From: Rhynchobatus australiae | Lineage: Eukaryota | Direction of reading: 5' to 3' | NCBI GenBank assembly: GCA_034780895.1 | Contig: JAUZTB010000068.1 | Location: forward strand, 32,511,319 to 32,575,318 | DNA: 64,000 bases | Shown here: positions 1-64,000 of the stretch, piece by piece | How the letters are laid out: every line of letters starts with the position of its first letter | Numbering within the stretch: position 1 is the stretch's first letter | Position numbers and translations under genes: made by a program | The notes under the pieces: generated by a model | Database searches by the model: none | What the model saw: only the letters and a program-made list of their open reading frames with translations | Told to the model about the DNA's origin: nothing

Positions 1-707
1 GAAATAAAATCGGCAAGCTATCAGCCCACTGATTTGAGTGATTATTTAGATGTGACAACAGGGAATTTTCAGCTGAGGATAAGCAAATACATAAAAACAT
101 AAAAAACGGTGGCCTTTTAGGCCTGGTCTGCCATTCATTGGGATCACGGCTGAGCTTCTACTTCAACACCATTTTGTTGCACTATTACCATATCCCTTGT
201 TTCTTCCAGGAACACATATCTTCTCATCTCAGACCTAAATAGCCTGAGACAACGATCCTCATTCTAATCTCCCCAGCCAGGGTAAACATCTTCACAGCCT
301 CNNNNNNNNNNNNNNNNNNNNNNNNNNNNNNNNNNNNNNNNNNNNNNNNNNNNNNNNNNNNNNNNNNNNNNNNNNNNNNNNNNNNNNNNNNNNNNNNNNN
401 NNNNNNNNNNNNNNNNNNNNNNNNNNNNNNNNNNNNNNNNNNNNNNNNNNNNNNNNNNNNNNNNNNNNNNNNNNNNNNNNNNNNNNNNNNNNNNNNNNNN
501 NNNNNNNNNNNNNNNNNNNNNNNNNNNNNNNNNNNNNNNNNNNNNNNNNNNNNNNNNNNNNNNNNNNNNNNNNNNNNNNNNNNNNNNNNNNNNNNNNNNN
601 NNNNNNNNNNNNNNNNNNNNNNNNNNNNNNNNNNNNNNNNNNNNNNNNNNNNNNNNNNNNNNNNNNNNNNNNNNNNNNNNNNNNNNNNNNNNNNNNNNNN
701 NNNNNNN

Positions 708-837
708 CTTTGGAATGTGGGAGGAAACCCATGCAGACACGGGGAGAACGTACAAACTCCTTACAGACAGCAGCCGGAATTAAACCCAGGTCGCTGGCGC
801 TGTAATAGTGTTACACTAACCGCCATGCTACCATGCC
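708..837 (-). mobile_element. tRNA-derived V-SINE, 5' part
   Basis: Reverse complement shows a tRNA-like head and the V-domain (gagtttgtacgttctccccgtgtctgcatgggtttcctcccacattccaaag). Same family as 19997-20264. Confidence 0.85.
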
Positions 838-924
838 TTCTTCTGCTTATAGCTCTGTTCTGTATAGTGTATGCAGCAACCTTCATTAAAATTATGCAAT
901 TATCACTCATCTCATATGTCTCAT

Positions 925-1266
925 GATAAAAGGAGGCTATTTGGCCCTTTACATCTCTGCTGACTCTCAGAGCATTCACATCAGTCCCATTCACCCATTT
1001 TATTTTCCTGTAACCTATTTTCTCTTATGTGCCCATCAGCTCCCACCTAATTCTACAACTCCCCACCTGCACAATGGGTAATTTATAGTAACTAATTAAC
1101 CTACTAACCAGCACAATTTTGGGATGTGGGAGGAAACCGGAGCACTGGGGGGTAACCCATGTGGTCACAGGGAGAACATGTAAAATCCATACAGGCAATA
1201 GCAGAGATCAGGATGGAACCATGGTCAGTGAAGCTCTGAGGCTAATTGCTGTACCACTGTACCGCC
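925..1266 (-). mobile_element. Older V-SINE copy with CR1-like tail
   Basis: gggatgtgggaggaaaccggagcac...acccatgtggtcacagggagaacatgtaaa is the reverse-complemented V-domain. Confidence 0.75.
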
Positions 1267-3544
1267 TTAAACTCTACAAACATTCCATTAGCTTACAACT
1301 TGTGATAATCCAAAAATTGATTTTCACATTTTGTTTATATACTAAGACCATAATAGTTTAAAGAGAAAATAACAGATTTATCTAATTGAAGAACTTCACT
1401 GAGGGTTGCACAAGAAAAAAATTCCAGATATACCTTCTTTGAAAAATGATTTCTTCTCTACCAACCTTTGGTTCTTATTTTTCATTCAATCTCCTCCATT
1501 GCATCAGCATCAACATCAGAAAAAACAACTTGAAACTTGTCAATTGCAAAATCTGGTTGTGAAACTATGAATATATTCTGGAGAAAGAAAACCATTTGGT
1601 TCATCAAGTCTGTTCCTTCATCTTTCATCTAGATGTTTTTATCATGACAGGCTACCCATACTTGACAAGCAGGGAAAAAAATCTCAGTATTATCTCCTGT
1701 GATTTGCTAGATTTCACTGCATTTAGAAAAGCTGCATTCCTGTCAAGACATTCATTCATACCACAGTATAAACAAAGACGTTCTGAACAACTATACTGCT
1801 AATATTTTTTTAATATGATCAATGGCAATTTTGAACTAGTTTATGGCCAAAAATTGTATATAATTTTCCAGCAAACTCTCTAATTGTACTCAGATGACAC
1901 AACTATTTTGATTCCTAGAACTTAGTGTGATTCTTCTGAACCTTGTTGTCACTCTTTAGCAATCTTATTGTCTAAAAGCACACTATTAGTCTTTCTCTAC
2001 TTGTTTCTATCTCTCTGCTACTTTATTTAATATAATAGCCAGTTTTATTACATCAGCTTTTCTTTTAGTTTAGCTTGCTCTGTTTATTTGCTTTAGGGAA
2101 TGCAAAATGTATGTTTTATGTTGAACTGCTGAAAAGTAATTAGCAATATTTTGACAAAGGGAGAAATGAGCTCTTGATCCAAACCATAAATACAGCAGCT
2201 CAACTAGAGCTGGTAAAATAACAAAAATTATCTTGTTTTATAACTTGCTATAAATTTTCTAGATAATAGGTTCCATGTACTAATTTACCTTCTGGCTTCA
2301 AAGCATAGTTTAATCAACATCTCAGCCTGCACAAAACTCAGCTGCTGGGACATGACATAATGGGCAATTATACAAGTTATTAACTTATGCCAATTGGAAA
2401 CTGGCCAATCTAAAATTATTTTTTGGTCATTGTACCTTCTGCTGAAAAGTATTAAATGTTTAGACATATCTCATCATCCCAGTCCTTCAATTCACTGTCC
2501 TGTTAATGTTTAGATTGTCACTTCAATACTAATACGTTGTTTGAATCAGATGAATTATTTTTAAATGCAATTTTTTTATTTTTACTTCATGCTTGGTGAA
2601 GAGGGTAATACTTCTACCTCTTAATAATGTACATTTCATTTTTAGATAAAAAGGTAATAACTTTGTGTTTAATAAAGCTAACTCACACAGAGTACTCACT
2701 AGATTCACAAGTGAATACAAAAGGAAATTTCAGAATGTATTTTCCTTCTATAAGAATATTAAATATTTGAGCATGAGGGATGAGTATGTTTGCAAACTAG
2801 AAACTCCATGTCAAAAGATTCAAAAAAAATATGGAGGTGCTATCACAGAAGTCCAGAGTACAAATACACAAGTTAGAACCCTTACTAACAGATCCCTTTC
2901 ATTCAAGCAAAATAAGGTACTGATCTGTGGGACTTAAATAGCCAAGAAATATAAATAAAGAATATACATTTTGCACACCTATATTTTTAGAACAAACTGA
3001 ATTTAGACCAGGGTTAACTGTCAGAGCTGATGGCGAAGGAGAACACAGCGTATGAGAGGAATCCTTGATCAGGGTGAAATCAAACACCAAAGTTACTGTG
3101 AGATGCTTGTTTGCCCCCAATTAGACAACCATGTGAGGAGCAGAAATATAGGGAAGATCTGAGTTATATAAAGGCATAGTCAAAAATATTGATCTCTGTG
3201 ATTGTACAGGAGGGTTATCCAGCAGCAAAATGTAGTGTTGTGTGATCATACAATCTACTACTAGCCCATTGTTTTTATTATACAAACTATATCAAAATGA
3301 TGGAGGGGTTTCAATGTCACACCTCTGTTCAAAGTAGAGATTAAATTGTAATTACACATCAGTTCGTTGTTGGTAAAGTCTCAAGAATCCATGATTTGAG
3401 AGCATTTAGAGATGAAGAGAATACTCGAAGATGGCCAGAGTGGGTCTGTTAAATGCAAATCAAATTTCTAGAAAGTTTATGCTGTTATTAAAAGAAGTGA
3501 CAAGTTATATAGATAAAGGGGATCCTACAGACATGGTACAGAGA

Positions 3545-3800
3545 ATAACTTCTCTACCACTGACGTTAGACTCACCTGCTTGTAATTTTCTGGCTTACTC
3601 CTGCTGTCCTTCTTGAATAAGGGTATCATATTTGCTATCCTCTGGTGATCTGGTACCTCACCTGCGGCCAGCGATGATTTCGAAATTTCTAAGGAACCCA
3701 GCAATTTCCTCCTTTGCACACACACACACACACTGCATTTTTCATCCCTAGTGACCCTACTTCTTCCTTGGTTATCCTCTTGCCCTCAATATACTTATAA
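3545..3800 (-). mobile_element. CR1-type LINE ORF2 fragment with short (CA)n
   Basis: Minus-strand translation VPDHQRIANMIPLFKKDSRSKPENYKQVSLTSVVEKL is the start of a CR1 RT domain. Confidence 0.8.
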
Positions 3801-4974
3801 AATGTTTTGAAAATGTAAATTATATCTGTGGAAAGAGAAATGGAGTCAAGTTTGAAGTCCGCAGCTCTTAATCAGTAATGGAAAAGAAAGAAATCAGATT
3901 AGTTTTAAGTTGCAGAGATGGTCGAGGAAAGATGGACAGGACCAAGGGAGTATCTCTGATAGGCAAGTCCAGGGTTGTCAAGGTGAGAAGCTGTTAATGA
4001 AGCCAACTGGTTTGATAGAAAGGTGGTAGACAAATAGGAATCATGGGGCTAGTATGAGACTCGAGGAAAATAGAGGGACATGGGCATTCTGTAGGTAGGA
4101 GGGAATAGCTATGTTGGCACAACATTGTGGGCCGAAGGGCCTGTTCTGTGCTGTACTGTTCTNNNNNNNNNNNNNNNNNNNNNNNNNNNNNNNNNNNNNN
4201 NNNNNNNNNNNNNNNNNNNNNNNNNNNNNNNNNNNNNNNNNNNNNNNNNNNNNNNNNNNNNNNNNNNNNNNNNNNNNNNNNNNNNNNNNNNNNNNNNNNN
4301 NNNNNNNNNNNNNNNNNNNNNNNNNNNNNNNNNNNNNNNNNNNNNNNNNNNNNNNNNNNNNNNNNNNNNNNNNNNNNNNNNNNNNNNNNNNNNNNNNNNN
4401 NNNNNNNNNNNNNNNNNNNNNNNNNNNNNNNNNNNNNNNNNNNNNNNNNNNNNNNNNNNNNNNNNNNNNNNNNNNNNNNNNNNNNNNNNNNNNNNNNNNN
4501 NNNNNNNNNNNNNNNNNNNNNNNNNNNNNNNNNNNNNNNNNNNNNNNNNNNNNNNNNNNNNNNNNNNNNNNNNNNNNNNNNNNNNNNNNNNNNNNNNNNN
4601 NNNNNNNNNNNNNNNNNNNNNNNNNNNNNNNNNNNNNNNNNNNNNNNNNNNNNNNNNNNNNNNNNNNNNNNNNNNNNNNNNNNNNNNNNNNNNNNNNNNN
4701 NNNNNNNNNNNNNNNNNNNNNNNNNNNNNNNNNNNNNNNNNNNNNNNNNNNNNNNNNNNNNNNNNNNNNNNNNNNNNNNNNNNNNNNNNNNNNNNNNNNN
4801 NNNNNNNNNNNNNNNNNNNNNNNNNNNNNNNNNNNNNNNNTAAAGCTTTTATTACGTACATAAAGTTTTATATTAGAAATGTTACTTTCATTTGCTTTAA
4901 GAATCAGTGAAGAAAGGTTACTGGGGTAATGGAAGTGTGAAAATGTTTTGGGAAATTTAGGTGAATGCACTCAG

Positions 4975-5280
4975 GCTTTTGCCCAGGGTTGGGGAATCAA
5001 GAACCAGAGGGCATAGGTTGAAGATGAGAGGAGGATTATTTAAAAGGAACTAGATCAGCAAATTTTTTTTTAAACAGAGGATGGTACGTATATGAAATGA
5101 GCTGCCAGAGGAAGCTGTTGAGGCAGGTACAATACAATTTTTAGAAGACAGTTGGACAGGTACGTGGATAGGAAAGGTCTAGAAGGATATGGGCCAGACA
5201 AACAAATGGAACTGACCTGGATGGGCATTTAGGTTGGTATGACACAGCTGGGCCAAAGGACCTGTTTCCATGCTGTCTAA
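4975..5280 (+). mobile_element. CR1-type LINE 3' end
   Basis: Typical end of ORF2 plus 3'UTR (aaccagagggcataggttgaag...gagctgccagaggaag...gggccaaaggacctgtttccatgctgt). Confidence 0.8.
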
Positions 5281-5529
5281 ATTGCTTTGCATAGAAAGTT
5301 GTTAAAGTGCGGAAGGCTTTGCCAAATGGAGTTGCTGATCAGAGTGATTCACCCATGGAATGGATTCCAGAGTTCCAGAATTATTAAAAAATATGATCTT
5401 TCATTGGGAAAATACGTGTTTTCTAAATGGATAAAGACAAATCAAATGGTTCTCCTGATCCTTATTGTATTGTGCTAATATTACTTTGCAAGAAAGGGGG
5501 GGCTGCAAGTGAATCAAATGCACGTTAAA

Positions 5530-5960
5530 TAAAGTTGTATTTGTGCAGCATCTATCACAATTATTCCAAATAACGTTACAGTCAATTGAGTCTATTCGAG
5601 ATGTAGTCATTGCTGTAATGTATGAAAAAAGTATATTTTTTACAGTGAAGTTCCACAAACATTAATGAAATTATGACTGGACATGTTGAAAGATTTGGTT
5701 GAGAGATAAATGTTGATCCATATATAGATGAAAATTTCCCCAGTATTCTTTGAATAGTGTCTGGAAATATCTGTATTCACCTGAGAGGAAACACAAGAAC
5801 TATGGTCCAAAGTTTTAATTCTACGACAAAGCTTTGACAGGGCTTTTGAGAGTGTTAAACACCACTTACATGGGTGATGTACTTATTTTGAGCCAGAGGC
5901 TTGAGTGCAGTACTTTCTGACTTAAAGTTACTATTATGTACTGAGCCAATGCTGACACTT
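5530..5960 (-). mobile_element. Decayed Deu-domain SINE (SacSINE1-like)
   Basis: Recognisable reverse-strand blocks (ggttgagagataaatgttg, ctttgaatagtg, ttcacctgagagg, ttctgact...actgagcca..gctgacac). Similar remnants at about 41810-42030 (+), 51530-51780 (-) and 59990-60250 (-). Confidence 0.6.
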
Positions 5961-6319
5961 CACCCAATTCTCCTTGCCACTCAGGTGGAGTATTTAACTG
6001 AAGTATCACTTAAATTATATGTATTATTTAGCTAAAAATCAGCAATTATTTATACCCAATTGGAATTGGGAGCGTATTTACAGAGACGCAAACATGGAAT
6101 GGTAGGTAGTGGTGAGGAATGAAGATCTGTCAATCCTGAATGTAAAGTATTACTGTAGATGGTCAATGGGAAGCTAGAAGCCACAGAGATGAAATGGAGG
6201 TGAACTTAGTGCAAAGAATTGGAAACCATGGGAGGCCACAAATCTACATTAAGTACATAGATTTCTGCTTTCTGATTTTCTTTCTTTCAGTAGAAAGGAG
6301 CTTAAAGAAATTGAAACAT

Positions 6320-7470
6320 GATCTCCGGCCATCAGCACCCCGCTGGCCGTTCGCTGCAGATGAAGAAGTATTGATATTGGTTTATTATTGTCACTTGTAC
6401 CGAGGTACAGTGAAAAACTTGTCTTACAAACCGATCGTACAGGACAATTCATTACACAGTGCAGTTACATTGGGTTAGTACAGAGTGCACTGATGTAGTA
6501 CAGGGTAAAAACAATAACATAGAGAGTAAAGTGTCACAGCTACAGAGAAAGTGCAGTGCAATAAGGTGTGAGGTCACAAGGCAGATCGTGAGGTCAGAGT
6601 CCATCTCATCGTATAAGGGAACCGTTCGATAGTCTTATCGCAGTGGGGTAGGAACTGTCCTTAAGTCTGGTAGAACGTGCCCTCAGGCTCCTGTACCTTC
6701 TACCCGATGGAAGAGGAGAGAATGTCCCGGGTGGGTGGGGTCTTTGATGATGCCGGCTGCTTCACCAAGGCAGCGAGAGGTAAAGACAGAGTNNNNNNNN
6801 NNNNNNNNNNNNNNNNNNNNNNNNNNNNNNNNNNNNNNNNNNNNNNNNNNNNNNNNNNNNNNNNNNNNNNNNNNNNNNNNNNNNNNNNNNNNNNNNNNNN
6901 NNNNNNNNNNNNNNNNNNNNNNNNNNNNNNNNNNNNNNNNNNNNNNNNNNNNNNNNNNNNNNNNNNNNNNNNNNNNNNNNNNNNNNNNNNNNNNNNNNNN
7001 NNNNNNNNNNNNNNNNNNNNNNNNNNNNNNNNNNNNNNNNNNNNNNNNNNNNNNNNNNNNNNNNNNNAGGGAAGGGACAGAGGGAGAAGAGGGAGAGGAG
7101 AATGGGCCAGCACGACAGACAGGCCTAGAGAGGCAGCGGGCGGCAGCTGGGCCGAGCAGAGACGGGCAAGGCACCGGCCACATCAGAGCCGGTCTGAGCT
7201 GGGAGTGAAACGCGAGGGAGTGACTCCTGGATTGTTTCCGGGTTACTAAGGGAGTTAGCACAAGCTGTGGCTTGGCCATGGGAGAGGAAAGGGATGCGGG
7301 CTATTGCTTGGTTAAATTTCTGTGGGTGTTTGAATTCTTTTGTGGAGTGCGATGGAGTTATGATAGAGCAAAGTTCATCAGACTGTCTTGATTAGACGTA
7401 TAGGGCAGAAAGGTGTAACGTGCTTGGGCGGAACGAACTACTTCGGGTCTTTTTCCAAAAAACTCACGGA
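6320..7470 (+). promoter_or_regulatory. Candidate CpG island / PTP4A2 promoter with non-coding exon 1 possibly hidden in the gap at 6793-7067
   Basis: GC- and CpG-rich non-repeat sequence at 6320-6360 and 7068-7470 surrounds an N gap in otherwise CpG-depleted DNA. GC content decays downstream, as at the start of a first intron. No exon is directly visible. Confidence 0.4.
6365..6792 (-). mobile_element. Rex1/Babar-type LINE 3' end, CpG-retaining
   Basis: Minus-strand translation SRCLGEAAGIIKDPTHPGHSL, then (frameshifted) PSGRRYRSLRARSTRLKDSSYPTAIRL, is the Rex1 ORF C-terminus. The 3'UTR ends in gtgacaataataaacc. The element runs into the gap. Confidence 0.85.
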
Positions 7471-7699
7471 ACTTTGTCTGTCTGAGCCATTTATACACAG
7501 ACTGACAGATTTATTTTTATGCAACTACCATAATGTTGGATGATTAAACAATTCTTGCGTATTGAGTGTCTGTATGTGTATTGTGAAGGCAAAGCTTTGT
7601 GGAAGAAATGGAATATGGTGGGTCTGGAGACAAAGTAAGAAAGATGTACACATGGACTCTGGCTTTCCTGTACACTTGGTTCATTAAAATTATAAATTT

Positions 7700-8250
7700 A
7701 TAGAATAATAGAAATGCATCTGTGGAGGAGGGGAACCATTTGACCCTTCAATCCAATGCCGGCTTTTTCTGGAGCAATTCAGTTTTATTTTCCTCTTTGT
7801 AGATGTGCAAATTTTCCCCCAAGTGCTTGTCTAATTCCACCTTGAAAGCCCTAATTGTCTTTGTTCCCACCACTTTTCTAGATAGTTCCATATAACAATA
7901 GTTATCTAAACAAAATAAGTTCTCCTTCACCTTTTGTCCCCAACTCTTCACCCTTTGTCTTCTTTCTTTCCATGCCTCCCTCATACTTTCACTTAAAACT
8001 TTTCCCTATGGGTACGTGAACCAACCTATAATGGGAATGGCTTCTATCTCTTTGCTGTATCCGCAGTCTATCAAATTCCCTTTGCTCCAAGAACAACCAC
8101 AATCTTTCCAGTCTAACCTTGTAGCTGAAATCCTCGGAGTCATTCCAGTCAATATTTTCCTCACTCCCTTTACAACTATCACAAACTGCCAATAGCGTTA
8201 TGACCAGAAATGGATAAAGTATCCCAGCTGTGACCTAATCATTGATTTTC
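7700..8250 (-). mobile_element. Decayed CR1-type LINE 3' portion
   Basis: Minus-strand peptides FSYKVRLERLWLFLEQR and TIRAFKVELDKHL. Confidence 0.75.
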
Positions 8251-9388
8251 TAACATGAGAGNNNNNNNNNNNNNNNNNNNNNNNNNNNNNNNNNNNNNNN
8301 NNNNNNNNNNNNNNNNNNNNNNNNNNNNNNNNNNNNNNNNNNNNNNNNNNNNNNNNNNNNNNNNNNNNNNNNNNNNNNNNNNNNNNNNNNNNNNNNNNNN
8401 NNNNNNNNNNNNCCGACGGGTTCTCTGAGACCAGGGAAGAGTTATACCACCTTACAGCACAGCACTGACCCGTGGCCTCGGTGAATTACTCCTGCTTCCT
8501 GCTTGAAATGTTGCCTCTTTATATTCTTATTTATTCACTCATGAACTTGACTGGTTTGTAGTAAAGTTATAAAGCTAAGAAATGTGTCTTCGCCCTCATT
8601 TCAAAAGTATTTGTTTTTGTTCTGTTCATCAATTTTAATATTTATTTAGATACATATTTCAAAGAAGTGATTGTGGTGTAATTTCCTGAACTTTTCTCTG
8701 AAACTGCTGTTTTGACATTATGCAGATGAAAATATTTTTAGCCATGAAAGTTGCTTAAATTGTTGCTGCTAGTGTGGTTGGGTTACTGAAATTTAGTATG
8801 TTTAAAGGTGCTAATGATTTCTGCAATAAAACAGGATGCAGTAAGTACTTTCTTGTGAAAAGTAAATGTCCACAAAACCAAGTGTCATGCTTTCAGTATT
8901 TTAAGGGTATGTGCCTTTAGACATTCTGTAAACTGCAATTCAGTGGTTGAATGTGTTTCATGGTATAGACTGGGAACTGGAATCCATTGTTTCTGACCAC
9001 TGGAATGCAATCCTAGTTATACTCTTTCATCCTGGTGGCATTCATTGTATGGGATTTGAAATGAGACATGCCTACTAGAATGAGATGCTAGGTAGGCCTT
9101 CCTGAGAAATGATATGCCAGAACTGGACTTGTCTAAAAATGAAGGTGGCAGGCTGAAGAACAAGAATTACTGAGAAGTAAAACCAGAAATTGCTGCTTAA
9201 GAGGTTTCTCCAGGAGCTATTANNNNNNNNNNNNNNNNNNNNNNNNNNNNNNNNNNNNNNNNNNNNNNNNNNNNNNNNNNNNNNNNNNNNNNNNNNNNNN
9301 NNNNNNNNNNNNNNNNNNNNNNNNNNNNNNNNNNNNNNNATAACTTTCACATCCACAGAACTCCCCAGTGACTATGCAGACAACAAAA

Positions 9389-9609
9389 GTAAAAAAAAAA
9401 TTTGAAACCCCTCAGCTACTCGGATAGCATCTGCAGAAAGAGAAACTGAGGTAGAAACAGTTAATATTTCCGATCCAAGATCCTTTATCACTTCTGATGA
9501 AGGATCTTCAACATTAAGAGTTAACTCTTTTTCTCTATCCACAGATGCTGCCTGACCTGAGTGTTTCCAGGATCTGCTTTTATTTCAGGTTTCCAACATC
9601 TGCAGTTCA
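9389..9609. mobile_element. Palindromic non-autonomous element built from two inverted Penelope-type terminal repeats
   Basis: Left arm agcatctgcagaaagagaaa...agttaa...aagatcctttatca pairs with right arm tgatgaaggatctt...ttaact...tttctctatccacagatgct. Degenerate 16-bp flanking direct repeat at 9373-9388 and 9610-9625 (13/16). Confidence 0.7.
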
Positions 9610-11859
9610 TGTGTAGGCAACAAAATGCTTTTTGAAGTGTAGATGAGGCCGTGATTTGTTTTCTAAAATTCCACTGCTGTCATTATATGCTATAAACTTT
9701 GATCAACCAACAGAATGTTATATGGAAAAGCATAGTCATAGGAAGACTGATGTTTGTTGATATTCTAAATTTATCAAACAAAAATGTATGGTTGTCTACC
9801 TAGAATGGTTAGTAAATGAGCTTCAGTGTCTCGGAATAATCAACCTCTTAAAAAAAAAACTATTATCAACATCAAGAATCTCTGAATTTTTTGCTCTGAT
9901 TGTCAATCAAATCTTGAGAAGGAGAAAACTGTTGTAATATGACTACTCAGGATAAATCCAAAGAAAGTACAGCTATCCTAAAATACAGGATGCATGTAGC
10001 ACATTGAACTGCTTTTATTACGTTCAGTTCACTGATTTGATCGGTGTTGTACTGAAATACAAGCTAATTGACAGCATGCTTCATAGAAGACTTTTCAATC
10101 TGATGGTGGTATTTGCAAATTACTTACACTTGTACATTAAAGAGTACATTCATTGAAAGATGCAAATTATAACATTGCCTTTCGTCTTAGCTTCAGTTAA
10201 GTATTCTTAAACCTGAATAACCAAGTTGGGATTATTGGTAGGGCTGCATATTTGACATACCTTGTGCTCCTAATGCTTGGATCTCAGTGGGACGTTGCAG
10301 TTTTATGGATTACTCCTATGACAAAAGTGAAGTATTTTTTTTATTTCTGTTTAAAAATTCAGGAATTATTTGCAAAACAGTTCCAAGACTGAATGAGTTA
10401 TACAGGCTTACAGATTCAATTATTAAGTTCCATATGAATCAGATAAGTTTTTCAATANNNNNNNNNNCAGAGGACATAGTTGAACCTCCTACACGCGACC
10501 TGCCTTTTGGGAAGTATTTTTTTCTGCTTTCATTCTTCAGGTGGATCTCTTGTTGCCATTTGGATTTCAGTAAATTTGTCAGGTGAAACTTTGAACCATA
10601 CTTTTTTTCCCCAAAATTTTGTCATTCCAAACTGGAGTACAATTGATCTATAACACCAGCATAATGAATTGCACTAGTTGAATGTAATATATGATGAATT
10701 TGGAATATCGCAACAAGAACATACTTGATGACTTCAGCTTAATTTTTCCTGAGAGAATATCAGCACTGCAACTCTGTTACCCCAGTAAGAAAATTTGAAT
10801 AATTCAGTGATTCTTTTCCACCGTTTTTATATTTGACAATACTAAATGGGAAACTGTAACTGAATAATGTAAGCTTTGATCATATCGTATCTGTTTGTTG
10901 ACTATCCTCTGTAGGAGATTTCTGTCTGCTTTCTGTTTACATGGTCTCTTTTTCCTAAAGCTGAACACTTCATGTGCCGGAGATGTTAGGGCAAGTGTTC
11001 ATCACTCAGTAATGTTTGGCAAAGGATCTGGGAAGCTCTTTAGTTAATGAACAAAAGTTAGAGGATAAGCTATTACTTACAGAACAGCTAAAGATATAAA
11101 ATAAGAGAGCTGAAGTGTATCTTGTGGATGAGCACCTTGCATTCACTTGCAGAAGAGCAACACAGTATCCCTGTCAGAAGCTTTGGATATGTCCAAGCTA
11201 GTAACGTCATAAGTCAAGATGTTTAAATACATAATGCATGACATGTGTTTGGAATTCCTAAACAGCAAGGCTTGGGTTTGGAAACTTCTAGGACACTTCT
11301 CTGCTTTAAAAAGTTGTGCTGCCGTCCCAGCTAATGATGATTAATTTTAAGAAGAAAATAATTTAGAAATCTATTCCATGTGATAAACACTTTGAAGTAT
11401 TTAAATGGGATATTTACTGGTGCTTTGTTAATGCAATACCCTGGTCAGTCATCAATGAAAAAATTACTTGCCTTTTTCTGAATCTGGGGGATTAAGTTGA
11501 ACTGGGCACGTTTCAGATTTTTAAGTTTTTACTGCTTTGTGTTCACAGTGAAAATGTATTCTTTCTAAGAAGATTTGATTTGTCAAAATGACTTTTTTAG
11601 TGCAGAAACGTTGGATTCCATGAAAACAAAAATTCATGCCTAATTCGAGATGTGTATGAGATTCAACATCTTCCATCTGAATTAAAGTATTTTTCATGCT
11701 GGTCATTTGATGGAGTTAAAAGGGCTTGGTTCTCATGTCTGAGTCCTGGAAATGACATGTAAAAGCTAAACTTGGTGTGAAAATATGGAACATGTGTCAT
11801 GATTCTGAGTGTACTGGCAGAAGAAGGATCTTTATTGTATAAGCATAGTTCACAGGAAA

Positions 11860-12770
11860 TAAAAGCAAGAGTAGGCTTCTGATGCCTGCTCATGCTTCAA
11901 TAAGATTGTGGCTGATCTTTTATCTCATGCCACTTCTGTGCACTAACCCCACATGCTTTGATTCCCTTAACATATATCTATCAAAAAAATCTATTACTTT
12001 CTTTCTTGAATATGCTCAATGACCAAGACTACACTGTCGTCATTGGTAAAGAATTCCTAACATTTACTATCTTGTGGGTTAAGACATTTCTTATTATTTA
12101 TCCTGAATGGTCAATCCTTTACTTCGATACTGTGACCCCTGGTTTTGGACATGCCAGCCAAGGGAAGCATCGTTACTACGTCTACCATAGCAAGCTACGT
12201 ATTGCCAGTGGAATAACATCTCATTTATGTAAGAGTTTGCTTAAGTTCTCGTTAGACAAACCCACCATCTAGTGAATCTACATTGCACTCATTAGTCACA
12301 AGCATTTCCTCCCTTTGGTAGGGAGATCAGATCTTCATACTGATTTGGCAGTCATCAGGGCTGGATCAAGTTGTCTCTGCTCTTGTACTCAAATCCTCTT
12401 GCAATAGAAACGGACCTGCCCCATGTCTTTCAATTTGCTGTATCTGCATGATAACTTCAAGCATGAGCACAAAAACAGGAAATGTTGGAGAAAAACTCAG
12501 CTGGTCGGGCAGCATCTGTGGGAAGGGAAACAATTAATACTTTGGGTCTGCAGCCCTTGTATGAATACGTACAAGGAACCATAGTTTCTCTGGATAGCTA
12601 TAAGTTTAAGACTTTAGCCATTTTAAAAATATTTGCCATTCTATTTTATCCACCAAAGTGGATGACTTCACATTTTTGTGCATTTATATTCCATCTGCCA
12701 GGTCCTTGCCCAGACAGGTTAGGTGAAAATAATTCCCTGAAGGCTCTGTATCTCCATAGCCCATAATATC
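11860..12770 (-). mobile_element. Decayed CR1-type LINE, interrupted at about 12470-12560 by a Penelope-type terminal-repeat fragment
   Basis: CR1 3' tail (caagagtaggc...caataagattgtggctgatc) and RT C-terminal remnants. The insert reads aaatgttggagaaaaactcagctggtcgggcagcatctgtggg. Confidence 0.6.
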
Positions 12771-13307
12771 AATCAGTTTTCAGTCCAAATGATCACTGAT
12801 CCCTGCAGCATTCCTCAAATCATAACCTCCCAACCTGAAAGTGATCGCATTTATTCCTACAGTTGTCTGTCTGCCAACCAATGCTGAATCAATACCAATA
12901 TGTAATGCCACCTTTTCCAACACCCCCCCCCCCCCCCCAGCAAAACTCTGCATCCTAATGTTGTTTNNNNNNNNNNNNNNNNNNNNNNNNNNNNNNNNNN
13001 NNCCCTTATCTGTTCCAGTTACAGATTTGTCAAATGTGCTTTCCCTTTCATAAACTTATTCAATATTACTTTCTAACAGTCCTATTACCACTTCTGTAGG
13101 AATGGGTTCCAGCACTCTTCCTATAACTCGAAATTTACTTGGGATCACCAAGCCCAAGTAAATCTATTAGCTGTTGACAAAGAAGGGATTATGGTTATGT
13201 AGAGTTCTTCATTATATGCACCAGACACTTTGATAAAGCAGGGCCAAAACAAAACATCTGCAAATTATAGATGTGTTGTAAAAAGAGAATCTCGCAAAGG
13301 ATTGCAC

Positions 13308-13580
13308 AAAGGCACAGTGGTTAGTACTGCTGCCACACAGCTCCATCAACCCAAGTGTGATCCTGACCTTTGGTGCGATCTCTGTGGAGTTTCCGCCAAG
13401 TGCTCCAGTCTCCTCCCACGTGCCAAAGGTGTTTGGTGGGTTGGCTGCCGTAGATTGGCTCTAGAGTAAGGGGGAGGGGTTGATGGGGATGCAAGAGGAA
13501 AAGGAGAATTAGTGTGGATGAGTTCTCTGGTCAGCACAGACATGGCTAAAGGGCCCATTTCCATGTTCTGTGACTGACTC
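13308..13580 (+). mobile_element. Decayed V-SINE
   Basis: ggcacagtggttagtactgctgcc head, tgctccagtctcctcccacgtgccaaag core and a CR1-like tail. Confidence 0.65.
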
Positions 13581-15799
13581 AATGACATTGATTCATTTTT
13601 CGTTGCCATCCAGCCCTTTTACAAGTGAGGTTGAAGTTATGCTGTGCCTCTGGCTATGGGGATGGAAAAGGGTGCTAATGACCTTTCAGAATGTCGCAAT
13701 GTGGCTCACGGTAGTCATGTTTTTGGGATAACCATATGCCTTTCTCAACATGCTAACGTAATGCATGTGGCCTGGTATTACTGATCACTTCTTTTGGGGT
13801 CCCTCTGGAAGACATCTTGAAGGAGCAAAGTGGTTCTTGATTGGAAAATCTGTTCATGAGATGCCTGCTTATTGTGCTAGGCTGTGGAATTACTGGTGAG
13901 CTGTACCTCTAGTAGGACTGATGGTGAGCTATGGCCAGATCCCCTTCATTTGGTTGTGTTACCCAAGCTATGCCCTTAAAATTCAAAAAAACAACTAACT
14001 TGATGTAACATTATATAAAACACAGATTTTAAAAGATTGTATTTAAAAAAGGGGTTTAAAGACTAATGTGATCTTTGGTGTATTTTGTTTATTTCAGTTT
14101 TAAGATTTACTAAGTTGTAAGCCAAGGTTTTCAGTTGACCAATTAATTCCTGAAGGTTGGCTATATTTTGAAATGATACTGAAGACCTTGTGAATGGAAC
14201 TTTTTTTTAATGCTTTGATAAAATGATATAGAGTAAGATCTGTGGCTAGATGTTGGTGGCTTAAAAAAAATGGAAGACTTTGTTCATTAGCTTAAATAGT
14301 GATTATTCAAAAATGGTATATTTTTGTTAAGTGCAGTTCATTGAAAATTGTAGTTAATCTAATATGTAAATCTAACAGTTTAAAGGAGGTCCGCATCTGT
14401 AAAATTGTCTATGTATGTGCCATTGTAATTTTTTGACAAAGGTGCAAAGAACATCTGGGGATTTTGTAACGATCCATTTCTTAATAGGGAAAGAAAGTTG
14501 TTTTCATGTTATAAAGGTAGTGAATAGCAAAAATGGTTTGGTTCTTGACAATGCTGCAATAAAAACTAAAACTAACCAGCTGATCTTAATCAGACTACAT
14601 GCTATCTGCTGCTGTGTTGGTGATAATCTCCAGTGGATCACTGTGCTGACGTTCAACGTGGCATGGTGATTCTACTATTAAGATTTTACACCAGCATTGT
14701 GGGGGGGGGAATAGAAATTTAAAAGAAACCTGAAAGTTTCTCGCAGGAAGATGTTTCCTGACTGTTTTATGTAGCGAAGATGTAGCCACTGTGAAACAGA
14801 ATAAACTGNNNNNNNNNNNNNNNNNNNNNNNNNNNNNNNNNNNNNNNNNNNNNNNNNNNNNNNNNNNNNNNNNNNNNNNNNNNNNNNNNNNNNNNNNNNN
14901 NNNNNNNNGCTCGATTTAAAAGTGTCATCTACTGTATGTTACAATTGATACTGACAAAAATGTAATAAACATATAGATCAGAGGGCTGCTGATCTTTAAT
15001 AATGACATTTTTGACCAGGCTTTCTGTTAGTAATTTAATTTGGAATGCTAAGTTCTCAAAGATGTCCTTTTGAAACTAAATATATTTTGGAGTCTATCCA
15101 ATAGTGTACAGGTTATTGAGGATTAATGCACCATTTTTAGGAACCAGTGATTGTCTGGCATGCAGCAAAAGGTGTGGCCTGATTTTTTTTTAAATTTATT
15201 TACAGTTAGCACAGCGTTAGCTACAGTTATGCATGGGAAAGGCTCAATGGTTTAATTTGGAAGCCTTTTTTAATAAAATTGTTCCAATATATTTGCAGGG
15301 AGGGGAGCATTTAGATTCTTATCATGTGATAGCAAGTGTCCCAATTAATTTTTGAGAAATGTGTATGCTATTTTGTAGATTTATGCAGTACTTGCTTTTA
15401 CCTGATAAAGCCATTTCAAACTTTACACTTGAACACTGGGAGTGACGGTTTTTAGAACTTTTGGTGTGTATGCAGTTTTGCTAATTATCAGTAACAGTCA
15501 AAGGAAAATGTATTTAGCAAAATAATGACTTTTGTTTTTGTAATGCGTACCTCTTGTATGATTTAATTAGTTTGGATGGAGAAGTACCTTGTGTTATGCC
15601 TTTAATTCTTTGGGAGTAGAGGGAAATGATCTATTATCTGATAATTGGCTTTTCAGTGGAATACTAATGCACAATCCACTTTTCTAGCATTTTATGTGAA
15701 AATGCTTAAAATATAGTCTTTCAAGTATAGAATATAAGAATACAAGGGGAAAAAATTAAGATATGGTCAGGAATTCTTTCATAATGTTTTTTTTGCACT

Positions 15800-16025
15800 T
15801 TGATTCGCGAGTGGTGAATCTCTGGAATTCTTTACCGCAAGGTGGTGTTGTCTGCGAGAAGCAAATAGGTAAATATTTGAAGGATTTGGGAACTGGGACC
15901 TATGGAGAACTGTCACAGAAAAGGAGATGAGGCCGGGGGCAGATCAACCATGATCGTATTGAGTGGCAGGGCAGGTTTGAAGGGTCCAGTGGCACACCCC
16001 TGCTCCTATCTCCTTGTATTCTTGA
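15800..16025 (+). mobile_element. CR1-type LINE 3' end
   Basis: gtggtgaatctctggaattctttacc...agatcaaccatgatcgtattgagtggc...cctgctcctatctc. Confidence 0.75.
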
Positions 16026-18097
16026 GGTCTGAATTTGTGTTCTCTGCCTTTCTTAATATCCCAGCTTGAAAATAACCAATTCAAGACTTACAGTATTTTC
16101 ATTAAGTGTACACTAAACTTGCATGCCCATAGTGAAAATTTTGCACATAAGAAACAGAATCGCTTATCAGAAATTGTCCTTTAAATACTCTTATTTATAA
16201 GCCTTTGTATTTGGCCCAGAGTCCACTGCAAATGTGTTGCAGATGCATACTCGAGAAGGGTTATAGGCCTGTAAAAACAAGCATCTCTGCAAGCTTGTAG
16301 AGCTGCTCATTCTGGAAGCCACTTCACTCATTTGCAGATTGATCTCTACAGGCTNNNNNNNNNNNNNNNNNNNNNNNNNNNNNNNNNNNNNNNNNNNNNN
16401 NNNNNNNNNNNNNNNNNNNNNNNNNNNNNNNNNNNNNNNNNNNNNNNNNNNNNNTACAGGCTCATTATGAAGTGTAATAAATATTGTGGTTTATAATGTG
16501 TTGATACACTCTTTCTCACCAAATAGATAGCATCAAAGTGGTTTGGAGGATGTGTAAACCCTTTATGTTTAAATGCATTTCTGTAATATGTTTTCACTTC
16601 CAGCCTAGCTGCCTTTGCTTGCATATAGCGCCTTACTATCATTGCTAATATGGAATGTTCAGAAAATATTACTACATCAGAACAGACCAACTTAAACACC
16701 ACAAAATGTCTTAAGAACTTTTGTTTTGGCCTACCAATGGCATAAAAATTCAATGAACTATTGTGTACCAAATGGATTCCTTGCAGAGGCCCCGAGTCAC
16801 AGAATGAAGAGCAGACGGTTATCGCCATCATTCACTTAAGGAGTGGCCATGGTGGATGGTGCCACCTTACTTTTATCTTCTATCTGTAGCGTCCCATCTG
16901 TGTTTATAGAGCTCCCTGTGCACCTCACCAAATTCTTCATGTAAATCCCACTCCATTATTACTACTACCACAAAATGTCCTGATCTGGTTAATGACACAT
17001 ATTTAATTTGTTTCACTAATATTTTATGAAGGAAGATGACCCTTAAAATTTATTTTTGTAAAATCTTGTATTCAATTATCATAGTGTTTATCAATATGTG
17101 ATTATAGGCATATTTTTCTTCATAACCAGGTTATAATCATTTGAAGATTAATTTGGTTGCAACTGTGGAAGACATAAAATTAAAGTGTATGTATCAGTTT
17201 TGAAGACAATAATTGTGAAAGCTGAAAATTATCTGCCATTTGAGTACTTACCTATTTTTACTTATTCCAGCTGTGCAAAGTGTTTGATTGAAATATGTAT
17301 GCCTTATGCAGAGATAATAAATCAGGGATCAGGTTAAAAGATCTATATTAAATAGAGCAGGTACCAATTGAAGAGAAACTCTGGATGAATGTGTAGAAGA
17401 GGAATAAGTGGGTTGTTTGCAGATAAAAGATTGGAAAGTCTCAAGAGACTTTAGGATAAATGCTGCACAATTAATTGATAGTCGGGTATGATGTAATTGG
17501 AACGTGAGAACTGTAGAATGGCTTCAGCATAGAAGGAAGGCACTTAGCCTGTCGAGTCCATATCAGCTCAGTTCAGAAACAATTCAACTAGTCCTACGCC
17601 CTTGTCCTCTTTTCCCATTGCTCTTTGCTTTCACATACCCATTCAGTTCCTTTTTGAATGTTGTAATTGAATCTGCCTCCACAACCTTGGGAAGAGCATT
17701 TCATATCCCTATACCTTAAGTAGTTTTTCCTCACCTCAACTTCTCAGAAGCAAGTGTAATTGATAATTTCAGAAAAGAAGGTTGCTAAAACAAAATGGAG
17801 TTGCATTGGTAGATGTGTAAAGGTAAGTTATTAGCATGAGAGGAAGGAACAAAGTGTGCCTATATGAAGAATGAGATTACAACAGAGTTGGTTACACAAG
17901 GGTTTGAATTGTGGATGACTGCAAAGACCAGTTCCTGGGACCATTAGTTGGTTGGCAAGGACTAAACTGACAGTCAATTTCTTGTGGCGTTATACATGGA
18001 AAATTCAGGTCAGGAATAATATTGGGTGAAGCAGGTTTGTAGTCAAGGTATACAGAGTGTACAGAAGTAGTTTGTCACCAATAAAAGCTCATTCATT

Positions 18098-18987
18098 GGT
18101 GCAACACCTGTCCCTTCACCTCCTTCCTCAGCACTGCCAAAGGACCCAAACTGTCCTTCCGAGGTAAGGCAGAGATCTGCACGTCCTCCACCCCGGTCTG
18201 TTGCATTCAGTACTCACAATGTGGCCTCCTCTATGTCAGCAAGACCAAGCAAAGACTAGGCAACTGTTCAGGTTGCATGTCATTTCAACTCCCATTCCAA
18301 TACCGATCTGTTTGTCCTTGGCCTTCTCCATTGCCGTGCTGACACCAAATTCAGATTAGAAGAACAACACTTCATATTTTACTTGGGTAGCCTACAACCC
18401 AATGGTGTGAACATTTGATTTTTCCAATTTCAGTTAACCCATACCCCTATATTCCTCTCCTTTCCCACTCCCACCAGTCCATTCAGGCTCTGTCTCCCTT
18501 TGTTCATCTTTTCCATCCCTTCTGCCCCAATAACCAGACTTGTTATCTTCCCCCTCTTTTCCCCCCCCCCACCTAATTCCATCTGTCTATCACCCATATA
18601 CTATCCACCTGGGTTTCTTCTCTCTTGGTTCACCTTTCCTATCCCCTCCCCCACCTGGTTCCATGTGTTATTCATTCTTCCCTTATCTGGTTCCATCAAT
18701 CACCTAAAAGCCTCTGTCTCAACCATACTTCTCCCTGACTTGGATCCATCTGCCCGTCATCACCCCGTCATCTGGTTGCACCTATCACTTACCACCTTCT
18801 GTCTTAACCCTCTTTTCACTTCTATATACTGGCTGCCTTTCCTCTGTACACTCAGGCCTGACGTGTGTCTCAACCCAAAATGTTGAACATCCCTTTGCTG
18901 AAAGAACTCCGTGTTAAGCAGCATCTGCAGAGGCAGTTTGTTTCTGTTTCGCGTCAGATGCCAGCATCTTCAGTCTCCTGAGTCTCC
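18098..18987 (+). mobile_element. 5'-truncated Penelope-like retroelement: GIY-YIG endonuclease remnant, pyrimidine-rich 3' region and terminal repeat
   Basis: Frameshifted translation CNTCPFTSFLSTAKGPKLSF / VCCIQYSQCGLLYVSKTKQRLGN / VACHFNSHSNTDLFVLGLLHCRADTKFRLEEQHFIFYLGSLQPNGVNI* is the PLE GIY-YIG C-terminus. Degenerate 14-bp TSD at 18084-18097 and 18988-19001 (12/14). Confidence 0.85.
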
Positions 18988-19438
18988 AAATCTCATTCTT
19001 TCTGATTTTTGATTATATTGCCACCAAGGTATATGCAAATCATTAAATAATTTGACTGAAATGAAGAGGCAGTGACCTAACATAAATGCAAAGAGAAATC
19101 CCGGCTGTAAACCAGAAGGCAATCTTTACCTTTCAGAGTCTTGGAATTGAAAGGGAACTAAAGGGTGACTGACTGCACAGAATACTTTCCATATCAAAGC
19201 CAATATTGGGATTTTTTTTTACACACATCAGATGTTTAAGTTTGTTGATGTTTCTATGTGAGTGTGCGAGAGTGAAATCGTGTTCACCCTGTAATGATCT
19301 TTAATGAAATCTATATTCTCAACCAAAGGTATCGTTTCTAATTAAATTGCAGGATTGCATATATTGCCAGATACTCTTTTGCCCTACAATCCTTTATTGC
19401 AATCAAGGTGAATTATCCTTTTTAATTCACTTCTTAAA

Positions 19439-20919
19439 CGTCGACTGTTCATTTCCCTCCATAGATGCTGCCTGACCTGCTGAGTTCTCCAGCTTCTTGT
19501 GTGTGTTGCTCCAGATTTCCAATATCTGCAGAATCTCTTGTGTCACCACTTTTCTTTGTTTGTTGCTCTCTCTCTGTGAGTGCCCCACAGTTCTGTGACG
19601 AGGTCTTCACTATCCAACCTTTCCTCCATGTTAATTACAAAGAGATAGAGAGAGTGATTCCTTCCTTACCCTGCCTGATATCAGACTATCTTGGACCATT
19701 CCCACTCATTGAAATTCCATCCGAGCAAATTTCCTTTGTGGAAGGGAGACCCTGTAGCTGTGGCTCAGTGCTTCATCCCTTCTCCCATCTACCTTCCTGT
19801 TACACTCACCGGTTCTGGTCCTGGTCTAGGTCCAAAACTCACTCCCCATCCATTGCTGGGGAGAGATTCTTTCCCACCTCGTACACACCCCCACCTGTCT
19901 TCACACCCCAAAATTTACAGGCCCGCTGTGGTCTGGGTGCTACCAGCCAGGCGTCTGGCACCTTTGTTGTCCCTCCATCATACACAGTACACTCAGTACA
20001 CTATTATAGCACCAGTAACCCGGGTTCAATTCCTGCCGCTGTCTGTAAGGAGTTTGTACGTTCTCCCCATGTCTGCGTGAGTTCCCTCTGGGTGCTCCGG
20101 TTTCCTCCCACATTCCAAAGACGTACAGGTTAGGAAGTTGTGGGCGTGCTGTGTTGGCCCCTAAAGCGTGGCGACACTTGCGGGCTGCCCCCCGAACACT
20201 CTACGCAAAAGATGCATTTCACTGTGTGTTTTGATGTAAGTGTGACTAATAAAGATATCTTATCCTGCTCACACCTCCCTCAACCCTGGTGCACAAAACC
20301 AGGGTTGACCTGGCCTGTTTCCCTCTCCTATTAATGCCCTGCAAGCCTTTCCTGGGCTGATCCCTACTCGGGTAGAACCACTGAGTAGAACCCTGTCAGG
20401 TCCTCACTCTGCTCTCAGGCCTCACGCTGATCAGGAGCAAATTTCCCTCTTCACGTTGCAGTAACCCACCACAGAGTGTGCTCCCCACAGTATGGGTCAC
20501 CATGACCTGTCTTTGAATATTAAAGAGAGCTGTGAGTAAACCGGTTAACAACCCACTGGCTTCTTGTCTGGCCCACAGCCTGAGAGACAGGGAATGTCTG
20601 GAACCTGACCCCAGTCAGCTTGTGCCCTATTTGTCAGTCTATTGTAAGTACAGCAGGGGATTCTGGAGGAACTTCTTCAACTACAGAATTACAACAACTT
20701 AAAACCTTCTATCACAAAGGGTAGTCAAGGTAAACAACACAGAAGGAGAAAGTTATCCAAGAATATTCCNNNNNNNNNNNNNNNNNNNNNNNNNNNNNNN
20801 NNNNNNNNNNNNNNNNNNNNNNNNNNNNNNNNNNNNNNNNNNNNNNNNNNNNNNNNNNNNNNNNNNNNNCTTCTTGTGTGTGTTGCTCCAGATTGCCAAT
20901 ATCTGCAGTCTCTCTTGTC
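19439..20919 (+). mobile_element. Composite insertion bounded by two direct Penelope-type terminal repeats, with a perfect 12-bp TSD
   Basis: TCACTTCTTAAA at 19427-19438 and 20920-20931. Repeat blocks 19493-19546 and 20870-20923 are 50/54 identical. The interior is GC-richer and non-coding, with a 100-N gap at 20770-20869. Confidence 0.7.
19997..20264 (+). mobile_element. Young, slightly 5'-truncated V-SINE
   Basis: Pol III B-box gggttcaattcc at 20022-20033, V-domain, retained CpGs, and a 3' end gtgactaataaagatatcttatc. Confidence 0.88.
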
Positions 20920-23900
20920 TCACTTCTTAAAGTGCTTTACCATTTTAGGAGGGGTGTTCTTTCTGTAGGTGTTGCAAGCAAGTTTTTTTTAACACAGATT
21001 TGGCTGTGTATGACCTATTTTATTCAGGGTAAAATGCTTCCAGGAGGGTTGATAACTGCCTAATTACTGGTCTGTCTGGCTATAAATGTGGGGATCCTAA
21101 ATCATGTTTAAATGAGTTGGATATTACATGATATCCCATTTGTAATAACTTTGATTTAGGGAAAATTGTATCTTGAGGAAATAAGAATGAAAAGGACAAT
21201 ACTTGTAACATTTTTGTCACCTATGCAATGGATTTGAATTTGTCATGTACATATTGAAAAGTTGGATAGAGAAAATCTAAAGTTTTATGTTAATATGACT
21301 GCTTCCATGGTGAAATACAATTCCATTTATCCATTGACCACAAAATACTACATTTCACAACATAGGTTTTGTTAGTTTCCTTTTCAGAAGACCATTGCAA
21401 AAGTTGCTAAATCTACAACTTGATCTGGCACAGCAAAATCATCAGAAATTGTGTTAGAAACTCCAAGTGGAAAACAAACGCCTACAATCTAAGATATAGC
21501 ACTGACCATATCTAAGTATTTGATTAAGAGATGTGTACTCGCATTTCAAAAGTTTGAAATATCACCAGTATAATATGCTTGTGAAACTTTTGTCTTTCCA
21601 AAAATAAGATACAAGATGTCCTAATTTGGACTCTGAACAATCTTGAACGCTTTCAATGTTTATTCTATTCAAAACGAGCATTAATGGTGTAAGATTTGAG
21701 CTAAAATAAAACCACNNNNNNNNNNNNNNNNNNNNNNNNNNNNNNNNNNNNNNNNNNNNNNNNNNNNNNNNNNNNNNNNNNNNNNNNNNNNNNNNNNNNN
21801 NNNNNNNNNNNNNNNNNNNNNNNNNNNNNNNNNNNNNNNNNNNNNNNNNNNNNNNNNNNNNNNNNNNNNNNNNNNNNNNNNNNNNNNNNNNNNNNNNNNN
21901 NNNNNNNNNNNNNNNNNNNNNNNNNNNNNNNNNNNNNNNNNNNNNNNNNNNNNNNNNNNNNNNNNNNNNNNNNNNNNNNNNNNNNNNNNNNNNNNNNNNN
22001 NNNNNNNNNNNNNNNNNNNNNNNNNNNNNNNNNNNNNNNNNNNNNNNNNNNNNNNNNNNNNNNNNNNNNNNNNNNNNNNNNNNNNNNNNNNNNNNNNNNN
22101 NNNNNNNNNNNNNNNNNNNNNNNNNNNNNNNNNNNNNNNNNNNNNNNNNNNNNNNNNNNNNNNNNNNNNNNNNNNNNNNNNNNNNNNNNNNNNNNNNNNN
22201 NNNNNNNNNNNNNNNNNNNNNNNNNNNNNNNNNNNNNNNNNNNNNNNNNNNNNNNNNNNNNGAGCAAAATTAGAGGAAAATATAGTGGTTATGTTTCTGG
22301 ACTTGGATCCAGAGACCTGAACTGTTTTGGGGATGTTTAAATTGAACCCAGGTCACTGGAACTGTAAAGCAGCAGCAGCACCAACTGCTGCATCATTTTG
22401 CTGCTCTTAGCTAGTCTGCCTAATATGTGACCCCAGGCTGCTGACTGTTAATTAACTGCTCTCTGAAATAACCTGGCAAGCTACTCAGTTAATGGGACAA
22501 TTAATGACTGATATTAAATGCTGGCCTCACTAACGACATCCACGTCTCATAGAACAGATTGGGAAATCCCCACAAAAATTAATTTTCTGTATAAATGGAT
22601 GATTCCTGAACCTTAGCTTTATTGGTCTCGCCTACACTGGATTTTGCAAAGTTTCCTGCCGTCAACTTCAGTGGGAAAGAATAACAAGCAGCTTGAGGTC
22701 CTTTGTCTTGTTTTTTTTTGGTGTGGTGCCTTTATCAAGTGACTTTATTTTCCACATGAAGGCCAATACTTGAAGTGTCTATTTTGACGGTGGATGGGAC
22801 AGCTAAGCCTGTCTGTCTTCGGCAGACTAAGCCCACTTTCTTAAGCAGGTTTCACTGGATAAACAGTAAGGAACCCCAACATACTTCACTTCTTCCTTTT
22901 TGTCCAAGAAGGCAACTGTAGTGATCAAGCTGAGGAAAGTTACTTTGATATATGTGGAGAATGGAACCAGGGACCTTCTGGTATGATTTAATGTTATCCT
23001 GGACTTGCCCAGTAGGGTAGTGCATAAATAAAAGGTTATCTAATAGTTTAGCACACTTTTGGTTATATGAACTGCATAGATGTAAAGAATAGAAGCATGT
23101 GGATGCCTATTGTTTGATCAAGCATATTTGTTGTTGTTCTGTGATTGAAATGCTCTGTGAACACTTGGCTGCTCAATAGGAATTTGGGGAAATTATTCAA
23201 GATCAGTTTTAATGTTGATTTTATATTCCCTCATTGGATATATTCAAATCTTTATTTGTAGTGTCTAAGTGAAAAATAAGCAAAAAACTAGATACCTAAA
23301 TAAAAAAAATTGTTAGAATTCTGATAGGTCTATTGGTGGAACTTGGGGGAAATAAGTGACAAAAAAGGATAAATTGTGCTGAATGACAAAGTCCATACTT
23401 TTGTAGACTTCATGAAGCAGTATTTATTTGCCCAAATGCCCCCCCCCACCATATCTTTACAAATAAAAAGTTTACTTTTATTATATTGTTTGCTTATGGC
23501 AGCAGATAATTTTAAACTTTTTTTTGTAATTTTATTCCCCAAGCCATGGACTTGCTAAATTAAAAGTAGTTTGATTATTTGCTCCATGAATAGATTACTG
23601 ATTTAATAAACTTTTTTTTGATTTTATAATGGACTTTTCTTTTTTTGTGGACACTTTTATGTTGGTCATTTTGAAAATCAGTGATAGTTCCATTGCCTTC
23701 AGTTCCTAATGGCAAGTCCGTAACAGCAACTAATAATGAAAACTATTTATAATTTTACACCATTTTACGAGCTTGCTCAAAACATATACAAAGATGTCTG
23801 GTTAGAGAAAGTTGGTTGCCTTTGATTCTGCCCTAAACTCAAATTACCAAAGCTTGGTAAATGTTTCAGCTCTTGCAGTTGATATTTATTCTGCATTTTC

Positions 23901-24847
23901 TCAGAAATTATTTTTATTTTATGTTAAAGCCTCTCAGTTTCTTGGAAGGGAAGTTTTCATGTTTTGATGTAAACATAAAATCTATTCACCTAGCTTTTCG
24001 GAGGAATTCCAGCAAGGAGACTGAAATGAACCTAGAATTAAAATGTGCTTTCCAATATTACTGAAAACTCTTTCTTTGTTAGTAATCTACCCACTCCCTT
24101 TAATTTCAGAGGGAATTCTTCCTTCCTGTAAGAACTTGGCAGTAAAAATTGAGTCCTGAGATCCTTGGGTAATTGCTTACAGCACATGATGTTCGTGCTG
24201 CTCATTGCACACATTGTGTGCTTGGGGATAATTATCCAATTATAATGTTGAAAAGGTTTTACTCCAACTGGTAATGTTCCAACTGCATGTGCAAACACAG
24301 TCGCAACAATTATTGTAGGAAACTTTACTTCCTTGTTTTGACATATTTTCCAATTATTAATTGGCTTACTGCAGTTGTGACAGTGTCAGATATTGGAGGT
24401 ATGTATACATGAGAAAAATTCAATGTCTGGTAGTTTATTTTAAAAGTTGGCACTTCAGCTGCTATTTATTTAACTTAAATTATTTTGGTAAAATATTTGC
24501 AGTTGTTCCAATTGAACCTTGCACTACTTAATTAATAAATGGAAATTCATTGTTAATTTTTCTGCCAACATATGTGGAGAGAAATTGGAGTGGATGACTG
24601 AGAAGCTCAAGTAAAACTGTTGATAAATAAAAGTTATAATTAAATTAAGAAAAGTCAAGCTTTGAAAACGTATCCAGGGTTTTTGTGTTGGCATTAACTA
24701 TATTCCATATTTGCTTTATCCAACCAGTAATAATACCTATAATCTTTGGCTGTTGATGGGTAATTGTTCACTGTGCATGTTTGTTACATTGTTAAATTCA
24801 AAGTGTACAAAGAATAACTGAGCACCAGGTAATTAAGTCAATGGATA

Positions 24848-25195
24848 GACAGCAAACCTCTGATAATCTAGCATGCTTAGAACTTTGGTGGTACCAGACT
24901 AGCTGATTTTCTGAATGTTATTTTTATTGGTACTCCACATTTTTAATTCACCCTTTTTTAGATGTTGCACAGTATTATATTAAAAATTTCCAATCAACCA
25001 TGTACATCCAAAGGGAATGTAACTGGCATCTTGTCAGTGGAAAAGGAGTGCAGAAAATAATATAATATTAATCTTTTATCTCGGATATATGGAAAATAAA
25101 AGCTTAAGTGGGCTGACCACTAGAGTAAAACTCCGATAATCAACAATCCGACTATTCAGCAATCCCATTGGTTTGGCATCTGGTTCATTGGGTGA
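24848..25195 (+). mobile_element. Decayed Tigger/pogo-like MITE ends
   Basis: Two TIR-like starts: acagcaaacctctgataatctagca (about 24849) and tagagtaaaactccgataatc (about 25120). Confidence 0.4.
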
Positions 25196-27629
25196 TGTTC
25201 ACTATCTTCCCTTTCCACCCACCGGGGCCTCAGTTCCCTTGCTCCCTTTCAACTTGTCAGCACCCTGGTTCCTGCGCGCATAATTTAATTGTTTATCAAT
25301 GGATAAGTTGTTAGCATAATTATTTTAAAACCTCTTTAGAGTAGTGTGTATTTAGTTTGCATTCCAAGTCCCTGAGTTTCTTTTTAAATACTCTCATTAA
25401 AATTGAGCAATTAAGAATTGGGTATATTAGTTGCAAAAATCCTTTAGTGCAGTTCTCGCTACTTTTGTATTACAGGGGAAAAAGTGCTGCTTGTACCCAC
25501 TTTAACCTGCAGGTCCTGGTGCTTTTAAACTTCATTGAATGAGTTTATTTCTAACATTCTGTGGAAAAAGTCTCATTGAGATAAGGCTGCATGTGATGGT
25601 CATAAGTGTGATTTTTAATTTCCATCTTGTATATGCATGTATGTAATTTATTATTTAGCAATGTTATAACACTCTCTCCTGAAGTGGTTCTGCTAACAAG
25701 ACTGACCTCTTTCCAGTGAGTTCCACAGGTGCCAGAGAACGGCAATTCTCTGAAATAAAGCAAAAATGGATTGATCTTAAGCATCCTCTTTTTGCAACTA
25801 GTATTAAATAATGTCTGTTTTTAAGTGTTTCTGGAGACTGCCAAATAGTTGTGCTTGCAAGGTAGTGTATAAAGAGTCTTTTGGGTAGGTGCTCAATTTG
25901 CATGCTGAATTGAAGTAGGAGTGTACCAAAGAGGATTGGCACTTTGGGATCATTGAGCAATTCAGAGATCGTGGAAGGTGCGACTTAACTTCCAGCAACA
26001 ATTGTTTATTCCATTTAACAGAAGTATCAGTATGATTTAAAATTAATAATTGGTAATATGATTGGAAGCATCTACCATTCTTTGTATGTGTAAATGTTTC
26101 TTAATTGCATTCCCAAATGTCCTGGCTCAATTTTTTTCAGCCTATTTATTGACAAACGGTGAGTTTGAGCAGGGCAACAATATGTTTTGCAGCTAACAAA
26201 AATTGATTAACTCATAAGGTAGAGGTCTAAGAATCTCCTTGCGCAACTCCAAAATAAAATGGTGCTGTTCAGTTGAAAATCAGCTTAACCTGGAGTTGAG
26301 AATTGTTGCATCCATTTGAGTGTCGTAGAACTTTTGTTGTACCAGCACCTTTTCCGTGTAAAATTGCCCTAATTGAAAGTGACAGCACTGCAATGCACAA
26401 GGTTCTGCTTCAGTGTGATTATCAGCCTTACTGAACTGAAAAATAAAAGAACATATTTACGAACACTTTTTCCCTTGAACCCATGCTGTGTAAAAAGCCA
26501 GTCTTTAATCTGCATTCTCCTTGTTGTCTTAAGATCTTCCTCGTATGACCTCAAATACAACCTTGTGCATGTCCAAATCGCTTTAACTGTGGAGTAAATG
26601 TCACTGCTATTCTTTGATTCTTACCCTCTGTTGTTCCAAGCCACTGCTTATCTCAGCCATATCTGTCAATTTGTGCTCACCTCTACATTCGGCAGGTCAC
26701 CCATATTCAAAGAGAAGACTTCATCTACTTTTCCGTCAACCCCAGGAGCAGGCAAAGTAGGGATTTGTCTACGTGGCCATCTTCAAAGTGCCTGAGTTGC
26801 TCTTGTGCAGTATTACTCCTTTAGCCATCCTGCCTAGAAATCTCCTGGGAGGAGCACCAAGTTCTAACCCTGAATGGTCTCTGTGGCTTGCACAAAGGAA
26901 GTGCTTCATGCAGGTAGTTTTCTTCACCTTGTGCAGATTCCACTGACTCCTGAGTGACACCTCCTATCTACTTCTCATTGTAGTATCCATTCATTAAGTA
27001 GCAACACTCCCCTGCAGCTGGAAGAATGGTAGTTGAATGTCCATTTGAGATTGTTGCTGGGAGACTGAATACCAGAAGGGGCAAGGAATTGTAATGGTTC
27101 GGTATTGCAATGCATTGAAACTAACACAAGGTTACACACAGAAACCTGACAATGCGGTACAGTGTTATCGAATTATCCTTTCTCAATCCTTATTAAGGCC
27201 TTCTCTCAATTGCAACTTTTGGGAAAGATATAAGTGGCGCAATGCTCCAGGTAGAGCCTTGACTGCAATTTTTTTTCTTTCACACAGACTGAATTTTTTA
27301 AAATGTTGTCCACCCTGGTGCCTTAAAGATGACAGTCCAAGTGAGACCAAGGCCAGTGAGTCTTAATTCAAGCGCTGCATTGGGCCAAGTGTCACATTTG
27401 TGCCTCCTCCAGTCCTGGTGTGAGAGGGGAGAATAGGTTCCAAACTCCCTGCCATCATTGCCATTTCAAGCCATGTATTCGCCAAAGCCCTACGTGACCT
27501 TTGTGATCCATCAATATGTCATTTGTTGCCTAATTTGCCTGCTGTACCTGGGTAAACTAATTTCTTCATCACAGGAGCCAGTGCACCAAGATCCCTCTCT
27601 ACTGGACATTACCAATTTCTGATCTCTTT

Positions 27630-28260
27630 TTAGGCATTATGTAGTGGATAACCTCACATTTTTACACATATTTCTGGTACTTTGTCTATTCATTTCCTGC
27701 CTATCTATTTGCAAGTTCTTTTCCTCAGAGCTCACTTTCTCACCGAGCTTTATACATTTACTTCCTGTATTTTCAGCTAAGCCATTAATATAAATGCTGA
27801 ACAACTGTGGTCTCAGTACTGAATTTGTGGAACCCGTTAGTAAGTTTTCCAACTTCTAAAGTCCTGTTTAATGCTGTTTTTTTTTCTTTTTATCACTCAA
27901 CTAGTTTCATGCAGTTTCAATCCTGTCTAGAAATCTAGATGTGCTGTGTTCATGGTATTCCAGCCCATTTTATCTTGACCGTTAGTTACACCCTCATGAA
28001 TACTCTAGGTTTATTAAACATTTTTACTTCATAAAGCCATGTTGACTTTGCTCAATATTATGATTTGCCCTGTTAATGATGAATTCCAGGCAACAGGAAT
28101 TAGGCTAACTAATCTATAATCCCTTTTTTCTACCTCCTTAAGTGACAAAGTTACATTTGCTGGCTTCTAATCTGCTGGGGCTGTTCTAGAATCTAGTGAA
28201 TTTGGAATCATTAGCTATCTCTGTGGCCAGTTTTAGAATATCAATGGGCATGCTATCATG
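27630..28260 (-). mobile_element. Old CR1-type LINE RT remnant
   Basis: Minus-strand peptide SVLRPQLFSIYINGL (from GSVLGPxLFxIYINDL) and a QHGF-like block (aaagccatgttgact). Confidence 0.7.
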
Positions 28261-29009
28261 TCTGGTTTAAATGAATTTAATTTATTCCGTATAGTAACAT
28301 TAAGTGCCTTAATGCCATTGGACTTATTGTTTTGTACCACTTTTTGTGCATTAATCGACTTCTTCAGTGAAGACGTATAATATATTTGTTTAATGCTACT
28401 TGTTTTATGGTTTTCTTGTCATCACCTCTATGGGGCTGATATTCAGTGTTGCTATTATGTTCCTCTTTACAAATTGCTGTTTTTAGCAGGTTGTACTGCT
28501 GCCCTTAATTCTGCACACTTTAAATTAACTTTTGAAAGTGTTTTGATGATCATCTATCTTCATTTGCCCAATTTATTATGAAAGCCTTTGCACCAGAACA
28601 CCAGAAAATTGGAGCAGGAATAAGCCTTCAAGCCTGTTCCTCCACAATATGATTATGGCTGATCAACGCTGGCCTCAACTCCTCTTCTGTGCCATTTCTC
28701 CTTATCCTTCTGTTCCTCAATCTATCAAATATTTATCCACTTCCACTTTAAGTAATTATCCAGCTTAATCTCATCAGGTTGATTTCAGCCTTGCATAAAT
28801 CTAGAATCTTAAATAGCTCCTTTTGACGAATGCATTGAGCTTATATTGTCACAAAAAAATGTCCATGTACCATTGGGCTATCAACTAAATCCAGCTCGTA
28901 ACTAAATCAATATATCCTGACCACTTGTTGGTTCTAGCGCATGTTGTTGCAGATGATATTCTGATCATGCCTCAGAAAATCACTTGCTTTCAGGTGAGCT
29001 AGTCTGCTT

Positions 29010-31450
29010 GTCCTGTTCAACATGAAAGCCTGGAGAATAGCCAGAGTTCCTTGTTTAAGAAGGGCAATAGAGATAAACTAGGAAATATTGAACCTGGTGA
29101 GCCTTTTATCAGTAGTAGGAACATTATTGGAGAAGGTGCCTAGGGATAGGATTTACTTGCATCTGGAAAAGCATGGATGACTTGAGGACAGTCAGCATGG
29201 CTTTGTGCAGGTAAGGTCATAGAGTTATGCAGCACAGAAACAGGTTCTTCATCCCGACTCCTCCATGCCAACCAATGTGCTAGTCCCANNNNNNNNNNNN
29301 NNNNNNNNNNNNNNNNNNNNNNNNNNNNNNNNNNNNNNNNNNNNNNNNNNNNNNNNNNNNNNNNNNNNNNNNNNNNNNNNNNNNNNNNGTAAGGTCATAG
29401 AGTTATGCAGCACAGAAACAGGTTCTTCAGCCCGACTCCTCCATGCCAACCAATGTGCTAGTCCCATTTTCCTATGTTTGGTCCATCTCCTTCTGAATTT
29501 TTCCCATCCATGTACTTGTCTAAATATATTTTAAACATTGGCAATTGTACATGCCTTTGGCAGCTTGTTGCATATACACACTGCTTCTGTATAGAAAAAC
29601 TTGCCCCTTGGGTCCCCTTTAAATTTTTCCCCTCTTGCCTTAAGCCTATCTCCTTTAGTTTTACACTCCCCTTCCCTGGGGGAAAAAGACTGTGACCATT
29701 CAACTTATCTAAGCCCCTCATAATTTTATAAACCTCCGTACAGTCAGTCATCAGCCTCTGCACTCCAGGGAAAGCAGCCCCAGCCTATCCATTCTCTCCT
29801 TATAACTCAAGCTGCCCAGTCCCAGCAACATCCTTGTAAATCTTTTCTACACCTTTCCAGCTTAGTGAGGTCCTTTCCTAAAGCTAGGCCACCACAACTG
29901 CACACAATACTCCAAAGTGCAGTCTCACCAATGTCTTGTGCAAATGTAACATGACGTCCCAACTCTTGTACTCACTGCCCTAACTGAAGGCAAACATGTC
30001 AAATGCCATCTTCGCCACCCTGTCTGTGTCACCCCTTTGAGGGAACTATGTACTTGTACACCCAAGCGATCTGTTCTACCACGCTGTCCAGGATCCTGCC
30101 ATTTACTATGCACGTCTGGCTATGGTTTAACTTCCTAAAATGCAACACTTCACACTTGTCAGAGTTAAATTCTTTGTCATCCCTTAGCCCACTTTCCCAG
30201 TTGAAGAGCAGACTCAATGGGCCGAATGGCCTAATTCTGCTCCTATGTTTTATGGTCTTAATCCAGATCCTGTTGTATTCTTAGATAACCTTCATTATCC
30301 ACTATACTACCAATTTTAATGTCATCCACAAACTTGCTAACCATGTCTTGCAAAGTTGATTGAGTTTTGACCTTGAGGTGATTATAGATGATTGATGAGG
30401 GTAGGGCAGTGGATGTTTATGTGGACTTCAATGAAGCATTCAACAAGGACTCTCATGATAGACTGATCCAAAAGATTAAGGCACATGGGGAGCACAGACA
30501 CTTTGCAGATTGAGTTCAACATTGGCTTGCCATAGAGAGAGAAGGTAGTGGTGGAGATTCTGACTGGAGGTCTGTGACCAGTGATCTTCTGCAGAGATCA
30601 GTGTTGGGACATCTGTTGTTTGTGATCATATATAAATGATTTGGATGAGAGTGCAGGTGGGCTGATTAGTAAATTTGCAGACATTACAAAAATTGAAGTT
30701 GTGGATATGAGGAAGGTTGTCAAAGGATTCAGCAGGATGTAGGCAAGTTGTAAACGTGTGCAGGGGAATGGCAGATGGAGCTTAATCCAGACAGTTTTAG
30801 TTGTCGCACTTTTGGAGGTCGAATGTAAGAAAAATATACAGTAAGTGGCAGGACCTCATGAGCATTGATGTACAGGTGCAAGTCCATAGCTTCCTGAAAG
30901 TAGTGACATAAGTAAGTAGGGTGGTAAAGAAGGCGTGTGGCATACTTGCCTTTATCAGTCAGGACATTGAGTGTAAAAGTTGGCAAGTCATGTTGCAGCC
31001 GTATGAAACTTTGGTTAGGTCTCATTTGGTGTATTGTATGCAGTTCTTGTTGCTGCATTACAGGAAGGATGTGGAGGCTTTGTAGAGAGTGCAAAAGTGG
31101 TTCACCAGCTTGCTCTCTTGATTAGAGAGTGTTAGCTATAAGGAGAGGCATAGGGCAGATGGTCAGGGTCTTTTTCCCAGGGTGGAGATGTCAGNNNNNN
31201 NNNNNNNNNNNNNNNNNNNNNNNNNNNNNNNNNNNNNNNNNNNNNNNNNNNNNNNNNNNNNNNNNNNNNNNNNNNNNNNNNCAATCAGAGGGTAGTTGGA
31301 ATCTGCAATGAACTGCCTGAGGGGGGTGGCAGAGATATTTAGAATGGTACATGAACAGTCAGGGATGGAGCGATATAAACCATGTGCAGGCAGATAGGAT
31401 TCACTTAAATTGCCATCATGGTCAGCGGGTACATTGTGGGCTGTAAGTCC
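29010..31450 (+). mobile_element. CR1-type LINE RT region (29010-29220 and 30345-31450), split by an antisense CR1
   Basis: cagcatggctttgtgcaggtaaggtcat (QHGFVQ.RS) resumes at 30345 with gtcttgcaaagttgattgagtttt (CL..LIEF). The element continues through SVLGHLLF and SKFAD-like motifs to the 3' tail. Confidence 0.85.
29389..30344 (-). mobile_element. CR1-type LINE 3' portion, nested antisense
   Basis: Minus-strand peptides EFNSDKCEVLHF, LGVQVHSSLK and EVYKIMRGLDKLNGHSLFP, plus a 3' tail at 29389-29470. Confidence 0.9.
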
Positions 31451-32622
31451 CCGATTTAAAACAATTCTCTTTTGCTAAGTTTGTATCTAATTCCTGCATT
31501 TTGTACTTTGCCACTTCACAGCTGCTAACAGGGACCTAATACACAATTCCTCCAGGGTATTCAATCCTGTAAAAGGTCTACAGGGCACTAACTTTTCCTT
31601 TCATTCTCTGCCCTTCAAAATTAAATTATTCTAAACTAAATCTTTAAAGCTTCTTCTCCCCCTCCAGCATTTCATATCTTTTTTTGTGTAGACATTTATG
31701 TGTTAGAGTATTATGCTTCCAGTTTTGACCATTTTGCAGCCAAGATTATGTTATGATTGCTGTTTGAATTACTTTTTATACACCTTTTGGTTGTCTACTC
31801 AGTCTGACTCGTATCATGACCTGACCATTTGTGGTAAAGTCAGGAATGGCTGCCACATTGTGCTGTCCTTGTTGAATTTGCTCCTGTTCCTAAAATTCTC
31901 GATGGTCAGAGTAATCTAGAATTGTAGATAGGATAAAATGTGTAACGTTGGTTTACCCAAGAAGTCTGGGGCTGATCATTGACAGAGTTATCTCAGAACC
32001 CAGATGGGTATTGGTAAAGTCTTAATTTTGTGGAAGAGCTGTCCCTTTTGAACATATGCTGTAATCCAACACCCTGGGTGCTTCTAGATCTACCTTGGAA
32101 AAACAGAAAAAAGGTTTAGTTCTGTTTCAAGGAATGAGTGACTCCTTATTTTGAGGCTGTGACTCCTGGTTCGAGGCACTGCTATCATGTGAATCATCAG
32201 CTCCACGCCTACTTTGTTAAAGCCCATAAGAATTTATAATGTTTCAGTGAGATAACTTATTCTCCTTAATTAAGGAGGAACCATCACAGTCTGTGTCATG
32301 ATCTAGTTAGATTATAGTGATCTTTAGAGCAACCATTTCAAGTATATAGATAAGTCCTATTGGATTTGAAAAGTACATGCATAACATTTATGCCGGAATA
32401 TTTTGAAAGTAGTTTTTAAAAAAATATATGTGTTATCATTATCAAATTTGATTAGTAGCCCATGCACCTTTAAACATCATCCCTTCTGCCAAAGGTCATT
32501 ATGGTAATAAATTGCCAAGACCTTTTCAACAGGGCTCCCAGATCTATGAGATCAGCTACCTGAATAAAGTATTGGGTTGGTGACATTCACATCCCAGGAG
32601 TGGATTTAAAAATCTCTAGGCT

Positions 32623-32956
32623 TACCAAGTCCTCCTCAGGTTACAACAGAGTTCTTTTCCTGAGAACTGTTCATAACTTGAACAGTTCACAGGTCGGAAA
32701 TGTGGCTGGCTGGTAATATATTTAAGTAATGACATAGGCCACCCAAGGGCAAGGTGTAGTTAAACCAGTGCATTTAACTTAACCATTGGGTTTCTGTGCA
32801 AGATGCAATTATATTGCCATGAACTGAGTTTCCACATGGCAAAGGGTACCTGCAGCCGACGCATCCATCCCGCCAATCTCCTAAATGCTCATCCATATAT
32901 ACGAGCTGTACGTAGGTCGGGCATTTGTAACCTGGAAGGGTGGGGGTGGACCTGTA
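32623..32956. mobile_element. Decayed Tigger-like MITE
   Basis: Imperfect inverted ends taccaagtcctcctcaggttacaa ... ttgtaacctggaaggg...ggacctgta, flanked by TA. Confidence 0.5.
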
Positions 32957-33512
32957 TGTCTATTTTCCTTATCAGAACCCCCACTCTGTGTTTGAATCAT
33001 GACAGTTGATCCCATGACAGCAAACAACTTCACTACCAGACCTGATCTCAGTCTCGGCTGCCTGTCACACTGGGTACTCTAGCAATGGTGAATGTAAAGG
33101 GATAGGAGTGACAGATGTAGCAGATTTGGGCATCCCTAATTTGGGGAATCTGACTCTCTGCAGTATGAATTTTGGCCAAGTCAGCTGGAGCAATAGGTCA
33201 CCACATTCAGGGATTTAAACTGGTCTCTTTCCAAATACTCTAAATAGCTGAGAGCTGGAAACTCAACCACCGAGTCATTTGACAGCTGCTTATTGCTTTC
33301 TTGAAAATTCTGTAGTTGAAAGTCAAGTTGAAGGACAAAATGCACAATTACAAGGATTAATTAGTTCCCAAATTGATGACCTTATGGACTTGTCCAGTTG
33401 CAGGTCTCTAAATGTTTAATTGTTCAAATTAAATGTACTGTGTGAAGTTTCCTGTTAGAAATGCAATTTTTGCAAGCATTTTAATCCAAACAATCTGCCT
33501 ATTTCTCCACAT

Positions 33513-34356
33513 CCAACTTTTAAACTTTTAGTTTCGATGCGACGGCTCACATTTCTTTACGTTTCAGAGCCTCGCAGCTTCTGCTCCGGACAAACGGGCC
33601 GAGCCGATCGTACGCCTGAAGAAAATCAGACGCCGCAGAGACGTCCTCGCTCTCGCCAAGTCGGGAGCGAGGAAGAGGGCGTCGNNNNNNNNNNNNNNNN
33701 NNNNNNNNNNNNNNNNNNNNNNNNNNNNNNNNNNNNNNNNNNNNNNNNNNNNNNNNNNNNNNNNNNNNNNNNNNNNNNNNNNNNNNNNNNNNNNNNNNNN
33801 NNNNNNNNNNNNNNNNNNNNNNNNNNNNNNNNNNNNNNNNNNNNNNNNNNNNNNNNNNNNNNNNNNNNNNNNNNNNNNNNNNNNNNNNNNNNNNNNNNNN
33901 NNNNNNNNNNNNNNNNNNNNNNNNNNNNNNNNNNNNNNNNNNNNNNNNNNNNNNNNNNNNNNNNNNNNNNNNNNNNNNNNNNNNNNNNNNNNNNNNNNNN
34001 NNNNNNNNNNNNNNNNNNNNNNNNNNNNNNNNNNNNNNNNNNNNNNNNNNNNNNNNNNNNNNNNNNNNNNNNNNNNNNNNNNNNNNNNNNNNNNNNNNNN
34101 NNNNNNNNNNNNNNNNNNNNNNNNNNNNNNNNNNNNNNNNNNNNNNNNNNNNNNNNNNNNNNNNNNNNNNNNNNNNNNNNNNNNNNNNNNNNNNNNNNNN
34201 NNNNNNNNNNNNNNNNNNNNNNNNNNNNNNNNNNACGTGCACTCCAAGCTCCCTCTTTCTCTTCCCACAGATGCAGCCTGACCTCCTGAGAATTTCCAGC
34301 CTTTTCTGTTTTTATTTTAAGATTTCCGGCATCTGCAGTTTTTATTTTTCCCTCTG
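33513..34356 (+). mobile_element. Insertion of CpG-rich cargo ending in a Penelope-type terminal repeat, with a perfect 11-bp TSD
   Basis: TTTCTCCACAT at 33502-33512 and 34357-34367. About 20 CpG in 33535-33684, an N gap at 33685-34234, and a 3' end cccacagatgcagcctgacctcctgagaatttccagc...agatttccggcatctgcag. Confidence 0.68.
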
Positions 34357-34699
34357 TTTCTCCACATTTCTTAGAATATAACCATTTATTGTGTAATCAT
34401 TTATCTTGCTTACTCTCCCCAAATGTATACCTTGCATTTCTATGGACTAAATTTCATTGCTGACCTAACCAGTCTGTTAATGTGTTCCAGCAGCCTGGAA
34501 TCAACAGCCTTGCCCATCAGCTGCACTGCCAATTTTAAGAGCATTTACATTCATCTTCAGCACAGCTGATACATTCAAGTTTAATTCCATAAAGCATGAA
34601 TGTCAAGGAACTTGATACTCAAGTTTTGAGGAAACCGCCAGTATTCGTACTTCCTGTCACTGAAATGCCACTGAGCCAATTTTGAATCTTAGGAAGGGT

Positions 34700-35260
34700 A
34701 TCCTGGAGGCATTGGACTTATTAATAAGAAAAGGGCGGTCACTCTAGTGTTCTACTATAAGCCTCCCAGTAGTCAACGGGAATTAGAAGGGCAGATCGCA
34801 GATAAGTGTAAAAGCAATAGGGTTGTCGTAGTTGGGGACTTTAACTTTCCAAACCTTAACTAGAATTGCCTTTGTGCATGGGGCTTAGATGGGGAAGAAT
34901 TCATAAATTGTATTCAAGAGAGTTTCTGCAGCAATATGTAGAGAATCCTACTAGGGAGGGGGCTGCACAGTTAAGTGGTTAGTGTCTGGAGGAATTTTCT
35001 GGGCTCAGTGACTACCATAGTTCAGTAAGCTTCAAGATAGACATGGAAACAGATAAAGTCAATCCTCAAGTTAGGCTGCTAAACTGGGGGAAGGTGGGTT
35101 TGAATACTATAAGACAGGGCTTGGGAAAGGTAGATTGGGAGTAGCTGCTGAGGGAAAAAGCATATATTAATTGGAAGCAAGTAGTAAGAGTTCAGAGGAT
35201 ATAAGAAAAAACTTAAAGAAATTAAAGAGGGCTAAGGGGGGGGCCACGAAATGACCTTGG
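34700..35260 (+). mobile_element. CR1-type LINE AP-endonuclease remnant
   Basis: Encodes FYYKPPSSQRELEGQI and RVVVVGDFNFPNLN motifs. It is followed by an antisense CR1 3' tail at about 35267-35500. Confidence 0.8.
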
Positions 35261-35503
35261 CAAGTGCATAGAACAGTACATCACAGGAATGGGCCCTTTG
35301 GCCCCCAATGTTGGTGATGACCATGCCAATTTTAATTCTGTCTGCCTGCAAGTGGTCTGTGTGTCTCCCTTCCCTGCCTGTTCATGTGCTTGTCTAAATG
35401 CCTCTTAAATGTTGCCAACATATTTGCTTCCACTATTTCTCCTGGCAGCACATTCCAGGCACCTGTTTACTCTTTGTAAATCAAAAGACAAACTCACTTC
35501 AAA

Positions 35504-35624
35504 TCTGATGCAGGGTTTCAACCCAAAACGTCAACAATTCTTTTCCTCCCACAAATGCTGCTCGACCCTCTGAGTTCCTCCAGCAGATTGTTGCTCCAGA
35601 TTCCAGCATCTGCAGTCTCTTGTG
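35504..35624 (+). mobile_element. Solo Penelope-type terminal repeat with a degenerate minimal hammerhead-like motif
   Basis: CTGATGCA-GGGT-TTCA-ACCC-AAAACGTC (35505-35532), then cccacaaatgctgctcgaccctctgagttcctccagca...ccagattccagcatctgcagtctcttgtg. Confidence 0.7.
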
Positions 35625-36329
35625 ATGCCATGTCCTCTAACCTTGTTGAGCAACCTCCTTTGTGGGACCTTATTGGAAACCTTCTGAAAATCAAATAAAC
35701 CCCACATCCACTGGTACCCCCTTACCCATTCTACTCATCACATCCTTCCAGAATGTTGTGACGTGAAGATGTAGCATTATGTATATGTTTGAAAATTGTA
35801 CTTGTATAGACTTTAAAGAGACCTCCATGACTCTTGCCTTGCAATGGAAAGCAGTAAATCTCTGATTTTTGTGATGAAGTAACAATAAAAGTAAACCTTA
35901 TAGGAAGTCTTGACCCCAAATGTATACTGTGCTGCAATATACAAGTTCCTCATTTTAGCTGAGGAATCTGAATTATGTATACGTTATTCATATTGGTTCC
36001 TCATCTTAAAGTGCTGGAACAACAGAACTGATTTTAATGACTGGGCTTTAATATTTAACAGTTTTAAGATTGGGACCATTCTGTAAGCAGATTCTTGACT
36101 GTGCACTTTGTTATTGTGGATGTCTATTTGCAAGTAATTCCTGGTGTCTACTTCAAACTGGTACATCCCTAACAGCTGCCTAACAATTTGTACAAAAAAA
36201 TCAAAAACTAAAAATGCTTGATGGGTTTGAAAAGGGTGACTGAAAGATTTTGTGTTAGTGAAAGGGCAAAGTACATTCTATTTCAGCTTTATTTCCTTTC
36301 TTCTAACAAAGATAGAATACCCCAAATGC

Positions 36330-36515
36330 ATGAAATCTGCACTAACAAATACAAATGCTGAGAATGCTCAGCAAGTTGGGCAGTATCTTTGGATCCGTTA
36401 GCGTTGCAGAACTGAAGAGATCTGAAATGTCACCAGACTGAAATGTTGTGTTTCTCAATGCAAGGATCATGTTTGATCTGCTGAGTGCTTCCAGTATTTT
36501 CAATTTTAATTTCAG
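36330..36515. mobile_element. Decayed palindromic Penelope-terminus element
   Basis: Arms aaatgctgagaatgctcagcaag and gatctgctgagtgcttccagtatttt are inverted copies of the same family. Confidence 0.55.
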
Positions 36516-38481
36516 TTTATTAAAATTTTGAATAGCCTGTTGCTCCCAATTTGTGACACATGATCAGTTGATTGCCCTATAAGGCCACAGGTGGGCTGAC
36601 TGTTCCACAGACCAACTAATTATGTCTAAGTAGATTGGTAATGCACTTTGGGATTAGACCATGAGCTTGGATCTGAGTTTGTCTTGCAGAGATGAGACCA
36701 AAGTGCAACAAGAGCAGTTTGCCAAATGCATAATGCGTTTTTAACAGTTGCAGTCATATTTTGTTTGCACCTATGATGAAATTTTTTTTCCAATGTGCCA
36801 GCTGCTCTCAAATTCTATCATTCACTGATCACCTGCAGCACACCCAGCTGCAGAGCCAAACATAACCCATGTTATTAAAACGGATGCTGCTGTTAGCAAA
36901 TGCTAAAGTTGCTTTCATCAAACTGTCTGGATCAAATTTAGCCATGTAACCTTTTAAAATTTAAAAATTAAGCTTTGTTTTTTAAAGAATTTTTAAATTT
37001 TTGGGGTAGCTTTCTTGCACACTCTTCCTGGAATAACTTCTGCCAAAAAATCATTATACTTCAGTGTAGTACAACAATTACACTGTTGTAAAATTTAAAT
37101 TATTTTCAGTCCAAACTATTTTGTGGCTTTTGTGGTAGTTTTCAAAAAATTTTTCTGCTTTTATACCCAGTCTAAACCCTATTGGGAAATGCAGCCATGC
37201 TGCATTAGTTTTTCAAATCCACTGCAAACTATGTAAAATAATATGCAAATCATGTTACCAGTACAAAAGCACTCCTTTCACAATTTTCAAATTGAATGCA
37301 TGTAACCCACAACATTAGAGGTAATTGTTGAAATTGTTATTTTCAAATCTAATAGTTGAAAGACAAAAGATCTTGGAATTTGGCTTCTTAGTGTTTGTGA
37401 CACAGAAGTGCTGGTTTTTGCAATTAAATCTTCTCTGGTGGCATAGGAAGGCAGGCCCACCCCCAAAACTTGGCAGCTAACAAATTGCAGAACACTGATT
37501 TTTAACAGTGTGTAAATGTCACTGCTATTCAGAGACATTTTAAAAATGTTTAACTTTTAATAAATAGTAATTTAGTTTTAAGAAAATGAAATTGATTAAA
37601 ATACCTAATATTGATTATACATAATTTCTAAAAAATTGAAGGAAGAAAATAACGATCCCTTTGCAGCCACTGGGGCATGATCCTGCACCAGATTTAACCT
37701 GGTGCTGAATACAACAGATTCAAGCACATTGGTTGTAATACTGGGTTCTGTTTTTGGACCTCATGGAATCCATGGAGCAAACCAACTAATTCAACCATCA
37801 GAATTCATCATAACCTGCGGTACCTGTCTCCATATTTTTGGCTTTCTTCAAACCTACTCTCATATTGGTGACTTTTTTCCTAAAGGAGAGCTTTCCACCA
37901 GATAGATCACCCTTCTCTGACTAGGGTGTGTATATTCTTGTTAGATAACAGAATTAAGGGCACTGTTTCAATGAAAGGTAAATAGAGTTGACTTTATTAA
38001 ATAGAGTTGACTTTAAAAGTAAATAATGCCCTCCGCCACAGTTTTGTTATATTTTGATTTGACTCTTTCTCCCACCACCTCAGTAAAATTTATGCACAAT
38101 TCTGCCTTCCATACTATAATCCATACCAAATTCTGCCTGCTATATATCCTTAGTGTTTACTGGGGTTAAAGTTGAAGTCCAGCAGTGCCTCAAAGCTAAA
38201 ATTCTCATTCATGTGTTCTAATAATGATACAAGCTTAACTGGCTTTCTCGTTAGCAGAGCTCAGTTAATTTACATAGAGTGCTGCTTGATACTACTGAAT
38301 AAGCAGGAACAGTATCTAACTGACAATGTGAGTAATTTCAGAATAAGCTAATGTTTGTAAATGAATCCCATAATTTTCTGATGCACAAATAGAACAGATC
38401 CCAAATTGACCAGTATCTGGAATATTGTCTGCAAGTAACCCAAGAGTATTTGATGTTATTTATAAATGTAAAATATTGTTC

Positions 38482-39581
38482 GTCGTCTTGGAAGTTTCAT
38501 TTGGCCTGGTATCTACAGCCTTTAGGGGAACATTCCATTATTTTCTTTGCTCTAAGTAAGGGAAATAAAAGCAACCTGATTTTACATCTTCAGCACAGAC
38601 ATATGCATTTTTCTGTTTGTATACCGTATTGAATTCCTTAAATCATTTTAAATGTATAACTCAAGCTCAATGTAACCATCTTTTTTAAAAAAAAAAGTGT
38701 TGATTTAAAAAGTTAATGCAGCTTTCGGGTGAATTGTGATAGATTACCTCAATGTTTCTTAGTACTTTTTAGTTCTTGTATTGAGCTGTTTAACAAAGCT
38801 CAGTGTGTACTCATGATTGAGCTTCCCTTTGGTGATCAGATGGCAGTTGACATTTGATGCTATTGTGAAAATGTTATCAGCAAAGTAATTGCCAACTTGA
38901 ACTACATATACAGCTAGCTAAAGGTTTTTGCTACCATTCATAACTTTGAGCTGGTGAGAGCATTCAATTCATTGTACTGTCATTGCAGAATCAAACCACA
39001 GCTGGAGTGGTTTGTACACTGTCATTTAGTAGATAAGTGGTGTATAAAATTATGAGCTCAACTGTGGGTGGACCCATCCTTAAATATATGTGTTACTCTA
39101 TAAACTCTGCACTGTCTGTGACATTGCTTCTTCCTAAATAAGATGTGCATGTAACTACTGTGCACTTGATAGGTTAAAATTTAGGTGCAGGAGTGGGTAA
39201 TTCATCCTCTGGAAGCTGTTTTGACTTGTCGCTCAACTCTATTTACCTTTCATTGAAACAGTTCCCTTAATTCCGTTATCTAACAAGAATATACAATTTG
39301 TCGCCTTGGAAGTTTCATTTGGCCTGGTATCTACAGCCTTTAGGGGAACATTCCATTATTTTCTTTGCTCTAAGGGAAATAAAAGCAACCTGATTTTACA
39401 TCTTCAGCACAGACATATCCATGTTTCTGTTTGTATACCGTATTGAATTCCTTAAATCATTTTAAATGTATAACTCAAGCTCAATGTAACCATCTTTTTT
39501 AAAAAAAAGTGTTGATTAAAAATTTAATGCAGCTTTCGGGTGAATTGTGATAGATTACCTCAATGTTTCTTAGTACTTTTT
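38482..39581 (+). repeat. Spaced direct duplication of about 285 bp (38482-38770 and 39300-39581)
   Basis: Near-identical copies differing by a few substitutions, one 4-nt indel and A-run length, separated by about 530 bp of unrelated sequence. Confidence 0.95.
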
Positions 39582-40869
39582 ATAAAAGAAAGGAGTAAAT
39601 CCAAATAATTTGAAGTGTTGAGTTTTTAAATTTAGAAATTATTTCTGAATTACGAGCAGTTCTACTTTTTCACACTTCAGCACACTTCTCAGCCAACTAT
39701 ATATTTAGAATCCCTTTTGTTTTGTTTAAACTTGATTTTCTTTTGGAATTAATAATTAGTGGGGCACAGAAAATTACTATTATTGAAATGAGCTGGCTGA
39801 AATATTGCTGCTGGTAGATTCCATCTGTCCACAGTGAGTGCTTTAGATATTCTTTAGTTATGCTTAATTTTGTCTAGATCTGTCTAAACTATATTTGTGC
39901 TAGCGATGAACTCAATTTAGCCTGTAATTTTGCTATTTTTGTCCCATTGAATTGGTTCTGCATGACTGGAGTCTGTGGATTAGTCAGTCTATTGTGCATT
40001 CACTAGTAATTAGCAATCTATTCCCAGTAAAACAAAGTTGTTGCAGTTGCAGACTTTTAAGTATGTTGTCTCGCTACTGTGTAACAAGTGAATGTTTCTT
40101 TGGAAAAGTGATGGGTCCAGGTGAGCTGGTTGTTAATTACAAAATGTAAATTCATGAATATAGTTTTTATTAATATAGAAAGTAATGTTGGGAAAGAGGC
40201 AAGAAATTTGCAGCTAAAGCCTATGCATTCATGTAAAGCAGCTTATCTGTGCCTGTATGCAGTAAGATCTAGACAACACTCAGTCACAGGCTGATAATTA
40301 ACAAGTAATGTAGAAATATAATGGCATAGTAGTAGGCCATTCAGCCCATTGAGTCTAGTAGAGAAATTATGGGATGTGCCCTTTGGTTTTTGAGCCTGCT
40401 AATTGAAAGGGTTTCCATCTTTTTTTTAATCTTATCTAAACTAGTCCTGATCTTGTAGTTCTATTAAATGCACTTGCGATGTTTTCTCCAAGGCAAACAA
40501 CCTCAATGTCTCCAGTCTAGCCTTGTCACTGAAATTCCTCATCCTCAGAACTACTCTGATAATTATCAATCTTTTCTGCACATTCTCTAGGAGCATCATA
40601 TCAGTGGGACATGATAATCCAGTTGTGGCCTAGCCAGTAAATTGTGCAGGTTTCACACAACTTCCCTACCTTTGTATTCTATATCTCTGATGAATTCTAC
40701 GATCTCATGCTTTAGCAGCCACTCTTTCAACATACCTTACCACTTTAAAATACCTGTGCACATGTGCATGCAAGTGCCTATATTCCTGCATGACCTTTAG
40801 TCTGTCGTCTTGCCTTGTTCTTTCTGTGATAGGGTAACACTTCAAGTTTTTTTTCCCATGTTAAATTAG

Positions 40870-41545
40870 CAGGTAACCACTTTGCTAAGCACCTGTGCTC
40901 CGTCTGCCATCGCCATCTGGACCTCCAGGTTGCTAGCTATTTCAGATTTTCCCCCTCCGTTCACACACTGACCGTCAGCCCTTGGTCTCCTCCACTGCCA
41001 GGGTGAGGTCAAACACAGACTAGAGGAAAACCAAAGTCATTCCAGCAGCAGCAGACATTTAAGTGGGTTTTTGCAGCAGCTTTTATAAGCACCTCATAGT
41101 CCACCTGGGTGCTCTATAACCTGACGGCATGAACAACCCTCCTCCTTACCGTCTAGTATCTTTACCTGCCTACTCCATCTGCCCATCACCCCTCAACACT
41201 CCTTCACTGGGACCCTCTCCCCATTGATCCCATCTTCCCACCCCACCTCCCTTATTTGGTTCCATGCTCCACATTCCTTTCCTGTCAGATTTCATTGTCT
41301 GCAGCTCTTTGTTGCCTCCACCTATCGCCTCCCTCACTGTCTCCACCCTTCTCTCTCCCACCTGACTCCATCTGCCAATCACCCTTCCTCCCCTGGATCC
41401 ACCTATCATTGTCAGCTCTTGCCCCACCCCTCACCCTCTCCTCTTCATACTGGCCATCTCCCCTCTACCCAAGATGTCGACTGTTGATTTCCCTCTACAG
41501 ATGCTGCCTGATCTGCTGAGTTCTTCCAGTAGTTTTTGTTATTGG
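40870..41545 (+). mobile_element. Second 5'-truncated Penelope-like element remnant
   Basis: Translates to LGLLHCQGEVKHRLEE ... HLIVHLGAL*PDGMN (GIY-YIG C-terminus), then a pyrimidine-rich tract and the terminal repeat gtcgactgttgatttccctctacagatgctgcctgatctgctgagttc. Confidence 0.8.
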
Positions 41546-42399
41546 GGTTTTCTCCCATTTAAATTGAATGTGGTGTTTTGGTGTTAGTAGACACTGAACA
41601 TGGCAAGTGAGATGGCACTAAAACGTGGATTTAGTTCTTGCATTCCCACAACTTGAAGAATACAGAGCTTAAAATGCACTATTTGATGAGTCACAGACCT
41701 ATGAATACTTGAAATATGTAGTTAGTGGAGATTGTGGTACTTGTGCTTCAATCCAGTGTAATTTTGACATTTAATTATAGACAGCAAAGGGAAATGGGAA
41801 CATACTAAATTTTAGCTTTGACTCAAATCCAAAACTTTTGCATGGAAGTCAGAAGGTTATGGATTTGTCTCATTCCAGAGAATTGAACACATTATCCAGT
41901 CTGACACCCTAATGAAGCCTCCTATGAAGTTTGGCACTTTCAGATCTGACATAAAACCAAGGTCATCAGGTGTAAAAACTCCTATGTCATTATTTGAAGA
42001 AGAGCTTGGAAGTGCTGAATCTGCTAACTATTCTTTCTCTATCATTGTGTTCAATCTAAGAACATCGAATTGGGAATGGCCATTCAGTTACTCATGCCCG
42101 CATTGCCATTCAATAAGATCATATTTGATCCCTTGTTAAAGTCTCATTACTTTAAAACCTTTTTATCTGATTTATTTTTATTTAAATAGTCTCTCAGGAG
42201 CCCAAACATAAGTCAAATTCAAAATGTTTTTCCTCAAAATGTTAAATTTTTAAGTGGCAGTGGATGGGGCCACTTCCCCTTTTAAAGGTGCAGCTGATAG
42301 TTATTTTGAAATGAGCAAAAGACTTGAGCTGTGTTGCGAGTCCACTGATGGATAATCGATCACCTATATCCACAGGATGTAATACATAGAAGGCAGAGA

Positions 42400-43290
42400 A
42401 TCAAAATAAATGCATCTTTTTCAGGCTGGAATTATGTATGTAATGGAGTGCCCCGAGGGTCAGTCATTGGCCCTCAATTATTTGACATTTATATTAATGA
42501 CTTGAGAGGGTGAACACAAGAGTAAGGTGCCCAAATTAGCTGATAGTGCAAAATTAGGTGGGAGAGCATGCTGTGATGAGAGCATGAAGAGAGAATGCAG
42601 ATGTGCAGATAAGCAGATGTTCTTGTGCATAAACACAAAATGTTAGCATACAGGTGCAGCAAGTAATTAAGAAAAATTGGCCTTTGTTGCAAGGGAGTTG
42701 GAGTTTAAAAAAAACTGAAGTATTTTTGCAATTGTGCAGGTTGTTTGAGAGTCCACACTTCGGCTACTACAGATAGTTTTGGTCCACCTGGTTAAGAAAT
42801 ACACTGGCATCAGAGGCAGTCTAGAAGAAATTCAGTGATTCTTGGCATAAGAGGATTGTCTTGTCAAGAACGGTTTTAAAAAAAAGTTGGATCTGTATTT
42901 ATTTTTGGAGTTCATAAGAATTATATTGAATTGTATAAGATCCTAAGTGAGCATGAAAAGGTAGATTGAAATGATTCCACTAGTGGGAGATTTTCAAACA
43001 AGGAGACATAGTTCTAAGATAAGGCAGTAGTTGTTTGAAACTGTGGTGAGTAGGAATTTCTTCGTGTGGAAGATGATGAATCTCTGGTATTCTCTAGAGG
43101 GTTGTGGAGGCTACATCACTAGAGGTATCGAAAGGAGGGAAATACCTCTTATGAAAGGTCACACAGTTGAGTACGATGTGGAAGTGGCATAGAAGAGAAG
43201 TTGAAAGAGGGTAGATCAGCCATGATATTGAATAGTGAGCCAGTCCTGAAGGCCTAGTGGCCTGTTTGTGCTCCTGTTTTCTTGTGTGTA
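42400..43290 (+). mobile_element. Old CR1-type LINE RT and 3' end
   Basis: GVPRGSVIGPQLFDIYINDL motif at about 42444-42505 and a CR1 3' tail at about 43210-43285. Confidence 0.8.
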
Positions 43291-43607
43291 TCAGGCAGTT
43301 CAATAATAATGTGTGGTTTTTCAGGAATATATCTAGCTCCAAGTAGTCATTGACTGTATCAAGACAGAGACTTACAAAATGTGAGGACGCAGTGCACAAT
43401 TAAACGGCCAAAGGCTGCAACATGACAAGATATGTCCTGGTTTTGCATCAATTATTTTCAGGGAAAAGTTTGAATGATTATATCAAATGACTCATATTTG
43501 GTGTTCTGTAATTTTGTCTATCATGGAATAAAGCAGATTTCTAATAGGGCTGAATTTACCTTGCCTACTTTGGAACATCTCGTCCCACCTTGGAAACATT
43601 GAAGGAA

Positions 43608-43702
43608 TGTGTGTGTGTGTGTATGTATATGTGTGTGTGTATGTATGTGTGTGTATATATAGATATAGATAGATAGATAGATATAGATATAGATAGTATG
43701 TA
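43608..43702. repeat. Compound microsatellite (TG)n/(TA)n/(GATA)n
   Basis: Directly visible. Confidence 0.95.
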
Positions 43703-43714
43703 TGAGCCCTGGGC

Positions 43715-43812
43715 CAAATGCGCATGCTTGGACATTGTTCCGAGTTACATACAAAATTGGGTTACGAACACTCTCAAAACGAAACTCGTTCGTAACCCAG
43801 GGACTTCCTGTA
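43715..43812. mobile_element. Tigger-like MITE right end
   Basis: gggttacgaac...gttcgtaacccagggacttcctg followed by TA. Contains an internal inverted repeat. Confidence 0.55.
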
Positions 43813-44669
43813 TATATAAAAAGAAGTCGAACATATCTTTGGAGTTTATTTGTTTAAAATTGTTTACCATTTTTAATGCATGATTGTGATAGTCCAAGAT
43901 AATGAGAAGAGTAAATCAGAATATAATTTTCACACCTTCTAAAGAAATGAGGGTGAAGAAGACACAACAAGGAAAAGTTCTGGGCAGCTTTGAAAGACCT
44001 GGGCCATCATGGCATTGATAAGACTTTTCGACTCAAGCTTTTTTTTGCTTGTTGAAATGACGACTTGCCAGTTCTACTGCAGTAGCTACTTCCCTGCCCA
44101 AGGGAGTACATTGTGCTTGTGGGCATTCATCCATTTGTGCCTGTGCAGGTTAAAAACAGATTGAATCTCCCAGGTACCCAATGGGATGCTAATAATATCT
44201 TGATCATGTGCACAGTTTTCATCTTTGTTTCAGGTAGTTGTTGGGGCTGTACTCTTTTCAGTGAACAGTTGTCATAAGAATAACTATTTGGTTTAAACAA
44301 CTCCTTCCTCTGCTACTTTCACAACCATCATCACCCCTGTGTACCAATAGCTACTCCACTTGCAGCCTAGCACAGAATCTCTGGATCTCCCCCAGAAAGC
44401 CATGAGAGAATTTCAGCTGCCCACCCGGTGCTGTTGTGTCAGCAGGTTATGGTCTCCCAGTGCTCTGTGAGCATGTTGGTCGGTCCCAACACGCAATTTC
44501 CTGGACTATAGAGGTAGACAACTAAGCAAGCCTCTTTGCTTCCTTCTCCAGTGGGAGAGTCCATCTGAGAATTATGTTGCTATGTTCCTGAGTCAGTTCT
44601 ATTATGTTTGTTTTTTGCTGTGCTAAGTATCAAAAAGATTAGAAAAAGTTTCTGCAAAATGTATATAAC

Positions 44670-46680
44670 AGATAGCTGGACTTAGTTCTGGGAAATGAAC
44701 AAGTACTACTGGGGAAGCATCTAGAAAATAGTGAACATAATATCATAAGTTTTAGAATAGTCCAGGAAATGGATATTAACCGCTAAAGACTTCTTTAAAA
44801 AAAAATCTATTGAAGAAGGTTCACTTTCAACAAGACACAGGCATTTGGCCTGTGTAAATTAAGATCCAAGCTTGGTAGGCAAAACAGTAATAGAACAATG
44901 GAAGGACTTTGGGGTGGTGATGTTTCAGTTAAAGTTGAGGTGCAATCCCATGGAAGATGAGAATTGGTAAATTGAAGTCAAACTTCCCCGTGTGATCAAA
45001 ATAAAGTGGGGGAATAAAAATCATGACAGAATAAGAAACTGGTTGACTACAATAAGTTCAGAGGAAAATTAAAAAAGAGACGAAAGGTTAGTATGAGAAA
45101 TGATTGTCAGCAAACATCAGAGGAATCCAAAAATATTACGTAGCTATGTGAACAGAAGGGTTACAGAAATGAGATCTAAAAGGAAATCTGCCTGAGGAGC
45201 CAGAGGGCATGACTGAGGAACTAAATTAGTACTTTACAGTATTTTTTGCCAAGGAAGATGATGTTGCAGCAAATGTATTCTGAATGGGCTAAAAATTCAG
45301 AAAGAGGATATGCTAGATAAAGCAAATAAATCTGCTGATCCTGAAGAGAAGTGTACTAGGTTGCAGAGGGAAGTCAGCAGGGAAATTGCAGAGGCCCAGT
45401 CTATAATCTTCCAAATATCTGTAGACTTAAGGGTGATGCTGGGGAACTGGAAAATAGCAAATGTTACGCCTTTGTTCAAAATAAGCATAAATCCAACAAC
45501 TATGGGCCAAACATTTTAACCCCTGTGCTGAAAAAAGGTCTAAAAGTAATTGGGGCAATGTTGGACAATTGAATCAGTTTGAGAGGGAAATTTTCTCTAA
45601 CTAACTTGGAGTTTTTGATGAAGTTACAAAGAGGGTAAATGAAGGAATTGAAAAAGTATCAGTAAAGTTGAAGTCTATTGAATAAAAGGGGCTGTAACAC
45701 CATGGCTAGAAAATTGGCTATGTAACAGGGAACAGCTGTAGTGCAATGTTGTTGGTGGATTAGAGGTAAGTGTTTAGTAAGGGTTCCCCAGGGGTTGGTA
45801 CTCGTATTAACATATATTTATGACTTTAACTTGGATGTATAGGACGCAATTTCCAACTTGTCGCAAGACTTGGTAATAAACTAAGGAGGTTAGTAAACAG
45901 CCTCAAGGAAATATAGACAGCTGCTGGAATGGCATATAAGTGACAGCTGAGATTTAATGCTGAGAAATGCAGTGTGATATTTCAGTGAAAAGAATAAGAG
46001 CCAACAAAAACTAGCGAGCACAATTGTAAAAGATGTACAAGAACAAAGAGAGCTGAGGTTATATGAACATAGTTTGTCAAAGTGGTAAGAAGGGTTGAGG
46101 AGGTGCTCAAAAAAAAATACAGAATAAATGGAGACAGAGTGCAGGAGGAAGAAAGTTTTGATGAATCTTTACAAAGCATTGATTGACCATAATTGGAGTA
46201 TTATCCATCTGTGGGCTTTAGGAAAAATGTGTAAAGCCTTCAGAAAGGGTGTAGAAGATTCATGTAAATGATTCCAGGTATGAGAGACTTGTAAATGAGA
46301 AAGCTGAGGTTGTTGTTCTTGGTACAGAACAGATAGTGAGGGAATATAATGGCGATATTTAAGATCAAGGGCATGGACAGAGTCGATAGAAAGAAATTTC
46401 GCCCATTGACAGAAGAATCAGGTGAGATAAAGTGAATGGCAAAAGAACTAAAAATAACATTAGGAAGGACTTTTTAAACACAATAGGCCTGTAGGGTGTT
46501 GATTGGACTGCCAGAGATGGTAATGGAGGCAGATTCAATTGTAGCATGCAAAGGAGAATTGGATAAGTATCTGAATGGAAGTAAAATGCAGGGCTATGAG
46601 AGAGAGGGAATGGAACTAATCGGATTGTTCTTGAATAGATTGTGTGCAAACTCAATGGGCCAAACAGGCTATGCTTCTGG
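44670..46680 (+). mobile_element. Long, heavily decayed CR1-type LINE (ORF2 to 3' tail)
   Basis: Peptides LDLVLGNE, EIAEAQSIIFQIS...GNWKIANVTPLFK and GLPEMVMEADSIVACKGELDKYL. Confidence 0.85.
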
Positions 46681-48179
46681 TACAACTTACTTTTGTAACA
46701 CCAGTTCTATTTAAATGATGGAAATAATTAACTCCTGAGTTTCTTCCTTTTGCTATCTGTAAATGAGAGTAGTCGTGCAAGTTTCAGAAAGATGATCTGG
46801 ATCATGTGCTCTATTTGTATTGCATAAGCTTAATGGAACAACAGAGAGAAAGCATGTAGTACTGCACAAGCTGTAACCTGTTCAAAAGCAAAATACTGCA
46901 GGTGCTGACAATCTGAAATGAAAACAGTCTTGGAAATACTCCATGTCAGATGACACCTATGGAGAGAAAAACAGGCTTAACATTTCAGATCAATGGCCAT
47001 TCATCAGTTGTAACTTGTGCTTTACCCAGCAGCCTGTGAGGCAAGGGTCCAGCTGATTTAGATCATTTTTCTTAAAAAAAATTATCTCTTCCCTTGGTTT
47101 TTGCAAACCCAAATTTCAGGAATCATTTTAGAAATGGCCTCTTCTTTCAATGTATTTTATTCACGGAACTTGCATATAGGGTACAGTACATATGTCACAG
47201 TCATTCTATTTATTAGATTTCCATTACATCATCATGTCATTTACTTTTCCATTACGTAGTTCCTCAGGCAAGCAGTCTGTGGTTCCAGCCTCATCGTGTG
47301 CAATAGGAATGGGATCTTAAACTGCAGCCTTCCTTCATGGAGCGTTTGCAGCAGCTGCATAAACCTTCAGTGTGTCCTCCAGCAATAGTCCTGAACCTTG
47401 GAATGTGCCAGCCTGCAATATTCAGTTGTGTATAATTCCTTGCACTGGAAGAATAGCAAACTCCAGAAAGACCAGAGGGTATCTATAATAGTTGATAATC
47501 TTCCAGCAGCAGTCACTGTTTGTTACTCTGGAATCCTAACTTTCAAATGACCTTTCTTAACGAAAGGCTGAGCATATCCAGAAGGTGTGATCTTTGCTGT
47601 TTAAAGAGAATATTTTTTTTTGTGGCTGGTTAAAAGTTGTTTGCATCTGCCAGTTCTANNNNNNNNNNNGTGGATCTTTTCACTCCTTCATGTTATACTT
47701 GTGACCATTGCTGGTCATGTGTTCTGGTTAAATTAACATTGATTTATGGGGTATTAGAATATCTACATGGCCTTATAAAAACAAATATCACTGTAACCAA
47801 CTTACTAGTTCAAAATGTAGAGTGTCTTAAAGTTGACTTCAGTGTTATATTGTCACAAGTTGTTGTCTGTCGTTCATGGATGAGGTATGGTGATTGGAAG
47901 GAAGTGTGGGTATAGAGATGTGGAAATGAGGTATTGCCTCAGTGCAGACAAGCTACCTCCTGTGTCATTACAAGTATAAAACATGAACATTTTCTGTAAT
48001 TGGATTGGAATTCTGCCTTTAATCAATTCCCACTTTAATAAACTTGTGCTTCCGCATTCATGTACATTTAGACATGCAGATTTTAAACTTCACTGCAGTT
48101 TGAGCTGCATTGATTTTCCTTTCTTGCTTTTTGATACTTTGTCCACCACCATTGTTGTATAGCTTTTTATTATTTCTCA

Positions 48180-48510
48180 CAATGTAACAGAAGGGCATTC
48201 GGCCTCTGGAGTCCATGCCAAATCTCAGAGCATCATCAATCCTGTTCCTCCAGCTATTTCCCTGTAACCTATTCTCTCTCATGTGCCCAATCACTCCACC
48301 CTGGTTCTCCTAACATGCATCTGTATATCAGGTAATTTACAGTGACAATTAACCTTCCAACCAGTATGTCTTTGTAATGTGGAGAAAACCAGAGCACCTA
48401 CAGAATCGCACACAGTCACAAGGAGAACATCCAAACTCCACGTAGACTGCATCAGACATTGAGCCTGGGTCACTGGAGCTGATGCAGCAGGATTACCTAA
48501 TGTGCCACCT
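48180..48510 (-). mobile_element. Decayed V-SINE
   Basis: tgtggagaaaaccagagcacc...cacagtcacaaggagaacatccaaactccac is the reverse V-domain. Confidence 0.7.
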
Positions 48511-48519
48511 GATTATACA

Positions 48520-49600
48520 TCCAATTATTAAGCATCTAATGGTTGTAGGTCGTTTTAAGAACATCTCCATCCATAACTATGGTGGAATACTGCAAGAAGG
48601 TACCAAAGATAAGGCTGAAGCATTTGGAATGCTCTTCAGCCAGGACTGTAGAGTAGTTAATATATCTTAAATTGTTCATGAAGCTCCAACCAGTGGAGGT
48701 TAATCTTCAGCCAGTTTGATTCATTCCACATGTAGTAAATAGCTGGAAGGAGGACAAATTCAGTCTGGTTAACTATCATGCAGTTGGACCACCGTCAATC
48801 ATCAGCAGTGGGTCATCAATAACACTATTACTTGGCACTAGTCAGATCCAAATCACTTGTATTTAGTCTCAAGCAAAGGCCAAAGACCTAAATTCCAGGG
48901 GCAAGTTGTGTGTGACTGCCCTTGACATCAAGGTATTGTTTGACTGTGCCCTTCAAGGCATGGTAAAACTAGTCAACGGAGCAATGTGTATCGGGGGGAA
49001 ATACTCCCTTTGTTAGAATTTTACCTCTCACAAAGTTAATCTTGAGTTCTTGGCCTAACTATCAATGACCTTGGGTTTATTATGAAGTGGGAATGGTTGG
49101 TGTTTATTACCCAGTGTACAGTTTCATTTGCAATTCCACAGCCAATGAAGAAGCCCATTCCTGTATTCAGCACAATTTAAACAACATTCAGGCATGGATT
49201 TGGAATTGCCGTTTGTGCCAGATAAAGTCCACCTCCAACTAGACCAGCTACCCAAGATGTTCAACAGCATTAGAATGTCCTCTACAATCAACATCTTAAG
49301 GATTGTCACTGACTAGAATTTTAACTGAACAGTTGCATATTTGTCCAAGATCATAAGTCAGATTCTCGTTATTCTGCGGGGAATAACTTGCACTCTAACA
49401 ACTAAGAAACAGGTCAGGAGTGTGCTGGATTGCCTTTCATTTGCCTGGATGTGTGTAGCTCCAACAATATTCGTCGCCATGCAGAGGAAAGAACCCATCT
49501 GAATAGCAGCACGTTCATATCTAAAAGTTCATTCCTTCTACCAATGCACCATAACTGCACTCACAAAATGTACTGCAGTTGTTGGTGTAGGATGCTCTGG
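48520..49600 (+). mobile_element. Ancient L2/CR1-group LINE RT remnant
   Basis: KDKAEAFGMLFSQDC and ALDIKVLFD-like motifs, highly degraded. Confidence 0.55.
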
Positions 49601-50689
49601 TATTTCCCAAAAAGCAAAACCAGCAAAAAGCACAAGCTGTAGGCATCACTGGGTCTAAATCTTGAGCAGCTCCATTGTTTGGCAGAAGAACCCCCAACTC
49701 CCACTGCCCCATCAACATGTATGATGTGTTGGAGTTTGTAATAGTACACAAAAGTATTGAAAGGTGCAGATGAAATACTGCATGTTAAGGTTTATCAAAA
49801 TTTCAGAATCCCAATGCATGCTACTTCTGTGAAGCACATTCACTAATGTCTTCTTTCTTAAATTCCTGAGCAGTTTGTTCAAAGTATATATTTTACAAAC
49901 AATGTGATCTATAATATTAACCGCAGGGAAAATTTGTATGTGTTTGCCACTGTCCAGTTGCTAAAATGTTATAGCTTAACTATGCCTTAACTGTTTCAGT
50001 TTTTATGAAGATAACTTGAAAGTCTGTATTCAGGCAACTGTTTTGAACTTTCCTGCTTTTATTACAGTCGATAAGACATTGTCCACCTAATTTAGTAGTT
50101 TTATTGTGATTTGTTTGTGGATATAATTCTTAAATTCTATGATTTTGATTCCAAATTTGTGATGTGCATGGAGTTTGGATTCCTTTCAGCTTCAGAGGCT
50201 TGTGAGGAAGAATCATGAGAAACAGCCCAGCGAAACACTTCCAGTGCTGTGCTCTGCTCTAACATACAGGGAGTTTTACCAGCTATTTTATAGACTGCCT
50301 CCAACAAAGCTTGTAAAGTACAGCATGTACATTTTTATAAGTTTATAATTTTTTGTTGCCAGACCAATGATTGCATTTTGCTTTCAAGCTCAGCAGTGTT
50401 ATTTGTTGGGTTCACTTAGATTACTTATGTTTCTTTGAGAAATTCATGGAATCTTTATTCATTGGGTTGAGAAGTGGAGAATATCAAGTTTGCTGGAAGC
50501 ACCAGGAATTTTAAAATGATTTGAAAAGAACTTGAGAGCAACAAACTTAATTTGAAGTATGGCTTTGTCTGTATTTGAATTTAAAATGATTGCACAGTGA
50601 AAGTGTTAGAGAAAATCCTCAACTGTGAACTTAGTGCACAGACTAATTGATCTTATTAATCTAGTTAAGTAAAGCTACTATGAGGCTAG

Positions 50690-51085
50690 GAGATAGTGTC
50701 ATACAGTGGGAGACATGTCCTTTGGCCCACCATGCCCATGCAAACCATCAATTACCCATCTACACTAGTTCCATTTACTAGCATTTGGTCCAAAACCTTC
50801 TACACTTTGGCAATTGAAGTGCTAGTCTGGATGTTTCCTGAATGTGGTGAGAGTACCCACTCAGTATGTTCCAAATTCCAACCACCACTCATTTGGGGGG
50901 GGGGGGGGGGAATTCTCCATATCCCCGTAAACCACTTTCCCCCTTGCCCTAAATCTGTACCCTCTAGTTTTTGACACCTCTGTTATAGGAGAAACTTTCC
51001 TAATATCTATCCTGTCTACGCTTGCAGTCAAGCCCAGACTCTGTCTCCTCCACTCCAAAGAAAACAATCTAGCCTCTCCAGACTC
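50690..51085 (-). mobile_element. CR1-type LINE 3' end
   Basis: Minus-strand peptide MFSLEWRR...VDRIDIRKVSPITEVSKTRGYRFRARG. Confidence 0.8.
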
Positions 51086-54000
51086 AACTTAAAGTGTTTT
51101 AGATAAAGTATCTCAGTTATTGCCATCTTGTGGCAAAACATGATTGCTGTTAGAACACTGAATATACATTTTGGCAACTTTTTAAATGAACAACCCTGTC
51201 ATGCAGTGCTGATTATTAGCAAATCAATAAATTCTTACCTGTGAGAAGTGTTCTTTCACTCTTCCTACAGGCTGTTTATTCTGCATTTTTTCTTCCCTTT
51301 GCTTCCTCACCATCTTCCACCCCATGAAGCATTAAGTTGGGTTGAATCAGGTAACTGGAGAATATTGTACAATACCATGAATCATAGAAATCTATAGAAT
51401 GGAAGAAAGCTACTCAGCCCATGTGCTCATGCCGGCCAAAAATTAAAAAAGGTCAATCCCACCGTCCCCCAATCTCTTGTCCCATAGTCCTGCAAAGAGT
51501 GGCTCTTCAATTCATTCTTGCATTTTTTTAAAAACTGTTCAGGATGATGTTCACTGTCTTCCAAAGTAGTGTTTTGGGAAATTTTGCATACAATGAAGTT
51601 GTGCCCACAATTTAACATTGCATCCAAATGATAGTACTTCTGATGGTACAACATTCTCACAGTCCTACATTGAGGTGTCAAACTCCATATCCTGCTCAAT
51701 ACCTCCAGCAGGGTTTAAACTATATCCTTAAATCTTCATCAAGGTGCTCCTTTTGAGCCAAGCCTGACTAATTAACTATATTTGAAGTCTATTTGATGTG
51801 AACACTCGGAGGGAACGGGGAATGTGTAAAGATCAATAAAACCTCTGCTCTAACGCCAAACCGTGTAGGAAGAAAATGGATATGTACACTGAAAATGATT
51901 CTAATGCTTAAATGCTTTTTGTGTTTAGATCTTTTAAACAAACTGTGTGATATTTTGTTTGTTTAAACCCACCACTTTGAAATTTTAAAATGTACTTCAT
52001 GGTATGATTTTTTTAAATGCCCGATAAGCAAGCTTTCTGTGTTCGTATTTTCATTCTGCCATAAGAATGTTCATCGATAGTAAGAGAGGAGTTAACTAGT
52101 GGTATCATGTAGATATGTCCCTTCATTTGTAAGCCCTCACAAATATTCAGGAATGTATATGGATAAATTTGATTTTTTTTTTGAATAGACAACTTTGAAT
52201 TTGACAGATGCCAAAAAAATTAGAATAGTGCAGCAGCATTAAAGTTTAGACTATAAACAAAGTGTGATTGCTTTCGGATGATTGAGGAAATAAAAATTTC
52301 AGTTGAGAACCATAATTTGAGACCCAAACATAAACCACAGTAAAACAGCATATTAATTCTTACTCAGAATTTCGCAATGCTTCTGATGTAAGTTTCTAAG
52401 CTGTTGCAAAGGTTTATGGTTATGAGTTGTTGAAGCTTTTTTGAGTTTCCCATCTGCACTTCTAGGCAGCAGCAGTTATTCTCTTGCATAATGGACGTGA
52501 GGTAAAACACCATTAATTCACAGGTAAGAACCTGCTCTCAGAAAAACTCTCTGCCTTCAGTGAAATTTAATTACAGGAGTTTTCAATATAATAGTATGGC
52601 ATTTCAGTTTAAACCCACAATTCATGGTCCTTCCAGTAACCAGACTTTTGGAAATTTGTTGAACTGGTTTCTTCTACAGCATCTTTCTTTAGTTATCTAT
52701 GAGGCAAGTCTGTGCATATAAAGGTTGCTGCTGAATAGTCAAAGTTGAGTTTATTGTCAAATGCACAAGTACATGTACGCACAGTGCAATAAAAAACAAG
52801 CACATAGTATTAGATGAGCAGAATTCTCAAGGAAAATGTAAAATAAACATAAATTATATACAATTTTTTACAAGAAAGAACCAAAAAAAAGCCAGGCATT
52901 GTAAACTGTTTTATAATCCAGGTACTGGGAGGTGAAACTGAAAAGGAGTAACCAGCATTGAGTTGGAGGAAGTGGCTGATTGTCTATATCTTTGAACTGG
53001 GGGTTTTACAATGCTGCTGTTTATTTACCAGTAAATCACAATTTTCCTGAACTGCTGGATTACATACACCCATAAATGAGCTACATACTTTAAGAGCAGA
53101 CACATTTTGTATTCAAGATGCAGTTGATGTGCAGGTTGCTTTATAATTTTCTACAGTAAGTTTCAAAATTTGAGAGCTATTTTTATTCATGATATGCTCA
53201 TGTATGGTAAATTGTGGAGTTATTCACCTTTTTATAATTGATAGAGGTAACATCAGAGTAGGGAGAAGGAGAAAAGTCTGTTTCCTAAGAAATCTTATTT
53301 GGAGGATGTCTGTTTTCCACCACCTCATCTTCACAGTAATACAGTCCATTACTAATAGCCCATATATGACCACACATGTAGACACCTAAGTAAAATACTG
53401 AAGAATTGCCACCACTTTCAGAACCTTTCCTACATATTTTTCTTTTTCTATATTTCTGAAGATAGAAATGTGTCAGGGTAAAGATGTATGGTGCCATCAT
53501 CCTTGGGTTGACAGCATAAGTGTTGGGTAGGTATTGGAAAGTGCTTCAATCACTAAGAAATAGCAAAGGCTGGTGATATTTATACCTAATTCATATAAGT
53601 CGTTGATAAAGATCAAGAGCCAAAATTATTTGACCAGTTTTCTTCTGAAGCTGAATGCTAATGCCCAGCTGATATTGCTGCTGAGATCAACTAACCAGCA
53701 CAGACTTAATATTGAAATTTGTTGCCTCTTCCCTTCTGTCTTTATGCACAGTCAGGGTTCTTCTGAATCTGCTGCTCCGTGCTCTCTTTAGCACTTTTTC
53801 AAGTCTTTCCCTTTTCAATGGCTCATGCATGTCTTGTATATACCGAGTGTCTTTTTGGTTACTCTTATTATGTCCCCTGATCATTTGCTCTTCCGCCCCG
53901 ATCCTTGCTTTAGCACTTAATGGGTCATTCAGTAGATCGTCCTGCTTGTTTTGTATTATTCAGCTGTAATGTTTTCCACTTCTGAGGAATAGTTTTCACC

Positions 54001-56400
54001 TTAAATAACAACCAGCTTCTCATAGTGTCCTTAATGTAAGAAAATGAAACAAGGAACATGTTAAGTCAAACTGGAAATCAAAGCAAAGGAGGAGAAATGA
54101 GGAAGATGTCTTCTGTTCTCTTGACCTCTTGCCTGACATGGACTTGTTACAAACTTAAGAATCCAAAAGTTGATAAGAAAAATATGGTGACATTTACGCA
54201 AATACCATCAATGTGAATTGTTATGTGAACTGGCTTCAGGCTTGATTAATGTATATTTTTGAAATTGCATTAATATTTAATATTCAACCACATTTCAGTA
54301 GTGGTTGCTATAGACTGTAATGTGTACCAGGAGATTTTTGTATAAATAGGGCATGATATTCTGTCTTGAGAAATGTCTGTTACATAACCAGAATGGAATG
54401 ATTCAGGAAATAAATTTGGTAATTAGTAACCAGAGAAAACCTTAATTGCAGGTTACAGTAGCTGAGCCAGGATGTTCCAGCTTTGTGGNNNNNNNNNNNN
54501 NNNNNNNNNNNNNNNNNNNNNNNNNNNNNNNNNNNNNNNNNNNNNNNNNNNNNNNNNNNNNNNNNNNNNNNNNNNNNNNNNNNNNNNNNNNNNNNNNNNN
54601 NNNNNNNNNNNNNNNNNNNNNNNNNNNNNNNNNNNNNNNNNNNNNNNNNNNNNNNNNNNNNNNNNNNNNNNNNNNNNNNNNNNNNNNNNNNNNNNNNNNN
54701 NNNNNNNNNNNNNNNNNNNNNNNNNNNNNNNNNNNNNNNNNNNNNNNNNNNNNNNNNNNNNNNNNNNNNNNNNNNNNNNNNNNNNNNNNNNNNNNNNNNN
54801 NNNNNNNNNNNNNNNNNNNNNNNNNNNNNNNNNNNNNNNNNNNNNNNNNNNNNNNNNNNNNNNNNNNNNNNNNNNNNNNNNNNNNNNNNNNNNNNNNNNN
54901 NNNNNNNNNNNNNNNNNNNNNNNNNNNNNNNNNNNNNNNNNNNNNNNNNNNNNNNNNNNNNNNNNNNNNNNNNNNNNNNNNNNNNNNNNNNNNNNNNNNN
55001 NNNNNNNNNNNNNNNNNNNNNNNNNNNNNNNNNNNNNNNNNNNNNNNNNNNNNNNNNNNNNNNNNNNNNNNNNNNNNNNNNNNNNNNNNNNNNNNNNNNN
55101 NNNNNNNNNNNNNNNNNNNNNNNNNNNNNNNNNNNNNNNNNNNNNNNNNNNNNNNNNNNNNNNNNNNNNNNNNNNNNNNNNNNNNNNNNNNNNNNNNNNN
55201 NNNNNNNNNNNNNNNNNNNNNNNNNNNNNNNNNNNNNNNNNNNNNNNNNNNNNNNNNNNNNNNNNNNNNNNNNNNNNNNNNNNNNNNNNNNNNNNNNNNN
55301 NNNNNNNNNNNNNNNNNNNNNNNNNNNNNNNNNNNNNNNNNNNNNNNNNNNNNNNNNNNNNNNNNNNNNNNNNNNNNNNNNNNNNNNNNNNNNNNNNNNN
55401 NNNNNNNNNNNNNNNNNNNNNNNNGAAGTTTCCTGTGTGCCCTAAGCTTATGGGCTGTTTTGATTACTTTGTGGCAGAAATTGGCAGTTTTATTTCTTTC
55501 CTCCTCCTGATTTTGGTTAAGGTCTTTTTTTGCCCCATTTGATATCCATTGGAAGTTTGTATATTTGCATTTTTATTACTGCAGTAGTAGTTCTGTATAT
55601 TATACATCATTACATTTTTTAAGTACACACTGGGTACAGAGAGGAATCATAGAATTGTGGCACAACTAAGTTTATGAAACTACAGAGGGGAGTGATATTA
55701 TACGTTTATTTGGCGTTGATGTCAGTGAAAACATGGCTGTTTCCTTTATTGCCACTGAAAAGTAGGTACATTTGTGGTGAGGACGGTATTGGCTTTGGAT
55801 GTAATTCTAGCCCAAGGCTGACTCATGGCAAGAATCACTGTCTTGCTAAGTTTGTACATGAAGGATAACCAGCTTGGATAAAGTACTAAAGGAAACCTTG
55901 TAGAACCCCAGGAGTCACAGTGGCTCCAAGGGAAACTCAAGGGAGGAGTTAAAATCGGGTCTCATTAAAGAGAAGTGTTTATTTCCAAATACTTTTCAGT
56001 TAAGTTTTATTAAGTAACATTGCCAAACTCTGTAATCCAAGATATCAAAAAGCTTAGCAAATGCATTGGTCAAGGTAGAATTCCATTGAAAGGNNNNNNN
56101 NNNATTGGGTAAACTGCTTAACTTGTTTGGACGTCCACTAAATAACATTTTTGGAAGGAAAGTAAGTATTGGAATGGAATTGGGTTGGGATGAAAATTTT
56201 ATACACAACTAACAAAGGGTTAAATGCTGTGGCATGTTTCTTAATTGTACATGTAAAGTCTATTACTCCTTGTGTTTATTTAGCTTCATATATTCAAAGC
56301 ATTTTAACATATTAAGAACAACAGTATATTTTTGCTTGTATTCTGAGTGATTCTTCCTCTTCTTCAACAGCAATTCAGCGGTATTTCCGGTTGCTCATTT

Positions 56401-56466
56401 ATGGAGTTTCTGAAGGGCAGCAGAGACTATTGCCAGGCACAGCACGGCCTCCTTGCAGACAAGTGA
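56401..56466 (+). promoter_or_regulatory. Conserved-peptide upstream ORF (21 aa, MEFLKGSRDYCQAQHGLLADK), homologous to the Mg2+-sensitive PRL-1/2 uORF
   Basis: ATG at 56401 to TGA at 56464-56466, 30 nt into the exon. The peptide resembles my recollection of the mammalian PTP4A uORF (core DYCQAQH...ADK). Start context is suboptimal (tttATGg). Confidence 0.85.
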
Positions 56467-56598
56467 ACTCTGGTCTCTCTCAACTATTCCATTGGGAAAC
56501 CACCTTAAACGGAAAAGTGGCATCAACAAACTGGGATTCTTCTGGATACTGGATTTAAAAATTGGATAATTTGTGAGAAGAGGACGGTTGTTCTTTCA

Positions 56599-56655
56599 AT
56601 GACCTTGTCTGGATGGGGTAACTCTACCTGTGTTTTGTGCACTTGGATGCTTTAA
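56599..56655 (+). promoter_or_regulatory. Second uORF (18 aa, MTLSGWGNSTCVLCTWML) with a nested out-of-frame ATG-GGG-TAA micro-uORF at 56613-56621
   Basis: Read directly from the 5'UTR sequence. Function not shown. Confidence 0.5.
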
Positions 56656-56841
56656 AAAGCACCATTGCACAGACACCAACTTGAAAAGTGCCAGATTAAA
56701 CTGGACTTTATAGCCCACACGCTAAATTCACCTGTGAGTGAGTGGTGGTTTTAAAAGCACAAGTACCAACAGTGAAAACAAACACAGTTCTGCTTAGAGT
56801 GTCTCTTTTTTTAAAATTTGAAATTAAGTATTGCAGCCACA

Positions 56842-56937
56842 ATGAACCGCCCAGCCCCAGTAGAAATATGTTCCGAGAGTATGAGATTTCTCATCACACA
56901 CAACCCAACTGATGCTACTCTCAACAAGTTCACAGAG
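56842..56937 (+). CDS. PTP4A2: PRL-2 protein tyrosine phosphatase type IVA 2, first coding exon (codons 1-32)
   Basis: ATG at 56842 in good context (gccacaATG) translates to [32 protein letters not shown], followed by a GT donor at 56938 (phase 0, 96 nt). This is the PRL N-terminus. Absence of the MAR extension of PRL-1/PRL-3 and the presence of NKFTE point to PRL-2. Too short for the supplied ORF track. Confidence 0.95.
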
Positions 56938-58829
56938 GTAAAAGCAAATTTATCTTTTAAGCCAACTTAATAAATATTTAGATCGACTGATTTTTTTTTT
57001 CTTTATCTACTTTTAATCCTTGCTTGGTTCCTAGTTGATATCTGCCATCAAAGGAGAGGTTAGAAGGAAATAATCATAGTGATAACTTTTAATCTTACAG
57101 ATTTCAACCCCAGCTCAGATGGAGGAGAGTCTTTTTATGACCAATCTCCCTTGTTAAAAGTCCTGGAAATAGTAGGGAGGCACTTACTGTCAGTATTAAT
57201 TTGTTGCACAAATTGTCCTTGACTGTATGATGAAGCAAAAACAGCAGCAGTTCCTGACTTCTGTGTTTAATTTTGCAAAACTTCCAGCCACAATTCTAAT
57301 CTGCAATATTAAATTCTAAACAATAAGGTGCAAGTGTTTAAACAAAAAAGACTTAATTGTCACTACTAAAATAGTAGCCACAGCTTGTGAGACACTAACA
57401 ACTTGTTTTACACTTCTGCAATGTACTTGTGATTTTGTTTCCCGTGGGTGATCATGCTAAAGGGTCACAAATTACTAGTTAGAAAATAGTTGGTGAGTTG
57501 GTGCTAGAAAATTAATTCATTGGCATAATTAATTTTGAACATTAATGTAAAAAAAAAAGTCAGTGTTTTAAAAAATTTAGTTGTTCTTGTTTTATGCTTT
57601 CCTTTTCCACCCCAAGAAAAGGGCTAGAAACCTCCAACTAAATCACCCATCCTTGTGCCTGCCCTCCTCGCCCACTTGTTATGATTTAATATAATTAAAG
57701 TAGTAGTTAATTTGTTCCTGATAGGAATTCAAGAATCTGTCTAACAAAAAAAAGAATTTGATTATGTTTCACTTCGGTCCTGCCCTGTTGCCTTCCATCC
57801 ATTCCTATGCTGCTGCTGATGCTTCCATTGAATTGATGAGGTTTGACAAAAAATAATTTTTGTGCAGACTTGTCATTTTTGCTGCCCTATGTGGTGGGGT
57901 TCATTTTACCAAAAGTATTTTTATATTCATTACTGTTTATTAGATAAATGAATTTTTTGCATAAATCCAAATATAGCAATTCAAGAGATTCTTATTTTAA
58001 TATATCTTAATTATATTAAACAATTTACTCAGTTTTGCCACTTGTAAAAGCTACACAGCATAATTTCATATCAGAGACATAAATATTAATTTGTATTGTA
58101 TATACTTCTTTGCAGTCATAAGCAAGTTTAACACAAACATTATTTAAATAATAATCAATTTATTATTTATAAATTGTTTTAGGTTTCAAATTTTTAATTA
58201 AAGATGTTGATGTTGAATAATAGATTAGAAATCTATAATGAAGCGGTTTAATTTTAGAATTTATGGACTATATATGTGGACTATATATGTGAACCATACT
58301 TGTAGAAATCCTCAAGGAATTTCTGAATTGTCAACAAATGTGAAATATATTTTTAAAATGTTCAATTATAAGTATACTGTTTTTTGCCTGACAAGTCAGG
58401 TTTCTGAGCTAAGTACATCTCAACATCATAGCTTGAATTGAGTAATTACTTAGTAGCAACACACTAGAATTTTTAGAAATATAAGCATTTGCTTGCTTTT
58501 TGTTCTCTTTAATCACCTATCTGCATATTTTTTTGCACAATGTAATTAAATCTGATTTCTAAATTTTTTAATGTTTGGTAAATGAGATTTTTGTTTTTTG
58601 GCTGTTAAGCCCAACTTGTAGTCGATTAATCAGACATTCTGTTCACATAATGATACTGCTGAAAATAGTTTAGTAGTAATGCCTCCAGGAGTACAGCCTC
58701 TAGAAGGAAGAAAAGGGATTCTTTCTTCTTTCCAAAGATCCCCTTTTCCTAATGGTTTTAAATCATATAAATCCTTAGTCTGAAAGGTACAGAGGAGAAA
58801 AGGGATTGCACAGATGCATCAGCAGTATC

Positions 58830-59670
58830 CATGGTGCAACTTGGTTGAGTTATGGATGGTGAGGAAGGTTGTCAGAGGGTACAGCAGAATATAGATCAGT
58901 TGGAAGTTTGGGCAGAGAAATGATGGATGTAGTTTAATCTGAACAAGTGTGAGATGTTGCACTTTGGAAGGTCAAAATGTAAGGGGAAAGTGTACAGTAA
59001 ATGGCAAGACTCTTAGGAGTATTGATGGAAGGAATCTTAGGGTACAAGCCACTTTTAGGAAGCTATGGACAACTTAAGTAGTAAAGAAGGCATATGGCAT
59101 GCTTCCCTTCAACAGTTGAGGCATTGACTACAAAAGCTAGGAAGTCATGTTGCTGCTGTATAAAACGTTGGATAGGCCACGTTGGGAGTATTGTGTGTAA
59201 TTCTGGTTGTCACACCATAGGAAGGATGTGGAGGCTTTGGAGAGGGTGCAGAAGAGGTCCATCAGGAAAGGCTGGACAAACTTGGATTGTTTTCTCTGGA
59301 GTATTGGAGACTGAGGGGCAACCTGACAGAAGTATATAAAAGTATGAGAGGCGTAGAGTCTTTTTCCCATGGTGGAAATGTCAAATACTAGAGCTCTTGG
59401 GTTTAAGGTGAGAGGGGGGGAAAGTTTAAAGGAGGTTTGCAAGGCACATTTTGTTTTACATGGGGGATGGTAGATGCCTGTGACACACTGGCAGAAGAGG
59501 TGATAGAAGCAGATACGATAGCAATGTTTAAGAGGCATTTAGATGAATGTGAATGGGCAGGGAGTAGAGAGAGATGGATCATGTGCAGGCAGGTGGGATT
59601 AGTTTAATTTGGTGTCATTGTTGGCGCAGACACGGTGGGCCAAAGGGCCTTTTCCTCTGTGTGTTCCATT
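58830..59670 (+). mobile_element. CR1-type LINE 3' portion within the intron between the PTP4A2 coding exons
   Basis: EEGCQRVQQNIDQLEVWAEK, FNLNKCEMLHFG and EVYKSMRG motifs, plus a 3' tail ggtgggccaaagggcc. Confidence 0.9.
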
Positions 59671-60513
59671 GAGTTGCATTGACATTATGCTGGTCAGTGA
59701 TTTTTCTACTGGGAGGGACCGACTTTATCAGCCTACTCTTGTATAGCCAAGAAACAAAACATTCCAGATACTGAAAACCAGAAATCATGACAGAACCTGG
59801 TGGAAGCACTAGGGGGGTAGGTGTCAACTGTGAAGAGAGAAAATTAGGGTAGTACTGATTGTGACAAATGGTTGGAAACTGAAATGTTGAGACCCCCCCC
59901 CCCAACTCCCCTTCTCCTTAAAGAAAAATGCTGCTCAACAAGTGTTTCCAGCATTTTCTTTTGTGTTTTTGGGAGGCTGGTCCACTTCACAATGACTTTG
60001 CCAAGTGCTTGGGATGATATCTTTTCTATTAAAGTTTTATATCCTGTTTCATTGATGAGGTATCCTTTAAAAGTAGCTCTGGGCCTAAAGTCACTGTTTT
60101 CAGTTGACCACTTTGCCTCTTCAAATAGTATGATGTCACTCTTGCCCGGGACTAATTTCAAAAGGTAGAAAGTCAAGAGGGGGCCATAGACTTTCATCAT
60201 TGTGCAATCCTTAGTAATGTACATTCTCTTTTGGTCTGCTTGCCTACATGAGTGCATCAGTAAATTGGAGTTTAACTTGATTGTCTGTTTAGGTTATTCC
60301 TTTTTTAATGTTTTGGGGAAAACTAAACTTGAATTTCAGTGAAGCTTATTACATTTTATTTGTCAAAAAATAATTATCCCAAATTTCTAAAGTCTTTGGT
60401 TTTGTGGTAGCATGAGCCACAAGATTAATTCTTTGGATCTCATTTCAGGTAGAACTGGGACAGAGCCACTTGTCCAAGATCTTTTTGATGTGAGCTATTA
60501 TTGTGTCTTCCAG

Positions 60514-60606
60514 GAGCTCAAGAAGTACGGTGTTACCACGCTGGTTCGAGTTTGTGAAGCCACCTATGACAAAGCTCCTGTTGAAAAAGAAGGCATCCGG
60601 GTTTTG
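60514..60606 (+). CDS. PTP4A2: PRL-2 second coding exon (codons 33-63)
   Basis: Acceptor ttgtgtcttccAG ends at 60513 and donor GTGAGT starts at 60607. The 93 nt translate to [31 protein letters not shown], in frame with the previous exon. TTLVRVC and [10 protein letters not shown] are PRL-2-type, and the exon includes redox Cys46. The next exon (DWPFDDG...) is not visible in the window. Confidence 0.96.
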
Positions 60607-61879
60607 GTGAGTAGTAATTGCAAATTGTTGAAGCATGTCCGAGTGTAGAATTTGATGTGAGATGCTCTGGAACTGCAAGGTCATGTTCTTGAGGGCTGTG
60701 TCTCATAGAACAATCTGAAAAGACGCATAATAAAGCTGGGAAAAAGTAGTGCTTAAAGATGATCATTTGGTTCAGAGAAGCCATAAGTAACAATGTGGAG
60801 GGGCTAAAAAAAGGATAATTTGTTTCATTCATCTAGCCCATCTACTCTGGTTCTGCAATAACCACAAACTCTTCCGCTAATGGAGTAAGCAGGTGGGTAG
60901 TCTGTGAAGTTGTGCACTCGTTCTGCCACTTGCACTGGACTTCTGTGTGCTCCCGATACATCACAAATGAGTGAGAAGGCTGCTCCCGAAATGCCCTGAG
61001 GTTTTTTTTATAGCCAACAAATCTGAAGTTGAGGTTGTGATGTATGTTAAAAGTTTTAATTGATTTTCGCTCATTCTTAAATGTCTCTGATATTTTGAGA
61101 AACTTACAACTATGAAAATTGAATTAAAAGCAGAAAATTATTAAAAATTGAAATACCCAAGACATTTATAATTGGAAAATATCAAAGTTAGGTGAAATAA
61201 TTTAAAATATGTGTTTGCATTTCCGTTGCCCCTCCTGCATCGTTGCTCCTCCATTCACCAGGGGAATACTTAATGTGGAATCCAGAGACGGAACAAATAG
61301 ATTCAACATTCCAGATTTTGTTAGCGAGTCCCAGACTTCCATTTTTGATAGCACATGCACAGAAGTTCATGATGTAACTGCAAATTCAATAGCTGAGTAC
61401 CAGCTATTCTGTTTGTAGCCATTAGGGTCCAGTCCACTTTTTTTCCCCCCCAATTTCAGTTGAATGAATATCCCCTGCTTCAAGGATGATATGTCAAGCA
61501 GAATCTAATATGAAAACAAATTATTGCAGGTGCTAGAAAAATTGAAATGGATGAAGGAAATGCTGGAAATATTCTCATTTGTGATTAGAAAAATCAATGT
61601 AATCTCAGTTAGTGCCCTTCCCCTTCAGAATGGAAGGGGAATTTGATGTCATGGTTAAATGGCTTGAACTTTGTTCTTGGCTTTCAGCATTTCAACAAAG
61701 TCATTCTATTAATCAGTGTATGTCATCCTCTCTGCCAGCCATTTTTCCCTCTTAAATAAGNNNNNNNNNNNNNNNNNNNNNNNNNNNNNNNNNNNNNNNN
61801 NNNNNNNNNNNNNNNNNNNNNNNNNNNNNNNNNNNNNNNNNNNNNNNNNNNNNNNNNNNNGCATTATTAAAAATTTTTC

Positions 61880-62350
61880 AATAGTTAAAAGTCTTAACCA
61901 CATTGTGTCCAGTTCTGGGCACCACATTTTAGGGAAGATCTGAAGAGGGTGCAGAAGAGTTTTACTAAATGATTCCAGAAGAGGACTTAATTGCATGGGT
62001 ATAATGGAGAAGCTGGGGTTGAGACATGATTTAAAATTGTGGAGGGCTCTTGATAGAGTAGACACAAACTGTTCTCATTGGTAGAAGGTTGAAGGACCAG
62101 AGGATATGAAGTGAAGGTGATTGCCAAAAGAACACAGTGATATGAAGAGAAACTATTTGTGCAGCAAGTGGTTGGGGTCTGGAATGCACCGTGAGAGATG
62201 GCAGTGGAGGCAAGTTCAATTATTGCAATCAAAAGGGAGCTGGATAAATACCTGAGAGAATTTGCAGGGTTTCAGGGAGAGGGCAGGAAAGTGCAACTAA
62301 TGGATTGATCTTCCACTGGGCCATTATAGACTGTTTTGGCTGAATGGTCT
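61880..62350 (+). mobile_element. CR1-type LINE 3' portion
   Basis: CVQFWAPHFREDL motif and a typical 3' end. Confidence 0.8.
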
Positions 62351-62859
62351 GGGTTGTAATATTTTTGTGAGATACTAGTTTATTATACTTTCAGATTGCA
62401 GCACTTTCTTTTAATCATTGCCACCTGAATGATAGCTATGTTGCATTTTATTTTGTTAACTGGAACAGCACTTGCTGGATCTACAATTGAAATGCTACGC
62501 ACTCATCATTTCGATTCAAGTACATATAGCAGACTGGCTCTAAAGCATTCTGACCACCTCAGGATATTGCTTTTATAGTAGTGATGCTTTCTATTGGTTG
62601 GATAATAAACAAAAACTGTGGAGCCTTAGGGATCGCAACTCTACAGTGTTTATTACTGAATAATCTATGAACTTCCCCCTCTATTACACTAATTTTGTCA
62701 GATTTTTAACTATTTTGTGATAGTTTATTTGAATTGAGATGAGTATGGTGGGTAGGCTGACTTGGTACTGCTCTGATGGTTAGTGAAGGACACTCTACAT
62801 GTGAAATGCGGCAACATGGGAAAGGGGCATGTCTCCTCTCGTCGTCCTCCTCCTCTCCA

Positions 62860-63127
62860 GGGAGTAAAGCCCTTAGTCTCTCCTCATAATGCATACTCTC
62901 TAAAACCAGTCAGCTTCCTAGTAAATCTCCTCTGCACCCTTTCCAACGCCTCCAGATCCTTCCTATAATGAGGCAACCAGAACTGAACATGGTACTCTAA
63001 ACATGGTCTAACCAGAGTATTGTAGAGCAGCATCATTAACTCGATCTCATGACTAATGAAAGCTAACATCCCATAAGCTTTCTTAACTACCCTATCCACC
63101 TGTGAGGCAACTTTCAGGGATCTGTGG
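62860..63127 (-). mobile_element. CR1-type LINE fragment
   Basis: Minus-strand peptide HRSLKVASQVDRVVKKAYGMLAFI...LVRPCLEYHVQFWLPHYRKDLEALERVQRRFTR. Confidence 0.9.
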
Positions 63128-64000
63128 NNNNNNNNNNNNNNNNNNNNNNNNNNNNNNNNNNNNNNNNNNNNNNNNNNNNNNNNNNNNNNNNNNNNNNNNN
63201 NNNNNNNNNNNNNNNNNNNNNNNNNNNNNNNNNNNNNNNNNNNNNNNNNNNNNNNNNNNNNNNNNNNNNNNNNNNNNNNNCACATAAGTGAAAAATGCCT
63301 TGAGTTTTTTAAGTTTATACCACCAGAGACTAGAACTCAATCCAGGTTGGTGGTTAAGTGCAATATTAAGGGAGTTGGGCAGTGATATGCTTTAAGATGT
63401 GATGGTAAATAAATTGGTTTATTATTGTCACATATACTGAGGTACAGTGGGGGGACAAAAGGGCATGAGGTTTTTTTTTGTTTTCCTTTTAAAAGCACTT
63501 GTGTTAGTTTTGAGGTCTTTTCAGAATAAAGAATGTTTTTCATCATTAATAAAGTTTTGCTATAAACTGTTTCCGGAAACTAATCCAGTTTCCCCTGGTT
63601 AATCAGGTTGGGTTCTTTGGAAACCACATAGATGAAAGATATTTTTGTTCTCCTGATAACCTGTGTATGTTGTTTCTGGAAAATGGTTGGTCAGTTAAAT
63701 AACTGAGCTGTGATAAAGGCCTTCTGTTTGCTTTCATTTCCCCTAACTTTTTTGTATCACTACTCAGTCGAGTGATTGCCAGTTTGTAAAACCCATGCCT
63801 AGGGGTTGAATGGTTAGTTATCTATGGTCCTGTGATTTGCATATGGTCGAAATTGGATACTAAATTAGTTTACATCTTATTTTTAGATAAGAATGTCTGC
63901 TGTTAGCCAGGAAGGGCAAAGTACAACTTTGCTACCACAAACATTCTCGTACAAAAGAGCAGTTGCTCAGTGTGGCACTGAATAGACTCTTTTTTGCATG

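Follow-up and report, generated by a model that had tools for sequence, protein, structure and literature searches.

The closest described counterparts of the locus analysed here come from Penelope-like elements (PLEs) and their terminal repeats (pLTRs). In the rotifer Adineta vaga, a Pen3a-NRPS insertion, Pen1 spacers of 0.9-1.5 kb and unrelated DNA between solo pLTRs with target site duplications (TSDs) have been described, together with the insertion of an intron-containing gene for which an empty site was verified on the allelic scaffold (PMC3846280). The concept of the minimal hammerhead ribozyme was taken from PMC4209133, and for the anole element PAc an internal start of reverse transcription has been demonstrated in vitro (PMC11167929). 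In animal retrozymes, units of 51-972 bp are repeated in tandem; every unit contains a complete type-I hammerhead, and its GC content is usually under 50% (PMC7229834; bioRxiv 10.64898/2026.07.22.740005). Complex PLE insertions are known to be troublesome for short-read assemblies (PMC8557442). The whole 64-kb stretch of DNA that was analysed is referred to as the window. As far as the assembled sequence goes, the locus resembles the pLTR-framed DNA of A. vaga: two direct repeats enclose unrelated DNA of comparable length within a single TSD. It is unlike the NRPS case, which has a third inverted pLTR, a recognisable gene and an empty site on the allelic scaffold, and unlike the A. vaga loci in that its second junction falls in an assembly gap. 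The outer features are as follows.

19427..19438, + strand: left TSD copy, 12 bp; the closing AAA may represent microhomology with the element (sequence; microhomology judged from the hammerhead motif)
19439..19544, + strand: left terminal repeat, 106 bp, probably of Penelope type (alignment with seven other copies in the window)
20870..20921, + strand: right terminal repeat, visible 3' half; its last 2 bases overlap the TSD (sequence)
20920..20931, + strand: right TSD copy, 12 bp (sequence)

The original prediction had a perfect 12-bp TSD flanking both repeats, and in the 64 kb TCACTTCTTAAA was indeed found at two places and no others, 19427-19438 and 20920-20931. The identity ends at the borders of the 12-mer, with no extension in either direction. 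The chance of such a pair was about 2.5e-5 with both ends free to move 5 nt, and none of 3000 random position pairs gave a 12-base match, the best being 11 bases, once. Because the first 2 bases (TC) fit the end of the repeat and the last 3 (AAA) fit the ribozyme motif, the duplication is unambiguous over 7-12 bp, and the chance is about 3e-3 when the 7-bp core alone is counted. The left repeat has no duplication of its own of ≥7 bp. One insertion event is therefore what the TSD bounds. Membership of the interior in that event does not follow, because a solo insertion with a left contig running through the repeat into the flank of another copy looks identical.

Repeat segments 19493-19546 and 20870-20923 were identical at 50 of 54 positions, which reproduces the earlier count; 4 of the compared bases are contributed by the right 12-mer, and identity outside it is 46/50. 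The right repeat opens at the first base past a gap of 100 N, so that its 3' half alone is visible, and its first 25 visible bases equal 19493-19517. From repeat to repeat the distance is 1377 if the gap is counted at its nominal size and at least 1277 if it is left out. All four mismatches (left/right: 19518/20895 T/G, 19532/20909 A/T, 19533/20910 A/C and 19542/20919 G/C) are transversions inside 25 bases, three of them in the last 11 bases before the 12-mer; this clustering suggests that the repeats may represent two different genomic copies. At the start of the left repeat both CpGs are intact, which gives the repeat a young look. The two variants shared by the repeats were absent from the seven other aligned copies, as predicted; that they are private to the locus does not follow, because the copies compared are more decayed (74-78% BLAST identity, with one at 91% over 54 bp).

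The DNA between the repeats, with the gap that closes it, is divided as follows.

19545..19989, unstranded: interior part A, GC 0.50, no other copy in the window (BLAST within the window, GC count)
19990..20264, + strand: SINE-like repeat, ends approximate (matches other copies in the window at 74-87%, e.g. 721-811)
20265..20769, unstranded: interior part C, GC 0.49, with two GTRAGT donor-like motifs; it reaches the gap without repeat sequence (sequence scans)
20770..20869, unstranded: gap of 100 N, likely a placeholder for an unsized join (judged from overlaps at two other 100-N gaps)

The interior was expected to be clearly GC-richer than its surroundings, and outside the SINE its two parts had GC contents of 0.50 and 0.49 versus 0.34 and 0.33 in the flanks. 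These values belong to the top ~1% of equal-sized segments elsewhere. Within the window, the interior found matches solely via its SINE-like part. The presence of such a repeat was borne out by its 74-87% matches, and V-SINE is a putative name for it. The start of the interior resembles the TSD at 7 of its first 9 bases, two of which come from the repeat. If words were sampled evenly, at least about half of the interior's non-SINE words are present in run X15; among the 16 listed runs this was the only one above half, the other 15 lying at 0.05-0.29 and being given no weight.

No reverse transcriptase (RT) and endonuclease open reading frame was found in a scan of the nine stop-free interior frames outside the SINE or in the protein searches, in agreement with the original prediction as far as the DNA outside the gap is concerned. 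The window's longest stretch free of both N and stop codons is a + strand frame at 19465-20133 (222 codons); its length was reached by 0.6% of 1000 base shuffles. Because the frame starts in the repeat and ends in the SINE, it was rejected as a gene. Searches with its first 175 codons or with codons 29-175 gave no homologue: 0/11 and 0/1 candidates were confirmed, there was no match among 1.84 billion representatives and none in the atlas, and a single match in the PDB (E 0.87) was taken as chance. A minus-strand frame spanning the repeat-interior junction gave no candidate homologue. The protein libraries may hold little from this animal and were searched with no positive control, so these blanks are uninformative on the junction. 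Two exon-like pieces in part C were rejected as one gene, having no single open frame when spliced (by eye). A pattern scan of the metagenome collection with an interior motif gave no match.

The identity of the repeat family was assessed from its other copies in the window and from two further features.

18090..18985, + strand: older decayed copy of the same family that lies outside the insertion and contains a GIY-YIG-like remnant, a stretch rich in pyrimidines and a degenerate terminal; ends approximate (alignment, atlas)
19436..19447, + strand: putative 3' remnant of a minimal type-I hammerhead motif, with putative cleavage between 19442/19443 (sequence, motif layout)

The family is represented by six further BLAST matches of 54-108 bp in the window, and four of seven aligned copies extend to the same 3' segment. 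pLTRs are expected to occur as scattered, largely truncated copies that end alike at the 3' side and have TSDs of variable length; the copies here and the 12-bp TSD agree with this. Short family copies that end close to the ribozyme motif occur often in the window. When four other copies were scanned for TSDs, one had no 7-mer, two had single 7-mers and the 9-mer of the fourth was internal to the repeat. The Penelope-type label of the repeat is probable, and the copy at 18090..18985 would be its main local support: the GIY-YIG-like remnant gave an atlas lead of 0.90, in a cluster with PF01541 on 12% of its members. Pfam found no match in any of the four frames of this copy, and no RT was seen. 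With a short repeat and a putative minimal-hammerhead remnant, the locus is like the Penelope/Poseidon-type pLTRs, 5'-truncated solo copies and anole PAc described in PMC11167929, PMC4209133 and PMC8557442. It further resembles them in its fixed 3' end ~100 nt past the motif, its AT-rich target, its many truncated copies and the GIY-YIG-like remnant (atlas lead) upstream in a neighbouring family copy. Unlike these elements it has no RT/endonuclease gene in view and its ribozyme core is missing.

The original prediction placed the start of the left repeat within a few nucleotides of a putative GUC cleavage triplet. With the motif layout that we presume to apply to 19436..19447, the junction lies 4 nt 5' of the putative cleavage site, which is near but not at it, and the motif is only partial: the CUGAUGA core and helix II are missing from the left repeat, which retains the last part of the motif. 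In the window, Rfam at the gathering score and an exact pattern for the complete hammerhead core both gave no match. Degenerate cores are visible in the family copies near 35505 and 9494, the former with a 4-bp stem. No stable fold was found for the left repeat (z +1.04). A pattern scan of viral contigs with the repeat motif gave no match, and no more than 21-22 bases were matched at six metagenome and three genome loci, which lie in DNA of 59-69% GC and were put down to chance.

The sole link between the interior and the right repeat is the 100-N gap. Of 19 gaps in the window, five measure exactly 100 N, unlike gaps of 36 and 87 bases, which carry their own sizes. The flanks overlap at two of the four remaining 100-N gaps, by 8 bp and by 78 bp with one mismatch, so such gaps can mean zero or negative distance; at 14809 and 61761 the flanks do not overlap. 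Three 100-N gaps have no repeat match at the flanking sequence ends, so contigs here also stop in ordinary DNA. The left contig (16455-20769) is N-free across the repeat-interior junction and ends in non-repeat DNA, where neither a trace of the 5' half of the repeat nor any similarity to the longer copies of the family in the window was found.

Chimeric contigs and false duplications at repeats beside scaffold gaps are a known artefact of draft assemblies. The locus is like a chimeric contig in its duplicate sequence on both sides of the gap, a contig starting in a repeat and a foreign contig end. A chimera here is what we infer, and its run-off of 1.2 kb would exceed the overlaps of 8 and 78 bp seen at other 100-N gaps. 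The account we favour, with about an even chance of being correct, is a single ~106-bp 5'-truncated Penelope-type insertion with a 12-bp TSD, together with a contig that the repeat led into a wrong join with another locus. The 1.2-kb interior would then probably be DNA that flanks another copy of this subfamily and was joined to the repeat in assembly. For the insertion, the GIY-YIG endonuclease of the element would have cut an AT-rich site, and reverse transcription would have begun internally on the RNA, at the 3' end typical of the family and as in the anole element in vitro, halted ~106 nt on and annealed through the 3-base microhomology, with fill-in leaving the 12-bp duplication. The left contig would have entered the repeat from its true flank, left it via a near-identical copy elsewhere and continued for 1.2 kb. 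The right contig would be the true 3' half plus flank, and scaffolding would have joined both with a 100-N placeholder. Of this account, the sequence itself shows the duplication, the two repeats, the gap and the interior's foreign base composition; the family label, the insertion steps and the mis-join are our reconstruction.

Given the transversion cluster, the perfect TSD and the intact CpGs, two different copies would fit better than one template copied twice and aged. The shared variants would also be explained, because the contig could hop only to a near-identical partner. A mis-join is further favoured by the right contig's start within the repeat, the left contig's end without the repeat's 5' half, the 100-N gap as sole link, the frequency of short copies, the foreign GC content of the interior and the trouble that PLE insertions cause in short-read assemblies (PMC8557442). 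Against it stand the N-free junction in the left contig and the 100-N gaps that have no flank overlap or no repeat match at their ends. A repeat of 106 bp is also short enough for read pairs to resolve, and a real insertion scaffolded against a relative without it would probably give a 100-N join as well. The TSD-like start of the interior, its GC richness and a slight excess of splice motifs suit a real transcript-derived insert, for which there is documented precedent (PMC3846280). If the mis-join is true, the locus is an ordinary short retroelement insertion, and a perfect TSD with two terminal repeats can arise from a mis-join when one junction sits in a gap.

Real capture of host DNA would give the same assembled picture. 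Here RT would start in one terminal-repeat RNA and then copy an unspliced transcript from another family copy into GC-rich host DNA, either by jumping between templates or by reading through donor DNA located between two copies, and the whole ≥1.5 kb would be inserted with one TSD. We regard this as a close rival, but we lean against it; as one branch of the original prediction it appears plausible. The single perfect TSD around both repeats, the left repeat's want of its own duplication of ≥7 bp, the two shared variants, the foreign GC content and the X15 word matches argue for it, as does the report of unrelated DNA between solo pLTRs with TSDs in A. vaga (PMC3846280). X15 may, however, be the assembled sample itself. 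Donor-like motifs numbered 3 in 949 bp on the + strand versus 0.34 per kb elsewhere (a post hoc comparison), but 2 were present on the interior's minus strand too, and no protein matched. Capture also requires the right repeat's whole 5' half to lie inside the only unseen part, and neutral ageing explains the repeat differences poorly. The window itself yielded neither a donor locus nor a second copy or an empty site, and no vertebrate case of Penelope-mediated host-DNA capture was found in the open-licence PMC and bioRxiv literature.

Tentatively, then, a vertebrate Penelope-type element may move unrelated unspliced host DNA in trans, with a ~106-bp terminal without intact ribozyme being enough in cis and the enzyme jumping between terminal-bearing RNAs to place >1.2 kb of GC-rich DNA in one TSD. 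If true, this would be a vertebrate example of a process described so far in A. vaga. It would provide a natural test of the terminal sequence needed in cis and of the ribozyme's role, both open after the anole in vitro work. Cartilaginous fishes, which are very rich in such termini, would then reshuffle host DNA with its introns by a mechanism so far demonstrated in a rotifer alone.

The composite might also be real without having transposed as cargo: a solo insertion could have suffered a later break and been mended by synthesis-dependent gap repair on an ectopic copy of the family, importing that copy's 3' end and flank. This would presumably give the same layout as the mis-join, in which the left repeat carries the 3' end of another copy and the right repeat is truncated at its 5' side. 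Ectopic gap repair is quite improbable here; assembly errors at repeats should be the more frequent event. A full-length or internally deleted Penelope element (pLTR-ORF-pLTR), whose 5' region would be the interior and whose gene for RT and endonuclease would be hidden in the gap, is highly improbable. Two direct pLTRs with a TSD are its standard layout (PMC3846280; PMC8557442) and the 100-N gap may not reflect the true size, but the tested interior frames matched no Pfam family or protein, a SINE-like repeat lies inside, and interior words exceeded half in one of the 16 listed runs, unlike those of a high-copy element.

The other branch of the original prediction, a retrozyme-like non-autonomous family with a 1.3-1.4-kb unit moving via a ribozyme-cut, possibly circular RNA, fared poorly and is extremely unlikely. 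It would explain the shared variants and the TSD-like interior start, and animal retrozymes derive from PLE termini and are present in the one chondrichthyan examined (bioRxiv 10.64898/2026.07.22.740005). The locus is like non-LTR retrozymes in being non-coding and PLE-terminus-related with a TSD >4 bp. Unlike them, it has no complete ribozyme in the visible DNA, its junction lies 4 nt off the putative cleavage site, no tandem array was found by repeat scan (the right repeat's 5' half being unseen), and its unit is longer than the reported 51-972 bp, with no second copy in the window. In addition, the anole element needed no cleavage and had no RNA ends at the cleavage site (PMC11167929). Two independent insertions into resident DNA are scarcely credible: the family is abundant in the window and the repeats look like different copies, but the 12-mer would have to be a chance match (~2.5e-5, or 3e-3 for the 7-bp core) and the interior GC is unlike the flanks.

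The wider context of the locus is given by one further feature, ~36 kb downstream.

56842..56937, + strand: coding exon with the PTP4A2 start (E 1.8e-13 to PTP4A2 chains)

The two outer ends of the locus carry the same 12-mer, as the original prediction had stated. The sequence TCACTTCTTAAA occurred only at 19427 and 20920 when the whole window was searched, and the chance of such a pair was estimated at ~2.5e-5 with a slack of 5 nt allowed at both ends. A 12-base match was not attained by any of 3000 randomly drawn pairs of positions, the best being 11. The repeats and a related copy are as follows.

19439-19544: left repeat
20870-20921: right repeat, visible part, beginning at the first base past the 100-N gap
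~18090-18985: decayed copy of the repeat family, in which a GIY-YIG-like remnant is followed by a pyrimidine-rich stretch and then by a degenerate terminal part

Alignment of the left and right repeats confirmed the predicted identity of 50/54 positions (46/50 without the bases of the 12-mer). All four differences are transversions. They fall in a span of 25 bases, and the final 11 bases ahead of the 12-mer hold three. Because the differences are clustered and exclusively transversions while the target-site duplication (TSD) is perfect and the CpGs of the left repeat are intact, the two repeats appear to be different genomic copies of one subfamily.

The interior between the repeats was predicted to be GC-richer than its surroundings, and this held true: GC content without the SINE-like part, which we take to be a V-SINE, was 0.50 and 0.49, compared with 0.34 and 0.33 in the flanks, which ranks the interior among the highest ~1% of equal-sized windows in the remainder of the sequence. 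A search of the window for a second copy of the interior without the SINE-like part found none. Of the 237 words sampled from 18990-21350, X15, one of 16 sequencing runs listed, contained a share of 0.81. This figure is silent on the junctions, and X15 may be the assembled sample itself. As 40% of the possible words come from the non-SINE interior, at least ~53% of that interior's words occur in X15 if sampling was even; the interior is therefore DNA of this run and not invented. The longest N-free, stop-free frame of the window (19465-20133, plus strand, 222 codons) has its ATG inside the left repeat. Neither the first 175 codons of this frame nor other interior frames matched anything in Pfam, in the PDB or among the cluster, representative and atlas sequences; the Pfam search covered nine stop-free frames. 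As the searches lacked a positive control from this animal, the blanks carry no weight on the repeat-interior junction. Pattern scans returned no animal loci.

The window contains 19 gaps, five of exactly 100 N. At the gap at 20770, the right contig begins within the repeat, 25 identical bases ahead of the first left/right difference, and the left contig runs out in DNA other than the repeat and holds no piece of its 5' half. Of the other four 100-N gaps, two have flanks with no overlap. At 16347-16462 the flanks overlap by 8 bases, so the contigs there are probably adjacent. At 29211-29466, 78 bp with one central mismatch stand on both sides of the gap, probably a variant that was left unmerged and so falsely duplicated. 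The 100-N gaps are likely placeholders, for which the true distance may be zero or negative.

The observation itself was confirmed, and the balance of its interpretation tilts towards an ordinary insertion around which the assembly was mis-joined. A single 5'-truncated insertion of ~106 bp with its own TSD would be real; the left contig would have passed through the repeat into the flank of another copy and then been joined in scaffolding to the right half that truly belongs there. All listed features are predicted by this account, including the shared variants, which are expected because the hop needs a close partner copy. We give it an even chance; this and all other probabilities here were judged, not computed. 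However, no N interrupts the left contig where repeat and interior meet, read pairs usually resolve a repeat so short, contigs in the window also end in unremarkable DNA, and a 100-N join could be given to a real insertion too. Also against a mis-join, the start of the interior equals the TSD at 7/9 bases, and the plus strand of its 949 bp holds three donor-like and two acceptor-like motifs (0.34 and 0.45 per kb elsewhere), with two and one on the minus strand, a count made post hoc.

A true capture of host DNA, with Penelope termini on either side, was rated a close second choice, somewhat less probable than a mis-join; it would come about through a template jump, or if a donor stretch flanked by two copies was read. 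PMC3846280 reports a precedent in Adineta vaga, where an intron-containing NRPS gene lies between Penelope-type terminal repeats (pLTRs), the TSD measures 8 bp and the allele shows the empty site; the same work describes spacers of 0.9-1.5 kb and a small number of non-coding captures framed by solo pLTRs. No vertebrate case of pLTR-framed cargo was found in open-licence PMC and bioRxiv literature. Both main readings are of a kind already known.

Ectopic gap repair was considered unlikely, and a full-length element with its gene within the gap slightly more so. The retrozyme-like family, one of the two options in the original prediction, was not supported and is very improbable. Animal retrozymes, as defined in bioRxiv 10.64898/2026.07.22.740005, are tandem units of 51-972 bp, each with a complete type-I hammerhead (mean 363 bp in the sole chondrichthyan examined), whereas the visible DNA of the locus lacks both features. 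Two insertions with a chance 12-mer would be the least probable of all.

Assignment of the repeat family to the Penelope type is well supported by layout, short of proof. Six further matches of 54-108 bp were found in the window, and the repeat alignment took in seven other copies from it. The GIY-YIG-like remnant of the 18090-18985 copy had an atlas score of 0.90 to a cluster in which 12% of members carry PF01541, and no Pfam match, so this identity is a lead only. Another longer decayed copy (40890-41530) has a GIY-YIG-like remnant and a pyrimidine-rich stretch, its ribozyme core lost by internal deletion. By eye, 9420-9612 looks like two copies of one of the family's older terminal repeats, inverted and head to head, an arrangement that has been reported for Penelope-like elements. 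Two family copies show degenerate hammerhead cores; the exact core pattern gave 0 matches and an Rfam search found nothing in the window. Given the layout of the hammerhead motif, the cleavage site would presumably lie between 19442 and 19443. The insert starts 4 nt 5' of this site, adjoining three A's common to the target, and its left end fits truncation with microhomology more readily than cutting by the ribozyme. For the anole element, PMC11167929 describes reverse transcription that starts internally on the RNA, 111-118 nt from the start of an ORF beginning in the ribozyme, with AT-rich DNA cut and ribozyme cleavage dispensable; the fixed 3' end ~100 nt past the motif here agrees with this internal start.

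PTP4A2 starts ~36 kb downstream of the locus on the same strand; the host is, we assume, a ray or shark. The stretch at 21380-21500, after a strong acceptor-like site, may by eye be an untranslated exon. Farther on, 37929-39582 holds a gap-free local rearrangement with a direct duplicate of 293 bp (38479-38771 and 39297-39582, 95.9%). Immediately ahead of the second copy stands 37929-37991 again, as an inverted copy of 63 bp (97%), and the whole looks like a replication template-switch event.
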